From Epiperipatus broadwayi (lineage: Eukaryota > Animalia > Onychophora): a DNA stretch of 64,000 nt. The notes under the pieces were generated by a model that ran no database searches, was not told the DNA's origin, and worked only from the letters and a program-made list of their open reading frames with translations. Within the stretch, counting starts at the first letter, position 1. Each line of letters opens with the position of its first letter. Below, piece after piece: positions 1 to 64,000 of the stretch. Position numbers and translations under genes: made by a program. The stretch lies in the NCBI GenBank assembly GCA_028023455.1, contig JAQFVV010000007.1, positions 2,852,001 through 2,916,000 on the forward strand, in the 5' to 3' direction.

Positions 1-3000
1 ATTTGGCTCATCCTTGTGAACATATAGATATGTGCTTCTAATCTGGGGGTTGTGACAGGATCGAACTTGTGGATTTCTTCTTATGTCCTGTCCTGTGGAT
101 AGTTGAACTTCCTGGGACCTTTTCTGTATAATAAGGCCTCTGGCATCAGTGATTTCAGTATGCCTGGCACACTCCATACCTCAGCACATTTCTCTAAGAG
201 CTGTCCTAAGAAGGGGGTCTTAGACTTTGTCTTTTGTCCAGAAGCATGTCCTTTTTCCTGTTATTTCTTTGTCATTATGTCAGTACTGCCACTTCATATT
301 ATTATTTCTTTTGCTTCATGACCCAGTTTTGATGTTATAATATTAAAAATTGCACTCTACTCAAAAATATATGTAAATGCTAAATATTACTAATCTTATT
401 AATTTATAATGTTATTTCAATCTTATTATACAATCCCACCGTCATAATCTATTATTTCTATATTTAAGAGTGTATGCCTTGAGGAAAGATCAAGCGTTCT
501 GTCTCCTAAATATTAATTAAAAGAATTTTCAAGAAATTGTTTGCTAAATAATCAAATATAATTGTCAAATGTATTTTATTTATTTTCACGACTGCAATGG
601 TGTGAAAATAGTTTTTTTTATATATGTAATGAATCTTGGAACGCTTCCTGAAATAATGTTAGTCACCATGTTTCAGAATCGTAAATCAAAGCGTTAATAG
701 CAATTTTATGTAATCTTTCTAATAATTGATTGGCACCTTAATACCATACCCACCAAAGATGTGTTTTAATGTATATATACTATTTAGTTGATAAAAGAGC
801 ATATGAGAACCCTTAGTGTGAATTTCACTATGTAATTATCTATTGTTTGGTAGATCGCTTGCTCATTCATGCACACATAAATGTATATAAATAATTTGTC
901 ATGTTATTAAACTATTTTATTGTCTCAACTTATTTGAGTCATTCAAACTCCTTTTACTCCACTTCCACACATACAACCATGCTTATGCCTATCGTAGTTA
1001 AGTTATAATGTAGTTAATATTAAGTCTCGTTGTCTTCTCCACTCTGCTAGTGGGCCAGATTTTAGAATAAATTCTCATGTGCCATCATTTATATGTTATT
1101 CATTAGATGTTTGATCTGGGGTTAGGGAGTGGGTTCAAATCCAGGTTGGTCCCTGATCTAAATCTTGGGCTTGACTGGGTTTAAAGTACATTTTGCGAGT
1201 TCCAGCTCATGTTAGATGGATCAACATTTTTTGAGTAGCACAATATGGATGTATACTCAGGTCATGCTTGACTTACATGTTTAGTCAATCAAGAACTATT
1301 TGGTTTATTATAGTTTGAATTTGAAAGCATTTGTTTTATTAAGTATTTTTTTAAGAACTCGATGGAGGAGGATAAGTTTTGAGCTCTGGTAATTACCAAT
1401 TATGCTGGTTATAAATAATACAAGTATGAGCAACAAAATGCTTTGGTAAGATATGTGTCTATTAAAAAGATTACTGTATATATGCAAATCTCAAAAACGT
1501 ATTGACTAAAATACTGAATCAATCAAGAGATAAATTTATGAATAAAATTCAAAAAAAAAAACTTTTTTTAAATATTGCATTTAGAAGTATTATTAAAAGT
1601 GAGAGTTTAATATATATTGACAGACATAAAACATATGTGATATATTGGACTATTTCCATCGTCTATCAGTAAATGTGGAATGTATAGAACATTTTAAACT
1701 TTATTTAAATTTTTCAAATGCAAAAAACTTATTAGTTGTCTATCTGTGTGTTATTACTAACAAGTTCTTTGTATTTGAAAAGTTTAAATAAAGTTTAAAA
1801 TTTTCTATAGATTAAACATTTTCTGATAGATGATAGAAATAGTGCAACATATTATTACATCTAATATACCATCCTCACAGACCTCCAGGCACATAAAACA
1901 TATGTGTGGAAATTGTGAAGAAAAAATTAAAGTCGGAAAAGATTTACTATTATGAGTTTTGAAATATGAATTTTTTCTACAGTACAGGCTTTTGATACCT
2001 GCACTTATATATGTAATATATAGGGAGTTTGAACTCAGACTTTTATATGACCTCCAACCATTCATGCTATCTCATACCACTGATACACTTGATCACACAT
2101 ATGTCAAAAAGATAAATAATCACCAATATATTTCATGCTAAACTAGCACTCATCAGTTGGTCCAGATCATCATCTCCACAAATATATACAATCAAAGCTC
2201 AGATTATATTAAGATAACCAATCTTCATACTTTAATAAACAGACTTCAAACCACTCCACCCCATAACTCTTCAGCCATCCATTTCATTGAAAATCTGATG
2301 ATGGAATGCTATTATGAGCTTTGTAAACAGATTACATGTAAATTTCTATCTCCAATAAATAAATGTCAATGTTAAGTTAACGGTATACATTTTAATGCCA
2401 TTTAAATTTGTAAATTTATAGCTTTGTAAAAATTTAAAAAAAGTATTTTTCAATTTGTTATTTATGTTTTTAATTTTTGAAATTGATAAGTGTTGCTGAA
2501 TAGAACAGCCCACAAGATAAGATTGCAGTCAACCAATAAGAAGTGGAGTAATAAATAGTCACATGAGCTAATAATGAAATAGTAAAAAATAAATTGCATT
2601 TTTTATTTATTCATTGGATAGTTTTTAATTTATCATCTAATTCTCACCAGCTTATTATGTTGGGAGCTTCAAGAGAAAAGACAGCAAACAACCTTTCATA
2701 ATGTCCAAGGTACAGAATCCTAGCATACTCTTAAATAAATAAGAATTCTATAAGAATACTGTAATGTAAAATATTATTAGCCAAAGCTTACAACCTCTTG
2801 GATAGTAGGAAAAAGACATTGTCTTTCTTTATGACAATTATGGAACAAATTTATAGCTAATATATTCGCCATGGATTACTAATTGCACAATAAAATGGAC
2901 TATGAGACATTGCTTGATTCCATAATAAAATGTTATGTCCTGAACTGCTAACTCTAGTTGAAGTACTGGTAAAGCCTTCCAAACAGTAAATACTAAAAAC

Positions 3001-3604
3001 CAATAGCAATCATAAACTATTCTTAGGGGGGGGGGGATATCAAGAAAATCCAATATAAATGATCAATTATCAAATTTTAAGATCAGCCGAGTAACAGTAA
3101 TTGAATACAATGAAGTAAAAATATTTCAACATATCAGTGTTGCCATTATATATATTCAAATGCCTAAACAGTGAATCTTAAGAGTAAACTTTATGAAAGG
3201 AAAATATCACAAATCCTTTTAAAAATTGAAATATATATATATTAATATTCTTTTTATATTCTGTTAAATCTAAAGTGATTTTTTTTTAAAAGGCATATTC
3301 AATATTTACTTTTCTTTTTTTTATAAATGTATATCTAATTTTATAATAGTGAAATGTAGAATCTTTATTGGTCTTGTTCTTAATATACTTTTGTTGAATG
3401 AAATATATTTTAACACATATTATAGCCCTATTTTTAGGCAAACTTCATAAATAAATTATTTTAATATTCGAGTTAATGAAATAGGCAACCAATAAAGTAC
3501 ATGTGGATATATTTGTTTTTCATCTTCATATTAGGTATAATTTTTTTTAGTTTATCAATGTCTTATTAATAAATTGATATATATATATATATATATCCTA
3601 TTAT

Positions 3605-3664
3605 TAGAACAGGCAAAACTCTCTATACATAAGCAAGCAGAAGAAATGGTGATCATGTGATGTT
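3605..3664. mobile_element. 60-bp miniature insertion made of the two termini of the hammerhead-bearing repeat family at 12.3-13.4 kb
   Basis: 3605-3628 matches the family's left end (AACAGGCAAAACTCTC..ATAC) and 3629-3664 matches its right-end tail (ATAAGCAAGCA.AAGAAATGGTGATCATGTGATG). Flanked by a 13-bp direct repeat TATATCCTATTAT at 3592-3604 and 3665-3677. Confidence 0.8.
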
Positions 3665-5428
3665 TATATCCTATTATGTATATATTCCAATCACTTATAC
3701 AGTTTCCAAGTTTGACACTTTCATATTAAACTTGATTATGATTACCAATGTAGTTGGAGTAAATTTAAAATTTTGTAGTAAAATACAAAACTAATTCTAG
3801 GGATCTGTGAAATGGCATTTATGAGATAGGTTTGGACTTATCCTAAAATAAAAACTGTCGTTTTTACCAAATAAATCATTCCTGAACAGTTAGTTGCTCT
3901 ATAATTTCCCAAAGGGATTGATGATATAAACATCGAGATGTATTTGGTAATTCAATTTGTTGTATAAAATTGATTTATTAATGGCTAGACTGGGTAATTG
4001 GTATAGTATCTATTATAATATATATATATATATATATATTATAAATATATAAGTATAGCTAATATAGCTATATATATATATATATATATATATATTAGCT
4101 ACACTTAAAACTTTCATTCCATTACGCATTTTTGAGACATATGAATAAAGATAGCTGAAAACATGAAATATTAGCTTTAAATGAATTTAAAGTTTATATC
4201 CGCACTAGTAATATTATAATAATCAGTAGCTTAATAAGTGATTAATAATAATCATTAATGTATTTATGAAAAGAAGATGATATTAAAAGTGTGAATGTTG
4301 GAAGTTGGCATTATAAACAGCTACTCAACATACATTTTGCCATGTCTTACAAGGAATAACAATAACTATAAATACAAGGAATAACTATAAATAAACATAT
4401 ATATAAGAATAAACTGTAATAAATGTATATACCATTGTTTTATACCAAAAATTTATTACCTTAATAGTTAATAATCGCCTACATACTCTTATAGAATATA
4501 TTTTATTATATATATATATATTTGTGTGGATGATAAATATAAAATATAAAATCAAATAAAGTCATTATTTTACTTTTATCTTAGAAACTTTTTGTTTATT
4601 TATCTGTCTTTAAATATCCTATCTTTTATACCTATATTTAGAAATATTGAAACAATTTCAAAGGATTTTTTTTCCCCATACGTAAAATATTACAACTGGA
4701 TAATTTCTGAATTTCTTCGTTTACTATTAAAAACCAAATTAGGAATCACTAAGTGATACAGAAGACTGAAATAAATATAACGATATTCGTAAGAAATATT
4801 GTTTATATTCAAATAGAGATTAATTGTATAAATCATCAATTTAATCCACCAATCTGCTATTACTGAGTAGTAGCCAAATTTCCTTTGAAATTTTAGGTTC
4901 AAAACTATTTTCAGTATTAGCTCTATTAACGAAGAAATGCTAAGATAATCTTCATTAAGTGAACATTTACTGACTAAAACCAGTAAAGGCACAACTCATA
5001 ATATGATCATTTGATGAAAATAGTTCAATCATTTAATCATTTCATAATAATAAATCCATATAATGACAAGAATTTTAGGGATAAATATATAACATATTTT
5101 TATCTCAAATCCAGTATGTCATATTCAGTCCTCATCAGAAAAAATTCGACTGCCCTCTCTCATTATAAATGTTTTTTTAATTTTATTTTCGACTTAAATT
5201 AAAATAAATTCATTTTTTAACTTTTTTCTGTAAGATGACAAATAAGTTACAAATAAGTAATAGGGTGCTGCATTGATTATAACTGCCTTTGCTTATGATC
5301 GTCTTGACAAGAATCTCAGTATTTGGAGATAAATCATAAATTTTAATGAGCTTTTTATTTTATTAAGATGCATAACATTCACTCTGCATATATATATATA
5401 TATTCATACATCATCATCATCATCATTA

Positions 5429-8428
5429 TCAAACATTATCAATCCACTGCAGGATGAAGGTCTCTCCAAGTTTAATCCATCTTCTCCGATCTTTAGCTTC
5501 TCGTCTCCACATCACCCCTACACATTTTCTTATTTCATCCATCCATCTTACATGTGGTCTCCTTCTGGGTCTTTTACAATCTCTTGGAATCCAGTTTAAA
5601 ATTTCAATTATCCATCTATTATCATCTCTTCTAGCAATATGTCCAGCCCAACTCCACTTCAATCTTTTAATTTTTTCAATGAGGTCAGTAACACCTGTTT
5701 GTTCTCTTACCCATACATTGCGTTTTCGATCTCTTCTTGTTACTCCCAACATACATCTCTCCATACTTCTTTGAGTGGTCTGAAGTCTCTGTATTGATCT
5801 TCTATTAAGTGTCCAAGTCTCAGATCCATAAGTAAGAACTGGTAAAACACATTTGTTGAAAACCATTCTTTTCAAACACATAGGCATATTTCCTTTTAGT
5901 ATCAAGTTATTTCTACCAAAAGCACTCCAACCAAGTTTAATTCTATGATTAATTTCCTCCATTATGTTTCCATCTGTATTAATAATCTGACCTAGGTATT
6001 TGTAACTCTTAACTTCTTCTAATTCATCATAATCAATCTTTATTTTCATATTTTGAGCAAATCGATTAAACATTACTTTAGTGTTTTTAACATTTATCTT
6101 TAGTCCTACTTTCCTACTTTCATCTGATAACTCCTGCAACATTTCCTGCAGCTCGGAAGCATTATTTGCAAAAACAACTACATCATCTGCGAAATCTAAA
6201 TGACTTAAATAATCTCCATTTACTTTCACTCCTTTAGTTTCCCATTTTAATCCACAAAATACTTCTTGCAGCACTGCTGTAAAAAGTTTTGGAGATATGG
6301 AGTCACCTTGTCTTACACCTTTCTCAATGTTGACTTTCCCAGTATCATTATGTAATCTAATTGTTGCTGTTGCATTTTTATAAATATTCTTTAAAATATG
6401 ACAATATCCTGGATCTATACCTTGATGATCCAATGCTTTAATCACTGAAGAAATGTTTATAGAATCAAATGCCTTTTCATAATCTACAAATCCAAAACAT
6501 AATGACAACTCATATTCATTTGTCCTTTCTATAACTTCTCTCAATACTTGAATATGATCTACTGTACTAAAACCACTTTTAAATCCAGCTTGTTCTCTTG
6601 GTTGGTGAAAATCCAAGGTTCTCTGTAGACGAGTTGTAATTATCTTGGTAAAAATTTTATATAAAACTGATAAAAGGCTGATAGATCTGTAATTTCTAAT
6701 ATCTTCTTTATCACCTTTTTTAAATATTAATATTATTACTGCATTCTTCCAATCATCCGGTACATCTTTATCATTTAGACATTTGGTATATAACTTTGCT
6801 AATATTTTTTCTGTTTCTTTACCTGCTTCTTTTAATATATCAATTATAATTCCATCATTACCTGGAGCCTTTCCTTTTTTCATACATTTAATTGCATTTC
6901 TCACTTCTTCATTTAAAATTCTGGGCAATTCGGAAGATGTAATAGATATAGGAGGTACTTGTTCTTTATTACTATATAATTCTTGATAAAAATCTTCTAC
7001 CAATTTCATAATGTCATCCCTCTTTTTAGTAATAATTCCATCTTTTTTCCTTATTGCAGATATAAATTTCCTACCAATACCAAAATGTTGTTTTACATTC
7101 TTAAGACTTTTATTTTCTTCTACAGCTTTTCTTGCTAGTTCACAGTTATACTTTCTTATATCATTTTCAACTCTTTTCCGCACCATTTTACAAAATTCGA
7201 GATATTCAATTCTTTTTAATGCATCATTCTTGCATATCTTCATATTCCTTCTTTTCTTCATAAGTTCTCTAGTCTCAGTAGAAATTTTATTAGTCAATTG
7301 CTGCTTTTTTCTACTAGCTATCTTTGTTGCAGTTTTTAAAAGTGTATCAGTTATTTTCATATTAATTTCATTCAAATCTGAATCATGTTCAAAATCTACT
7401 AATACTTGAAACCGATTTGTAAGTTCTAATTTAAATTCATTAGAATGTTTCTGAAGATTAGGAATATCAACTGTAAATATAGTTTTTCTTAATAATTTTT
7501 GTCTCTCTAGTTTTACATTAACATGTATCTTACCCCTTACTAATCGATGATCACTTCCTGTGTTAAATTTATTAAGAACATTACAATCTTGAAATATGTA
7601 TTTCCTGTTAGTCAAAATATAATCCAATTCTGCTGTACCTTCATTTGGATGCTTCCATGTCCATTTCCTTCTAACATTTTTCTCAAAAAAAGAATTCATA
7701 ATATAAAGTTTTTCCTTCTCTGCAAACTCCACAAGTTTATGTCCTCTCTCATTTCTATTACCATAACCAAAATTACCTACAACACTTTCATCTTTCATTT
7801 GTTTACCAATTCTAGCATTAAAATCTCCCATAACAATTTTAAAATGTTGTTTACTCTGATCAAAAGCCTTTTGTACATCCATATAAAAATCTTCTACTAC
7901 TTCATCACTGTGAGAACTTGTTGGGGCATAAACCTGAATTATCTGCATTTGATATCTGCTATTAAGTTGTATAACTAATCTTGCCACTCTGTCTAATACA
8001 CCATCAATCTCCAGAATATTGTTCTTCCACTTTTTATTTATAATGAATCCTACTCCACTTGTATTTCCAATATTTGTGCCTTTATAATAGAGCATATGTC
8101 CACTTTTTAAATCAATTGTCTCTTCACCTTTTCTTCTAACTTCACAAAGTCCAATAATATCCCATTTAATATAAGAGAGTTCTTCTTCTAATTCTTGCAA
8201 TCTTCCTTCACTTGAAAGTGATCTGCAGTTGTAAGTACCTAAATAAAAAGTCGTCATCAAATGGCAGCCTGGGTCCGCCTCCAGGATATTCTTAGCACCC
8301 TCCGCCTTCGGCCACCAACCGCTGCCTTGGTTGGTGACTTTACAGCTTCCTGGGATTAAAGGCCATGCTTTATTTTTGTCTGTCATAATTGTATAATTGG
8401 GAAAAATCTTTATCATTTGCACAAACAT
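5429..8428 (-). CDS. RTE ORF: apurinic-like endonuclease plus reverse transcriptase, 999 aa, uninterrupted
   Basis: APE motifs GTYNCRSL, DIIGLCEVRR, IQVYAPT, MGDFNARIG, LDYIL, SDHR. RT motifs KAPGNDG, QAGF, FVDYEKAFD, GVRQGDSISPKLF, FADD. RTE-type C-terminus VLTYGSETWTL and WSWAGHIARR. Confidence 0.95.
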   Translation of the reverse strand: MFVQMIKIFPNYTIMTDKNKAWPLIPGSCKVTNQGSGWWPKAEGAKNILEADPGCHLMTTFYLGTYNCRSLSSEGRLQELEEELSYIKWDIIGLCEVRRKGEETIDLKSGHMLYYKGTNIGNTSGVGFIINKKWKNNILEIDGVLDRVARLVIQLNSRYQMQIIQVYAPTSSHSDEVVEDFYMDVQKAFDQSKQHFKIVMGDFNARIGKQMKDESVVGNFGYGNRNERGHKLVEFAEKEKLYIMNSFFEKNVRRKWTWKHPNEGTAELDYILTNRKYIFQDCNVLNKFNTGSDHRLVRGKIHVNVKLERQKLLRKTIFTVDIPNLQKHSNEFKLELTNRFQVLVDFEHDSDLNEINMKITDTLLKTATKIASRKKQQLTNKISTETRELMKKRRNMKICKNDALKRIEYLEFCKMVRKRVENDIRKYNCELARKAVEENKSLKNVKQHFGIGRKFISAIRKKDGIITKKRDDIMKLVEDFYQELYSNKEQVPPISITSSELPRILNEEVRNAIKCMKKGKAPGNDGIIIDILKEAGKETEKILAKLYTKCLNDKDVPDDWKNAVIILIFKKGDKEDIRNYRSISLLSVLYKIFTKIITTRLQRTLDFHQPREQAGFKSGFSTVDHIQVLREVIERTNEYELSLCFGFVDYEKAFDSINISSVIKALDHQGIDPGYCHILKNIYKNATATIRLHNDTGKVNIEKGVRQGDSISPKLFTAVLQEVFCGLKWETKGVKVNGDYLSHLDFADDVVVFANNASELQEMLQELSDESRKVGLKINVKNTKVMFNRFAQNMKIKIDYDELEEVKSYKYLGQIINTDGNIMEEINHRIKLGWSAFGRNNLILKGNMPMCLKRMVFNKCVLPVLTYGSETWTLNRRSIQRLQTTQRSMERCMLGVTRRDRKRNVWVREQTGVTDLIEKIKRLKWSWAGHIARRDDNRWIIEILNWIPRDCKRPRRRPHVRWMDEIRKCVGVMWRREAKDRRRWIKLGETFILQWIDNV

Positions 8429-8545
8429 TCATTCTGCCTTATCAGGCACTGAGAAGAAAGACCATGGTGTTTCTTGATCTTAAACTCAGAGGTAAAAAGC
8501 CAATAAACTCACCACGCTGGCTAATGCGTGTTGGTGAGCAGCCCA

Positions 8546-8708
8546 TCCATGTTCGTATACTATATGAATAAACATATAGTAATAACAGCTGCAACGACAA
8601 GAACGTATGGAGTGGACATTAGGAATTTGCCCTGCTCGGTTCCTTTAAGGCCTCCAAGAGGAATCAAAGGGTCTCCTTTCAGTTAATAGCAAACTCCTTT
8701 CTGCAGCC
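8546..8708 (-). ncRNA. HDV-like (CPEB3-type) self-cleaving ribozyme forming the RTE 5' end
   Basis: Minus strand: P1 GGCUGCA (8708-8702)/UGCAGCU (8593-8587) with G1-U wobble; P2 UCCAU (8611-8607)/AUGGA (8550-8546); P3 ACG/CGU around L3 UUCUUGU; GU after P1; P4 UACUAUAUG/CAUAUAGUA; J4/2 CGAA with the catalytic C at 8555; ~90-nt structured J1/2. Confidence 0.9.
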
Positions 8709-10960
8709 ATATTCATACATATAGGTCTTTAAATTAGAGTTTAATGTGTGGATGCGACTCATACTGTAAACTGTAATTAAAAAAAAAAAACGATTAGAAG
8801 TAAGAAAAGAAGATTCCACACGGCAACGATAAGGCAACTTTGTGTAAGTGTATTATTATTCAAAATGGAAATCAGATTCTCACAAAAAGCAAATCTTTAT
8901 TTACTTGCTTGCCCACCAATGTCCATTGAATCTGTAGATTTAATATATTGCTTTGATGTAATTGCTTAACAAATTAGATTTTAAAAACTGGAAATAAAAG
9001 ATTGGGTTCCAGAGTATATTTTACATTACGAAAAAATACTTTCAATTAAAAATTATATACAAACTAAACTGTCTGAAATATAACTTCAAGTGAAAAGTTT
9101 TTCCATATCTTTCCACAAGTATGTGACATTCTAGACTACTCCAATGCTACTTTGGTGAAGATTTTAGATTTTCATTCTCTTTTTTTCAATCTTGCAGCCA
9201 GCATATTTATTAAACTATCAACTATCTAGAATATTTCTATGCTTACTTGGAAATTTTCAGTTTCTTAAAAAATTTCCAGATTCTTTCAGAACTAAGTGAC
9301 TAATTTAAGAATTACTAATTAATCTAAAGCAGTACTGCTATGCATTAGAATATATTTCAGTTAGTGAATTTTAATGTTTTTAAATAAATTGAATATGTGT
9401 GTGAGTGTGGGCATGTGAGCTTATTTATATATCATTTTAAAAGAATATCAAAAATATCAATATATTTAAAGTGTTTTAACCAAACTGTCCTCAATCAGTT
9501 AGTAGTTATATCCCAATACTTATATATTGCTACAATCTGTCTAAAGATATACATTTTAACATAATCATAAACTTACAGACAAAAATAAAAATAAATTGTC
9601 TTTACTTTTTACCTTTTTTTAAAAAAAAAAAAAAAGAAGAATTGAAAACAATTTATTTAAATTAAATGTCCTTATTATTTTCAGAAACATTGTGAGTAAA
9701 GAAAGAAAAAACAATTGGCTAAAGTTTAAAATTCATTCCAAAGCAATGTCCTTAATGTTAAAAATTATGTAAAAATAATTTTGAACTTGTGATAATATAG
9801 TTAAATAGTTAGAATATTTTAATATGTTTGATCATCATCTTCAATGTTTATGCTTAATGCTAAAACCTAAAAGTAACAACAAGAAAAATAAAATAAAATT
9901 ACAAAAGAGTTGAACTAATGTCTGTATAATAGCCCTTCATTTTTAAAGCTAAAATTTGGACAAAAAATTTATTAATGTTAAAAACAGATAAAAATTCATT
10001 TTTAGCAGATTATTCTTTCTAACAATTATTTAGAGATTAACTGTGCATCTTATGATTTAATCAGCATTCTAAAATAGCTTATAATGAAATACTTCTACTC
10101 AGTTCGATCATTACCAATGCTTTGGGATTCCGCTATCATCTTATTTACAGATCCAAAGTGACATATGTCAGCAATATTAGTTATTCGTTAGTTACATTAT
10201 GTTTAGATTAAATATAATACTCATCCCAAGAATTAGTAACCACATATTAACCAATCCTATTACTATATGTATGTACATTGTGTGTATAGATATCAATGAA
10301 TGGTGATTTAATAGATATGTGAATCCCAATATGTGTAGGTCTTATGAAACAATGAGGGATTATAAACTACCTCAGCATGTCCTTTCAATGAACACTATTT
10401 AAAAAAAAGAGAAAGTAGTTTATTCCAATTAAATATTTTATTAATTGAGCAGATATTTCTTATTCAGATCTTAAAGAGTTTTAATGATGGCTGGATTTTA
10501 CAATTACTCCAAAAAATAACTTTTGATACCTTACTTACATTACAAGAATGTGAGAGTTTAAATAATTTGAAGTGTATCATATGAAAATTTGAAACAAATA
10601 TGAATATTCTCAGTAATATTAGAAGTTATATCAATTTAATTTATTAGATGTGAAATAAAGATCCATGATAGTTAATTGGGAGAGTATATATTTTGGTGAA
10701 TATATTGTTCTTTTTGCAAGATAGAAAATATATAAATATTTACTAAGATAAAGGTGTAGAACTAGAAAAGGAAAATGATGTTATGTTTTGGGATAATCTT
10801 TAAATATTGCTGTATTATTGGGCAATAAATTAACATATTACAAATGGGGTCATATTTTCTTCTATTGTTCCAGAAGATTATATTGTGTTTATTTACTATA
10901 TTCTGATCACTAAGATCTGTGTCTTTATTTATAGCATGGCAACTCCTACCAAACATATGA

Positions 10961-11060
10961 CCGGGGTTCGAATCTGGGCAGGATAAATTTAAAACTTTTT
11001 CAAGTCTTAATCAGACTTAGAATTTTTCTTTCAGATAATTAACCTGTAGTAAACAATTAA
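10961..11060 (+). mobile_element. Truncated tRNA-derived SINE-like fragment
   Basis: B-box GGTTCGAATC at 10965-10974. The body resembles the minus-strand sequence at ~19410-19535, which carries an A-box-like TAGCAAAGTGG. Confidence 0.35.
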
Positions 11061-11649
11061 TCATCCCATATTGGATAGTAAATATAAAGAATAAAATGAA
11101 GGTAGAAAAATATTTAAACTCTTACTATTTGTACTAATGATAGGTTTAATGAGAATTGTCTTATTCATTGATTTTTATAGCTGTCTATTAAGTGGCTTTT
11201 GCCCTGCAAGTTAGTATTTAAAGACGATTTTATCTATTTACAGAATCAATTAATAATATTGTTCAAGTATTTCTAATAACATTAACGAAATATCTTTTTT
11301 TTTTTCATTGTGAAGTGTTATGTTAATGATTTTATAGATATATAATTTTAATATTTTAGTTTTAGTAAAAACAACCAATAAAAATGTAGTAAAAATATTC
11401 TATATTGTAATTGTTTATATTAGTTGTATATGTAATAGGATATCGATGATGCCATTTATTTAATGTGTAATAATTTCTAGAAGCTGATGTTAAAACTTTT
11501 AGCGCCTTTTTTTAATTAAATTAATCAAATAACTTCATAAAACACGTCATCATCCAACTGCCTTTTCATATTGCAAGCTAATTAATTTAATTAAAAGACA
11601 GCGCTTTTAGAAAGTATATATATAACAAATTAGCTTAATTATTTTGATA

Positions 11650-12100
11650 GAAAGAAAAAAGAATCGCCGTTGCTAAACAAGCTTCTAATAAAGCTAAGAA
11701 ATTATCCATACTTTTAAAGTTATTAGGAAATAGAACTCCGTTAAGCCGTTTGTTTGAAATGTTATTTACAGAACGATGCAGTAATTGAAAAATTTGGAGA
11801 TAATAGAATAGGGGGGAAATGGTAAAAATAAATTGCAAAAGAGTAAGTACAAAAAAAATATTTATTGAAGAATTTAAAATAACGAGAAGAACTAAAGTTA
11901 ATATTATGAATCATATTAAGATCTGTGGAAGACCAGATAAAGAAAAGTAATAAAAATGTTGATAGATGATATTTGAAGGAAATAGTTATGAGCTTTTAAA
12001 AAACAGAGCTAATGGTAAGAGAATTTAGAAAAGTAGATTGGGTTAATATTCAGAACCGGCCTTAGTAGATTACTGACAATAATGATGATGATGACAACAT
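11650..12100 (+). pseudogene. Highly decayed 3' fragments of a second RTE family
   Basis: RIAVAKQASNK matches the RTE RIAMAKxAFNK motif. The downstream part resembles 42150-42300 and ends in a (GAT)n-like tail at ~12082. Confidence 0.4.
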
Positions 12101-12318
12101 AGTAAATTATTTTTTAATTTTTGTTTTCTGTGATTTATTTTATAAATCAATGGAATATATATATATCATTTGAATGCATTATATATTTAAATGTGCTAAT
12201 TAATCCAACTGGATATTAAGCAATCTCGCACACCCACACACACACACACACACACACAACCTAAGTGCTATATGTTTGTTGACATAAAGGCAGAGATTGA
12301 ACAACTTAGAAAAGAATT

Positions 12319-13363
12319 AAAACAGGCAAAACTCTCCATACCATAGTGCCACTCAGTGCAAGCTAGAGTAATTAATGGATGCTAGAAGGCTTGTGCATAA
12401 AATCCCCATGTAGTGCCTATTCATCCAATATTCCCAGACTAGTTTCTAGCTTGTGACTTTCATCAGTGAGGAACTTTGCATCCAAGAACACTGCACCTAG
12501 GTCTTAGGATCTAGTGCAACCCCCCAGAAGTCACCTTTTATCTCTACTTAACTACAAAACCATGAGTCTAAAATTTGAAAACATGATAATATTTTCAATC
12601 CAAGCTCATTAGCTTATATAGTCATTTAGGACTGAACTCTATTTCAGTACCCATACATTTCTGTGTCTTTGGTTCTTTAATAACCATAGCCATCACTATC
12701 CTATTAGGCAGGATTGCTATTACACCACTAAGCATCACATGATCATCATTTCTTATGCTTGCTCATAACTGTTATTAAAACAGGTAAAACTCTCAAACTC
12801 TTTATACAGAAGCTAGTCTGGAATATTCGATGAGTAGATACTAGATAGGGATTTTATGCACAAGGCTTCTGGCATCTATTGATTACTCTGGTTTGCACTG
12901 AGTGGCACTACTGTATGGAGAGTTTTGCCTGTTTTAATAACAGTTATAAGCAAGCATAAGAAATGGTGATCATGTGAGTTTAATGGTTTAATATCAATCT
13001 TGTCTAATGGGATAGTGGTGACTATAGTTATTAAAGAACCAAAGACACCAAAATGTATGGGTATTGAACTAAGTTCAGACCTATATGACTATATAAGCTA
13101 ATAAACTTGGATTAAAAATATTGTGTTTTCAATTTTAAACTCATAATTTTGTAGTTAAGTAGAGATAAAAGGTGGCTGCTGGAGGGTTGCATTAAATCAT
13201 AAGATCTAGGTGCAGTGCTAGGCCCTAAATAGGGATTTTTGACAAGCCTTCTGTCATCCATTGATTACTCTGACTTGCACTGGGTGGCACTACTGTATGG
13301 AGAGTTTTGCCTGTTTTAATAACAGTTATGAGCAAGCATAAGAAATGGCAATCATGTGATGTC
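12319..13363. mobile_element. Inverted, TSD-flanked insertion of an apparently non-coding ~460-bp hammerhead-bearing repeat (PLE-type/retrozyme-like)
   Basis: Left arm 12319-12794 (458-bp period, AACAGG.AAAACTCTC at 12321 and 12779). Right arm 12809-13363 is the reverse complement plus a ~45-nt tail. 11-bp TSD AGAAAAGAATT at 12308-12318 and 13364-13374. Confidence 0.85.
12431..12473 (-). ncRNA. Minimal type I hammerhead ribozyme with palindromic stem III
   Basis: Minus strand UUCCUCA-CUGAUGA-AAGUCACAAGCUA-GAAA-CUAG-UC|UGGGAA: canonical core, GUC triplet, stem III ACUAGU self-complementary. Stem II base is an A-A mismatch. Confidence 0.75.
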
Positions 13364-13725
13364 AGAAAAGAATTGTTAATGAAAAATTCTGGACATTTGG
13401 AAAGTTATGGGAAGAGACCAAACAAATGGTAGAATATAAACTGAGTTGAAAAAGATATTCCAGCATTACATTAGCATAGCTGTAAAAGATTAGTAAATAT
13501 TATTATTAGGGGATTATCATTAATTAATGAAAAATAAAGATTAATCTTAAGGTTTATTAGAATGAGCCATTGGGAATGTATTGAGTAATTCTGGGACCCC
13601 AAATTCTAGAGCTGAAAAGAATATAAAAAGCTATAATTCTGGTATTGCAATTTCTAAAAAATCTGTCAAATTGAATTACTATACTGTATTACCAAAATGA
13701 AGTAAAAACTCATGTCTTTTTAAAT

Positions 13726-13764
<39 letters not shown>

Positions 13765-15229
13765 GACATTATAAATATATATATATATATATATATATAC
13801 TGTGTAAAAAAAATACAGTAAAAGATTTTTATATTTATTCCAGATAAGCTTTTCACATAATTGCAATTATTTAATTCTTAAAAATTTACAGCGTTTATTT
13901 ATTTTTTATAATTTAGAATAAAGTTCCTATTTTATATCTTTACATTTTTTATAAAATTAAATAACTAATATTTTTTAAATAATATTCTGTTGGGTTTTTT
14001 TTTTTCTTTCTTATATAATACTTAAAAGAATAGAAGTGATTGTAGTTTAAACTAAAAATTCTTAATTTGAACCTGGTTAAAAGATTAAGTACCATATTTC
14101 TAGAGAAGTCTTTTGTGTCTTGGAATTTGTTTTACATCTTTTCTGGCGTTAAAGTATTTCAGTATTTAAAAAAAATTCAAAAATTATCAAATTTTGTTGA
14201 CACATGATGTTTTTGAATAGAAAATAGAATAAGGGGTTTTACTTTGTAAAAATATTTACCTATAAAAGAAAGACTAAAAAAATTTGGTAATAATAGCCAG
14301 TGTTAGAATAATGTGTATTACTTGAATTTTTAATTTACTGATTTCACTAAACAATTACAGTAAAAAAAAAAAAAAACTTTGTACTGGGTTTACTTACGTT
14401 TCTTCCCTCTCCAATTTATTTTGAATATCCCCAACTTATAAAAAATAATTCATATTTCTTAAATGCATTTATGGTATAAACATATTAAAATCTTCTCTTA
14501 CATATCTATTTTTATAATTAAACAACTATTTAAAATTATGATATAATATGACATGTATTAATGAGAATTTATTAAATTCAGGTGTCATATCTAGATACTA
14601 ATATTCAACTTTGTTTTTTTTTTTTATCTGACCCCAAATTCTGTACTGATTTTCTTTATTGTTTTGCCTTGATTTCTTTTATTATATATTGTAATCTAGT
14701 ACCATAGTTTACATATATAAAAAATAGCTATTTCATTGTAATGCTAGAAGTATCCTGTTTGTTAAGGTTTATTTACTGATTTGTGTGAGATAATTGGCTG
14801 ATTTTTGCTCAGCAAGATAAGTTAAAGTTTTATATATTTTCAGGAACATCTAGATAAAAATTTTCTGTTTCTGGAGAATATTTGTTTAGAGGGTGGATGA
14901 GAAAAAAGTGTTGAAACACAGAGAGATAATTTAATTAGATTTAGAAGGATTGAGAAAAATATTGCTAACATGTTGCGTGGGGTTGTCCATGGTGTCCAGT
15001 TGTCCATCCTCCCTACATTTTAAATATAAAGGGAAATTTTTTTTGTTTACTGTATTTATGAGGCCTTAAAACTAAGCATATGTAAGATTAATTGGGTTTT
15101 AGGAGGTGCACTCTTTATAAGTGAAAAAGTGGTTTATTTGAGAAAGAGGAGTAACATTGAGGTGTGAGTTTAGAAGAGCAAGTGTTTCTAGATCTCCATT
15201 ATAACATAATAGAAACATTTTTTTTTATA

Positions 15230-16517
15230 TAAAGACATTTGGATATTGGTAGAAAAATTATAAATTTAAATATAGAGTAGTGGAATTGGAAAAATAAGGA
15301 AATATGAATGGCATTTGTATGTCACAATATATGTATGATGGTCAGAAGAAAACTAGGCATGCTTTGGTTGAGAATATAGCATATGATAAGGTTTTTATTT
15401 GAAGTGTTTAAATAAGACTAGAAAGATATAAAAGGTGTATGATTATGTATATCATTTATAAATGTGATAAAAGAGCTTAAATGGTTTTTAAGTATAGATA
15501 TTTTGAAGAGAACATCAGGAGAAATAAAGAAAAATGTAGATAAGGATGATAGAATGGAGTATATATTTAATAGAGTGACAAGAGATATAGATAACAAAAT
15601 AAGTAGTGCAATAGGGATATAGTTAGGTAAAGAAGAAAAAAGATAGAGGAAGAGATAAAGAATATAGAAGTAAAATTAAAAGCATTAGATATGAAGTGTG
15701 AACAGATCAAAGAATTACTCAATAGAAATGATACAAAAGAAGTAGGTAAGGAAGTTCAAAAGATTGAAGAGAATGTTATAGATGAATTAGGGAAAGTAAA
15801 CTATGTTTTGATAGGAGACTCACTAATTAGAGAATGTGGAGATGTAATTGCAAGGGAAAATAGAAATAGGTATATAGGAGTATGTTTGTCTGGAGCTAGA
15901 ATTATGGATGTTACATATAAGATAAATAAACAGAGGGATAGAGATGTTTATGTTATGGAAGGAACAAGTCACTAGAGAGAGTAATGGATGAGTACAAAGA
16001 ATTGATTAGTAATTTGAACAAGATTAAAGGAAGAGTATAAGTAGTTGGATTATACTAAGATTTGAAAATAGGTATATGTTGGATAGGGCATGTTCTATAA
16101 ATGAGAGATTTAAATAATTATATGACAAAAATAACATTATGTTTGTGGATGAATGGGATTTTTTTATTAGCAAGAGGGAGTTATACAGTAAAGATGAATT
16201 GCATTTAGCAAAACAAGAAAGTGAAGCACTAGGGGTTTTGATTTATAAAAAAATATTATAGTTTGAGAAACTTATAGGGGGGAGTATGGTTTTAAATTAC
16301 AGTATTATCAAAAAGAAGGTTAAAGATAGATAGGATGTAAGAAGTAAACAAAGGGTAGTTGATCCAGATATAAATGCAGTTGTGGAGAAGTAATGGGTTT
16401 GTAAAACTAATGATAAACAAACTAATTACAAATATAATAAATAAAAAAAAAAGTCAAAAGAATTTATAAAAGAGTAGTACGAAAGAAGAATTTGTTAATT
16501 GGATATTTGAATATGCA
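15230..16517 (+). pseudogene. Decayed CR1/L2-type ORF1 with SGNH esterase domain, ending in the first APE motif of ORF2
   Basis: VLIGDSLIR..VCLSGARIMDV, later FVDEWDFF..YSKDELHL (SGNH/GDSL blocks, DGLHL-like), preceded by a Lys/Glu coiled-coil-like stretch. LLIGYLNMQG at 16493-16522. Confidence 0.7.
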
Positions 16518-18017
16518 AGGTAATTTTGGTTATGGTAATAGAAGTTAGAGAAAACATAGACTTGTGGAGTTTGCAGAAAAAGAAAAACTTTATATTATGA
16601 ATTCTTTTTTTGAGAAAAATGTTAAAAGAAAATGGACATGGAAGTATCCAAATAAAGGTACAGCAGAATTGCATTATATTTTGACTAACAGAAAATAGAT
16701 ATTTCAAGATTGTAATGTTCTTAATAAATTTAACACAGGAAGTGATCATCGATTAGTAAGATGTAAGATATGTGTTAATGCAAAACTAAAGAGACAAAAA
16801 TTATTAAGAAAACAATATTTACTGTTGATATTTCTAATCTTCAGAAACATTCTAATGAATTTAAATTAGAACTTACAAATCGATTTCAAGTATTAGTAGA
16901 TTTTAAACATGATTCAGATTTGAATGAAATTCATATGAAAATAACTGACATACTTTTAAAAACTGCTACAAAGATAGCTGGTAGAAAAAAGCAGCAATTG
17001 ATCAATAAAATTTCTACTGAGACTAGAGAATTTATAAAGAAAAGAAGGAATATGAAGTTATACAAAAATGATGCATTAAAAAGGATTGAATATCTCAAAT
17101 TTTGTAAAATGGTGTGGAAAAGAATTGAAAATGATATAAGAAAGTATAACTGTGAACTAGCAATGAAAGCTGTAGAAGAGAATAAAAGTCTCAAGAGTGT
17201 AAAACAACATTTTGGTATTGGTAGGAAATTTATATCTGCAATAAGAAAAAAAAATGGAATTACTACTAAAAAGAGAGATGACATCATGAAATGGGTAGAA
17301 GACTTTTATTAAGAATTATATAGTAATAAAGAACAAGTACCTCCTATATCTATTACATCTTCTGAATTGCCCAGAATTTTAAATAAAGAATTGAGACATG
17401 CAATTAAATGTATAAAGAAAGGAAAGGCTTCAGGTAATGATGGAATTGTCTAAATGATAAAGATGTACCAGATGATTGGAAAAATGTAGTATTAATATTA
17501 ATATTTAAAAAGGGTGATAAAGAAGTTATTAGAAATTACAGACATATCAGCCTTTTATCAGTTTTATACAAAATTTTTACCAACTCGTCTACAAAGAACA
17601 TTGGATTTCCACCAACCAAGAGAACAAGCTGGATTTAAAAGTGATTTTAGTACAATAGATCATATCCAGGTATTGAGAGAAGTTATAGAAAGGACAAATG
17701 AATATGAGTTGCCATTCTGCTTTGGGTTTGTAGATTATGAAAAGGCATTTGATTGTATAAACATTTCTTCAGTGATTAAAGCATTGGATCATCAAGGTAT
17801 AGATCCAGAATATTGTCATATTTTAAAGAATATTTATAAAAATGCAACAGCAACAATTAGATTTCACAATGATATTGGGAAAGTCAACATTGAGAAGGGT
17901 GTAAGACAGGGTGAATCCATATCTCCAAAACATTTTACAGTATTGCTGCAAGAAGTATTTTATGGATTAAAATGGGAAGCTAAAGGAGTGAAAGTTAATG
18001 GAGATTATTTAAGTCAT
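16518..18017 (+). pseudogene. Internal fragment of the same RTE family as 5412-8708, with stops and a ~65-bp deletion near 17450
   Basis: Colinear with 7778 to 6200 of the intact copy, above 90% identity in windows compared by eye. Ends at DYLSH, just before FADD. Confidence 0.9.
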
Positions 18018-21000
18018 AAAAATATATATTAAAATGGATTTATTTTTTCTTCCACTTATTTATATAAGACATGAGTGTATACGAGTGTAAAGTTAATGTT
18101 TGCAGATCTTAAAAGACCGTGAGCTGAAACTAGTTAATTAAATACACTTTTTATTAATTTGCCAAATGATACGACTACTTTCACACTGAAGATAAATGTA
18201 AAAAAAAACAAAAAAACAATATAGCCAACATATAATTTACTGAGATCAATATTATTCACATAGCAAACGCTGTTTGTTCTTTCAGGAACCAGACGATTGT
18301 GAAATAATCTATATACAATGAATTAATAAGAAAATACAATATATGAATAAATAAATTTTTATTTTTATATACAAAAAAGTTTCAATTATTATTGAATTTA
18401 AATATTCGAATTATTTAAAATAATTATAAATAAATATAAACAGGATATAGAAAAACAGCTGAATTTTCAATAGTAAAAACTTTTATAGTTATTTGAAGTC
18501 ATAAAACACCAATTGCGTCACTTCTGGAATCATAAAAAAACATATTTAATTTATTTATTATGCTAATTTACATATTCAAAACTTTAAAATGGATGTTGTA
18601 AATTTTACGTATTTGTTGAATACAGATAGATAGATGATCGCCTCTATTACGCAAAGCACTTTATAGCTTTTAAAAAAAAAAATCTCAAAAAAGAAAAACT
18701 TTTGTGAACTTTATAATCTCCCCTCTTAATAAACATTTAACATTAGAAATTTTCAAATGCTAGTTTTATATATATATAATATGAAAACATTACAAAATAA
18801 AACATAATTGTTAAATTGTGCTTGTCTTGAATATATTTAAATAATTTATTTTTAAAAAACATTTTTGTGTATTCTCTTCTCTCTATAGATACATGCACAA
18901 TATAATATTATAATTTTTAAATTCTGTGCTGATACATTTGATCTTTGAAGAATCTCAAAGATAGTTTGTTATTATTTGTCATTTCTTATTACAGTTTATT
19001 AAGGATGTAAGTAACTTGTTACATATTACCTAAAATACATCTAGATATAATATGAACTCATCAGCAGTTAATTTCAAATATTATAAAAATATCAACGATT
19101 CACTTAATTCACCTTTATTTATTAATTAAAAACAGAAATTACAACCGGGAAGATCACAAAAGTAATAATAAAAATATATACTGAATAACATTTCATCCAT
19201 CATAAGACTATGGATTTGTGATCATGTCTTTTCTCTAAGGACTGTGTTCTATGCTTGGAGTAGATGATACTTTTTCCATCAATAGTAAAGGCTATGTCAT
19301 ACTGTACTCATACGACTATCCATATTAACTCGTGGCTTTTATTCACCAGCAGTTTTTGATATCTTTTTTCAAACAAATATTTGCTGACATTGGATTAACT
19401 AAGGGCCGATTACTTGAAAAAAAAAAAAATTCTAAACCTGAAAATGTCTCAAGAAATATTTAAGTTTTAGTCAACTAATCATGAATTTAGGCTAGGGCTT
19501 GTCAAATAAATAAGCTAACCACTTTGCTATGCCCCTTCTCTCTTCTAATTTCTTCGAAATATGCAAATGGCGATTATAATGGTACTGGTAATTTGATTAT
19601 AATTTATATTGTGAATCTCATAAACTTGAACAGTAGTGAAATAAAAAAAATTATTTTTCCCTTTTGGGTTTACCTTTAAGAGAATGCAATTCATGAGCTA
19701 AGTTTTCTATTAATTTTTACCTCATGAAAGTAATAAAAAAGTATTTTTTTTATTAATTGAAGAGAATTATTGTGTTTTGTCTGATTTGGGTGCTTAAACA
19801 TCAAAGCTCTATCACAGCAACTGATCCAGGGTTATAAAGAAATGAAAAATAATTTATATTTATAAATAATATTCACTTTATTAATCAAAAAAAGCCAAAG
19901 AAGAGTGGCAATTTGAAGTATTTATGCTACTAATACTTAAATGTTCTTCGGTTTTCACTACTTTTATGCCATCTATTAAATTTAGTAATCATCAGATGCC
20001 AGATCATATTTTTCAATAAATTCTTATTGAGTAATGTCTTATCTAAAAAAAATCCAGATTCATTTCTAGATTATAGCTTTTAGTATTGAGAAGCTTTTTG
20101 GATTTTTTTATTTATTAGTGTCTTAGAACCTTTTTGGATCTAAAGCATTTTTCCTCTAGCAGCAATTTTTTTACTTTTTGTTATACTGCCAAGCTAACAA
20201 TCCAAATTTTAAAAAACTTGTTAAATCCAAGCTTACTTGCTTGTATGATTATATAGATCAGAAAATAGTTTAATTTTTGAATATTATGGTGACCTTAATT
20301 TTTTTATAATTTTCAGCATCTTTATTCTTTGGCCAGAATTGGTACAAAATCATTACAGCACCACATGATTGAACTTACACAGTGCTCTCATTAGTAACTA
20401 GATGGCATAAAAGTAGTGAGCTAATGAATAGCAATGTATAAACTAAGATCATGTAATATCTTAAAGGTTTAATACTTAAACATGGTTTACCATTTTCATG
20501 TTGGAATTGAAGAAAGAATAGTTATTATAGAAAAAGATAAGAAATTTAAAGAGGAAGTTCAGCAGAACTATAGTAATCTTAAAATATTTGATTTGTCTCA
20601 ACTTAAAATAAAACAACTTTAAATAGATTCCAGAATTTTGTTACAGAGGTACAATGAATGAGAAGACATCAGACTGGTATAACAACAGTTATAGAGGATA
20701 TATTCTTTAGCTAACAATTATTATTATTATTTAGTAGGTATTTTTAAAACTTTCACTCCACCATACATTTTAGAAATATATGAATAAAATCACTGAAAAA
20801 GATAAATGACTCATAATATGCATTTCATGCTGAACCAGCATTCTTTAGTTGGCCTAGATGACATGATTACTGATAGTCACTAATGTTTTTATATGAAGTG
20901 GATGGTACCAAAGTTGTAAATCAAATTCTGATAATAGTTAGATGTTAATTTTTAAGCCTATAAAATAATGCTTAGCTGTATCAAGTGTCACTCCATTGGA

Positions 21001-22447
21001 AAAATCTTCATAATACCTAAAAAAAAACCTCGAATCTTAGATACTATCTAAAACAAGTTTTTCTTCCTTAATATTTAAACATATAATTTTGATTGAATTG
21101 TTTAAAAAGCAGGTTAAATTTAACTAAAGAATCCAAGGGTGATAAAATTTGTAACTGAGATTTAAAAATAAAACAAAAATATAATTTATTGAATTATAAA
21201 ATTTCAATTAAATCGTTTATTATTAGGAGGTGCTTCAGTGGATTTCCTTATGGCTTGAGTTCATTTTTTGCATCAAAATAATTATGTATGTATGTTTGAG
21301 TCTGATAAAAGAGAAATTTGGAAATATATATTTCTAATATGGTAAAGGCTGGTGGATTCAGTAAAAGTGATATTTGTTGAGCATTTTAAAATCAATAATA
21401 TGTAGAGGAATGAAAAAGTTAGAAATGACAAGAAATGGATATCTGACCATATCAGTATTAGGAATAAACTTGTAGTAATTAATATATGTGGAGAAGTTTA
21501 ATGTGGGCTTTAAATCATCTAAAAATTGAACAGATTAATCGAATAACAGAAGATAAAGAAGATAAAATGGATTTACTAAATATTGTATATGCATGAGTTT
21601 GCCCAGCCAAACTGACTGCCCTATATATTAATATGTAACAGTTTTAAATTATAATAACTGTAAATAATAAACAATAATAATATATAAATTAAGCAGTAGT
21701 ACTTTCGATTATGTTGTAATTGTTATCAACTGAAGTAATTCAGATTTTAAAAAAGCAGATAAGATTTTCTAAGAACTGTGTATATCCATATCTATGGATT
21801 GTGGAGTTATATATACAAGTTAAATTTATTTATAAAAATCACCTCTTTAATTTTCCCCTTTTATGTTGTTTTTCTTCATTTAATATTCCAGTGCAACCTG
21901 GTTTAAAAGTAAAATGTAAAATGGCAAGATTTTTTATGATCAAAGAAAATTGAAGCAGTATTAGACTGGTTATTTATAGCATTTTTTATATGGCTATATT
22001 GGTAATTTGTAATTGGTGTTCTTTTAGTCTTTTTTTTTTTAAAGTAAAGTTTGATTCTCCAGCGTATGATTTTTTGCATCCAATATAATTTGATAGATAT
22101 GATTTTTTTTTTTCGTTTTTAGAAATAACATTTTTAGAATTATTAATCAATCAGTTTATATTTGAGAAACTTACCATGGGATTGGAAATCAAAGCAGAAT
22201 ATATAAAGACCAAGAGTTAATATACAAAAAAATTAAATGTTGTTTAAAAAAATTTAGTTTGAAATGTTGTTGAATTGTTAACTATGAGTTAAAGAGTTGA
22301 AAATGTTTCTAAAATTAATTTTCAAGTATATTCTCTGTTATAATGTCTTTATGTATATATATATGATTCCGAATATTTTTAATTAATGCATCCTTTAGAT
22401 GTTGCAATTTAAGCAATAAAATAATTTAAAATATATAGACTAGTCAA

Positions 22448-22519
22448 GCGTTGGTGGCCGAGTGGTTAGCACAGCTGCCTTATAAGTAGTTGTCCAGGGT
22501 TCACTTCCTAGCTGACTCT
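22448..22519 (+). pseudogene. tRNA-Gly(TCC)-derived pseudogene or SINE head
   Basis: GCGTTGGTGG..AGTGGTTAGCA.AGCTGCCTT..AAG.AGTTG.CC.GGGTTC..TTCC aligns to eukaryotic tRNA-Gly-TCC. Anticodon now TAT; acceptor and T stems broken. Confidence 0.7.
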
Positions 22520-25500
22520 TTGACACATTAATATATATATATATAATAAATAAAAGTGGGACAATGAAACTAAAACCTATTTATATTTTAAAATAAAAAG
22601 AGAATATATAAATAAAAATAAGCAAGTAGAAAAATCAATTTAAAAATGGGTTCAGACAAAAATATTAATTTAAAAAAGTATTTTTTTTTTTTTTAAAAAA
22701 AAAAAGAATGAGAATGATTATAATAGAAGATAGAGTTATATGTAAAGAGTCTAGTTGTATAAGAAATTGATGTACGTCTTAATATGGCCAGAACCTGGAA
22801 TTTAAACCAGATGGTCAATCCATAATCAACCCAGTTAGCCATTCAATTATTGTTCAGTAAATAGATATTTTATTAATAAAAAAGATAATTTTAACACTGA
22901 AGACAATAGAAAAAACTGATTGTGCTCAAAAATGAACTTTTAGAGTCTATTAAAGTTTATTATGCAATTATATATTACTTTCTAAATAAAGATCAAATTG
23001 GTATTTTGATCGATATTATTACAAAAAAATAAAAAATATTCAATCAACATAAAACATAATTTATTCAATATAAAGTATTATCATAAAATATCTATCAGAA
23101 GTGTCAACAAATAATAATGATTGATAACAAAGTCTTATATAAATAGAAAAAGAATTAATTTCCAAAATTTAAGATTCATTTTAGGATAAAAAAAAATTGT
23201 AATCGAATAATTAACGGAAATTCATAGGAAATTTCTAAGAAGTTAAAACATCAGAAATTAAACTACAATTTATGAATGTTCAGCTCCAAAGTTCCTTATT
23301 CTTCGGCTGCACTAAATTATGCAGGGTCATTTTAAAATAAAATATTGATAACACTAGAAACCATGGATGAAATTAGTTATAAAATGCATATGGCAGATGT
23401 TGCAGTTAAAAATTTCTTATCAGCACTAATGTTAAAACAAAATAAGAATAGATACATTTACTATCATATTCAACAATATGATTAAATGTTTAAGCATAAA
23501 TCGATTGCAGTACTAACTACTTAAGCTCAGTCAATGAAATTCAAATAGATAATGTTCTAAAATTTTCTAATACCATTTCTGGTTTAAATTGTTTGCGATA
23601 TATTTTCAATCTTCAAAAACACTTTATGAGCCAATTATTATACAAAAGGCCTTGTCCTATGCAGATTAATTTAAAAAGCTAAAATAGCTTAAATAGTAAA
23701 GCAAATTAACCCTCTAACTACTGCAAAGCAAAGAACAATCTAATATCTTTCTGAAAATAAACAACGAATACATAAAAAAAATCAAATTACAGAAAATGAA
23801 ACTTTACAATTTTCTTGTTTTTTATTTTCTACCTAACAATAACTTAAAAAAAAAAAAAAATTGACTATTATGCAAATTTATTTTTTATAATAAATAACTT
23901 GTTCGCAGTAATCATTTCTTACTATATCCATATTAAAAGATCTATAATACTTAGATTATATGATCAGATACAATATGAATTATTTTCATTGGAAGGATAT
24001 TGTTGACCAATATAAGTGAGAGCTACATATTGTCTTTTAAAAAGAACTTAAAATTAAACAGGATTTTGGTTATCTGTATATGTATATTTCAAATTACAGA
24101 CTGTATCTGCAATTTGAGTCATTACTGGTTCTATTTATGAATCATAAAATATAATGTTTAAGTCTAGCTGATAGCAAGCAACAGTATACAATTTATATGC
24201 GCGGGACAATGAATAGAATACTTTTTGATATAAATTTTTATTAAATGTTATTATTTTATAAAAGTTGATTGAAACAATTACATATATACATCTATCTTGC
24301 AATTCTCATTTTTTAAAAAACCGTAATGACTACCTGAACTAATTACATAATATTTAATCGACATTGACGTTGTTTTTTTTTTTTTTACTTGTCCTTATGT
24401 ATATACAAATATGTGCGCGTGTTAATAGTTATCTATATAAATTGTTTTAAAAATTCATTTTATTGCAGGTGCTATTAATTCTAAAAATGATTAATATTAA
24501 GGACGAGAGTAAATGTTAAACGGATGTTATATTTATCAACCTCTTACTTTATACATTATAAACAAAATGCAGTATTTTGTAAAATAGCAGTTTAAAATGT
24601 TACCTTTTGTGAACTTTATTTTCAATGTTTCAAAGAGTTTCTTTAAAAACTTTTATTAAAAAGTAGGACTAACAATGAAAAAATTTTAAATTTATTAACC
24701 ATAAAAATCAATGCCTCAGGCTTTCAGTTTTAACATTTATTTCCTTTTTTTTTTTTTAATATTGAATACTATGAAAAGTTAAATAGAGACATAACGTTCA
24801 TTCTCTGAAGACGTAAAAATATAATCGATTCTTTGTCACGTGGCTCACTACAACTTTGTACTGAACAACTTAAAACGATAAATTTATCAACTGTCTTCAG
24901 TGTTCGCAGCTGTAGGATAGAGTAATAAATTAATTGTTTAGTAGATTGCAGGCAACAGTACTTGTTTAAAGTTTTCCAATTATAATTAGAAATCAAACAA
25001 AATACAAAAATATAAGTTAATTTTGAATATATAGGTTTTGTTTTATATATGTCGATTGCTTTCGTTGATTTTTTAATACTTTCTAAATAAATCTAAACAA
25101 ATTCAATCAAGTAATAAAAAATAATGTTTAAAATTTATATTAAAAAGAATAAATACTTCAACAATATTTTAAGCGGATATGCTTATTTTACTGAATATAT
25201 TTGGTTTTATTTTTTTCTTTAGATTAGTTTAGTTTAATCATGAATTTGATGTTTTATTTGTTTTAAATTTTTAACCATGTAAAAGTAATTTTAATGTTTT
25301 CCATGTAAGCAGATATTTATATTGTCAAATATTAATCTTGCTAAATGATAAATGTTGTTTTAAATTTGTTTATTTTTTCATTTAACATAATCAAGTGTTT
25401 TGATTAATATATTTTTTTGTAATTTAATTTTTTACTTCATACACTTTTTCCTGCATTTTATGTCAAAATTTTAGGATTTTAACATTTCTCTTGTAATTGA

Positions 25501-27345
25501 ACATTTGATGACATTTAAAATGTAATATTTGTTAATTGTAAAATTAATATACTTTTGTTTCAGCACATGTTTTGTTTTCTCTGTATTCTATTACCATATT
25601 TTAGGATTTTTATACTTTTTTTGTAATTAAACTTTTAATTTTTTCTGTATTTTACCCCCATGTTAGTAGTAGAATTAAAATTCTTTAATTTTATTGCATG
25701 TTTTTTATTTTTGTTTTCATTTAACATAATGTCTGTAACATTTGATTTTAGTTGCCACTAGTATTTTTTTTGTCATGATTTTATCTTGCTTTAATAATTT
25801 ATTTTACCAAATACTTAACAAGTACTTTTTATGTTAGTTTAGTAATTGATTTTGGGTACAAAATAATAAAAAAATATTTATATCTTATTTCTATTAAATT
25901 TTTGGGTTTTTTAAAAAAAATTTGATGAAAATTGTAAATTTTTATGTAGACTGGACAAAATATCTGGAACGTTGTAATTAATTTTGGGAGTATTATCTAA
26001 GATCATTTACTGTTTGGTTGTGTCAACAATGATTTTAACATTCTCCCTTATACCAAATGTCATAACTAATTTCTGTGCTAGAATAACTTTTACTAGAGCA
26101 TATTATCAATTATCAAGGTCAAAGCTAAAATTGTGGAAGTGTTTGGAAAAAATTAAATACATCTATATTGTGAGTTTTTTAAATTTTTATTTTATATGTA
26201 AATCTTTTAATTTACAAAGAAAGCTATCATCCCACATGAGAATACAATAATTCCAGAATTCTCTTTCTTTACATTGAAATTCAATGGCTGTAGGAATGAT
26301 AGTAAATGTAAAGATGATTTCAAATTACACAAGAATCCTTTATGAAAATATAGTTCAGGATCTTATCTTCATGTTAAGCTGCAAGAACTAACAACTGAGC
26401 TAAACAGCATATAATTAATTTATGGTTCTTAAACTAAACAAATGAAAAATTAAAACCATATTAAGTTGATAAAATTACTATATTTCAAAGATTTTTGTTT
26501 TGGTTGTGTAAAATCATATATCAAAATTTGCAGCAGTAGTAATAAATCATAAAATGGCTATATATTTTCATTTATAAACAAAAACATAAATGATTTTTCT
26601 TAAAAATATTAACAGTTAAAATGCAAATAGTAGCTATACGGTTCCTCATTCTTGACATTTGATTGATTTAAAAAAAATTGCATGAAAAATGAAATAGTGA
26701 AGAAATGAAAATAAATTCATGAAAGAGTAATGTTAATAAAGGTTAAGCAGTTTTTGGATATATATAAAACTCTCACAGTTTATATTTATATATTAATATT
26801 GAACCTTACACTAACTCTCTGAAAGTGTGTCATCTTCTTTAGCTAAACTAATACCATTTTTAAACTTGTGTGATATACAGTTCCATCAACTTTTTCAGGT
26901 TTTAATTTACTTAGAATGTCATCTGATTTATTTCTTCCAGCTCTTCATTTATTACAGGATTTCAGTAATTCTTGAACACATCTTTCTTCTATTTCAACCA
27001 ACAACAATTTCAAATAAATAGACAGCTTCAAGATGCAACATTTTCCAACACCCCTATTTATTAAATGTGAAGTTATAAGCTCCCAAGTTTGACCAATAAG
27101 TTTAACACAATCAAAAATGTTGAAATTTTTCCAATAGTCTTGGTTATTACTTTTGCTTGGATAAGTGATAAACTAACAAATGTAGGTAACCAGCAGAGAT
27201 TTTGAATCCAGAGAGATAACCTTTGCTTCATTAGCTCTATAATATTGATCGTTTTTCTTTGAATTTAACACTTGAATGGAAAAGGCTTTCTGTAAACCTT
27301 GCTTCCAACTTCTTATTGTTTAAAGTAAGTTCTAATAATGAATTC

Positions 27346-27862
27346 AGGCACAAAATAGGATTTTGATGCAGAAATCTTCAGGCATGTATTGATTACTATG
27401 ACTTGCACTAGATAGCACTATTTTATGAAGAGAATTGCTACTGTTTTAACAGATTGTGTTAGCATGAAAAATGGAGGTCACATGATGTTTTAGTGATTTA
27501 ATACCAATCCCAGTTAAAGAATGTTGGCAATTGTGTTATTTAAAAATCAAAGACACAAAAATGTATAGATAGTGGACTGAGTTTGATTTGTATGACTATA
27601 CAAGTGGATTAGCTTGGATGAAAGCTTTATAGTGCTTTCATTTTGGGCTTATCACTTTATAGTTAACCAAAAAGGTAAAAGAGGGTTGCTGAAGGATTGC
27701 ATTAGATCCAAAGATCTAGGTGTAGTGCTCTCATTTAGAAACTAATCTGGGAATATTAAATGAGTAGGCACTAGATAGGGATTTTAATGCACAACTTTCT
27801 GGCATCTATTAATTGCTATGATTTTCACTAGCTGGCACTATTGTATAGAGTTGCTACTGTTT
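27346..27862 (+). mobile_element. Older, diverged >1-mer copy of the ~460-bp hammerhead repeat family, ribozyme core deleted
   Basis: Colinear with 12830-13315 and carries a terminal direct repeat. GAAACTAATCTGGGAA remnant at ~27738 but no CTGATGA. Confidence 0.75.
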
Positions 27863-28299
27863 GTATTCTTAAATGGTGATTAATATCTATATTTCAATTG
27901 CCCTTTGCTTTCTTTTAATAATTGCTACTTTAAATTTAATCTATAGCAGCAATACTTTTTTCAGAGAGTGGATAGGAACATAGTACTATAGAAAAAAATT
28001 AGTATAGCACAATTTACAATATAAAACGAGTTATTATTAGTTATATAAAAACTTATAAATAAATCTAAATGACTTTCACATCAATAATTATAGTATTGTA
28101 ATATTTTAAATTCATTCCTGCATCTTTTTTTTTTTATGAATTCAAACTTTGCAAAACGATTTGTAATCTTCCAAACCTTAGAGCTTCCAATAAACAAAAG
28201 AGAATTTTTTCATGTTGATCTATAATTATTCAATCATGATTGTGCAAAAAAACAACAAAGCATGGTAATAGAAGAATTAGGATTCTTTATTATTATTAA

Positions 28300-28790
28300 A
28301 TTTTATGAATCAAACTTATAGACAAACATTCTTCTTAGACTATCCAGATTTATGCTTACACATTAAGATAATAAGATACAACATTTTTTTTAATGTTTTT
28401 AACCATAATTCCAAGCTATTAAAACTTTTCTTAAAACAATTGCAATTGAATGTAAATCATAGATACAACACGTATACTGACAAAAGCTTGGTACATAAAA
28501 TTATATGCAAGAATACAAACTGCAATCTGGTTTATTTTAGGGAATCTCAGAGGCCAATCTTTCAACACAACTAGCATAACACAGATATCAATAGACTCAA
28601 GCCAATACTAATACAGACATTAAATCTATTTTCAACAAACACGAGTTTAAACATGGTCACATTTTTTAACCTAAATCTACCAGTATTGTCTGCTCTGAGA
28701 GAAACAGTGCTAAATATAAAGTTAAAGAGACCTGGCACATTGACATTTTATCTGATTTCCATACTGAAAATTTCAATTCTTTCAACATTT
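28300..28790 (+). pseudogene. Penelope-like element GIY-YIG endonuclease remnant
   Basis: LVHKIICKNTNCNLVYFRESQRPI (VYKIxCxxCxxVYIGETxRxL-like), then HGHIF..ERNSAKYKVKETWHI..N, preceded by FLDYPDL (LPY-like). Confidence 0.65.
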
Positions 28791-31700
28791 TGTGATATTA
28801 CAATAAGACACTATTTGAACATGTGGTCTATGTTTTTTTCCTAGATTCTTCAATGATCTATTATACCAACTGCTTTAGAACCATTAAGAATACTGGATTT
28901 ATCAAATATTATTTAAAACAATAAGATGAGTAATTATTTTTTCTGTGATTACTCAACACTATCATGCTAGTTAAGACTAATGGATTTAGACAGAGAAAAA
29001 AATAAAAATAATTGGGTACAATTTTTTTTTTTTTTCAAAATGAAAGAGGGTGACAACTAATCAAAATAAACTAGACATTATCAAAATCTAAAAATTAAAA
29101 TAGAAGTTAATATAACTGATAATGCAAATTGTACTTGATAAGCTTTATAGGTAGAAGATTAAGTTTATATATACATAATGTAATTAATAGAAAAATAAAA
29201 TAGAAAGCATAAAAATAGTGTAAAAAAATAGGAGCAAATTAATCAATGAATGAAAATAGAAAATGTACTTTAAAAAAAAAAGTGACTGTAAATAAGTTCA
29301 ATAAAAATCAATATTATGGAAGTAATATTTTTAGGCTTATTTGTATATTAGGGTAATTAGATCGATTCTGACTTCAGTAAATGAAATCTTTTTTTTTAAA
29401 GTCTTATTAATATTTTTCCATCTTAACTTTGTCTTTGTCAGGCTATTTAAAATAAATGTTCTAATTAATAATATAAAATTTAAGTTTAGTTTGAGATGGC
29501 TCCAAAACCAATGTTAGTGATAATAGAAATTCTGCTAAATCCACTATTACCAAAATATCACAAAGAAAATGTTTATTGTTATCTGTACAAGCCAATGGAG
29601 TTGAAATTTATGGGTTTAACGTTACATAGACATTGCATCTTTTTTATTTCATAATCTTCATCAAGAAAACAAAAAAAGATAGTATGTTTTATTTATTTAT
29701 TAGAGTGATAGAATCAGCATATTTCCTTACTACATCCCTAGATGTAAATATACTTCATATATCTGTAAATATAGTCTCTTGCAATTTATTATTCTATTGT
29801 TCTTCATTATTCTAAATAAGTATTTCCAATAATATTTTAATTTGTATAATTTTAAAATTATAACTTAGCCATGTATATGTATGATAAAACCGTCTATACT
29901 ATATATATATATTTGAACTATGTTAAAAAATATATAATTTTTGCTGTCTGAAATTTTCAGTATTTTCTAAAAAGGCTTGAAACCAAATGATTTGATTTTC
30001 GCCCCCCCCCCCCATCTGAAATTATTTAAATGTTATTTATTACCACTAATAATTCTACTTATTTTATAGATTAGATGTATACATTTGCATATATGTTTTT
30101 ATGCTATTTTCTATGTTTAAAAAAATCCTCTTTTTATCTTTAAAGTATCAACGCCAGTAATACTTGAAATCAATTGAATAAATGTAGTATTTAATAAAAT
30201 TTGCAATATAAAATGGAATCTTTCTTTCCATCTTATCCTTTTCAAGTGTGATATCAGTTTCTGTTCAGATTTAATTGTCTGAATATGAGTTTTAAAATAA
30301 TAATAAATTTATACGAATTTTTTAATTTCATTTTTGCAGGTTGATTTTATATAAACAACTGATGCTTGATGAAATATAAAGAAATAAAATCCAATAGATC
30401 TTAACTAGGATAAGTCGTCTAGTGATTTCAGACAAAACACATTTATAAAATGTGGGCTTCACCATCTTTATTTTTATCTACATATATAAATAGTGAAATC
30501 TGCATCATAAATATGCTGTGAATACTAAAACAGTAACATGAAACTTTACATAGGCCTTGATAAAATATATATGTAAAATAAGATCAAGTGTTGGTCTGCG
30601 TTGAAAATAAAGATATAATTAGTTTTTTTTAAATACTAACTATTACATTAAAATACCTAGTAAATGTGGAACAAATCTGTACGTTTGTAAATACTTTACA
30701 TAATGAAATCAGTGGAATGCAAACTCATTTATCTTTCAAAACATGAGATATTAATCAATCGCAGCATTACCAATCACACGTACAGAAAAAGCATCAAATT
30801 GAAAATAAAAAGCTAAAACTGTATTTTAAGAAATATTTAATTAATATATTTACCTACACATACTGCTTTACATATACATTTGATTGGCTAAGTATATTTA
30901 TATGGAAAAGCTTTAATAAGGATGCATTTGTAATTTCAACACTATTTTCAAAATAGTGTATGGGATTATTAAAGTAATATTAATGCTTTTTATTTTGTTA
31001 AATAAACTTTATTCTTGTTTATATTTTTCCACTTTTTAAATTATTTATTAGAAATATAAGTTTAAATAAACATTATTAAAAATAATATTTCTGGCAAATT
31101 TTGCAAAAAAGTAATAAGCTGTAATATATCATCAAAATAATAGATGTCATTTCTTCACCATTGATTGTAGAATGGTATCTGAAATATACTAAAATTTAAT
31201 AAAATACGTTTCTATTACTAAAATGACTTTTTGTAAAAAATACACAAATCACTGAAAATTTTCATTTATAATTATTTTAAAAATGACAAAAAATAACAGT
31301 TACAATCTTTACAAGAGCATTTCTTTTTCAGGCAAAGACAAGTTTCATGATTTATACATTACATTTTTCTGAGCTTGTATTCTTTTAGAAATTAATATTT
31401 TTGATAAAATCTGAGTCTAAGCATCATATTTTTGTCAGAAAAATAATAATTATTTTGCAAAAATAATAAATATATAAACAGTCTATGAAAAACTAGAAGT
31501 TTTCATTTTTAAAATTTGAACAAAGATGAACTTACACAGGTGTAATGACTGCTTTGAGAACAATAAAACTTTACTTGAAAGGCATGTGTTTTTGCATTGT
31601 TTTCTGTATGACATTGATATAATTGAAAGTAATAAATCAATACATATTTAGTCTAATTTTTATCATCAAATAAATGCAAAACCAACAAATACTATAGATA

Positions 31701-31965
31701 GCAGCAAGAGGGCTTTAAACTGAGTGACTGAAATACCATTATAAAAGTAATTAGACAGCTGTTGGTTTTTTTCTATGTATTGATGTAAGTGACTAGATAT
31801 TTATTTCTCTGGATGCTTATGTGTGATTTGATAAATGAACTTTATTAGTTAAATAATTTAATCTAACATTTTAAATTGTCTGTCTCACTAAATCAATTTC
31901 TTTCCTATTTAAATTAGTAAATTAATTTATTTAGACTGGAATGGAAGCACATCCAATTTAATATG

Positions 31966-33670
31966 TGTTATATCTGCAAGTATGACTGTGTGGTCATCAA
32001 ATAAATATACACAATATTTTCCTTAGTCTGAATAGCGAATAGTTTGCAACACTCTATCTCCATAGTTCTCTGGCAACGGATGATCTGCAACGAATGCTCT
32101 GTTCTGCAATAAATGCTCTGCCCTGCAACCAATGCTCTGCTCAGCAACACATGCTTTACTCGGCAACTAATGCTCTGCAATGAATGCTCTACTCTGCAAC
32201 AAGTGCCCTGCTCTGCAATGAATGCCCTGCTCTGCAATGAATGCTCTGCTCTGCAACTAATGCTCTCAATATCTCCACTGCTGTCTCCCCATCTCTGTGG
32301 GGTCTTTCAGCTACACCCGTGGATCACATTTCCACTGGGCGCTGGTCATTAAGCACTAGCACTGACCGTGAGATATCTCTACTCAAAAACTACTAGACGT
32401 CTACTGGCATTGTACTCAAATAACTGCCTACTCAAAAACTGCTTTTCTCTGCATAGTTGTTACACCATCTTTTATTGCCCACTGATAACTAGCAATTAAT
32501 CCTTGTCCAATCAGATAGCGTCTCTCATCCAGAAATATTTGCAATCAGCAAACATCTCTTGGAATTATCATCTGCCATTATGTTAATTAACTTCCTCCAT
32601 TATCAGCCATGATCTACAACAACCACTTGAACAAATTCTAGTTTTTCTGGAGTGCACAAACATGTCTGCCATTTTTACAAAACACTACACCTCCCTCCAC
32701 TCCAGAAAAACCCTTGTTGCAATTCCTTGATGTTTTCTTTTTCTATTCCTACTTGACCGAAACATATTTCCTGTTATTTCCAAACTTACAGCGTTGTTAT
32801 ATCACGTAGACTTGCTATTCCTTCCGTTATTAACATTACCAACTGGGATTTCCACCTTCACCAGGTTTCTCCATCTATAGCTAACTTGTTGTAATGCAAA
32901 ACTTATTCACTACTCACAGGTTCCAAATGTGACTGCACCAATGTTATATCTGCAAGTATGACTGTGCAGTCATCAAATAAATATACACAATATTTTCCTT
33001 AGTCTGAATAGCGAATAGTTTGCAACACTCTATCTCCATAGTTCTCTGGCAACAGATGCTCTGCAATGAATGCTCTGCTGTGCAACAAATGCTCTGCCCT
33101 GCAACCAATGCTCTACTCAGCAATTAATGCTCTGCTCTGCAATGAATGTTATACTCTGCAATGAATACCCTGCTCTGCAACGAATGCTTTACTCTGCAAT
33201 GAATGCCCTGCTCTGCAACAAATGCTCTGCTCTACAACTAATGCTCTCAATATCTCACTGTGGTCTCCCCATCTCTGTGGGCTCTTTCAGCTACACCCAT
33301 GGACCACATTTCCACTGGGTGCTGGTCATTAACTGCTAGCACTGACCGCAAGATATCTCTACTCAAAAACTACCAGACGTCTACTGGCGTTGTACTCAAA
33401 TAACTGCCTACTCAAAAACTGCTTTTCTCTGCATAGTTGTTATACCATCTTTTATTGCCCATTGATAACTAGCAATTAATCCTTGTCCAATCAGGTAATG
33501 TCTCTCATCCAGAAATATTTGCAATCAGCAAACATCTCTTGGAATTATCGTCCGCCATTACGTTAATTAACTTCCTCCATTATCAGTGCACAATCTACAA
33601 CAACTACTCGAACAAATTCTAGTTTTTCTGAAGTGCACAAACATGTCTGCCATTTTTACAAAACACTACA
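31966..33670 (-). mobile_element. Miniature non-autonomous LTR retroelement (two ~725-bp LTRs, 252-bp non-coding interior)
   Basis: LTRs 33670-32942 and 32689-31966, both TG...CA. TSD ATATG at 31961-31965 and 33671-33675. PBS-like TGGTGCAGTC immediately after the 5' LTR; PPT GGAGTGGAGGGAGG (32703-32690) abutting the 3' LTR; AATAAA and a CCAAT-like motif in each LTR. Confidence 0.9.
32090..32260 (+). repeat. 17-22-bp minisatellite inside each LTR (CTCTGCTCTGCAATGAATG-like); sister array at ~33055-33245
   Basis: Directly visible tandem variants. Confidence 0.85.
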
Positions 33671-34015
33671 ATATGTATATAACTATTACTGATTATATCA
33701 TAAATATTCAATATATTAACACTTGTAATTATTAAAATAAGAATGAAATTAAACAAATATTGCTTCAATAAGGAAAAGGAAAGTAATTGAACATTTTTTA
33801 ACATATAGCAGAATTCTGAAGTCAATGTTTATACATATTTAAGGATATTCAAGAAAGAACCCTGAGTTTTTCATAAATTTTGGGAATATTTGGGGTGTTA
33901 TGATAGTGCTTTTATCATCTTTATTTTGTGGTTATCTACAACCTTAGTTTACTATACATATTTTTTCTTCATGAAAATCATTTCTATCTGAAGATGTTAG
34001 TATTACACAGGCCCC

Positions 34016-34400
34016 TAGAAATATCATGTAAATTTTAGTATCATACAGACTTCATAGAAATATCATGTAAATTTTAGTATCATACAGACTTCATAGAAAT
34101 TTGTAAATTTTAGTATCATACAGACCTCATAGAAATATGTAAATTTTAGTATCATACAGACCTCATAGAAATATGTAAACTTTAGTATCATACAGACCTC
34201 ATAGAAATATCATGGGAATTTTAGTATTATACAGACCTCATAGAAATATGCAAATTTTAGCATCATATAGACCTCATAGAAATATGTAAATTTTAATATC
34301 AGACCTCATAGAAATATATGTAACTTTTAGTATCATACAGACTTTGTAGAAATATGTAAATTTTAGTATCATACAGACCTCATAGAAATATCGTGTAAAT
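34016..34400 (+). repeat. 36-39-bp minisatellite, about 10 copies
   Basis: Unit TAGAAATAT(CAT)GTAAATTTTAGTATCATACAGACYTCA; spacings 39, 39, 36, 36, 36. Confidence 0.95.
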
Positions 34401-34829
34401 TTGCATTGCAGAGCAAGCTGACAGTACAGCAATTGATTGTATTGCAATACAAAGAAACTGTTGGCTTCTCTGAGTGGTAGAATATTTCAGAGCATGATTT
34501 ATTGTTTTAGTACTTCTTAAAAAATTGTAATTTTTAGTAATTTATGTATTTAAGTTTATTTATGCAATATAGTTATAAAATCATAATTTTAAATCAAATA
34601 ACTATGTGATCAAAATTAAATTTTATGAGAAAATATTTCTTTTCAAGAAGACAATTCATAAAAACATAGCTATGATAATGCAAAAGTTGTTTTATTGACT
34701 AACAAGAACAGTTTTCATAAAAACTGGTGAAGACATTTTGTATGAAATTTATTTAATAATAAATTTAATTTTGAATTTTAAGATATATTTTCATTTTTTT
34801 ACTATCTTTTAACTAAATTTTATTTCCAT

Positions 34830-36554
34830 TTTAACATCCTGTTCCAACTCTGTGACATTTTCATGTATATTTTGATCTTTTGTGTTACAAAAGTATTGCA
34901 ATCACTTTCTTCTCTTTGTTGTTTAAGCTTGTCTATAACTTTATATTAAAACTTTTCTTTCAGTACTATGGTATTGTTTTATACATTTGATAGCTTTCCT
35001 TGCCAAATCATAATTATATTTTTAGATCATTGTTAACTCTTATTTATATTATTTTACAAATATCTAGACATTAACTTATTCTTAATGGATCATTCTTAAT
35101 TAATTTCATACATTTTCTTTTCTTTTTCTCTTGTGCTTCTTTTTGTACCAGCTATCTTTTTCAGTTCTTGATAGAGTATCTATGGAGTGATAGAATCATA
35201 CGATATTTTATTGATTCATCAGTTATCTTCTTATTAATTCACTCAAATAAAAACCATCTTCAAAGTTTGCTAAATTTTAAAATGATTTTGCAAGTTCTCA
35301 TTTAAATTCACTGGAATGTCTTTGATGGTTAAGAATATCAACTGTTAATACTTTTGTTTAATACTTTATAGTTTTACTTTAAGATGTCTCTTACATTTTA
35401 TTAATGGATGGTCACTTCCTGTGTTAAACATATTAAGCAGTGTTACAGTCTTGAAATATACATTTTCTCTTAGTCCAAATATAATCCAATTATGTTGTAC
35501 TTTTATTTAAATGTTTTTCATTTTCATTTAGTATTTTTCTCAAAGAAAGAATTTATAATATATAGTTTTTCTTTTTCTGCAAACTCCACAAATCTGTGAC
35601 TGCTCTCATTTCTAACATTATAACAATATTTCATAACAACATTTTCATTTTTCAATTGTTTTTCAATTCTAGCATTAAAGTCTCCCAAAACAATTTTAAA
35701 ATGTTGTTTAATCTGATCAAAAGCACTTTGTACATTCATATAAAAATTCTCTATTTCATCAACACAATGAGAACTTGTGGTAGCATCTATATAAATTACC
35801 TGCAATTGGTATCTTCCATTAATTTGAATAACTAATCTTGTGATTCTATCTGATATATCATCAATTTTTATAGTTCTTTTATTTATTTTTTATATTGAAT
35901 CTTACTCCATATGTGCTACCAGTAATTTTGCTTTTAATAAAATAAATATCCATTTTTTAAATCAATTCTTTTCACATTTCAACTTTACAAAATCCAACAA
36001 TCTTCCTATTTAATATTAGACCATTCTTTCAATTTCATACAATCTTTTTTCATTTGAACATAATGGAAGTATCTAAATAAAAAGCTTATCACTAAAAGGC
36101 AACCTGGGTCTGCAATGCTTTTGGTCATTAAGGCTATTGATTGCTTCCTAACTAATGACTTTATAACTTCCTGTAATATGAACCATAAGTAAGTTTTACT
36201 TCTTATTATTGTAAATATTTATAAAAAATAATCATTCACCCACACATTCATTCTACCTTCAAAAAATTCAACTGATATTTTAGTCAAAAACTAAAAGCAA
36301 CTGAAAAAAAAAAAAATCACGTTTTTTTTTGTCTTAAATTCAAAGGTAAAAAACCAGTAAATTCTTCTTGCCAACTGAGTGTGTTGACGAGCAGTCCATC
36401 CATGTCTATTTGAATAATCGCATATTAATAAAAGTTGCAAAATCAAGTACTATGGAGTGGATATTAGATTTTTTGCCTTGTTTGGTTTCTTTAAAATCTC
36501 AAAAAAAAATTAAAGAATTCCCTTTCAATTAATAGCAAATTCTTTCCTGCAACA
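34830..36554 (-). pseudogene. Old decayed RTE copy retaining the 5' UTR/ribozyme region and APE, lacking RT
   Basis: Colinear with ~7000-8708 of the intact copy. IYAxTSSH and LGDFNARI are readable; many stops and indels. Confidence 0.8.
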
Positions 36555-39500
36555 ACTTTATATCATATTTGTAATTTTTAAAAGTTAATATAATTGCATA
36601 CGATGTTGCATAAAGCTATGATGGTGCAAAATAATTTTAAGAAAATTAATAATTATAATTTGATTTCTATATGTATATATTAATTAAAAGATTTTCATAG
36701 ACTTTATAGATATGAACATTGAAAGAATAATTTGAATTTTTATGGATTTAGATATATGTGAAACTGTAAAATAATAATTGAATTCTATTAAATCAGTAGA
36801 TGATATTCTTTTTATATGATAATAGATTTTGAACAAAATAATCAGAATATACAAATGAATTAAAATGTTAATATATATATATTACAGAATCATTTAGATT
36901 TGCACAGGTATTTTTAGCTTCATGAGTCCAAACAGCTTTTTATAATCTTAAAAATTGAAAAGAGTATGATGTCATGTGGGATCTGAAGATTTTTTAAAAT
37001 ATGAGATAATATATTAGTTTCAAACTATTGGAATTGTTTTAAAATGTATGCTACAAAATAATTGTGCTTTCTATTTTTAAAATTGGTTCTATAATCTATA
37101 GTTTATAAAAATTATAGATAAATAAAATATTATACCAATTATCATAAAAATTCACTGTTTTTATAACCTAAAAAAGTACTTGCAAAAACTTTATTGACTA
37201 AATTGCTTTCAGATGTAGACAGAAGATTAACTTTGAGTGACTTTAGAGAATCAAAAATTAAATGTGATTTTTGTTACCTGAAATTACAAGAAAAGTAGTA
37301 ATAAATAATACAATTTATCTTTTGTATATATATTTTTAATCTGTCAAGAAATTGAATTCAGTTAATGCAAAATTCACAAAAGTTTTACATATTGTATGAT
37401 TTCTATATGATTGAATGAGAGAGAGTTTTTATTTCTAATAAAAAAATTTGAGACATTTGAAATGAAATTTGGTCTTAAATAGAAATGTGTAGAAACTTCT
37501 TATACCAATACTCCTTAAAACAACATCATACATCAAATATGAAAATGTGACAAAAATGTCATAAAACAATTTTCAATTTGAAATGATTAAAAGTAAAACC
37601 AACATATTTTAGTTTATAGATTTATAAGATGTTGATGGTCTTGTTGTTTTTGTCAATTCAAAAAAATATTTATAGAATATATTTAATGTTTTGAATTGAA
37701 CCTATGAAGATTTAGTTTAATAATTCATGTTCACATAACTCAAATATTTTATCAAAAAGTGAAGTAAAATGATTTTATAAGTTTAGAATGTAAATCTGTT
37801 TAAATATAAGTTAACTTTTAAGATAGAAAAGCCAGCATGGCTATTGAAGTCTAACATAGATTCTATTATGATGCTGCCATGTTTAACAAATTAAAAATAT
37901 AATATTTCATCATAATAATGTGTCTTGATTAATTTAGTTAATCTTACATTCACTTTTATTTTACCAAATATATTATTATATGAAAGAGATATTGAAGCTT
38001 TTTATTTAAAATAGAGAAAGTAATATATAATAATACATATTTACCAATCCAATCGTTTGCTTCCTGGACAATTTTAGGATTATTTATTAATTCTAAAGAT
38101 ATAATAACAAGAACATAGCACCAGTTTTACATTCTTCAGCATTCTGTGTGATGATTTAAAATGAATAAAGGTTAAGCATAAATGAAGAGTGATTGATTTT
38201 TTACTAAAGTATTTTATGATGAACTTTAGCATAATCTGCAAAGGAAAGTCAGAGACTGTTTGCTATTAAGTTATCTTAAGATCATTTCAAAAGATATAGT
38301 ATTGATTACTTTTATTGGTAGTATGATTACAGTTAAAGTACAGTGGAAAATTATAATTAGTCAAAGAAATAGATCTTTTAGAAAGTTTATTCTAAAAGAA
38401 TACATGCAAAATGTAAAGTAAATAAACTGAACAACTGGTATAACATTTATTTCATGGTTCACCGTAAATTTTATTTTAAATATTTGAACTTGCTTTTCTT
38501 TTTTTCTATCTTTTTTTAGGAAGGAAAATATCAATCTTCATATCAAGAAGCTGTTAAATTAAAATAAAAAATGTTTAAGATGATCACTTTATTTGTTAGA
38601 AATATTCCATATAACAAACACCACCAGTTTATATATTAGGAATACAATGTTCTTTTCCAAAATCAACTAATTTTTTTCAATATATTAAAATCTAAAGTAA
38701 AGATTATTAGCAAATTATCAGCAAATGATTGTATTGTATTTGCAATTTAATTAACCAATCTTTACCAAAATTCTACTTATCCTCATTGAATTCCCGTTTC
38801 TAAATGTATTCATTTTATTGTTCAGCAAGTAGAAAAATCCACACATGAACTGAGCAAAAATTCAATATCAGCAGATTATTCAAACTCACAGAGCTAATAG
38901 CCTTATTTCTGATAACTTTGATTCATAGTTTATTGTTTTTCCATATGCAATAAAATCTCTAAAAAACTTTGTCTTTTGCTGCTATTGTTTCAATACCACG
39001 AATGCATTAAGAAATAAAATCTTTATTTTTTATTGATTTACAGAATTCTCCATTGGTAAAAGGATTACATGAACAATATTTAATATTATTAGCATTTCAT
39101 CTATACTTACATCTATGAGTTTTCTGAAGATATCAAATAAACGTTACAGCTAATCTAATATTACACAGCTTTTTTTATCCTTGGATTAATTTCCTTCCAA
39201 ATAATTTACATCATTCTGTTTGATTAAAAAAATTTTCCTCTGCAAAATGAATTTTATTAACTTATGTTATATTAATATTACACTTTTATTCTATTTCACA
39301 TTTTATATAAAATATGATCACTTAGTTTAGGAGTTCTAGTGAACATATGAGTTTTTATTTTTAGATATATTTAAAACTTTCACTCCACTACATATGCATG
39401 AACATATTTATAAAGACACCTGAGGAAAAAAGAATGCCTAAATCATGCTCAAGACTGCATTCAAAACAAGAAACATTGCATTGATACGTCTTGCCACGTT

Positions 39501-41579
39501 TATAAACTTTTCAATCTGGACAGTCAGATGTAGAGTCACATTCAATAAAGATTATGATCACCCCATTGATAAACTATTTTTCAATACCCTGTGTAAAATC
39601 AAAGAGGATGATAAATGCACTGGTCAACCCTGGTTGGTGGACCAGACATGGGGACAGTTTAGACTTTAGTCACACCACTGTACTGATCTACCCTACAGAT
39701 AGTCTTGTACTCCATTGACCCTAGCCCAGATCAAAACTTGATTGAACTCTACTCAAAGAATTCAGCTCTACTGAATCTTAATTTTGTGAACTATTTAAGC
39801 AATAGACTATTTCATTCACTTTTTACTTATACAAAACTCATAAGTTGTAATTGATTTCAATTGTAGCTGTTTATGTACCTAGAATTAGACCTAATAGAAT
39901 GCAAATAAATTGTTATTGAAAGATGCAATTTACTAGTATTCTTTTGTGATTTAAAATTTATATTTGAGCTTGGAATGATTAAATTATCTCTAACTTAATA
40001 AAAGATAAGTAATAACTGAAGTGGATTGGCTCAATTTATGAATGCAAAAGATTAGAGACCCAGAAATCAAATTGTAGTAATTTGATTTTCTTTCTAAAAT
40101 TTGGGTAATCTTGCCTAATAATATTATGTGCTATACTTAATATTTTTTCTACATTTTTTAATGCAGTATTTATTTTTAATTCTGCATTGATGTTTTTAAT
40201 GCTAATGAATAAAAATTGTTTTAGTTAAATCTGGGGCCGTTTTGCCCCACCCATACCTGATTATACTTATTCTTTAAATTACTAAACTTAAAACTTATTT
40301 TTACTTATAAACTTATTTGGAATTATTTTTGGACATTTTGTTTACAAATATCACATTAGTGTTCCTATGTCTACTTCTGGACTACATTAAAAGGAACTTT
40401 CAGTTAAAATCCCACTTCATTTCCACATATTATGTCAGATGGTTGGTAATCTGACTGAAGATAGATGAAATTGACTAAGTATTCCACCACATACATAAAG
40501 TGATAATGCTTAACAAGTGTTTATGTATTTCTTAATACGATTTATTGTAGTATCTCAATTTTAGAGCTACATTGTAAATCTTTACTTAGACTTTTTCATT
40601 GATGGCATCATTTTTGTCATATCAGTTCTGTTTGAAAGTATGACTCACATTTAAAAGTTCAACATTTTTTAGCAGTATGAGCTAAATAATTTTTTCTATA
40701 CATAATCTTCCTCATTTCCTACAATGTTTTTGCCTTTATTTTGTGCTTTTGCATTTAGCTCATTAAAATTAGTTTTTATTTCTTTTATAGTACATTCTAA
40801 AGTCTTGTTTTCTTATTGAATATTTTCCATCTCTAGTGGGGTGTGATTACAACTGTTACTTTAAGCATTAGGACCTCTAGAAATGTAATCTTTTTAAGAC
40901 AAAACAATGAACTGTGATCTATGAATTGATCTATGACTTTTATTTTGACTATTTAATGAACTAATAGTTTCCCATGCTTTTTGGTCTGGAGTATTATATT
41001 AAAATTCTGGGAATTTTTTAACTTTCTTGTGTACTTTATCTTCATATTTTTTTATTTTTGACTTTCAAAATTTTTCAAGCATTTTATTTTACCCTGACAT
41101 TTTTTAAATTCCCTAATATTTTATATTGAGATTCTTGGAATTTGTTTAGGATTCTATTTTAAAATTCACTGGATTTTATATAGCTTTTTTAATTTTTTTT
41201 TAGATTCTTTGGAAACTTTTAAAATTCATCTTATTCATCTTACATTCTATCTTAAGAATCTTTATATTCTTATTTCAGAAATTCCTTGGATTCTTTCATT
41301 TCTTGAAATTTTATCCAATATTTTTTTGTTGATTGCAAAATCAGCAAAAAAATAATAATTTTGCAATTTCTATAATAATTCATCATAATACAACATTTTT
41401 AAAAAGGTTAAAAGTAAAATTCTAAGACAATTGATAATTGTTCAGCAATAAGATAGTTAGTTATATATGCAAGCATATACCAACATAAAATGAAAAAAAA
41501 AAGTTCTTTATCAAAGTTTAATACAGTTTTTCTTATTGTAATATCTATGTATGGAAATATTCTCTTCTCAAATTTCACA

Positions 41580-41847
<268 letters not shown>

Positions 41848-41867
41848 GTAATTAAGGAAGAGATTAA

Positions 41868-42325
41868 TTAAATGTTATGTGTAGAGTGCATTAATGTATG
41901 GTTATGAGACATGGACATTGAGTAATAGAATTAAGAAATTATTGGAATATTTTCAGATGTGGACATAGAGAAAAATGGAAAAAATCTGTTGGATCAGTAA
42001 AATAACAAATGAAGACGGTTTTAAATGAGGAAAGAAGAATGATTGAGAATATCAGAGAGAGAAAGAGAAACAGGATTGGACATATATTGAGAGGAGATTA
42101 TAGTTTAATGAAAGATGTTTTGGAGGAAATGGTGAATGGAAGATTGACATTATTGGATGATATAAGGGATGGGAAGACTTATGTGAAATTGAAGAAATGG
42201 GCAAGGAAGAGAATGGAACAGAAGAATGGATGAATTGATGTTGTGACTACTCTCTGGACCTATCTATTGGACAGAATACTATTGATTATTATTATTATTA
42301 TCATCATCATCATTATCATTATTAT
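41868..42325 (+). pseudogene. 5'-truncated 3' end of a second RTE family
   Basis: KCYV*SALMYGYETWTL...RIGHILRG C-terminal RTE motifs; ends in a (TAT/CAT)n tail. Confidence 0.75.
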
Positions 42326-44900
42326 GAAGATTTTTTGATTGGCTATGATAATGTTATTATTACCGATGATTTAAAGATTCCAGTTTTATATCAGGGTAGA
42401 ATTACTATACACTTTTTTTTTTATCTTCTAAAGCTTCTAGAATGTTACAGTTTTGTAAATTTTTAGGACTTAAGCAATATAACCCATTTTTTAATGTTTC
42501 TTGTCATACTTTGGATTATATTTTATGTAATTCAACAGTAGTTAGTAATTTTCAATTTGTCTCTGTTAATTTTCCTATTGATGCTCATCATCCACCTATT
42601 GATTTTTATATTAACATTTGTCACTCAAAGGTCAATTGTTCTAATATTTCAAGAAAGGATTATGGAAAAAGTAATTATGTTGAGTTTTGTGAAAACTTTT
42701 CTAAGATTAATTGAAATTTTTTATATTCTTATAATGATGTAAATCATTGCTTAGATGAATTTTTAAAGATTCTTAATAGTTTTATTGATTTGTATATTTC
42801 CAATAAATTGCCTTTCCATAAGGGCTTTCCTCCTTAGTTTATATACAATTTTATTAAGATTATTAAAAGAAATCTTATCATCATAGACTCTATTTTAAAA
42901 CACAGAATATCTTTTTTTGTAATAATTTTATTAATTTCAGAAGATTGGCTAAGCATATTTATAAAAGAGATTTCAAAATTGCATTAGAAAAATTGAGGTT
43001 AATATTTCTTCTAACCCTAAAGAATTTTGAGATTTTATTAATAAGTCTGGTTTGGATAAGAAAAGGGTTCAAGCTACTCATGGTTTTACTTTAAGTGCAA
43101 ATGACTTTTCCAAACACTTTGCTAATGTATATTCATCACATGATACAATATTTTCAAAAACCACATTATTTTGTAATTCTCCTATTGTTCACTGCATGAT
43201 TGATCATATTTCTAAGGATGATGTTCTTATGACTATTAAGCAACTTAAAATTCATTCTAGTTTAGGAAATGATAATATTCCTTCATTTATTTACAAAGGT
43301 CTAGCTGAATTTATTGTAGACCCTCTTGCATTTATTTTTAATTTATCACTGAATTCTTGTGTTTTTCCTAATGTTCTTAAGTGTGCCAAAATGGTCCCAA
43401 TTTTTATGAATGGCTCATATGATTGTGTTAATAACTATAGACCTATATCTGTTTTACATACTATTGCTAGGAATTTTGAAATGTGTGTTTATAATAAAAC
43501 AATTTTAGATGTTAGTAAACTCATTTCCTCTTCACAGCATGGTTTTATTCCTAATAGATGTGTAGAAACCAATTTTTTACTAATTTATGATCATATAGCA
43601 CAAGCAATTGAGAACCAGCAGAGGCTTGATGTTATTTATTTTGATTTATCAAAAGCTTTTGATAAAGTAGATCACAGCATTCTTCTTTACAAATTATATC
43701 AAATGGGTTTTTCTACTAAACTTTATTATTGGTTTCAAATCTTTCTTCATGGTCCTACTGCATATATAAAATTTAATAATAATATTTCATCTAATTTTAA
43801 ATGTAATTTGGGAGTTCATCAGGGTAGTATTTTAGCACCTATGCTTTTTAACATTTATATGAATGACCGTAAGGATTGTTTAAAATCTTCTTATCTTTTG
43901 TGCTATACTAATGATTGTAAAATCTTTAGAAGAATCCATCAGTAATTAATTGCACTCTTCTTCAAAAGGATATAGATAATTTTAGTGCTTGGTGTGATCT
44001 AAATAATATGACTGTTAATTTCAGCGAATGTTCCTTAGTCTCATACTCTAAAAAATCTGAAGTTGTACTTTTTTTTTTTATTTTATTAATTCTCACATAA
44101 TTAATTCTGTTGAATCCCAAAAAAGTTTTGAAAGTTATGTTTTCTAGCAATGGATCCTTTCTTCATCATTTGGAAATGATTATTGGTAAGGCTTTCAGTG
44201 ATGATACAAAATTCAAATTATTTTTGTCATTGGTTCTTCCCATCACGGGATATTGTTCAATCATTTGGAATCCTAGCTTTAAACAGGGATGTAATTTATT
44301 ACAATCAGTGTCTAATAAGTTTTTCAAATATGTTTCGCTTGTAAATAATATAGAGATCTTAAATATCTTTATAAAATTGTTAATAAAATAGTTCTTCTAT
44401 CAGACACAATTTCTACTATTATAATTAGATCTCATGTGCATGATACTCGGTCTGCTTCTGTTTGTTCCATTAAAGTTTATCATTCCAATGTTCTTAAATT
44501 TTCTTCTTTATTTAGACTACCATCTTTATATAATCAGATTTGTAGTAATACTAATTACTTCAATTTAGATTATAATCAATTTTGTAATATTATTCAATTT
44601 AAATGCCCTTGTTGATTGGTTTAAATTGATTTTGTTTACATATATATAGAGCCTGCAAAACAAGCTCTTAACATTTGTGAATACGAGCTTTATTAAAATT
44701 AGGTCATGTAACATCTGACTTGATTTTTTTATCATTATATTTGTTAAATTGGTTGTTACTTTTTATTATTATGTTATGTACACTATGTTTATCCCTTTTA
44801 TTTATTTATTTATTTATTGTTGTTTTTAATGTGTTAACTGTAAATGGCTATATGCTGATGTTTGGCATTTAAATGAATGAATGAATGAATGAATGAATGA
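42326..44900 (+). pseudogene. Decayed CR1-type LINE ORF2 (APE C-half plus RT) and 3' UTR
   Basis: TLDYIL..DAHHPP (APE); NYRPIS, QHGF, YFDLSKAFDKVDH, GVHQGSILAPMLF, YTND (decayed YADD); (TGAA)n tail at ~44875-44898. Confidence 0.85.
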
Positions 44901-45106
44901 TGACCTAAAATCATGATTTTTACTAATGGAAATATTTTTACTTTAGATTTTAAATTTTTTTTACTTATCTTATTAAAAAATATGGCACATAATCATATTA
45001 ATAATTTGTCATTTATACTCATTTATGTATATTATTGTATAGTTGTTATGGTACAATTCTGTAATTGGCTTAATGCTATAGTTTTGTATGGTAAATAAAT
45101 AAATTG

Positions 45107-45152
45107 AATAATAATAATAATAATAATTATTATTATTATTATTATTATTATT

Positions 45153-45193
<41 letters not shown>

Positions 45194-45253
45194 TATTATT
45201 ATTATTATTGTTGTTGTTGTTGTTGTTATTATTATTATTATTGCTGTTGTTAT
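45107..45253 (+). repeat. Compound microsatellite (AAT)(TAT)(CAT)(TGT)
   Basis: Direct inspection. Confidence 0.98.
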
Positions 45254-45259
45254 GTTTCA

Positions 45260-48200
45260 AAGGTAAACTTTATTAAGACTCAAAAAATGTTAGGTAAATT
45301 ACATATGAAAACATAAGGTCTTAGATATAATTTAATACATAATATTATATATGCAGTAAGGATTTACAATCTTACATATGATATGACTTACAGTAATTAA
45401 AAAAATAATGACAATTGCATAACAAGATACACATTTCAAAGTAGGTTTACATAGAATTTTTCAATGGGATCTTGAGAAAAATACATGGAAGCATATGACA
45501 GTATGAGTGAAAATATATAGGTAGAGAGTTTGGAGTTGGTATTATATTGACATATGATTGTATATAAATTGGGTTTATTTTCTGCAAATGAACGTAGTTT
45601 TCATGCTATCTTATTGTTTATGTCTTACATAAGTTGTGTGTGAAAATTATGAGTTTTTAGATATAATATGATGCATGAGATTACATATGCAATAAAAGTT
45701 TATAATTTGTTTATAATAAAAAAAATGGTGATTTACAGTAGAGAAGAATAATTGTTACACAACAAGATACATATGGGAAATTAGATTTACATAGATTTAT
45801 TAAAAGTATTATGAGATAAATACATGAAAGCACATTGGTAATTTTTATTAATGTATTTAGGAAGGATGGATGGAATTAGTGTTCCATTGGTATATGGTTG
45901 TACATAAATTGTGCTTATTTTTTGGTGAGCACTATATGTATCAAGGCTAAGACTTATTGTTAATATGCTGTGCTTTTAGAGTTCATCTCAGATAAGTTGG
46001 TGGAGTGATCTTATAAACTATCTTGCATTAGTGGTTTGACAAGGCAGTTGTACATTGTTACTCTCAAGTGGTGCAGTGATTCCTGAGTTTACCATAATGT
46101 GATGTTGGAGCTATGAGTTTATGTGTCATAGGCACTTGAACTGGTTGAAGTTTAGGGAGTGGGATAGAAGCAATATAGAGGGCAGTTGGAGTCTGTCGCT
46201 AGGATGGTGATGGACTTGAAAGGGGGTTGATACAGCATGTCAGGCATCCACACAAGAGGGATGGAGTTTACAATCTTGTGTTTTTTAGACTAGATTTTAA
46301 ATTATGTTTGCATTAGTTGTTTTGAAACATAAAATTGGCTTATTAATCAATGGACTTAAAATGTCTTTTCTTTTCATTACTGCCATAAATTTTTTAATGA
46401 GCTAAAACTGGAAACATGGTAGAATAAGTTTTGACATCAACCACTTGGTCATGTGGTTGTATGTATGGCAGTGAATCTGGTTGGATTTAACGATTTAAAA
46501 TGTCTTTTTTTTTTTTAAAGAAAAAGCTTCTGTAAATTCAAAATTATCTTAGAAAAAATGCATGACATAATTGACTGTTAATAATTGTTTCAATATATGT
46601 TAAATTTACCTGAAATACTGCAGATTTTGAATTGATTTTGGGGGGTTTAAATTCGGACATTTTTGCTTTTTGCCTGGCAATGCTAAAGTTTCCTGCCGCT
46701 AATCAAAAACTTTTTCTTGCGAATTATCTATTACACACGGGGAATTTTTTTATAATTTGAGTATTATCTAATTAGGTCAAATTCAGTCTTTTAGATGACT
46801 TGAAAAGTATCTTTTAAAAAAGCTAATATTATGCAAATTCTTAGGATTTGAAACAGGAACTCTTGGAATGAATATAGTGGCAGGATTATTATAATAATAA
46901 TTATTATTATTACTATTATTATTATGGTGATGAAGAGTTACATAAATTACATGTAAAATTATGATGTCTTGGATAACAAGTTAATACATGATATTACATA
47001 TGCAATAAGGGTTTACAATCTTGCTTATGATAGAGAAAAAAATAATATTTACAGTAATTGAATGCAGAATGATTGTTGCATAACAAGATAAATGTTTCAA
47101 ATTATATTTACATATAGTTTTTAAATGGGATCTTGAAAAAAAAACATGGAGGCACATGATAGTATGAGTGAAACATATATGGTGGGTGTTGGGAATTGGT
47201 TTTAGATTGATAAATGATTGTATACAAATTGGGCATATTTGGTGTGAAAGATTGTTTTTATGACTGTCTTATTGTTCATGTGTTACATAAGTTGTATGTG
47301 AAAAACATGAGTTTTTAGATACAATTTGTTACATGAGATTACATATGCAATGAAAGTTTACAATTTTGTGTATCATAAAGAAAGGTGATTTACAGTAGTT
47401 GGAATAATTGTTGCATAACAAGATTAGATATGTCAAATTAAGTTTACATAGTATTTTCAGAGAGGGGATTGAGTTAGTGTTCCCTTGGTATATGGCTGTA
47501 AATAAATTGTGCTTATTTGTTGGGAGCAGTATATGTGTCATAGCTTGACAACTTCTTTGGATTAGTGGGTTGATAAATTGTGTGCACTGTGTTACTCTCA
47601 AGTGATGCAACATTTATTCTGAGTTAGTCCTGGTGTGATGTTGGAGCTATGAGTTCATGTGTGGTAGGCACTTCAGCTGATAGAGATTCCAGAGAATGAG
47701 GTGGAATTGATATAGAGAAACAGTTGGAATCTATAGCTGATATAATCTTAAATGATGCATAATATTCCCTCTTGCATGGTAATAATAAATTTGACAAATG
47801 ATTGTCAGCATATCAGGCATCCACATCACAGAGGGAGGAGTTACTATGTTGTGTTTTTAAGTCTAGGTTTTAAATTTTGCTTGCAATGGTTGTCCTGAAA
47901 CTACAAATTTATTTATTTATTAATGAACTAGAAATATATTTTCTATTGCTGACATGGAGATTGTTTTTGAGCATACCGGCATATATTTTTATGAGTTAAA
48001 GCTGCCAGTATAAAAGAATAGGTTTTGGGGCCAAGCACTTGGTCATATGGTTGTATGGCTGCCATTTTGATTGGTTTTTAATGATTTAAAAATGTCGTTT
48101 TTTTTTTAAGAAAAAGCTTTTGTGAATTCAAAATTATCTTTAAAAAGATGTGTGGCATAGTTAATGGTTAATAATTAGTTCAATATATACTAAATTTGCC

Positions 48201-48480
48201 TAAAATACTGCAGTTTTTGAGTGGTCTTTTGGAGGTTTAAATCCAGAAATTTATCTTTGTTATATAGCAATACTAAGGTTTACTGCTACTTATGAAATAT
48301 TTTTTCTTGCAAATTTTCCATTATGACATGAAATTTTTTTATAACTGGAGTGTTACGTAATTATATCAAGTTTAGTCTCTGTGATGACTTGAAATTCATA
48401 TCTTGAAAAAAAAGTAATACAATGCAAATTCTTCTGATTTGAAACAGTAGCTCTTGGAATGAACATGGTACAAGATTAAT
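45260..48480 (-). repeat. Two diverged ~1.6-kb tandem units (45260-46884, 46927-48480) with an internal ~339-bp repeat and decayed C2H2-like motifs
   Basis: Units are colinear and both end CTCTTGGAATGAA.AT.GT. Internal anchors recur at 339-bp spacing. Minus strand CPICIQSFINLKPIPNTHH at 47236-47180. Confidence 0.7.
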
Positions 48481-48489
48481 ATCCTCTTG

Positions 48490-49035
<546 letters not shown>

Positions 49036-51190
49036 AATAATACCAATTATAAACATGGTGTCTATTGTGGTCTTTATAAAGCTCTTGAAGACCTTGATTG
49101 GAATGTAATTTTAATAGAAAATGATCCAAATATAGCTGCAAATAATTTATGAGTATAGTTCAAAATTGTCTGGATCAATACTGTATATTCTTGTTAGGTA
49201 TTATTTGAATACTAATAATAAATATTCTAAATGGTTTTCTAAACAACAGTGTAAGGATTTAAATAGAAAGCATAAATATCATAGGTTATATATGTTAACT
49301 AATGATAGAGAATTGTATAAGAAATTTAGTGATTTGTATGCTTATACTAAGACTCTTATGAAAAAAGATTATGATAACTATTTGAATAGAATTGAAAATT
49401 TTATCAGAAATAACCCATAAATGTTTTGGAATTATATTAAGGATCTGAATATAACTAGAAATAAGAGTTATAATATAATTTGATCTTCTATGAATGATCT
49501 AGTTAATAATTTTACAGATATGTATTTAGATATTTCTTATAATGATATAGCTGATATTTGTAAAGAGAATTCTTAAAGTATTGATGTTAAAAAAATTAAA
49601 TTGTTGAAGTGTTTAATGCAATTTCTAAACTTAATGCAAAATTTTCTATATCAAAGACTGTGCAGAATGTTTGGTAGTACAATTACATTTTATTATTAAT
49701 TTATCAGTGAGAAATGTATTATTCCTGACATATTTAAAATAGCTAAGATTATGCCAATTTATAAGAACGGGATAAATCTGATCCTGGTAATTACAGGCCT
49801 ATTTCAATTCTGTCATCTTTTTCTCAGGTTTATGAAAGGTGTATCTACAGTAATATTATTGTAGATATGATTAAGGTGTTATCTAATTATCAACATGTTT
49901 TTTTTACCTGGTAAATCTGTTGAAACTAATTTAATGGTGCTACCTGACCACATTGCTTATAATCAAAAGAAATTAGATGTTGCATATATTTTGATGTGAC
50001 TCTGGCATTTGTTAAAGTTGCACTTGTTAGACTTTTGTATAAGCTTAAAATTTTGGGAGTTAGTCCTCATTTAATGGAGTGGTTTGGCAATTATTTGAGA
50101 GGTCATAAATCTTATGTGTATAAAGATATAGTCAATTGACATCTTTTTAATAATATAGTAGGGGTTCCTCAGAGTAGAATATTAGTAGCTTTACTTTTTT
50201 AATGTTTTTATGTGTGATGTTGATCAAAACATAAAAATAATATGAAACTTACTTATGCTGATGATTGTAAGTTATTCAAAAGAATTATTACTTATAATGA
50301 TCACATTGAGGTTCAAAGGGATATAGATTGTTTTAAGGCTTGGTGTAGTTATAGCAATATGGAGATTAATATTAATAAAACTAGCATTGTTTGCTATACT
50401 AATAAAACTGAAAAATCTGTTTATCAGTATAAAATTGACAATAGTATTATTACATATAAAGAAGTTGTATCTGACTTAGGAATTATATTTTGTAATAATT
50501 TTACTTTAATGCACATATTAAATATATTATTAATAAAGCATACAGAAAGATGAGATGTGTACTTTGAGATATGTATTTTCTTGTAACACTTTTAGAATAT
50601 GGTTATTCTATGTGAATTTTGATTAATATCAGTCTAGAATACATAATGTTTTTTCTGAAGGTAGTCATGATTGTGTTCTAGTTGTATTTTTATATTGGAC
50701 TATTTCTATAATCTAATATATGTATTGAATATAAAAATACAACTAGAATACATAATATTAAAAAAAAATTCAATAAATTAATAATGGAAAAATGTCAAAA
50801 TGTTAGAACAGTATTGAAAGAAAGAAGAATGTTGAAAGATATGATATTGTTGAAAAAGTTATTTGATGGGATGTCAGGGACTGTATATTGCAAATATAAT
50901 TGAAAATACCTTGTCGCGTGTTGCACACTTTCAAGATTAATAAATGTAAAAATGCTTTCTTCTGCAAATCAATTATTAATAGATTGCAAAGAGTATATAA
51001 TCTAAATTTGATAATATTGATATTTTTTGTGATCAGTTTATTATGAATATTAAAAAGAACTAAACTTATAAATGAGAACATACATGTTTATTTAATTTTA
51101 TGTATATAATTTATATATGTTTATTGTTTTTATTTTTATTTTTGCTTATTGTGTATTTCTGTTAAAGTGTAAATGTTGAAGTGCATAGTG
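49036..51190 (+). pseudogene. Second decayed CR1-type LINE ORF2 fragment
   Basis: NYKHGVYCGLYKALEDLDW (CR1 linker), NYRPIS at ~49790, GVPQSR, YADDCKLFK, DLGIIF; many frameshifts. Confidence 0.8.
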
Positions 51191-51469
51191 AGTTATTATT
51201 TTTTTTATTTTAAAAGGTTTTATTGAATTATAAGTTTACAAAATAATATTTAGTACCACATACATAAAATATAATAAGAAAATACTATGAGGTTTTAAAC
51301 AAAGGAAGATATGTGGTTTACATTATATATTCCTATCTTTATCCCATACTAGAGATGGAAAAAATTACAAATTTATGTGTAACAAAGAAAAATACACTCG
51401 TAAAAGCAGCTTAGCATTTTCTGACTGCTGCATAAGATTTACAACTTTCTATATATCATTGCATTAATG

Positions 51470-54400
51470 TCTTTTTTGCTTTTAATTATCTAGTTATCAT
51501 TTTATAACAGTGAATCATGTAATAAATTCTAGTGAAGTCACATTAGTGATCATATGTCTGAATAAATATTAGTTGGTGAAAATTTTTCATCTCTTATGCT
51601 TATAATATCCATTTTGTTCCTAAATGTATTAGGGTGCCTTCTTGTATTTGAACCTTACGTACATCTCCTACACCATAATGGAAATAGTATAAATATGCTG
51701 ACTTGAATGTGTGCATAAATACCAAATACCTTTTTTAAATGTACTGAAAAGTACATGTATGTTGTACTTTTTATTTTTAAATATTTCAGGGATATTGCAC
51801 TGGATATTATTAAACATGGAACATATGAATATAAAATGTGATTGTGTTTCTGATTCTCTCTGACATAGTTTGCATATGTCGTCAATGTTAGTGCAATTTC
51901 TTTTATATCTCAAGAAATAAAGGGTAGGAAGTTCTTCAAGATTTAGTTTTAGAAAAAATTCATAATATTTTTTTTCTAATGACCAGATTTTTAATTTTTT
52001 AGTCAACTGCTTATTGGTTATGTTTAAAAGAGGTTTGTTATTATTATTGGATGGGAAAAACAGATTGAATATACATCCCAGTATTTCATTTTATTCTTGG
52101 GAGGGCAATATATTAAATTGGGAATACATAATAAAGGAGAAATTATCTTATTCCAGTAATTACATATGGGTGGTAGCCAGTCTGTGTGAGTAATTTTAAA
52201 AACTATTCCTAAATATGGAAATATCATTACACATGATAATATAAGATTAAGTGTTTTTTGAATATGGAACATTTTTATAGAATGTAAACCCAATCCATTT
52301 TGAAATAGAGGGTGCAGAACTTTAGGGATATTGATGCTATTTTCTTCTGCCACAACAATTTCATGTACATTGAGCAAATTTTAGATGTAAAAGCTTTTGT
52401 GTATATTATTATAGGTGTATAATATGTAACCCACGTCAGATTAAAAAGAGCCACTTTGGCATAGAGTAATAAATATGATTTGGAAAGAGAATTAATTATA
52501 TTCTCAACTTTATTCATTAGTTTTCCCTGTATCTGTGATCACATTTCAGAATTAGTCAAATGAAAAGGGAAATCCCACAAATGAGCCAGGCTTTCCTTTA
52601 AAAGTATTGTCCATGTTTACCATGTAATAGATTTTTCTAAATTGAACTCCAGTTTATATTTGTCTGAGTAATTATTTAGAGTTTTTATTAGTTTTGATAT
52701 CTGTTTTTTGTTGGCAGAAAGATTGTTATATCATCCATGTATGCAATACATGAAACCTTTGCCTTCATTTCAGGTATATATATTCCAGTCATCTCATTTT
52801 CAATTGCTTTAAGAAGATGATCAATATAAAATGTGAATAAAAGAGCACTTAATGGTGAGCCTTGTGGAATCAAGTTAAATGGGATGAATGATGTTGTGTA
52901 CTTCCCACTAAGAGTTATCTGAATTTCTCAATTTAGAAGATTCATAATGATATATCTGCTAAGGTATTAATTGAAATATAAATTGATATCATATTAAATG
53001 TTGATTTAATATCCAGATAAACTACCACTGGTCCATATTTTTTGTTGTTTCTGAATGTATCGATTAACATCTTATATAAAAGTACTGTCTGCCCAGTTGA
53101 TGGATTCTTCTTTGCAAACTGGGTTTTTGAAAGCAGTGCCAAAATATAAGATTTAATTCTATTTTTAATTTCTATTCCAGGATTTTAATCCCAATTGGAC
53201 TCATTGATATAGGTCTAAGGTTTTGGAATGTGGTTCCATTTTTCTTCTTCTTAATAAATGGAACCAGTGTGATGGAATAAGGCCCATGTATGTGATATCA
53301 GGTATTTTGCTATGAATTGACTTCAAATGTCTGTATACAAAAAAGGTATTCCATGCACTCCTGGATGACACAAGTTTGGCATTAAAACAAGTGTCATCTG
53401 GTAGTCCTAGAATGTTTTGTGAAGGGTTAAATATTTCCCTTTTTGCAAGTTGTTTTTGTAATATGAATAAAGTATCTCAGCATGTTGTCATCTGCAATGA
53501 TTTGCCCTTCTATTTTGACTGCTGACAGAACATGGTTTAGAAGAGCTATCCCCAGTGCCCAATAAATGTACTGCCTAGACCAGATGGTGATTTGATTTAG
53601 GTATATTTTTCTCTTCTTTATTACCAAGTATTCTTTGAATGAGCCACAAACTGGTCAATATAATTTTCTCAGAGCTCTTAAATTTGTACAGCTTTCTGTC
53701 ATGGTAGCACTGAGTGAAATTCTCTTTTGCAATTCATCTGCAAGTGATAAAACCTTTGAGAGGAGTAGTTGGTTTCTTATCATTGTGTCAATTGTATATT
53801 ATGTTCATTAATGCAATCAATGTTTGAACAGGGTTCATTTCTAAGTCACGAATTTTGAATAATGATGTACATATATTTTTAGAAGAGATATTCTTTAGCT
53901 CACTCTGGGAGCAGTATTCTAATAGTTTTACCTGTTGTGATTATATGTCTATATGAGAAATAATTTTTAAGACAGACTACCACAGTAAAATGCTCTGAAA
54001 AAAGATGTTTTTGAGTGACTAGCTTATGATGAAATGCTTCTGAATAAAAAAAACAAAATGAATTAAAGAAGAGTATCTGCCATTGTTGAAGGAGATAGTT
54101 CTGTGGAAGAAATCCTTCTCCAGACATGAGAGGGGATGCCAGAAGATGTAATTATTTTTTTACAAATTTATTATATGACATGTTGAAATCTTCTATTAGA
54201 ATTTTAGGATGTATTGAGAATACAAATTTTAAATTTAATGTATGTATCAGTCTGTTAATTATTGTTTCACATGGAGGAATATGCATGTATGCTATGTTCA
54301 GTGTTGTTCTTTTGTGGTATAGTGTAACAATTTGCATATATGCATCAATATATATTATTTTAAATAGACAAGTTTTGTTTATCACAATTCCTGTTCCAGC

Positions 54401-55790
54401 TGAAGGTGAGAATGTTGCTCTGGAAAATAATGAATATCTTTTTGATTATTATAAAATTGTGATGGATTTGTTTGTGAATTGGTGTATATCTTAGTTTTCA
54501 GCAAAACAATTATCTGTGGTTGAATAATGTAAAGCTATTTCTTAAGTTGATGTTTTTCTTCTACATAATTTGACATTGATAGACCCTGTTTTTATTAATG
54601 TTATCTTATTTAGTGTATAGATATAATAATACAAAAAATATATTTATTTTAACTGTTTAGTTCTATCTAAAGATATTAAGCCCTCGTGTAACAATTCTAT
54701 AGATTTATAATAAGCAATTACATTTGGACATGTCTCACTTACCTCTGTTATATTGATTAGCTCATTTGAACAATCACCTGCATTGGAATCTGGCAAGTTT
54801 TTATTTGACTTTTTAACTTTTTTTAACATGATCCAGAATCTGTGCTACGTTCTCTTAATCCTGGGGTTTGCAATTCACTTTTCCTTTCTCTTTTCTTTCA
54901 TGGTGAACAACCTGTTCTGCATTGTTATTTACTGCGTTTATATTCATGTCTGTAAGTGATGAACAAGGTATGATTGATTCAATAATATCTTGTGTAGTCT
55001 TGTTCATTACAATTGTATCTGTGTGAATTTTACTTATTTCACTTGTGATTTTTTGTGCTAGGAAAATGTTTTGATCTGATAGTTGACCTTGTCTTGGAAT
55101 ATTATCATCTGTTAATGTATTTTATATATAACTATCTGAGTCATTGATGTTATTATTAATTATACCAGTGATTGGTTTTTTCCCCCGCTGAATGTTGCAT
55201 ATTATTATTTGTATCATTTTTCTTTCTGCATTGACATATTGATGTGGCTCTCACTTCACAGTGTGGGCTCTTAATTTTTGGATATGCATTTATGATATGA
55301 CCTCTTTGCTTACAGTTGAAACACTGTGGTTTGATTTCTTGTTGCATTAAAAGGAGCATTGTTTCCTGGTCAGTAATTAGCATAGGATGTCATTTGGATT
55401 AATGTTTTTGTTTAAACACAGTTTAAAATAATAATTATTACTTGAGATTGGTATATGTGTATCTTTTAGATACATGGATTGGAACATTACCATTGACCCA
55501 AAAGGCTCCATTATTTTCTTAAAGTCATTAATATCATAAGTGAAATAGGTGTTGTTGTTTTTTTTATAATTCTGGTTACATAATTTTCTCTATTCCAATC
55601 TACTTTAATTAGTGCATATTTTTCCAGCATGTAAATTGTTTTTTCAAATTTATTTCTTTGACCTTTGTCAAAAAATTTGATAGAAATATATCTGGGATTT
55701 TGCTGATCAGCAATCCATAATATTGCATCCCACATGGTGTTTGCTATAATCATTTCATATAGTTAAATTTTTTGGAAATCTGTAGAGAGT
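51470..55790 (-). mobile_element. Near-full-length decayed L1/Tx1-clade LINE (ORF1 with CCHC knuckle; ORF2 APE-RT-zinc finger)
   Basis: QCFNCKQRGHIINAYP (knuckle); SINVK and IEDFN (APE); YLDIKSTFN, PQGSPLSALLF, AYMDD (RT); CKLCQRESETQSHFIFIC (C-terminal zinc finger). Boundaries approximate. Confidence 0.8.
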
Positions 55791-56020
55791 GCAATTTATA
55801 TCCATAATTGCTAGAATAATTGAATGAACTGTAAAAAAAACATTTAAATGAAAAATAAAGATATTTCAGTATTGTTGCATTCACGGCCTCTGAAGTTCTA
55901 CTTAAGTTTTAGTCCATCCAGGTCTCTTGCATCATGTTGATAGGCTTTTCCAGCATGTCTGTTAGTATATCTAATTTAAATGAGCAAAAAGTTTAGACTT
56001 TGTGGCTAATTATTCCAATG

Positions 56021-56313
56021 TATAAATATATAAAATGCGTTAAAATGCATGAACACACAAACCTGAAGACAAAGAAATCATAATATTGTAGAATGTAGAT
56101 TGATATAAACTAAATATATGTATTTAAGTATGTGGCTAAGTGCTTTAGAGGGCCGAGGTATTCATATTTAAATTGGCTATGAATATGAGAACCTTGGCCA
56201 CTTAGCCACATACTTAGATACATATATTTAGTTTATATCAATCTACAGTATTAAGATTTCTTTGTCTTCAGCCTTTGTGTGTTCAGTGTTTTAGCGCATT
56301 TTATATATTTATA
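56021..56313. mobile_element. ~293-bp imperfect fold-back (MITE-like) element
   Basis: Arms 56021-56143 and ~56200-56313 are imperfect reverse complements (outer 19 bp perfect). The inner segment also pairs (GGCCGAGG/CCTTGGCC, ATTCAT/ATGAAT). Confidence 0.7.
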
Positions 56314-56962
56314 TATCTAACTTAATAAGTTCATTCATTGATGATCATAAATAAAGCTAAGGGTTAGTCTTGCTTCCAACCCTGAAGATTTTACAATGGA
56401 AGTTTTACAAACATTATCTTTTTAGCAAATCTTCTCATTAATTATTGAGATCTCATGTCTGTGTCGCAATAATTCTACCAGAAATAAAGATATATAATGC
56501 ACTCAATTATATGATTAGGGATTGTTTCACAACAATTGCTCACATTCTCCTAGAAATTCATTTTGAATATATTTATGTTACATTGAAAAAATTTACTAAA
56601 AGGCTTCAGAATTTCTTTAAGAATGGAACTGGAATATCTAATAGAATCATGGATGATATTGACAGGTCTTTGTACAGACTAAAAGTATAATAAATAAACC
56701 AACTTCTCTTTTTTTATATATTTCAATCTGAATTGATAATGTAAGTTTTAGTTATCCTTAACATGAACAACTTGCATGGAATTCTTTTCTCAAACAAAAG
56801 ATGGAACTAACAATAACAAGAAAGCATTACTTTGTTTTTTTATTAATGCATTTTAGGGGAGAATGATAATTATTTTATAACTTTAAAGTAAAACAATGCA
56901 AACTTGAACTTCTTAAATCATTTGTCAGTCCTTGTTAGTTAAAAATGTCATTTATTTCTTTA

Positions 56963-57055
<93 letters not shown>
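56963..57055 (+). repeat. (AG)n microsatellite
   Basis: Direct inspection. Confidence 0.99.
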
Positions 57056-57058
<3 letters not shown>

Positions 57059-57315
57059 TCAAATATCTGAACTAAAACTCCCAATCTGCTCATATATATA
57101 TAAGCCAATATCTTGTTAACAAAATTAAGAATAAATGAGTGCTAAAATCACTATCTATTTAGTTTATATTTGATTGAGATTCTTTATGACAATTATAATG
57201 AAGTGATATATATGTGCATTTGTTTATGTGTTAAAAAAGAAAATATATAATCATGTTTTTTTTTTCCTTAAATGTAAAACAGGCAATATTACTTATTATG
57301 AAAGTATGTTTATTT

Positions 57316-57372
<57 letters not shown>

Positions 57373-57959
57373 ATGACACATAACATTTAGGGGAAAAGTA
57401 CTCTCTCAGCAGTTGTATCTTATTGCCTCCTTAGCTATTTACGATGATAATTTGTAATTAAGCTTTTAAGCTCATGGGCATTTTATAGTTTATAAGGTAT
57501 GGTTGTCTTAATTTTCACATTATTACTTGTTTTATTAAATTGTAAATACAGGCTTAAGAAAATATCTATACAAATATGAGTTAATGCCTTTTGGGCAAAT
57601 ATATCAGTGTTACTTGGTAGAAGGATCTGTGCCTATGTGCTTTTAATAATGAATATATGTCAAGTAATGCTATGCTAGCTGCCAGATGGATATTTTACCA
57701 GTCTTGGAGATAGCCATGTTTTGAGCTGATAAATGGATACTCTATGATGATAGGGATTCATAGCGCATGCTCCAGTTCTTACCCATGCTACACTGACTGC
57801 AAATGTGTCTTCATAGGAACATATCTATATATTTTATTACTTGATAATTATCTAGCCAATGCCAATAATAATATAGCCCACACATCAATTTGTTATATAT
57901 ATATTTCCGGCCTTTAACTTAATATAACCAGGTATTGTGTTTAATCTTGACAATTGGCA

Positions 57960-58470
57960 TATTAATTTTCTAGTGGCATATTTCTTGATCAAATGTTATC
58001 ATTATCAACATATAATTTTTTTTTGTAATGCTCATACACAGATAGCACTGATATCTAAATATTGTTGTTGTTGTTAACTTCTAGCTTATTTAGAATGTTC
58101 ATTCACAAATAATACTGATACACAAATATTGTTGTCATTGGAAACCTATAGTTTCTTTGTAAATGCTCATGCATGTATCATACTGATACCTAAATATTGT
58201 CATCATCATTAACTGCTAGTTCATTTGTAATGTCTATACAGTATCATAATGATTCATAGCTGTTGTTATCATTATTGACATATGATTTCTTTGTAATAAT
58301 CATACACTTATCATACTGATACATAAATACTGTTACCATTATCAATAGATAGTTCTTTTGTAATGCTCATATATGTCTAATACTGATATGTAAAGATTGT
58401 TGTAATTATTATTTCTGGTTCACTTGTAATGCCCATACATGGATCATAATAAGATCCAAACATTATTATT
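57960..58470. repeat. Diverged 66-68-bp tandem repeat, about 7-8 copies
   Basis: TGTAATG anchors at 58024, 58091, 58158, 58226, 58292, 58359 and 58425. Confidence 0.85.
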
Positions 58471-59104
58471 GTTATTTCTATCTTTTACTGACTTTGTGTT
58501 AATAAATCAGGTATATTTATGTCTATACATTTGTTGTGTCATTCCCTGGTTCACCACATCCACCCAACTATATCCACACTTAATTAAATAATCTACGTGT
58601 ATATTCAAAACTTATGAAATATATAAAAATGGTATTCTAAGCTGTGTCAAAGTATTAGGTTCTGATGGGAGCTGGTGAGTATCTTAAATTAATTTAGTAA
58701 TTCTATGCATGACTGAATCTGAGTTTGAATCTATAGAGTCCTTGTTTTACCCTGACCACCAGGACCGAAAAAAAATGATTGCCATTAGTAGCATCAGAAA
58801 CATTGGTCGGATAGTGGAGGTTTTGGAGCACTGGCAAATAGGTTAAAGCTTAGTACTGTTCTGTGACTACCATATCCTGAAGATGCTGGGTTTGAAGTAC
58901 TTTTGCTAGGTCTCTGAATCTTGTTGGCTGATCACATGATTTTGACTGTTACAATGACTAAGACATCTTCATGGTGCTTGACAAAGCAAGTTTTTAGTGA
59001 ATTATATACATTCTAACTAATCATATCAATAGTTTTTGATGTAGCAAAGAATAACTTGTTTGTTAGTTTATCTTTTGAACTCTACTAATATAAAACAAAG
59101 ATTC

Positions 59105-59108
<4 letters not shown>

Positions 59109-59183
<75 letters not shown>
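59109..59183 (+). repeat. (TA)n microsatellite abutting the palindrome
   Basis: Direct inspection; a second (TA)n lies at 59794-59806. Confidence 0.98.
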
Positions 59184-59188
<5 letters not shown>

Positions 59189-59793
59189 AAACCATAAAAC
59201 AATACAGTACTAGATTAAATTCAAAATTTTACCAAAATCCTTACACAACCATGGTTTCATCTACTACAAATAGACCTTCTCAAGTGAAAATCAACCTAAA
59301 GGAAAACATATATATATACAAACAAACAAACCTTCCCATAATTCATTTCAAACTCCACCTTCCCTTAATATCAAAAGAAGTCTTCATAAGATTGATAGCC
59401 TCAGAATCAAGGAGTTTTATCATCAAAGTCTCCTTTATTCTTCTTTTTAACTCATTCTTTTCATAAAATTTTATGAAAAGAATGAGTTAAAAAGAAGAAT
59501 AAAGGAGACTTTGATGATAAAACTCCTTGATTCTGAGGCTATCAATCTTATGAAGACTTCTTTTGATATTAAGGGAAGGTGGAGTTTGAAATGAATTATG
59601 GGAAGGTTTGTTTGTTTGTATATATATATGTTTTCCTTTAGGTTGATTTTCACTTGAGAAGGTCTATTTGTAGTAGATGAAACCATGGTTGTGTAAGGAT
59701 TTTGGTAAAATTTTGAATTTAATCTAGTACTGTATTGTTTTATGGTTTTGCATTTTTATTTTTTGCTAGTATAGTGTTAGACAGTTTTGGTTT
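59184..59793. mobile_element. PLE 3' end present as a 570-bp perfect palindrome (2 x 285 bp, no spacer) plus a 40-nt tail
   Basis: Centre CATAAAA|TTTTATG at 59468/59469; arms 59184-59468 and 59469-59753. The outward reading gives EKNELKRRIKETLMIK..INL..W* (GIY-YIG C-terminal helix). Confidence 0.85.
59647..59697 (+). ncRNA. Variant type I hammerhead (U3-A8 core, palindromic stem III); mirror copy on the minus strand at 59240-59290
   Basis: UUUUCAC-UUGAGAAG-GUCUA(UUUGUAG)UAGAU-GAAA-CCAUGG-UU|GUGUAAG; stem III ACCAUGGU is self-complementary; GUU triplet. Confidence 0.65.
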
Positions 59794-60059
59794 TATATAT
59801 ATATATGGATTTAATTCTTAAGCACTCTTTGGCTTCAAGTTTTGATGAAATGGTATAATAAACATAAAGTAATTAAATGCACTGAACAAGCTTTTGTCAA
59901 AACCCTGCCAGAATTATAGTGCTGAGTAAAGTTATGCAGTATAGATGTGCTTAAATAATTGACATGATGTAATTTGTAAATGAGCACAATATATAAACAA
60001 GGCAATTAAATATTCCACTTTTCAGACAATGAAACACATAAACCATTTTTGATTAAATG

Positions 60060-60117
60060 TGAATCCTTTGCAATTGCCCTCTCTGTATTGAATCCTTTGC
60101 AATTGCCCTCTCTGTAT
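60060..60117 (+). repeat. Perfect 29-bp tandem duplication
   Basis: TGAATCCTTTGCAATTGCCCTCTCTGTAT occurs twice. Confidence 0.95.
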
Positions 60118-60329
60118 TCTCTTTTCTTATCATCCCTTTTGTTTTGTTTAACCATGGAGGTTAATCAATTTGTGAAATAATTGTTAGACTAACCAATGTC
60201 TAACTGGCTCAATATTATATAATGTTTGTAATACTCCATGCAAGTAATGCATAAACCTAGCCAATAATTCTTGGCAGGGATATTCAAGTTAGTATTCCAG
60301 TGAGCCTAATTGTTAATATGTGAATAGGA

Positions 60330-61280
60330 ATTACTAATAAGAATCAAATTAAATGTTAGTTACAATGAATCCTTCAGCAATTATTATTCTTATACATAGG
60401 TGTAATATTATATCGAATCTCTAGTATTCATGATCAAGAAAGAGTGACTTGTGTTCAGTCTTTTGTTTTGCTCTATTGTAAAAATATGCACTTTGGGTGT
60501 TTTTTGTGGATCTATTTGCATGAGAGTCATCATAATATGCATATAGTTGCAGGAAGGGTTAGTACATGCAATTTTATAGATCACCTGAGTTGTATGCTCC
60601 AGAGGTACTTTGTCTTTAGTATTGTTTAACAAATTATTAAGAAAAGGCAATAACCTAAGGTTACCCCTGTATGTGTTAGTGTAAATGTTTCTAAGGTTAC
60701 TGGCAATATATGGGATGTCAGGAAGGCTTATCCACATTTTCATATTATTAATGTTTTTAACTTTATTTACATTGGTGTAAAAGCGTGTTATGATTATAAC
60801 CAAGCCCTATTAGATTATTAATTTATGCATCAACGTTTTTTCTATCTGCCTCATACTTGCATGGATTTTTGTTTCTATATAAGAAACATTTAAAGCAAGA
60901 CAGTTTGTGTTCTATTGGGACTTTGAATGTCTCCTTTATTTGTATAGGTTTTAGCTTCATTTTAAGGTTGAGCTCATTTTTATTTTTCTGGATATACATG
61001 TCCAGAAAATCTCATGATTGATATCTTTTACTTCAATAGTCCAATCAAGAGGCGATGTATTTTCGAGTTCCAACCGTATATTGTTGATCTGATCCTCCGA
61101 CTCACATATAAACACGTCATCTAGTATCTCATATAGATGTCGTTAGATGAAGGGACTAAATATTTAGGCAAGACATTATTCTCAAACTTAGACAGAACAA
61201 TGCTATGAACAATATCATTTAGTGGTAATCCCTTTAGCCATTCACTCTCCATATTTATTATACCTTTTCATCAGAACTCG
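60330..61280 (-). pseudogene. Penelope-like element RT (domains 4-7, thumb) plus GIY-YIG remnant
   Basis: KGLPLN..SKFEN..MRY/LDDVF..WTIE..FLDM (frameshifted), then WISLPDIP..NTKDKVP..VIYKIACTNPSCN. Confidence 0.8.
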
Positions 61281-64000
61281 AAGTCAACGAGTTCTTAAGA
61301 ATTACATAGTTTTATGAAAACAGTTAATACTTCGAGAATTATATATATGTATGGTAAACTTAAGACCTTGATCGAGCTAACTTTTATTTTTTAAATAAAT
61401 AACAAGGTATTATTTTGTCATTTATTTTTTTAAAAATGAATATTACTGATATTTTCAAAGTTTTCTTGCTATCAATTGATTTTTATGGTCGATATTTTAA
61501 CAACTCTATAAGTTCACTTTTTGATTTATGTCCCCCCTCCCTCTTCATTCTCATTTTATACATTACATTACCTTTTATTATGCACCCCTTCCCCCCGCCT
61601 ATCAAATTCGTTTCTAAACTAAGTAGTTTTTTGTGTCTTGCTTTTTATTTTTGTTCAGATATTTCATTTTTAAAAATTTTCTTAAATAAATTTAAATAAT
61701 ACGCAATAACTAGAGATTTCAGAGCTTTTCCTAATTAAGATTTATCCCCAATTTCTTTATATCCTTTTAACTTTTGTTTCTAAATATACTAAGATTTTAT
61801 TTTACAATTTCCTGACGAACAAAAAAAAGCAATACATTTTTTAAAACTCTAGTTATATCTTAAAACCCTAGTTACATCTTATCTCAAAGACTTCCAAAGT
61901 AATCTTATCTTTTTTTTTTTTTAATTATATGTCTGTTTAGCACGAAATTCTTACTTTGATCTCCCCCTTCACTGAAATTTCAACTCAATATAAAACATTA
62001 ATACAAACTATCTATCATTTTCTTTGCCTTTTACTATATTCTTAGTGACCACCATCATTTGTTCTCTGGGTTCTCATCTCAGTATCGCAATATCGTCAGA
62101 AAAATGTAATGTTTTAAATCTTTTTTATTATTAAATAAATATAAGCAAAACCTTTGGAAATATAAAAAAAAAAAATCTGAAAAACATTTTTTTAGTAAAA
62201 GATAATTCAGAGATCCAATATAGAATTCTATATTTACGCTTCTTTAAAATTAATAATATGTGTTTGAATCTTAATCTACAAACCAAATTTACTGTCACGA
62301 CGTTTAGGTAGTTTCTCTCAGTGTTAGAAGTGCTTATTATTATTATTTTTTACTTTTTTTAGAAATTGAATGAATGAAACTCGTCTAGTCGGTGGTTAAA
62401 CATTCCCCTATATTTTTTTAATAATATGAACAGATAACATTTCAGATTAAAATTGAATTGAAATATTTTTTCACTCTTATAAAGCTACATATTAAATCTG
62501 TTACAGATGTAAAATTAAATGGTTACAAAAATTTTTGAGTACGTCAAAATCTTTAATCTTTTATTCTAAATGATACGAGGGTGGGTGATTCTTATAGATT
62601 TATTGGTATTTTTCATTTTGATGCATTTATGATTGTTTATATATATATATAAGTTCCAAATAATTTTAACAATATATATATATTAATTAATAGCTGATTA
62701 ATTAAAATATATGTTTTATTATTGTTAAAATTATTTGAAACTTACATATAGTATATTTATAACGGATAATTTATAGTTGTTTATATATATACACACATTA
62801 TATTTGTATTCATATATATATATATATTGCGTGGGTATACTTATATATGAGTGTATATATATACAAATTTATACCAAGTCATATATTTTATCTTAGTAAT
62901 TATGTATTTGCATTTGATGCTCGCGTATGGGGTGTGTATACACATTCACACAATAATCACATTATTTGAGTCTTTTCATTATTTGTTTTAGAATTGAAGA
63001 TTCGAAGTTATAATTAATAGAAAAGTTTTCCAAACACGATTAAAATTGAAAATGTTTTTGGAAATGTTTAATATTAATTTGAAGCGAACGGCACACCTGA
63101 ATGTTTGAGTCTGAAGGCGGTCTATCGTATATATAACTTTGCCGACAAACTCAGGAAGTCCTTCTTTCATAATAGTTAAGTTGAGTAAAAAATACCGCCA
63201 AATCATCGTTTTATGCACCATTATTTGAGCGCTTGCCAGCCGAGTGACATCCATTCTCAACCTCGCTAGCCGCCCGGTTGGCTATGAAGAGCTTTGGCGG
63301 CGAAGTATTTTGAAGCTGACCCTTGATCCATTATAAACCAACCACTCATCCTTGACACAATCAACCAAAAAGAAATATTTTGATATATTTCAGGTAGCAC
63401 ACCGTTTCGGTTTTATTTAATTAATACCAAAATAAATAAATGAAATAAAATAATTATAATGTATTTATAAAGTAGAGGAACAGAAATATGAATAGTACAT
63501 GTTTAATTTATTTGAATATTAACCAGTGTGTAGATGCACGTATATATACATTCATTTACGAATAATTCTGTGCCTTAATAGCTAGCAAGCATGACTTAGA
63601 TTCGAATCGGAAACTTTTTTCCAGATTACAAATAAATTATTATTTTTTTTTTTTTAGTAACCAACACAAAGCAAATATCGATGGCAAAGAAATATCTAAC
63701 TATTTTTTAATTAGAAATTCAAACAAAAAGGTAAAACCTTAAACTTTCACCATTATCCAGCGTTTTTCCTCACTTTTCCTCTTTGAAGGTGTATTGTAAA
63801 AACTTTTGACCTACAGAGGGGTATTTAAAACATGTGTAGCGTTTACTATATATATTTAGCAATGTATAGATGCCTGTACATCGTAACCATTATTAGTAGT
63901 CATGAAGATCGTTGTTCAACACTTCTGCAAATAAAAGAAACAAATATGTGTAAGAAAAAGAGAACAAAACAAAGGAACAGATTAATACGAGACACATAGG

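Follow-up and report, generated by a model that had tools for sequence, protein, structure and literature searches.

A perfect 570-bp palindrome with a one-sided tail in a (TA)n tract of Epiperipatus broadwayi: a probable PLE-type insertion

Introduction

Insertions of Penelope-like elements (PLEs) are highly 5'-truncated, are often accompanied by an adjacent inverted 5'-truncated copy, and have a tail of 30-40 bp at one end only (Craig et al. 2021, PMC8557442). A bias towards (TA)n is found in the Neptune, Naiad, and Hydra clades of PLEs, and non-autonomous derivatives share the 3' end (PMC8557442). The palindromes at inverted PLE junctions, of which head-to-head is the commonest form, have been read as products of self-priming (Arkhipova et al. 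2013, PMC3846280). In work with a purified PLE protein, both strands of the DNA were cleaved and extended (Frangieh et al. 2024, PMC11167929). Reverse transcription by this protein begins at two neighbouring internal sites, and the stretch from one site to the other is the tail (PMC11167929). It has been argued that the retrozymes of animals are non-autonomous and derive from PLEs (Li et al. 2026, preprint 10.64898/2026.07.22.740005). PLE transposition is poorly understood, and the literature calls the origin of the inverted copy and of the tail undefined or only partly explained.

The locus described here lies in contig JAQFVV010000007.1 of the E. broadwayi assembly GCA_028023455.1, within an analysed stretch of 64,000 nucleotides (the window; all positions are counted from its first letter). 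Its architecture is the published PLE insertion signature. The locus is a clean example of a kind that has already been described, and self-priming has already been proposed for that kind.

Architecture of the insertion

The insertion lies in a (TA)n microsatellite. The left part of this target tract (59108-59185) is about 78 bp long and has one interruption, TTGATATATTA; no target-site duplication is readable in the tract. It is followed by a perfect palindrome at 59184-59753, which consists of two arms of 285 nt each, with 0 mismatches and 0 spacer. A repeat finder and base-by-base extension from the centre place the centre at 59468|59469 and the first non-complementary pair outward at 59183/59754. 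The sequence-only reading had described a spacer-less perfect palindrome of 570 bp, and its coordinates proved exact. The outermost AT of either arm is indistinguishable from (TA)n, so the element-derived part comprises about 283 nt per arm. The arms contain 29% G+C (71% A+T). A chance inverted repeat cannot account for perfect arms of this length, and that candidate was rejected.

The left arm (59184-59468, minus strand) is an antisense copy of the 3' part of a repeat family, without the 40 nt at the very end of the element. The right arm (59469-59753, plus strand) is a sense copy that is 5'-truncated at the same element position as the left arm. A 40-nt extension, the tail (59754-59793, plus strand), is present on the right side only and has no mirror at the left. 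The run of the sense arm for 40 nt past the palindrome before (TA)n resumes had also been noticed from the letters, and it is borne out. The right remainder of the tract, (TA)6, restarts at 59794 and continues up to 59806. The whole insert, palindrome and tail together, is 610 bp long.

The centre reads AAAA|TTTT and is self-complementary, as expected for a self-priming turn. As single-stranded RNA, the palindrome is predicted to fold into a single uninterrupted hairpin of about -498 kcal/mol, with z = -58 against shuffles. The long dsRNA-type hairpin that had been anticipated is thus reproduced by RNA folding, as a predicted hairpin of 283 bp. No second copy of the arm and no direct repeat of it (pseudo-LTR, pLTR) was found by blastn within the 64-kb window.

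The surroundings of the locus contain further repeats. A very high-copy repeat lies directly left of the (TA)n tract at 58700-58969, with a summed word depth of 1e4-2e5 in the DNA run X1, and is present in organism B too. No tRNA was detected by ARAGORN in the flanks of the palindrome, this repeat included. Another (TA)n tract of about 50 bp occurs 1.8 kb upstream at 57318-57370. It carries no insertion of the arm family and represents a natural "empty" comparison site.

The repeat family of the arms

The family was characterised from public sequencing-run contigs (k=31) of four runs, placed on 58700-60300; among them, X1 is a DNA run. In two index searches, near-identical 31-mers of the arm and tail were present at a share of 0.97-1.00 in all four DNA runs, which come from one sample of organism A. 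The share was 0.63-0.73 in small RNA-labelled runs of organisms A and B, and the same 31-mers were partly present in runs of about ten further organisms. At 90-100% likeness, 5512 X1 contigs lie on the stretch, comprising 1266 at 99% or more, 1924 at 95-99%, and 2322 at 90-95%. The divergence of most family contigs from the window copy is 1-10%. Over the arms, the summed word depth in X1 amounts to 1.1-5.1e5, compared with 31.9 for the single right-flank contig that matches exactly. The summed depth does not equal copy number, but it points to thousands of copies of the arm family.

In X1, each arm is about twice as deep over its outer ~130 nt as over its inner part, which represents a 5'-truncation gradient, and there is no depth drop at the palindrome centre. 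The copies are therefore 3'-anchored and variably 5'-truncated, like retroelements, and many of them reach 5' of the centre. The depth suggests that the family extends 5' beyond the 325 nt seen at the locus. An origin of the arms in a retroelement 3' end, as given by the sequence-only reading, is supported by these 3'-anchored, variably 5'-truncated copies in the run contigs. The family is transcribed, has a very high copy number, and is common to related species, and the arms correspond to its 3' part.

Contigs from other copies and other species cross 59753/59754 unbroken. Record 20 of X6 spans 59610-59760 with 0 differences, record 25 of X9 (organism C) spans 59643-59805 with one difference and one gap, and records 13 and 14 of X5 likewise run across the arm/tail boundary. 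The copies diverge from the window sequence at 59789-59806, and 22 X1 contigs go on into longer (TA)n. Since the copies are unbroken across 59753/59754 and end beside (TA)n, the sense arm with its tail is the normal 3' end of the family. The tail represents the family's own last 40 nt and is continuous with the arm in other copies, in contigs of RNA runs, and in other species. The anomaly at this locus is the inverted arm without its last 40 nt, and not the presence of a tail.

The two alternative ends look alike. The arm end reads ...TATGGTTTTGC|AT and the tail end reads ...TTTGGTTTT|AT. Both ends (59736-59753 and 59779-59795) share GGTTTT followed by AT, a likeness that recalls the two adjacent reverse-transcription start sites of PLEs.

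A common template for both arms

At 59730 (mirrored at 59207) the window copy has C, while 99% of the X1 family depth has T (111,621/112,992). The arms are perfectly complementary, so both carry the minority variant C at this position. Both arms are also truncated at the same nucleotide. The shared ~1% variant and the 100% identity of the arms mean that they derive from one template. Two independent insertions were considered as a source of the arms and are excluded by the shared minority variant, the 1-10% divergence of most contigs, and the shared truncation nucleotide.

The C form at 59730 makes up about 38% of the depth in X6, an RNA-labelled run of the same species, and about 11% in X5 (organism B). 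It may be the minority lineage of the window copy that is transcribed and active; the runs are from different samples, and a strain effect is possible.

Head-to-head junctions in the family

Joints between arm sequences recur in the run contigs. At least 42 were found, and 15 of these are listed. Their shorter sides measure 20-31 nt, and some have unaligned letters between the two sides. Among the 15 listed joints, 13 lead from left arm to right arm within one strand. A left-to-right-arm joint cannot come from an ordinary copy, and each of these joints is therefore a separate genomic head-to-head junction, antisense then sense. The depth is 37-142 for the listed joints and 26-51 for further joints that were seen only with letters between the sides. 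The truncation points differ among joints.

For each listed left-to-right joint, the left coordinate was mirrored onto the right arm and the two truncation points were compared, with random re-pairing of the same points as the null. The offsets of the 13 joints are 4, 6, 8, 10, 15, 17, 24, 29, 34, 57, 92, 119, and 128 nt. Their median is 24, and 9 of the 13 are at 34 nt or less. A median this small occurred in 2.7% of permutations, and at least nine offsets of 34 nt or less occurred in 0.9%. Truncation that is nearly symmetric is expected for self-templating and is not expected for two independent insertions. A k=31 contig stops within 16 nt of a perfect centre, and perfect palindromes are invisible to the joint test, so the excess of symmetry is conservative. 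The high copy number of the family and its frequent head-to-head junctions make the locus an ordinary one for the E. broadwayi genome.

Coding content and hammerhead-like motif

A single frame is open from the centre and comprises 41 codons (59469-59594, plus strand; mirrored at 59343-59468, minus strand), with a TGA at 59592-59594. By base-count arithmetic, an opening of this kind is expected in about 3% of frames of this composition. The frame may be the end of a parental ORF. It has no Pfam match at E<=10, and no true homologue was found by phmmer among 1.84 billion representative proteins. The sole phmmer match, P0001, was rejected as spurious; it is a protein of 52-aa tandem repeats, and its score is a sum of weak repeats. 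The 41-aa frame also gave nothing in a word-index search, no protein-atlas signal, and no relative in the window by tblastn. With a fragment of this length, these searches would detect near-identical relatives only, and the GIY-YIG C-terminus named by the sequence-only reading is putative. The 285-nt arms contain no reverse transcriptase (RT) coding sequence.

A hammerhead-like motif lies at 59647-59697 (plus strand; mirrored at 59240-59290, minus strand). Its 3' half is that of a canonical minimal type-I hammerhead, GAAAC-CAUG-GUU, with the 8-nt palindrome ACCAUGGU, which resembles the palindromes of the dimer-forming PLE hammerheads. The 5' box, as read from the sequence, is UUGAGAA in place of CUGANGA and thus has U3/A8 for the C3-G8 pair, and a stem II of 5 bp can be drawn. 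The local fold of the motif is no better than that of shuffles. No Rfam hammerhead was matched at E<=10, and at the same threshold Rfam equally misses a canonical minimal hammerhead elsewhere in the window (12431-12473), so the Rfam result speaks neither for nor against the hammerhead of the sequence-only reading, which is putative. At gathering thresholds, Rfam gave no match in the whole window. In E-value mode, the only models matched at the locus are generic long-hairpin microRNA models, which are triggered by the palindrome. The 11-mer GAAACCATGGT is confined to the two arms. An exact-pattern scan of metagenome contigs with a conserved 27-mer of the hammerhead region gave 0 matches.

The canonical hammerhead core mentioned above, CUGAUGA...GAAAC-UAG-UC on the minus strand, belongs to a repeat at 12308-13374. 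This is an unrelated head-to-head repeat with the same general layout, in which the left copy faces about 1.3 inverted tandem units of ~420 nt each and the arms are 86-95% alike. The sequence-only reading had assigned this 12.3-kb inverted unit and the present arms to different families, in agreement with blastn, which finds no similarity between them.

Outside the arms, the window contains RVT_1 ORFs, which are parts of APE-type LINE/RTE elements or unclassified fragments. An intact ORF of 999 aa at 5429-8428 (minus strand) contains an APE endonuclease and a reverse transcriptase and apparently represents a full-length LINE/RTE-type element. A fragment at 17514-18032 has the 11-aa peptide VIKALDHQGID in common with this ORF, and another RT fragment lies at 43052-43945. 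No GIY-YIG domain was found in the ORFs around the RT fragment at 43 kb, and none is detectable in the present copy or elsewhere in the window. Symmetric pseudo-ORFs of 221 aa occur on both strands at 48.5-49.1 kb. They were considered as a second palindrome and rejected, as they belong to a compound microsatellite of trinucleotide repeats, (CTT)n(ATT)n(GTT)n, which covers about 540 bp at 48490-49030.

Origin of the insertion

The insertion is likely to be the product of a single recent retrotransposition, which put a 5'-truncated copy of the family into (TA)n in the head-to-head, 3'-ends-out form of PLEs. The following course is proposed. A nick would be made in the (TA)n tract. The first-strand cDNA, which is the bottom strand of the right arm, would be primed at the distal 3' end (59793) and extended for 325 nt to the present centre. 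The polymerase would then switch from the RNA to the nascent cDNA itself by self-priming (snap-back), and copy-back would give a second arm identical to the first in sequence and in truncation point. The copy-back would halt about 40 nt short of its start and leave a tail on one side only. This halt point would match the inner of the two adjacent PLE reverse-transcription start sites reported in vitro. The free end would finally be attached across the (TA)n break by means of AT microhomology. We infer the enzyme, the order of the steps, and the snap-back, and the snap-back detail is held with less confidence than the single PLE-type event. The structure itself, the abundance of the family, its 3' boundary, the recurring near-symmetric junctions, and the template shared by the arms are direct observations.

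The main rival is priming from both strands followed by a template jump. A dimeric PLE complex would contain two RNAs, and each nicked strand would prime a cDNA from one of them. One cDNA would start at the outer site and include the tail, the other would start at the inner site and be without it, and the two would be joined by the jump with no self-priming. Such a course accounts directly for the 3'-ends-out arms and the one-sided tail, and explains the tail as well as the snap-back does. It requires, however, that two independent cDNAs stop at exactly the same nucleotide to leave zero spacer. The excess of near-symmetric junctions is not predicted by it unless both RNAs share a defined 5' end, and the family depth, which does not drop at the centre, shows that the centre is not a common 5' end of the family. 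Two-strand priming is therefore regarded as unlikely.

A fold-back chimeric long read or a mis-assembly of (TA)n could also have produced the palindrome. Perfect spacer-less palindromes are the classic product of fold-back chimeras, and (TA)n tracts are sites where reads and assemblers do badly. No listed contig bridges the centre, which follows from k=31 contigs ending within 16 nt of a perfect centre and being unable to cross it, and the depth is empty at 58970-59185. All sampled words occur in runs from a sample that is possibly the source of the assembly itself. A fold-back chimera, in contrast, mirrors everything to the end of the read, and the palindrome here is small, internal, and asymmetric, with a one-sided tail and unlike flanks. 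X1 and X4 contain 30/30 sampled 31-mers of 59440-59800, where about 29 of the 331 possible word starts span the centre. Dozens of other head-to-head junctions occur in the family at ordinary depth, and the architecture equals a published biological signature. An artefact of library or assembly is distinctly improbable in view of these features.

An inverted duplication at the DNA level would start from a single 5'-truncated insertion and proceed by template switching in replication or by repair of a hairpin-capped break, or the arms would have been made identical by gene conversion. Hairpins and breaks form readily in (TA)n tracts and in AT-rich palindromes, inverted duplications with short spacers are the product of fold-back inversions, and arm-to-arm conversion can keep arms identical. 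Events of this type should nevertheless not recur at many loci of one family, always head-to-head, and should not stop 40 nt before the end of the element, which is the length of a PLE tail. They would usually take in flanking DNA as well. This origin is considered very improbable.

A DNA transposon of the foldback or MITE type, inserted at TA and bearing long terminal inverted repeats, would fit a palindromic, AT-rich, non-coding, and TA-flanked sequence. In such transposons the terminal inverted repeats and the centre are constant in all copies, the ends are symmetric, and there is a target-site duplication. This origin is hardly credible and was rejected, because other copies are not palindromic units (contigs pass from arm to tail to flanks), the junction position varies by locus, the depth declines in the 3'-to-5' direction, and the tail makes the ends asymmetric.

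The single PLE-type retrotransposition can be extended to a broader and more doubtful proposal. Fold-back of the first cDNA, copied to the inner start site, might be a general step of PLE integration that the zero-spacer palindrome and the excess of near-symmetric junctions record, so that the inverted copy and the tail are products of one reaction, and retrozyme-like repeats might be mobilised by PLE enzymes. If this were true, such scars on a short, apparently non-coding family with a U3/A8 hammerhead would represent direct, integration-level evidence for PLE mobilisation of animal retrozyme-like repeats. A perfectly symmetric and evidently young insertion from a highly active family offers a clean natural product for distinguishing self-priming from two-strand priming, and thousands of further family junctions are on offer for a census. 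The locus is also predicted to be fragile and prone to cruciforms, and it may give rise to long hairpin RNA.

Comparison with known systems

LINE-1 twin priming: The locus resembles the products of LINE-1 twin priming in that an inverted segment would be made during target-primed reverse transcription in a single event. Twin priming, however, inverts an adjacent upstream part of the RNA, and its segments differ, whereas both arms of the present locus are the same segment.

Palindromic AT-rich repeats: The PATRRs of human chromosomes 11, 17, and 22 (PMC1851657) are likewise AT-rich, near-spacerless palindromes of several hundred bp for which cruciform formation and fragility are expected. Their origin differs from that of the locus, which is a retroelement insertion, and the fragility suggested here is by analogy with them (PMC1851657).

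Retrozymes and non-autonomous PLE derivatives: The family has in common with animal non-LTR retrozymes (preprint 10.64898/2026.07.22.740005) and with non-autonomous PLE derivatives, such as the non-autonomous Chlamys elements (PMC8557442), that it is a short, very abundant, and transcribed repeat, apparently without coding capacity, in which a hammerhead-like motif occurs. Its mobilisation is probably in trans, by way of a PLE-like 3' end. The defining features of retrozymes are tandem units, bounded by active hammerheads, and circular RNAs, while the locus is an inverted pair with no tandem.

PLE insertions: The locus shares with PLE insertions the head-to-head, 3'-ends-out copies, the 40-nt one-sided tail, and the (TA)n or AT-rich target. 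PLEs have a hammerhead ribozyme in the terminal repeat, and the hammerhead-like motif of the locus, roughly 60-100 nt from the 3' end, may be a further likeness. In contrast, no ORF for a PLE-clade RT or for a GIY-YIG endonuclease (catalytic residues R, H, E, and N) was detected at the locus, which has no direct pLTR either, and its putative hammerhead core is U3/A8-like instead of C3/G8. It differs further in that both copies are cut at the identical nucleotide and the arms form one perfect palindrome. The earlier attribution to Penelope stands as regards the inverted copy, the one-sided tail, and (TA)n, which match the PLE signature, but finds no RT and no pLTR at the locus to go with them. 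It is the architecture that would link the locus to PLE enzymes. By analogy with the described insertions, the locus is filed as a PLE-type insertion, which would be the truncated 3' end of a PLE or else a passenger that is non-autonomous.
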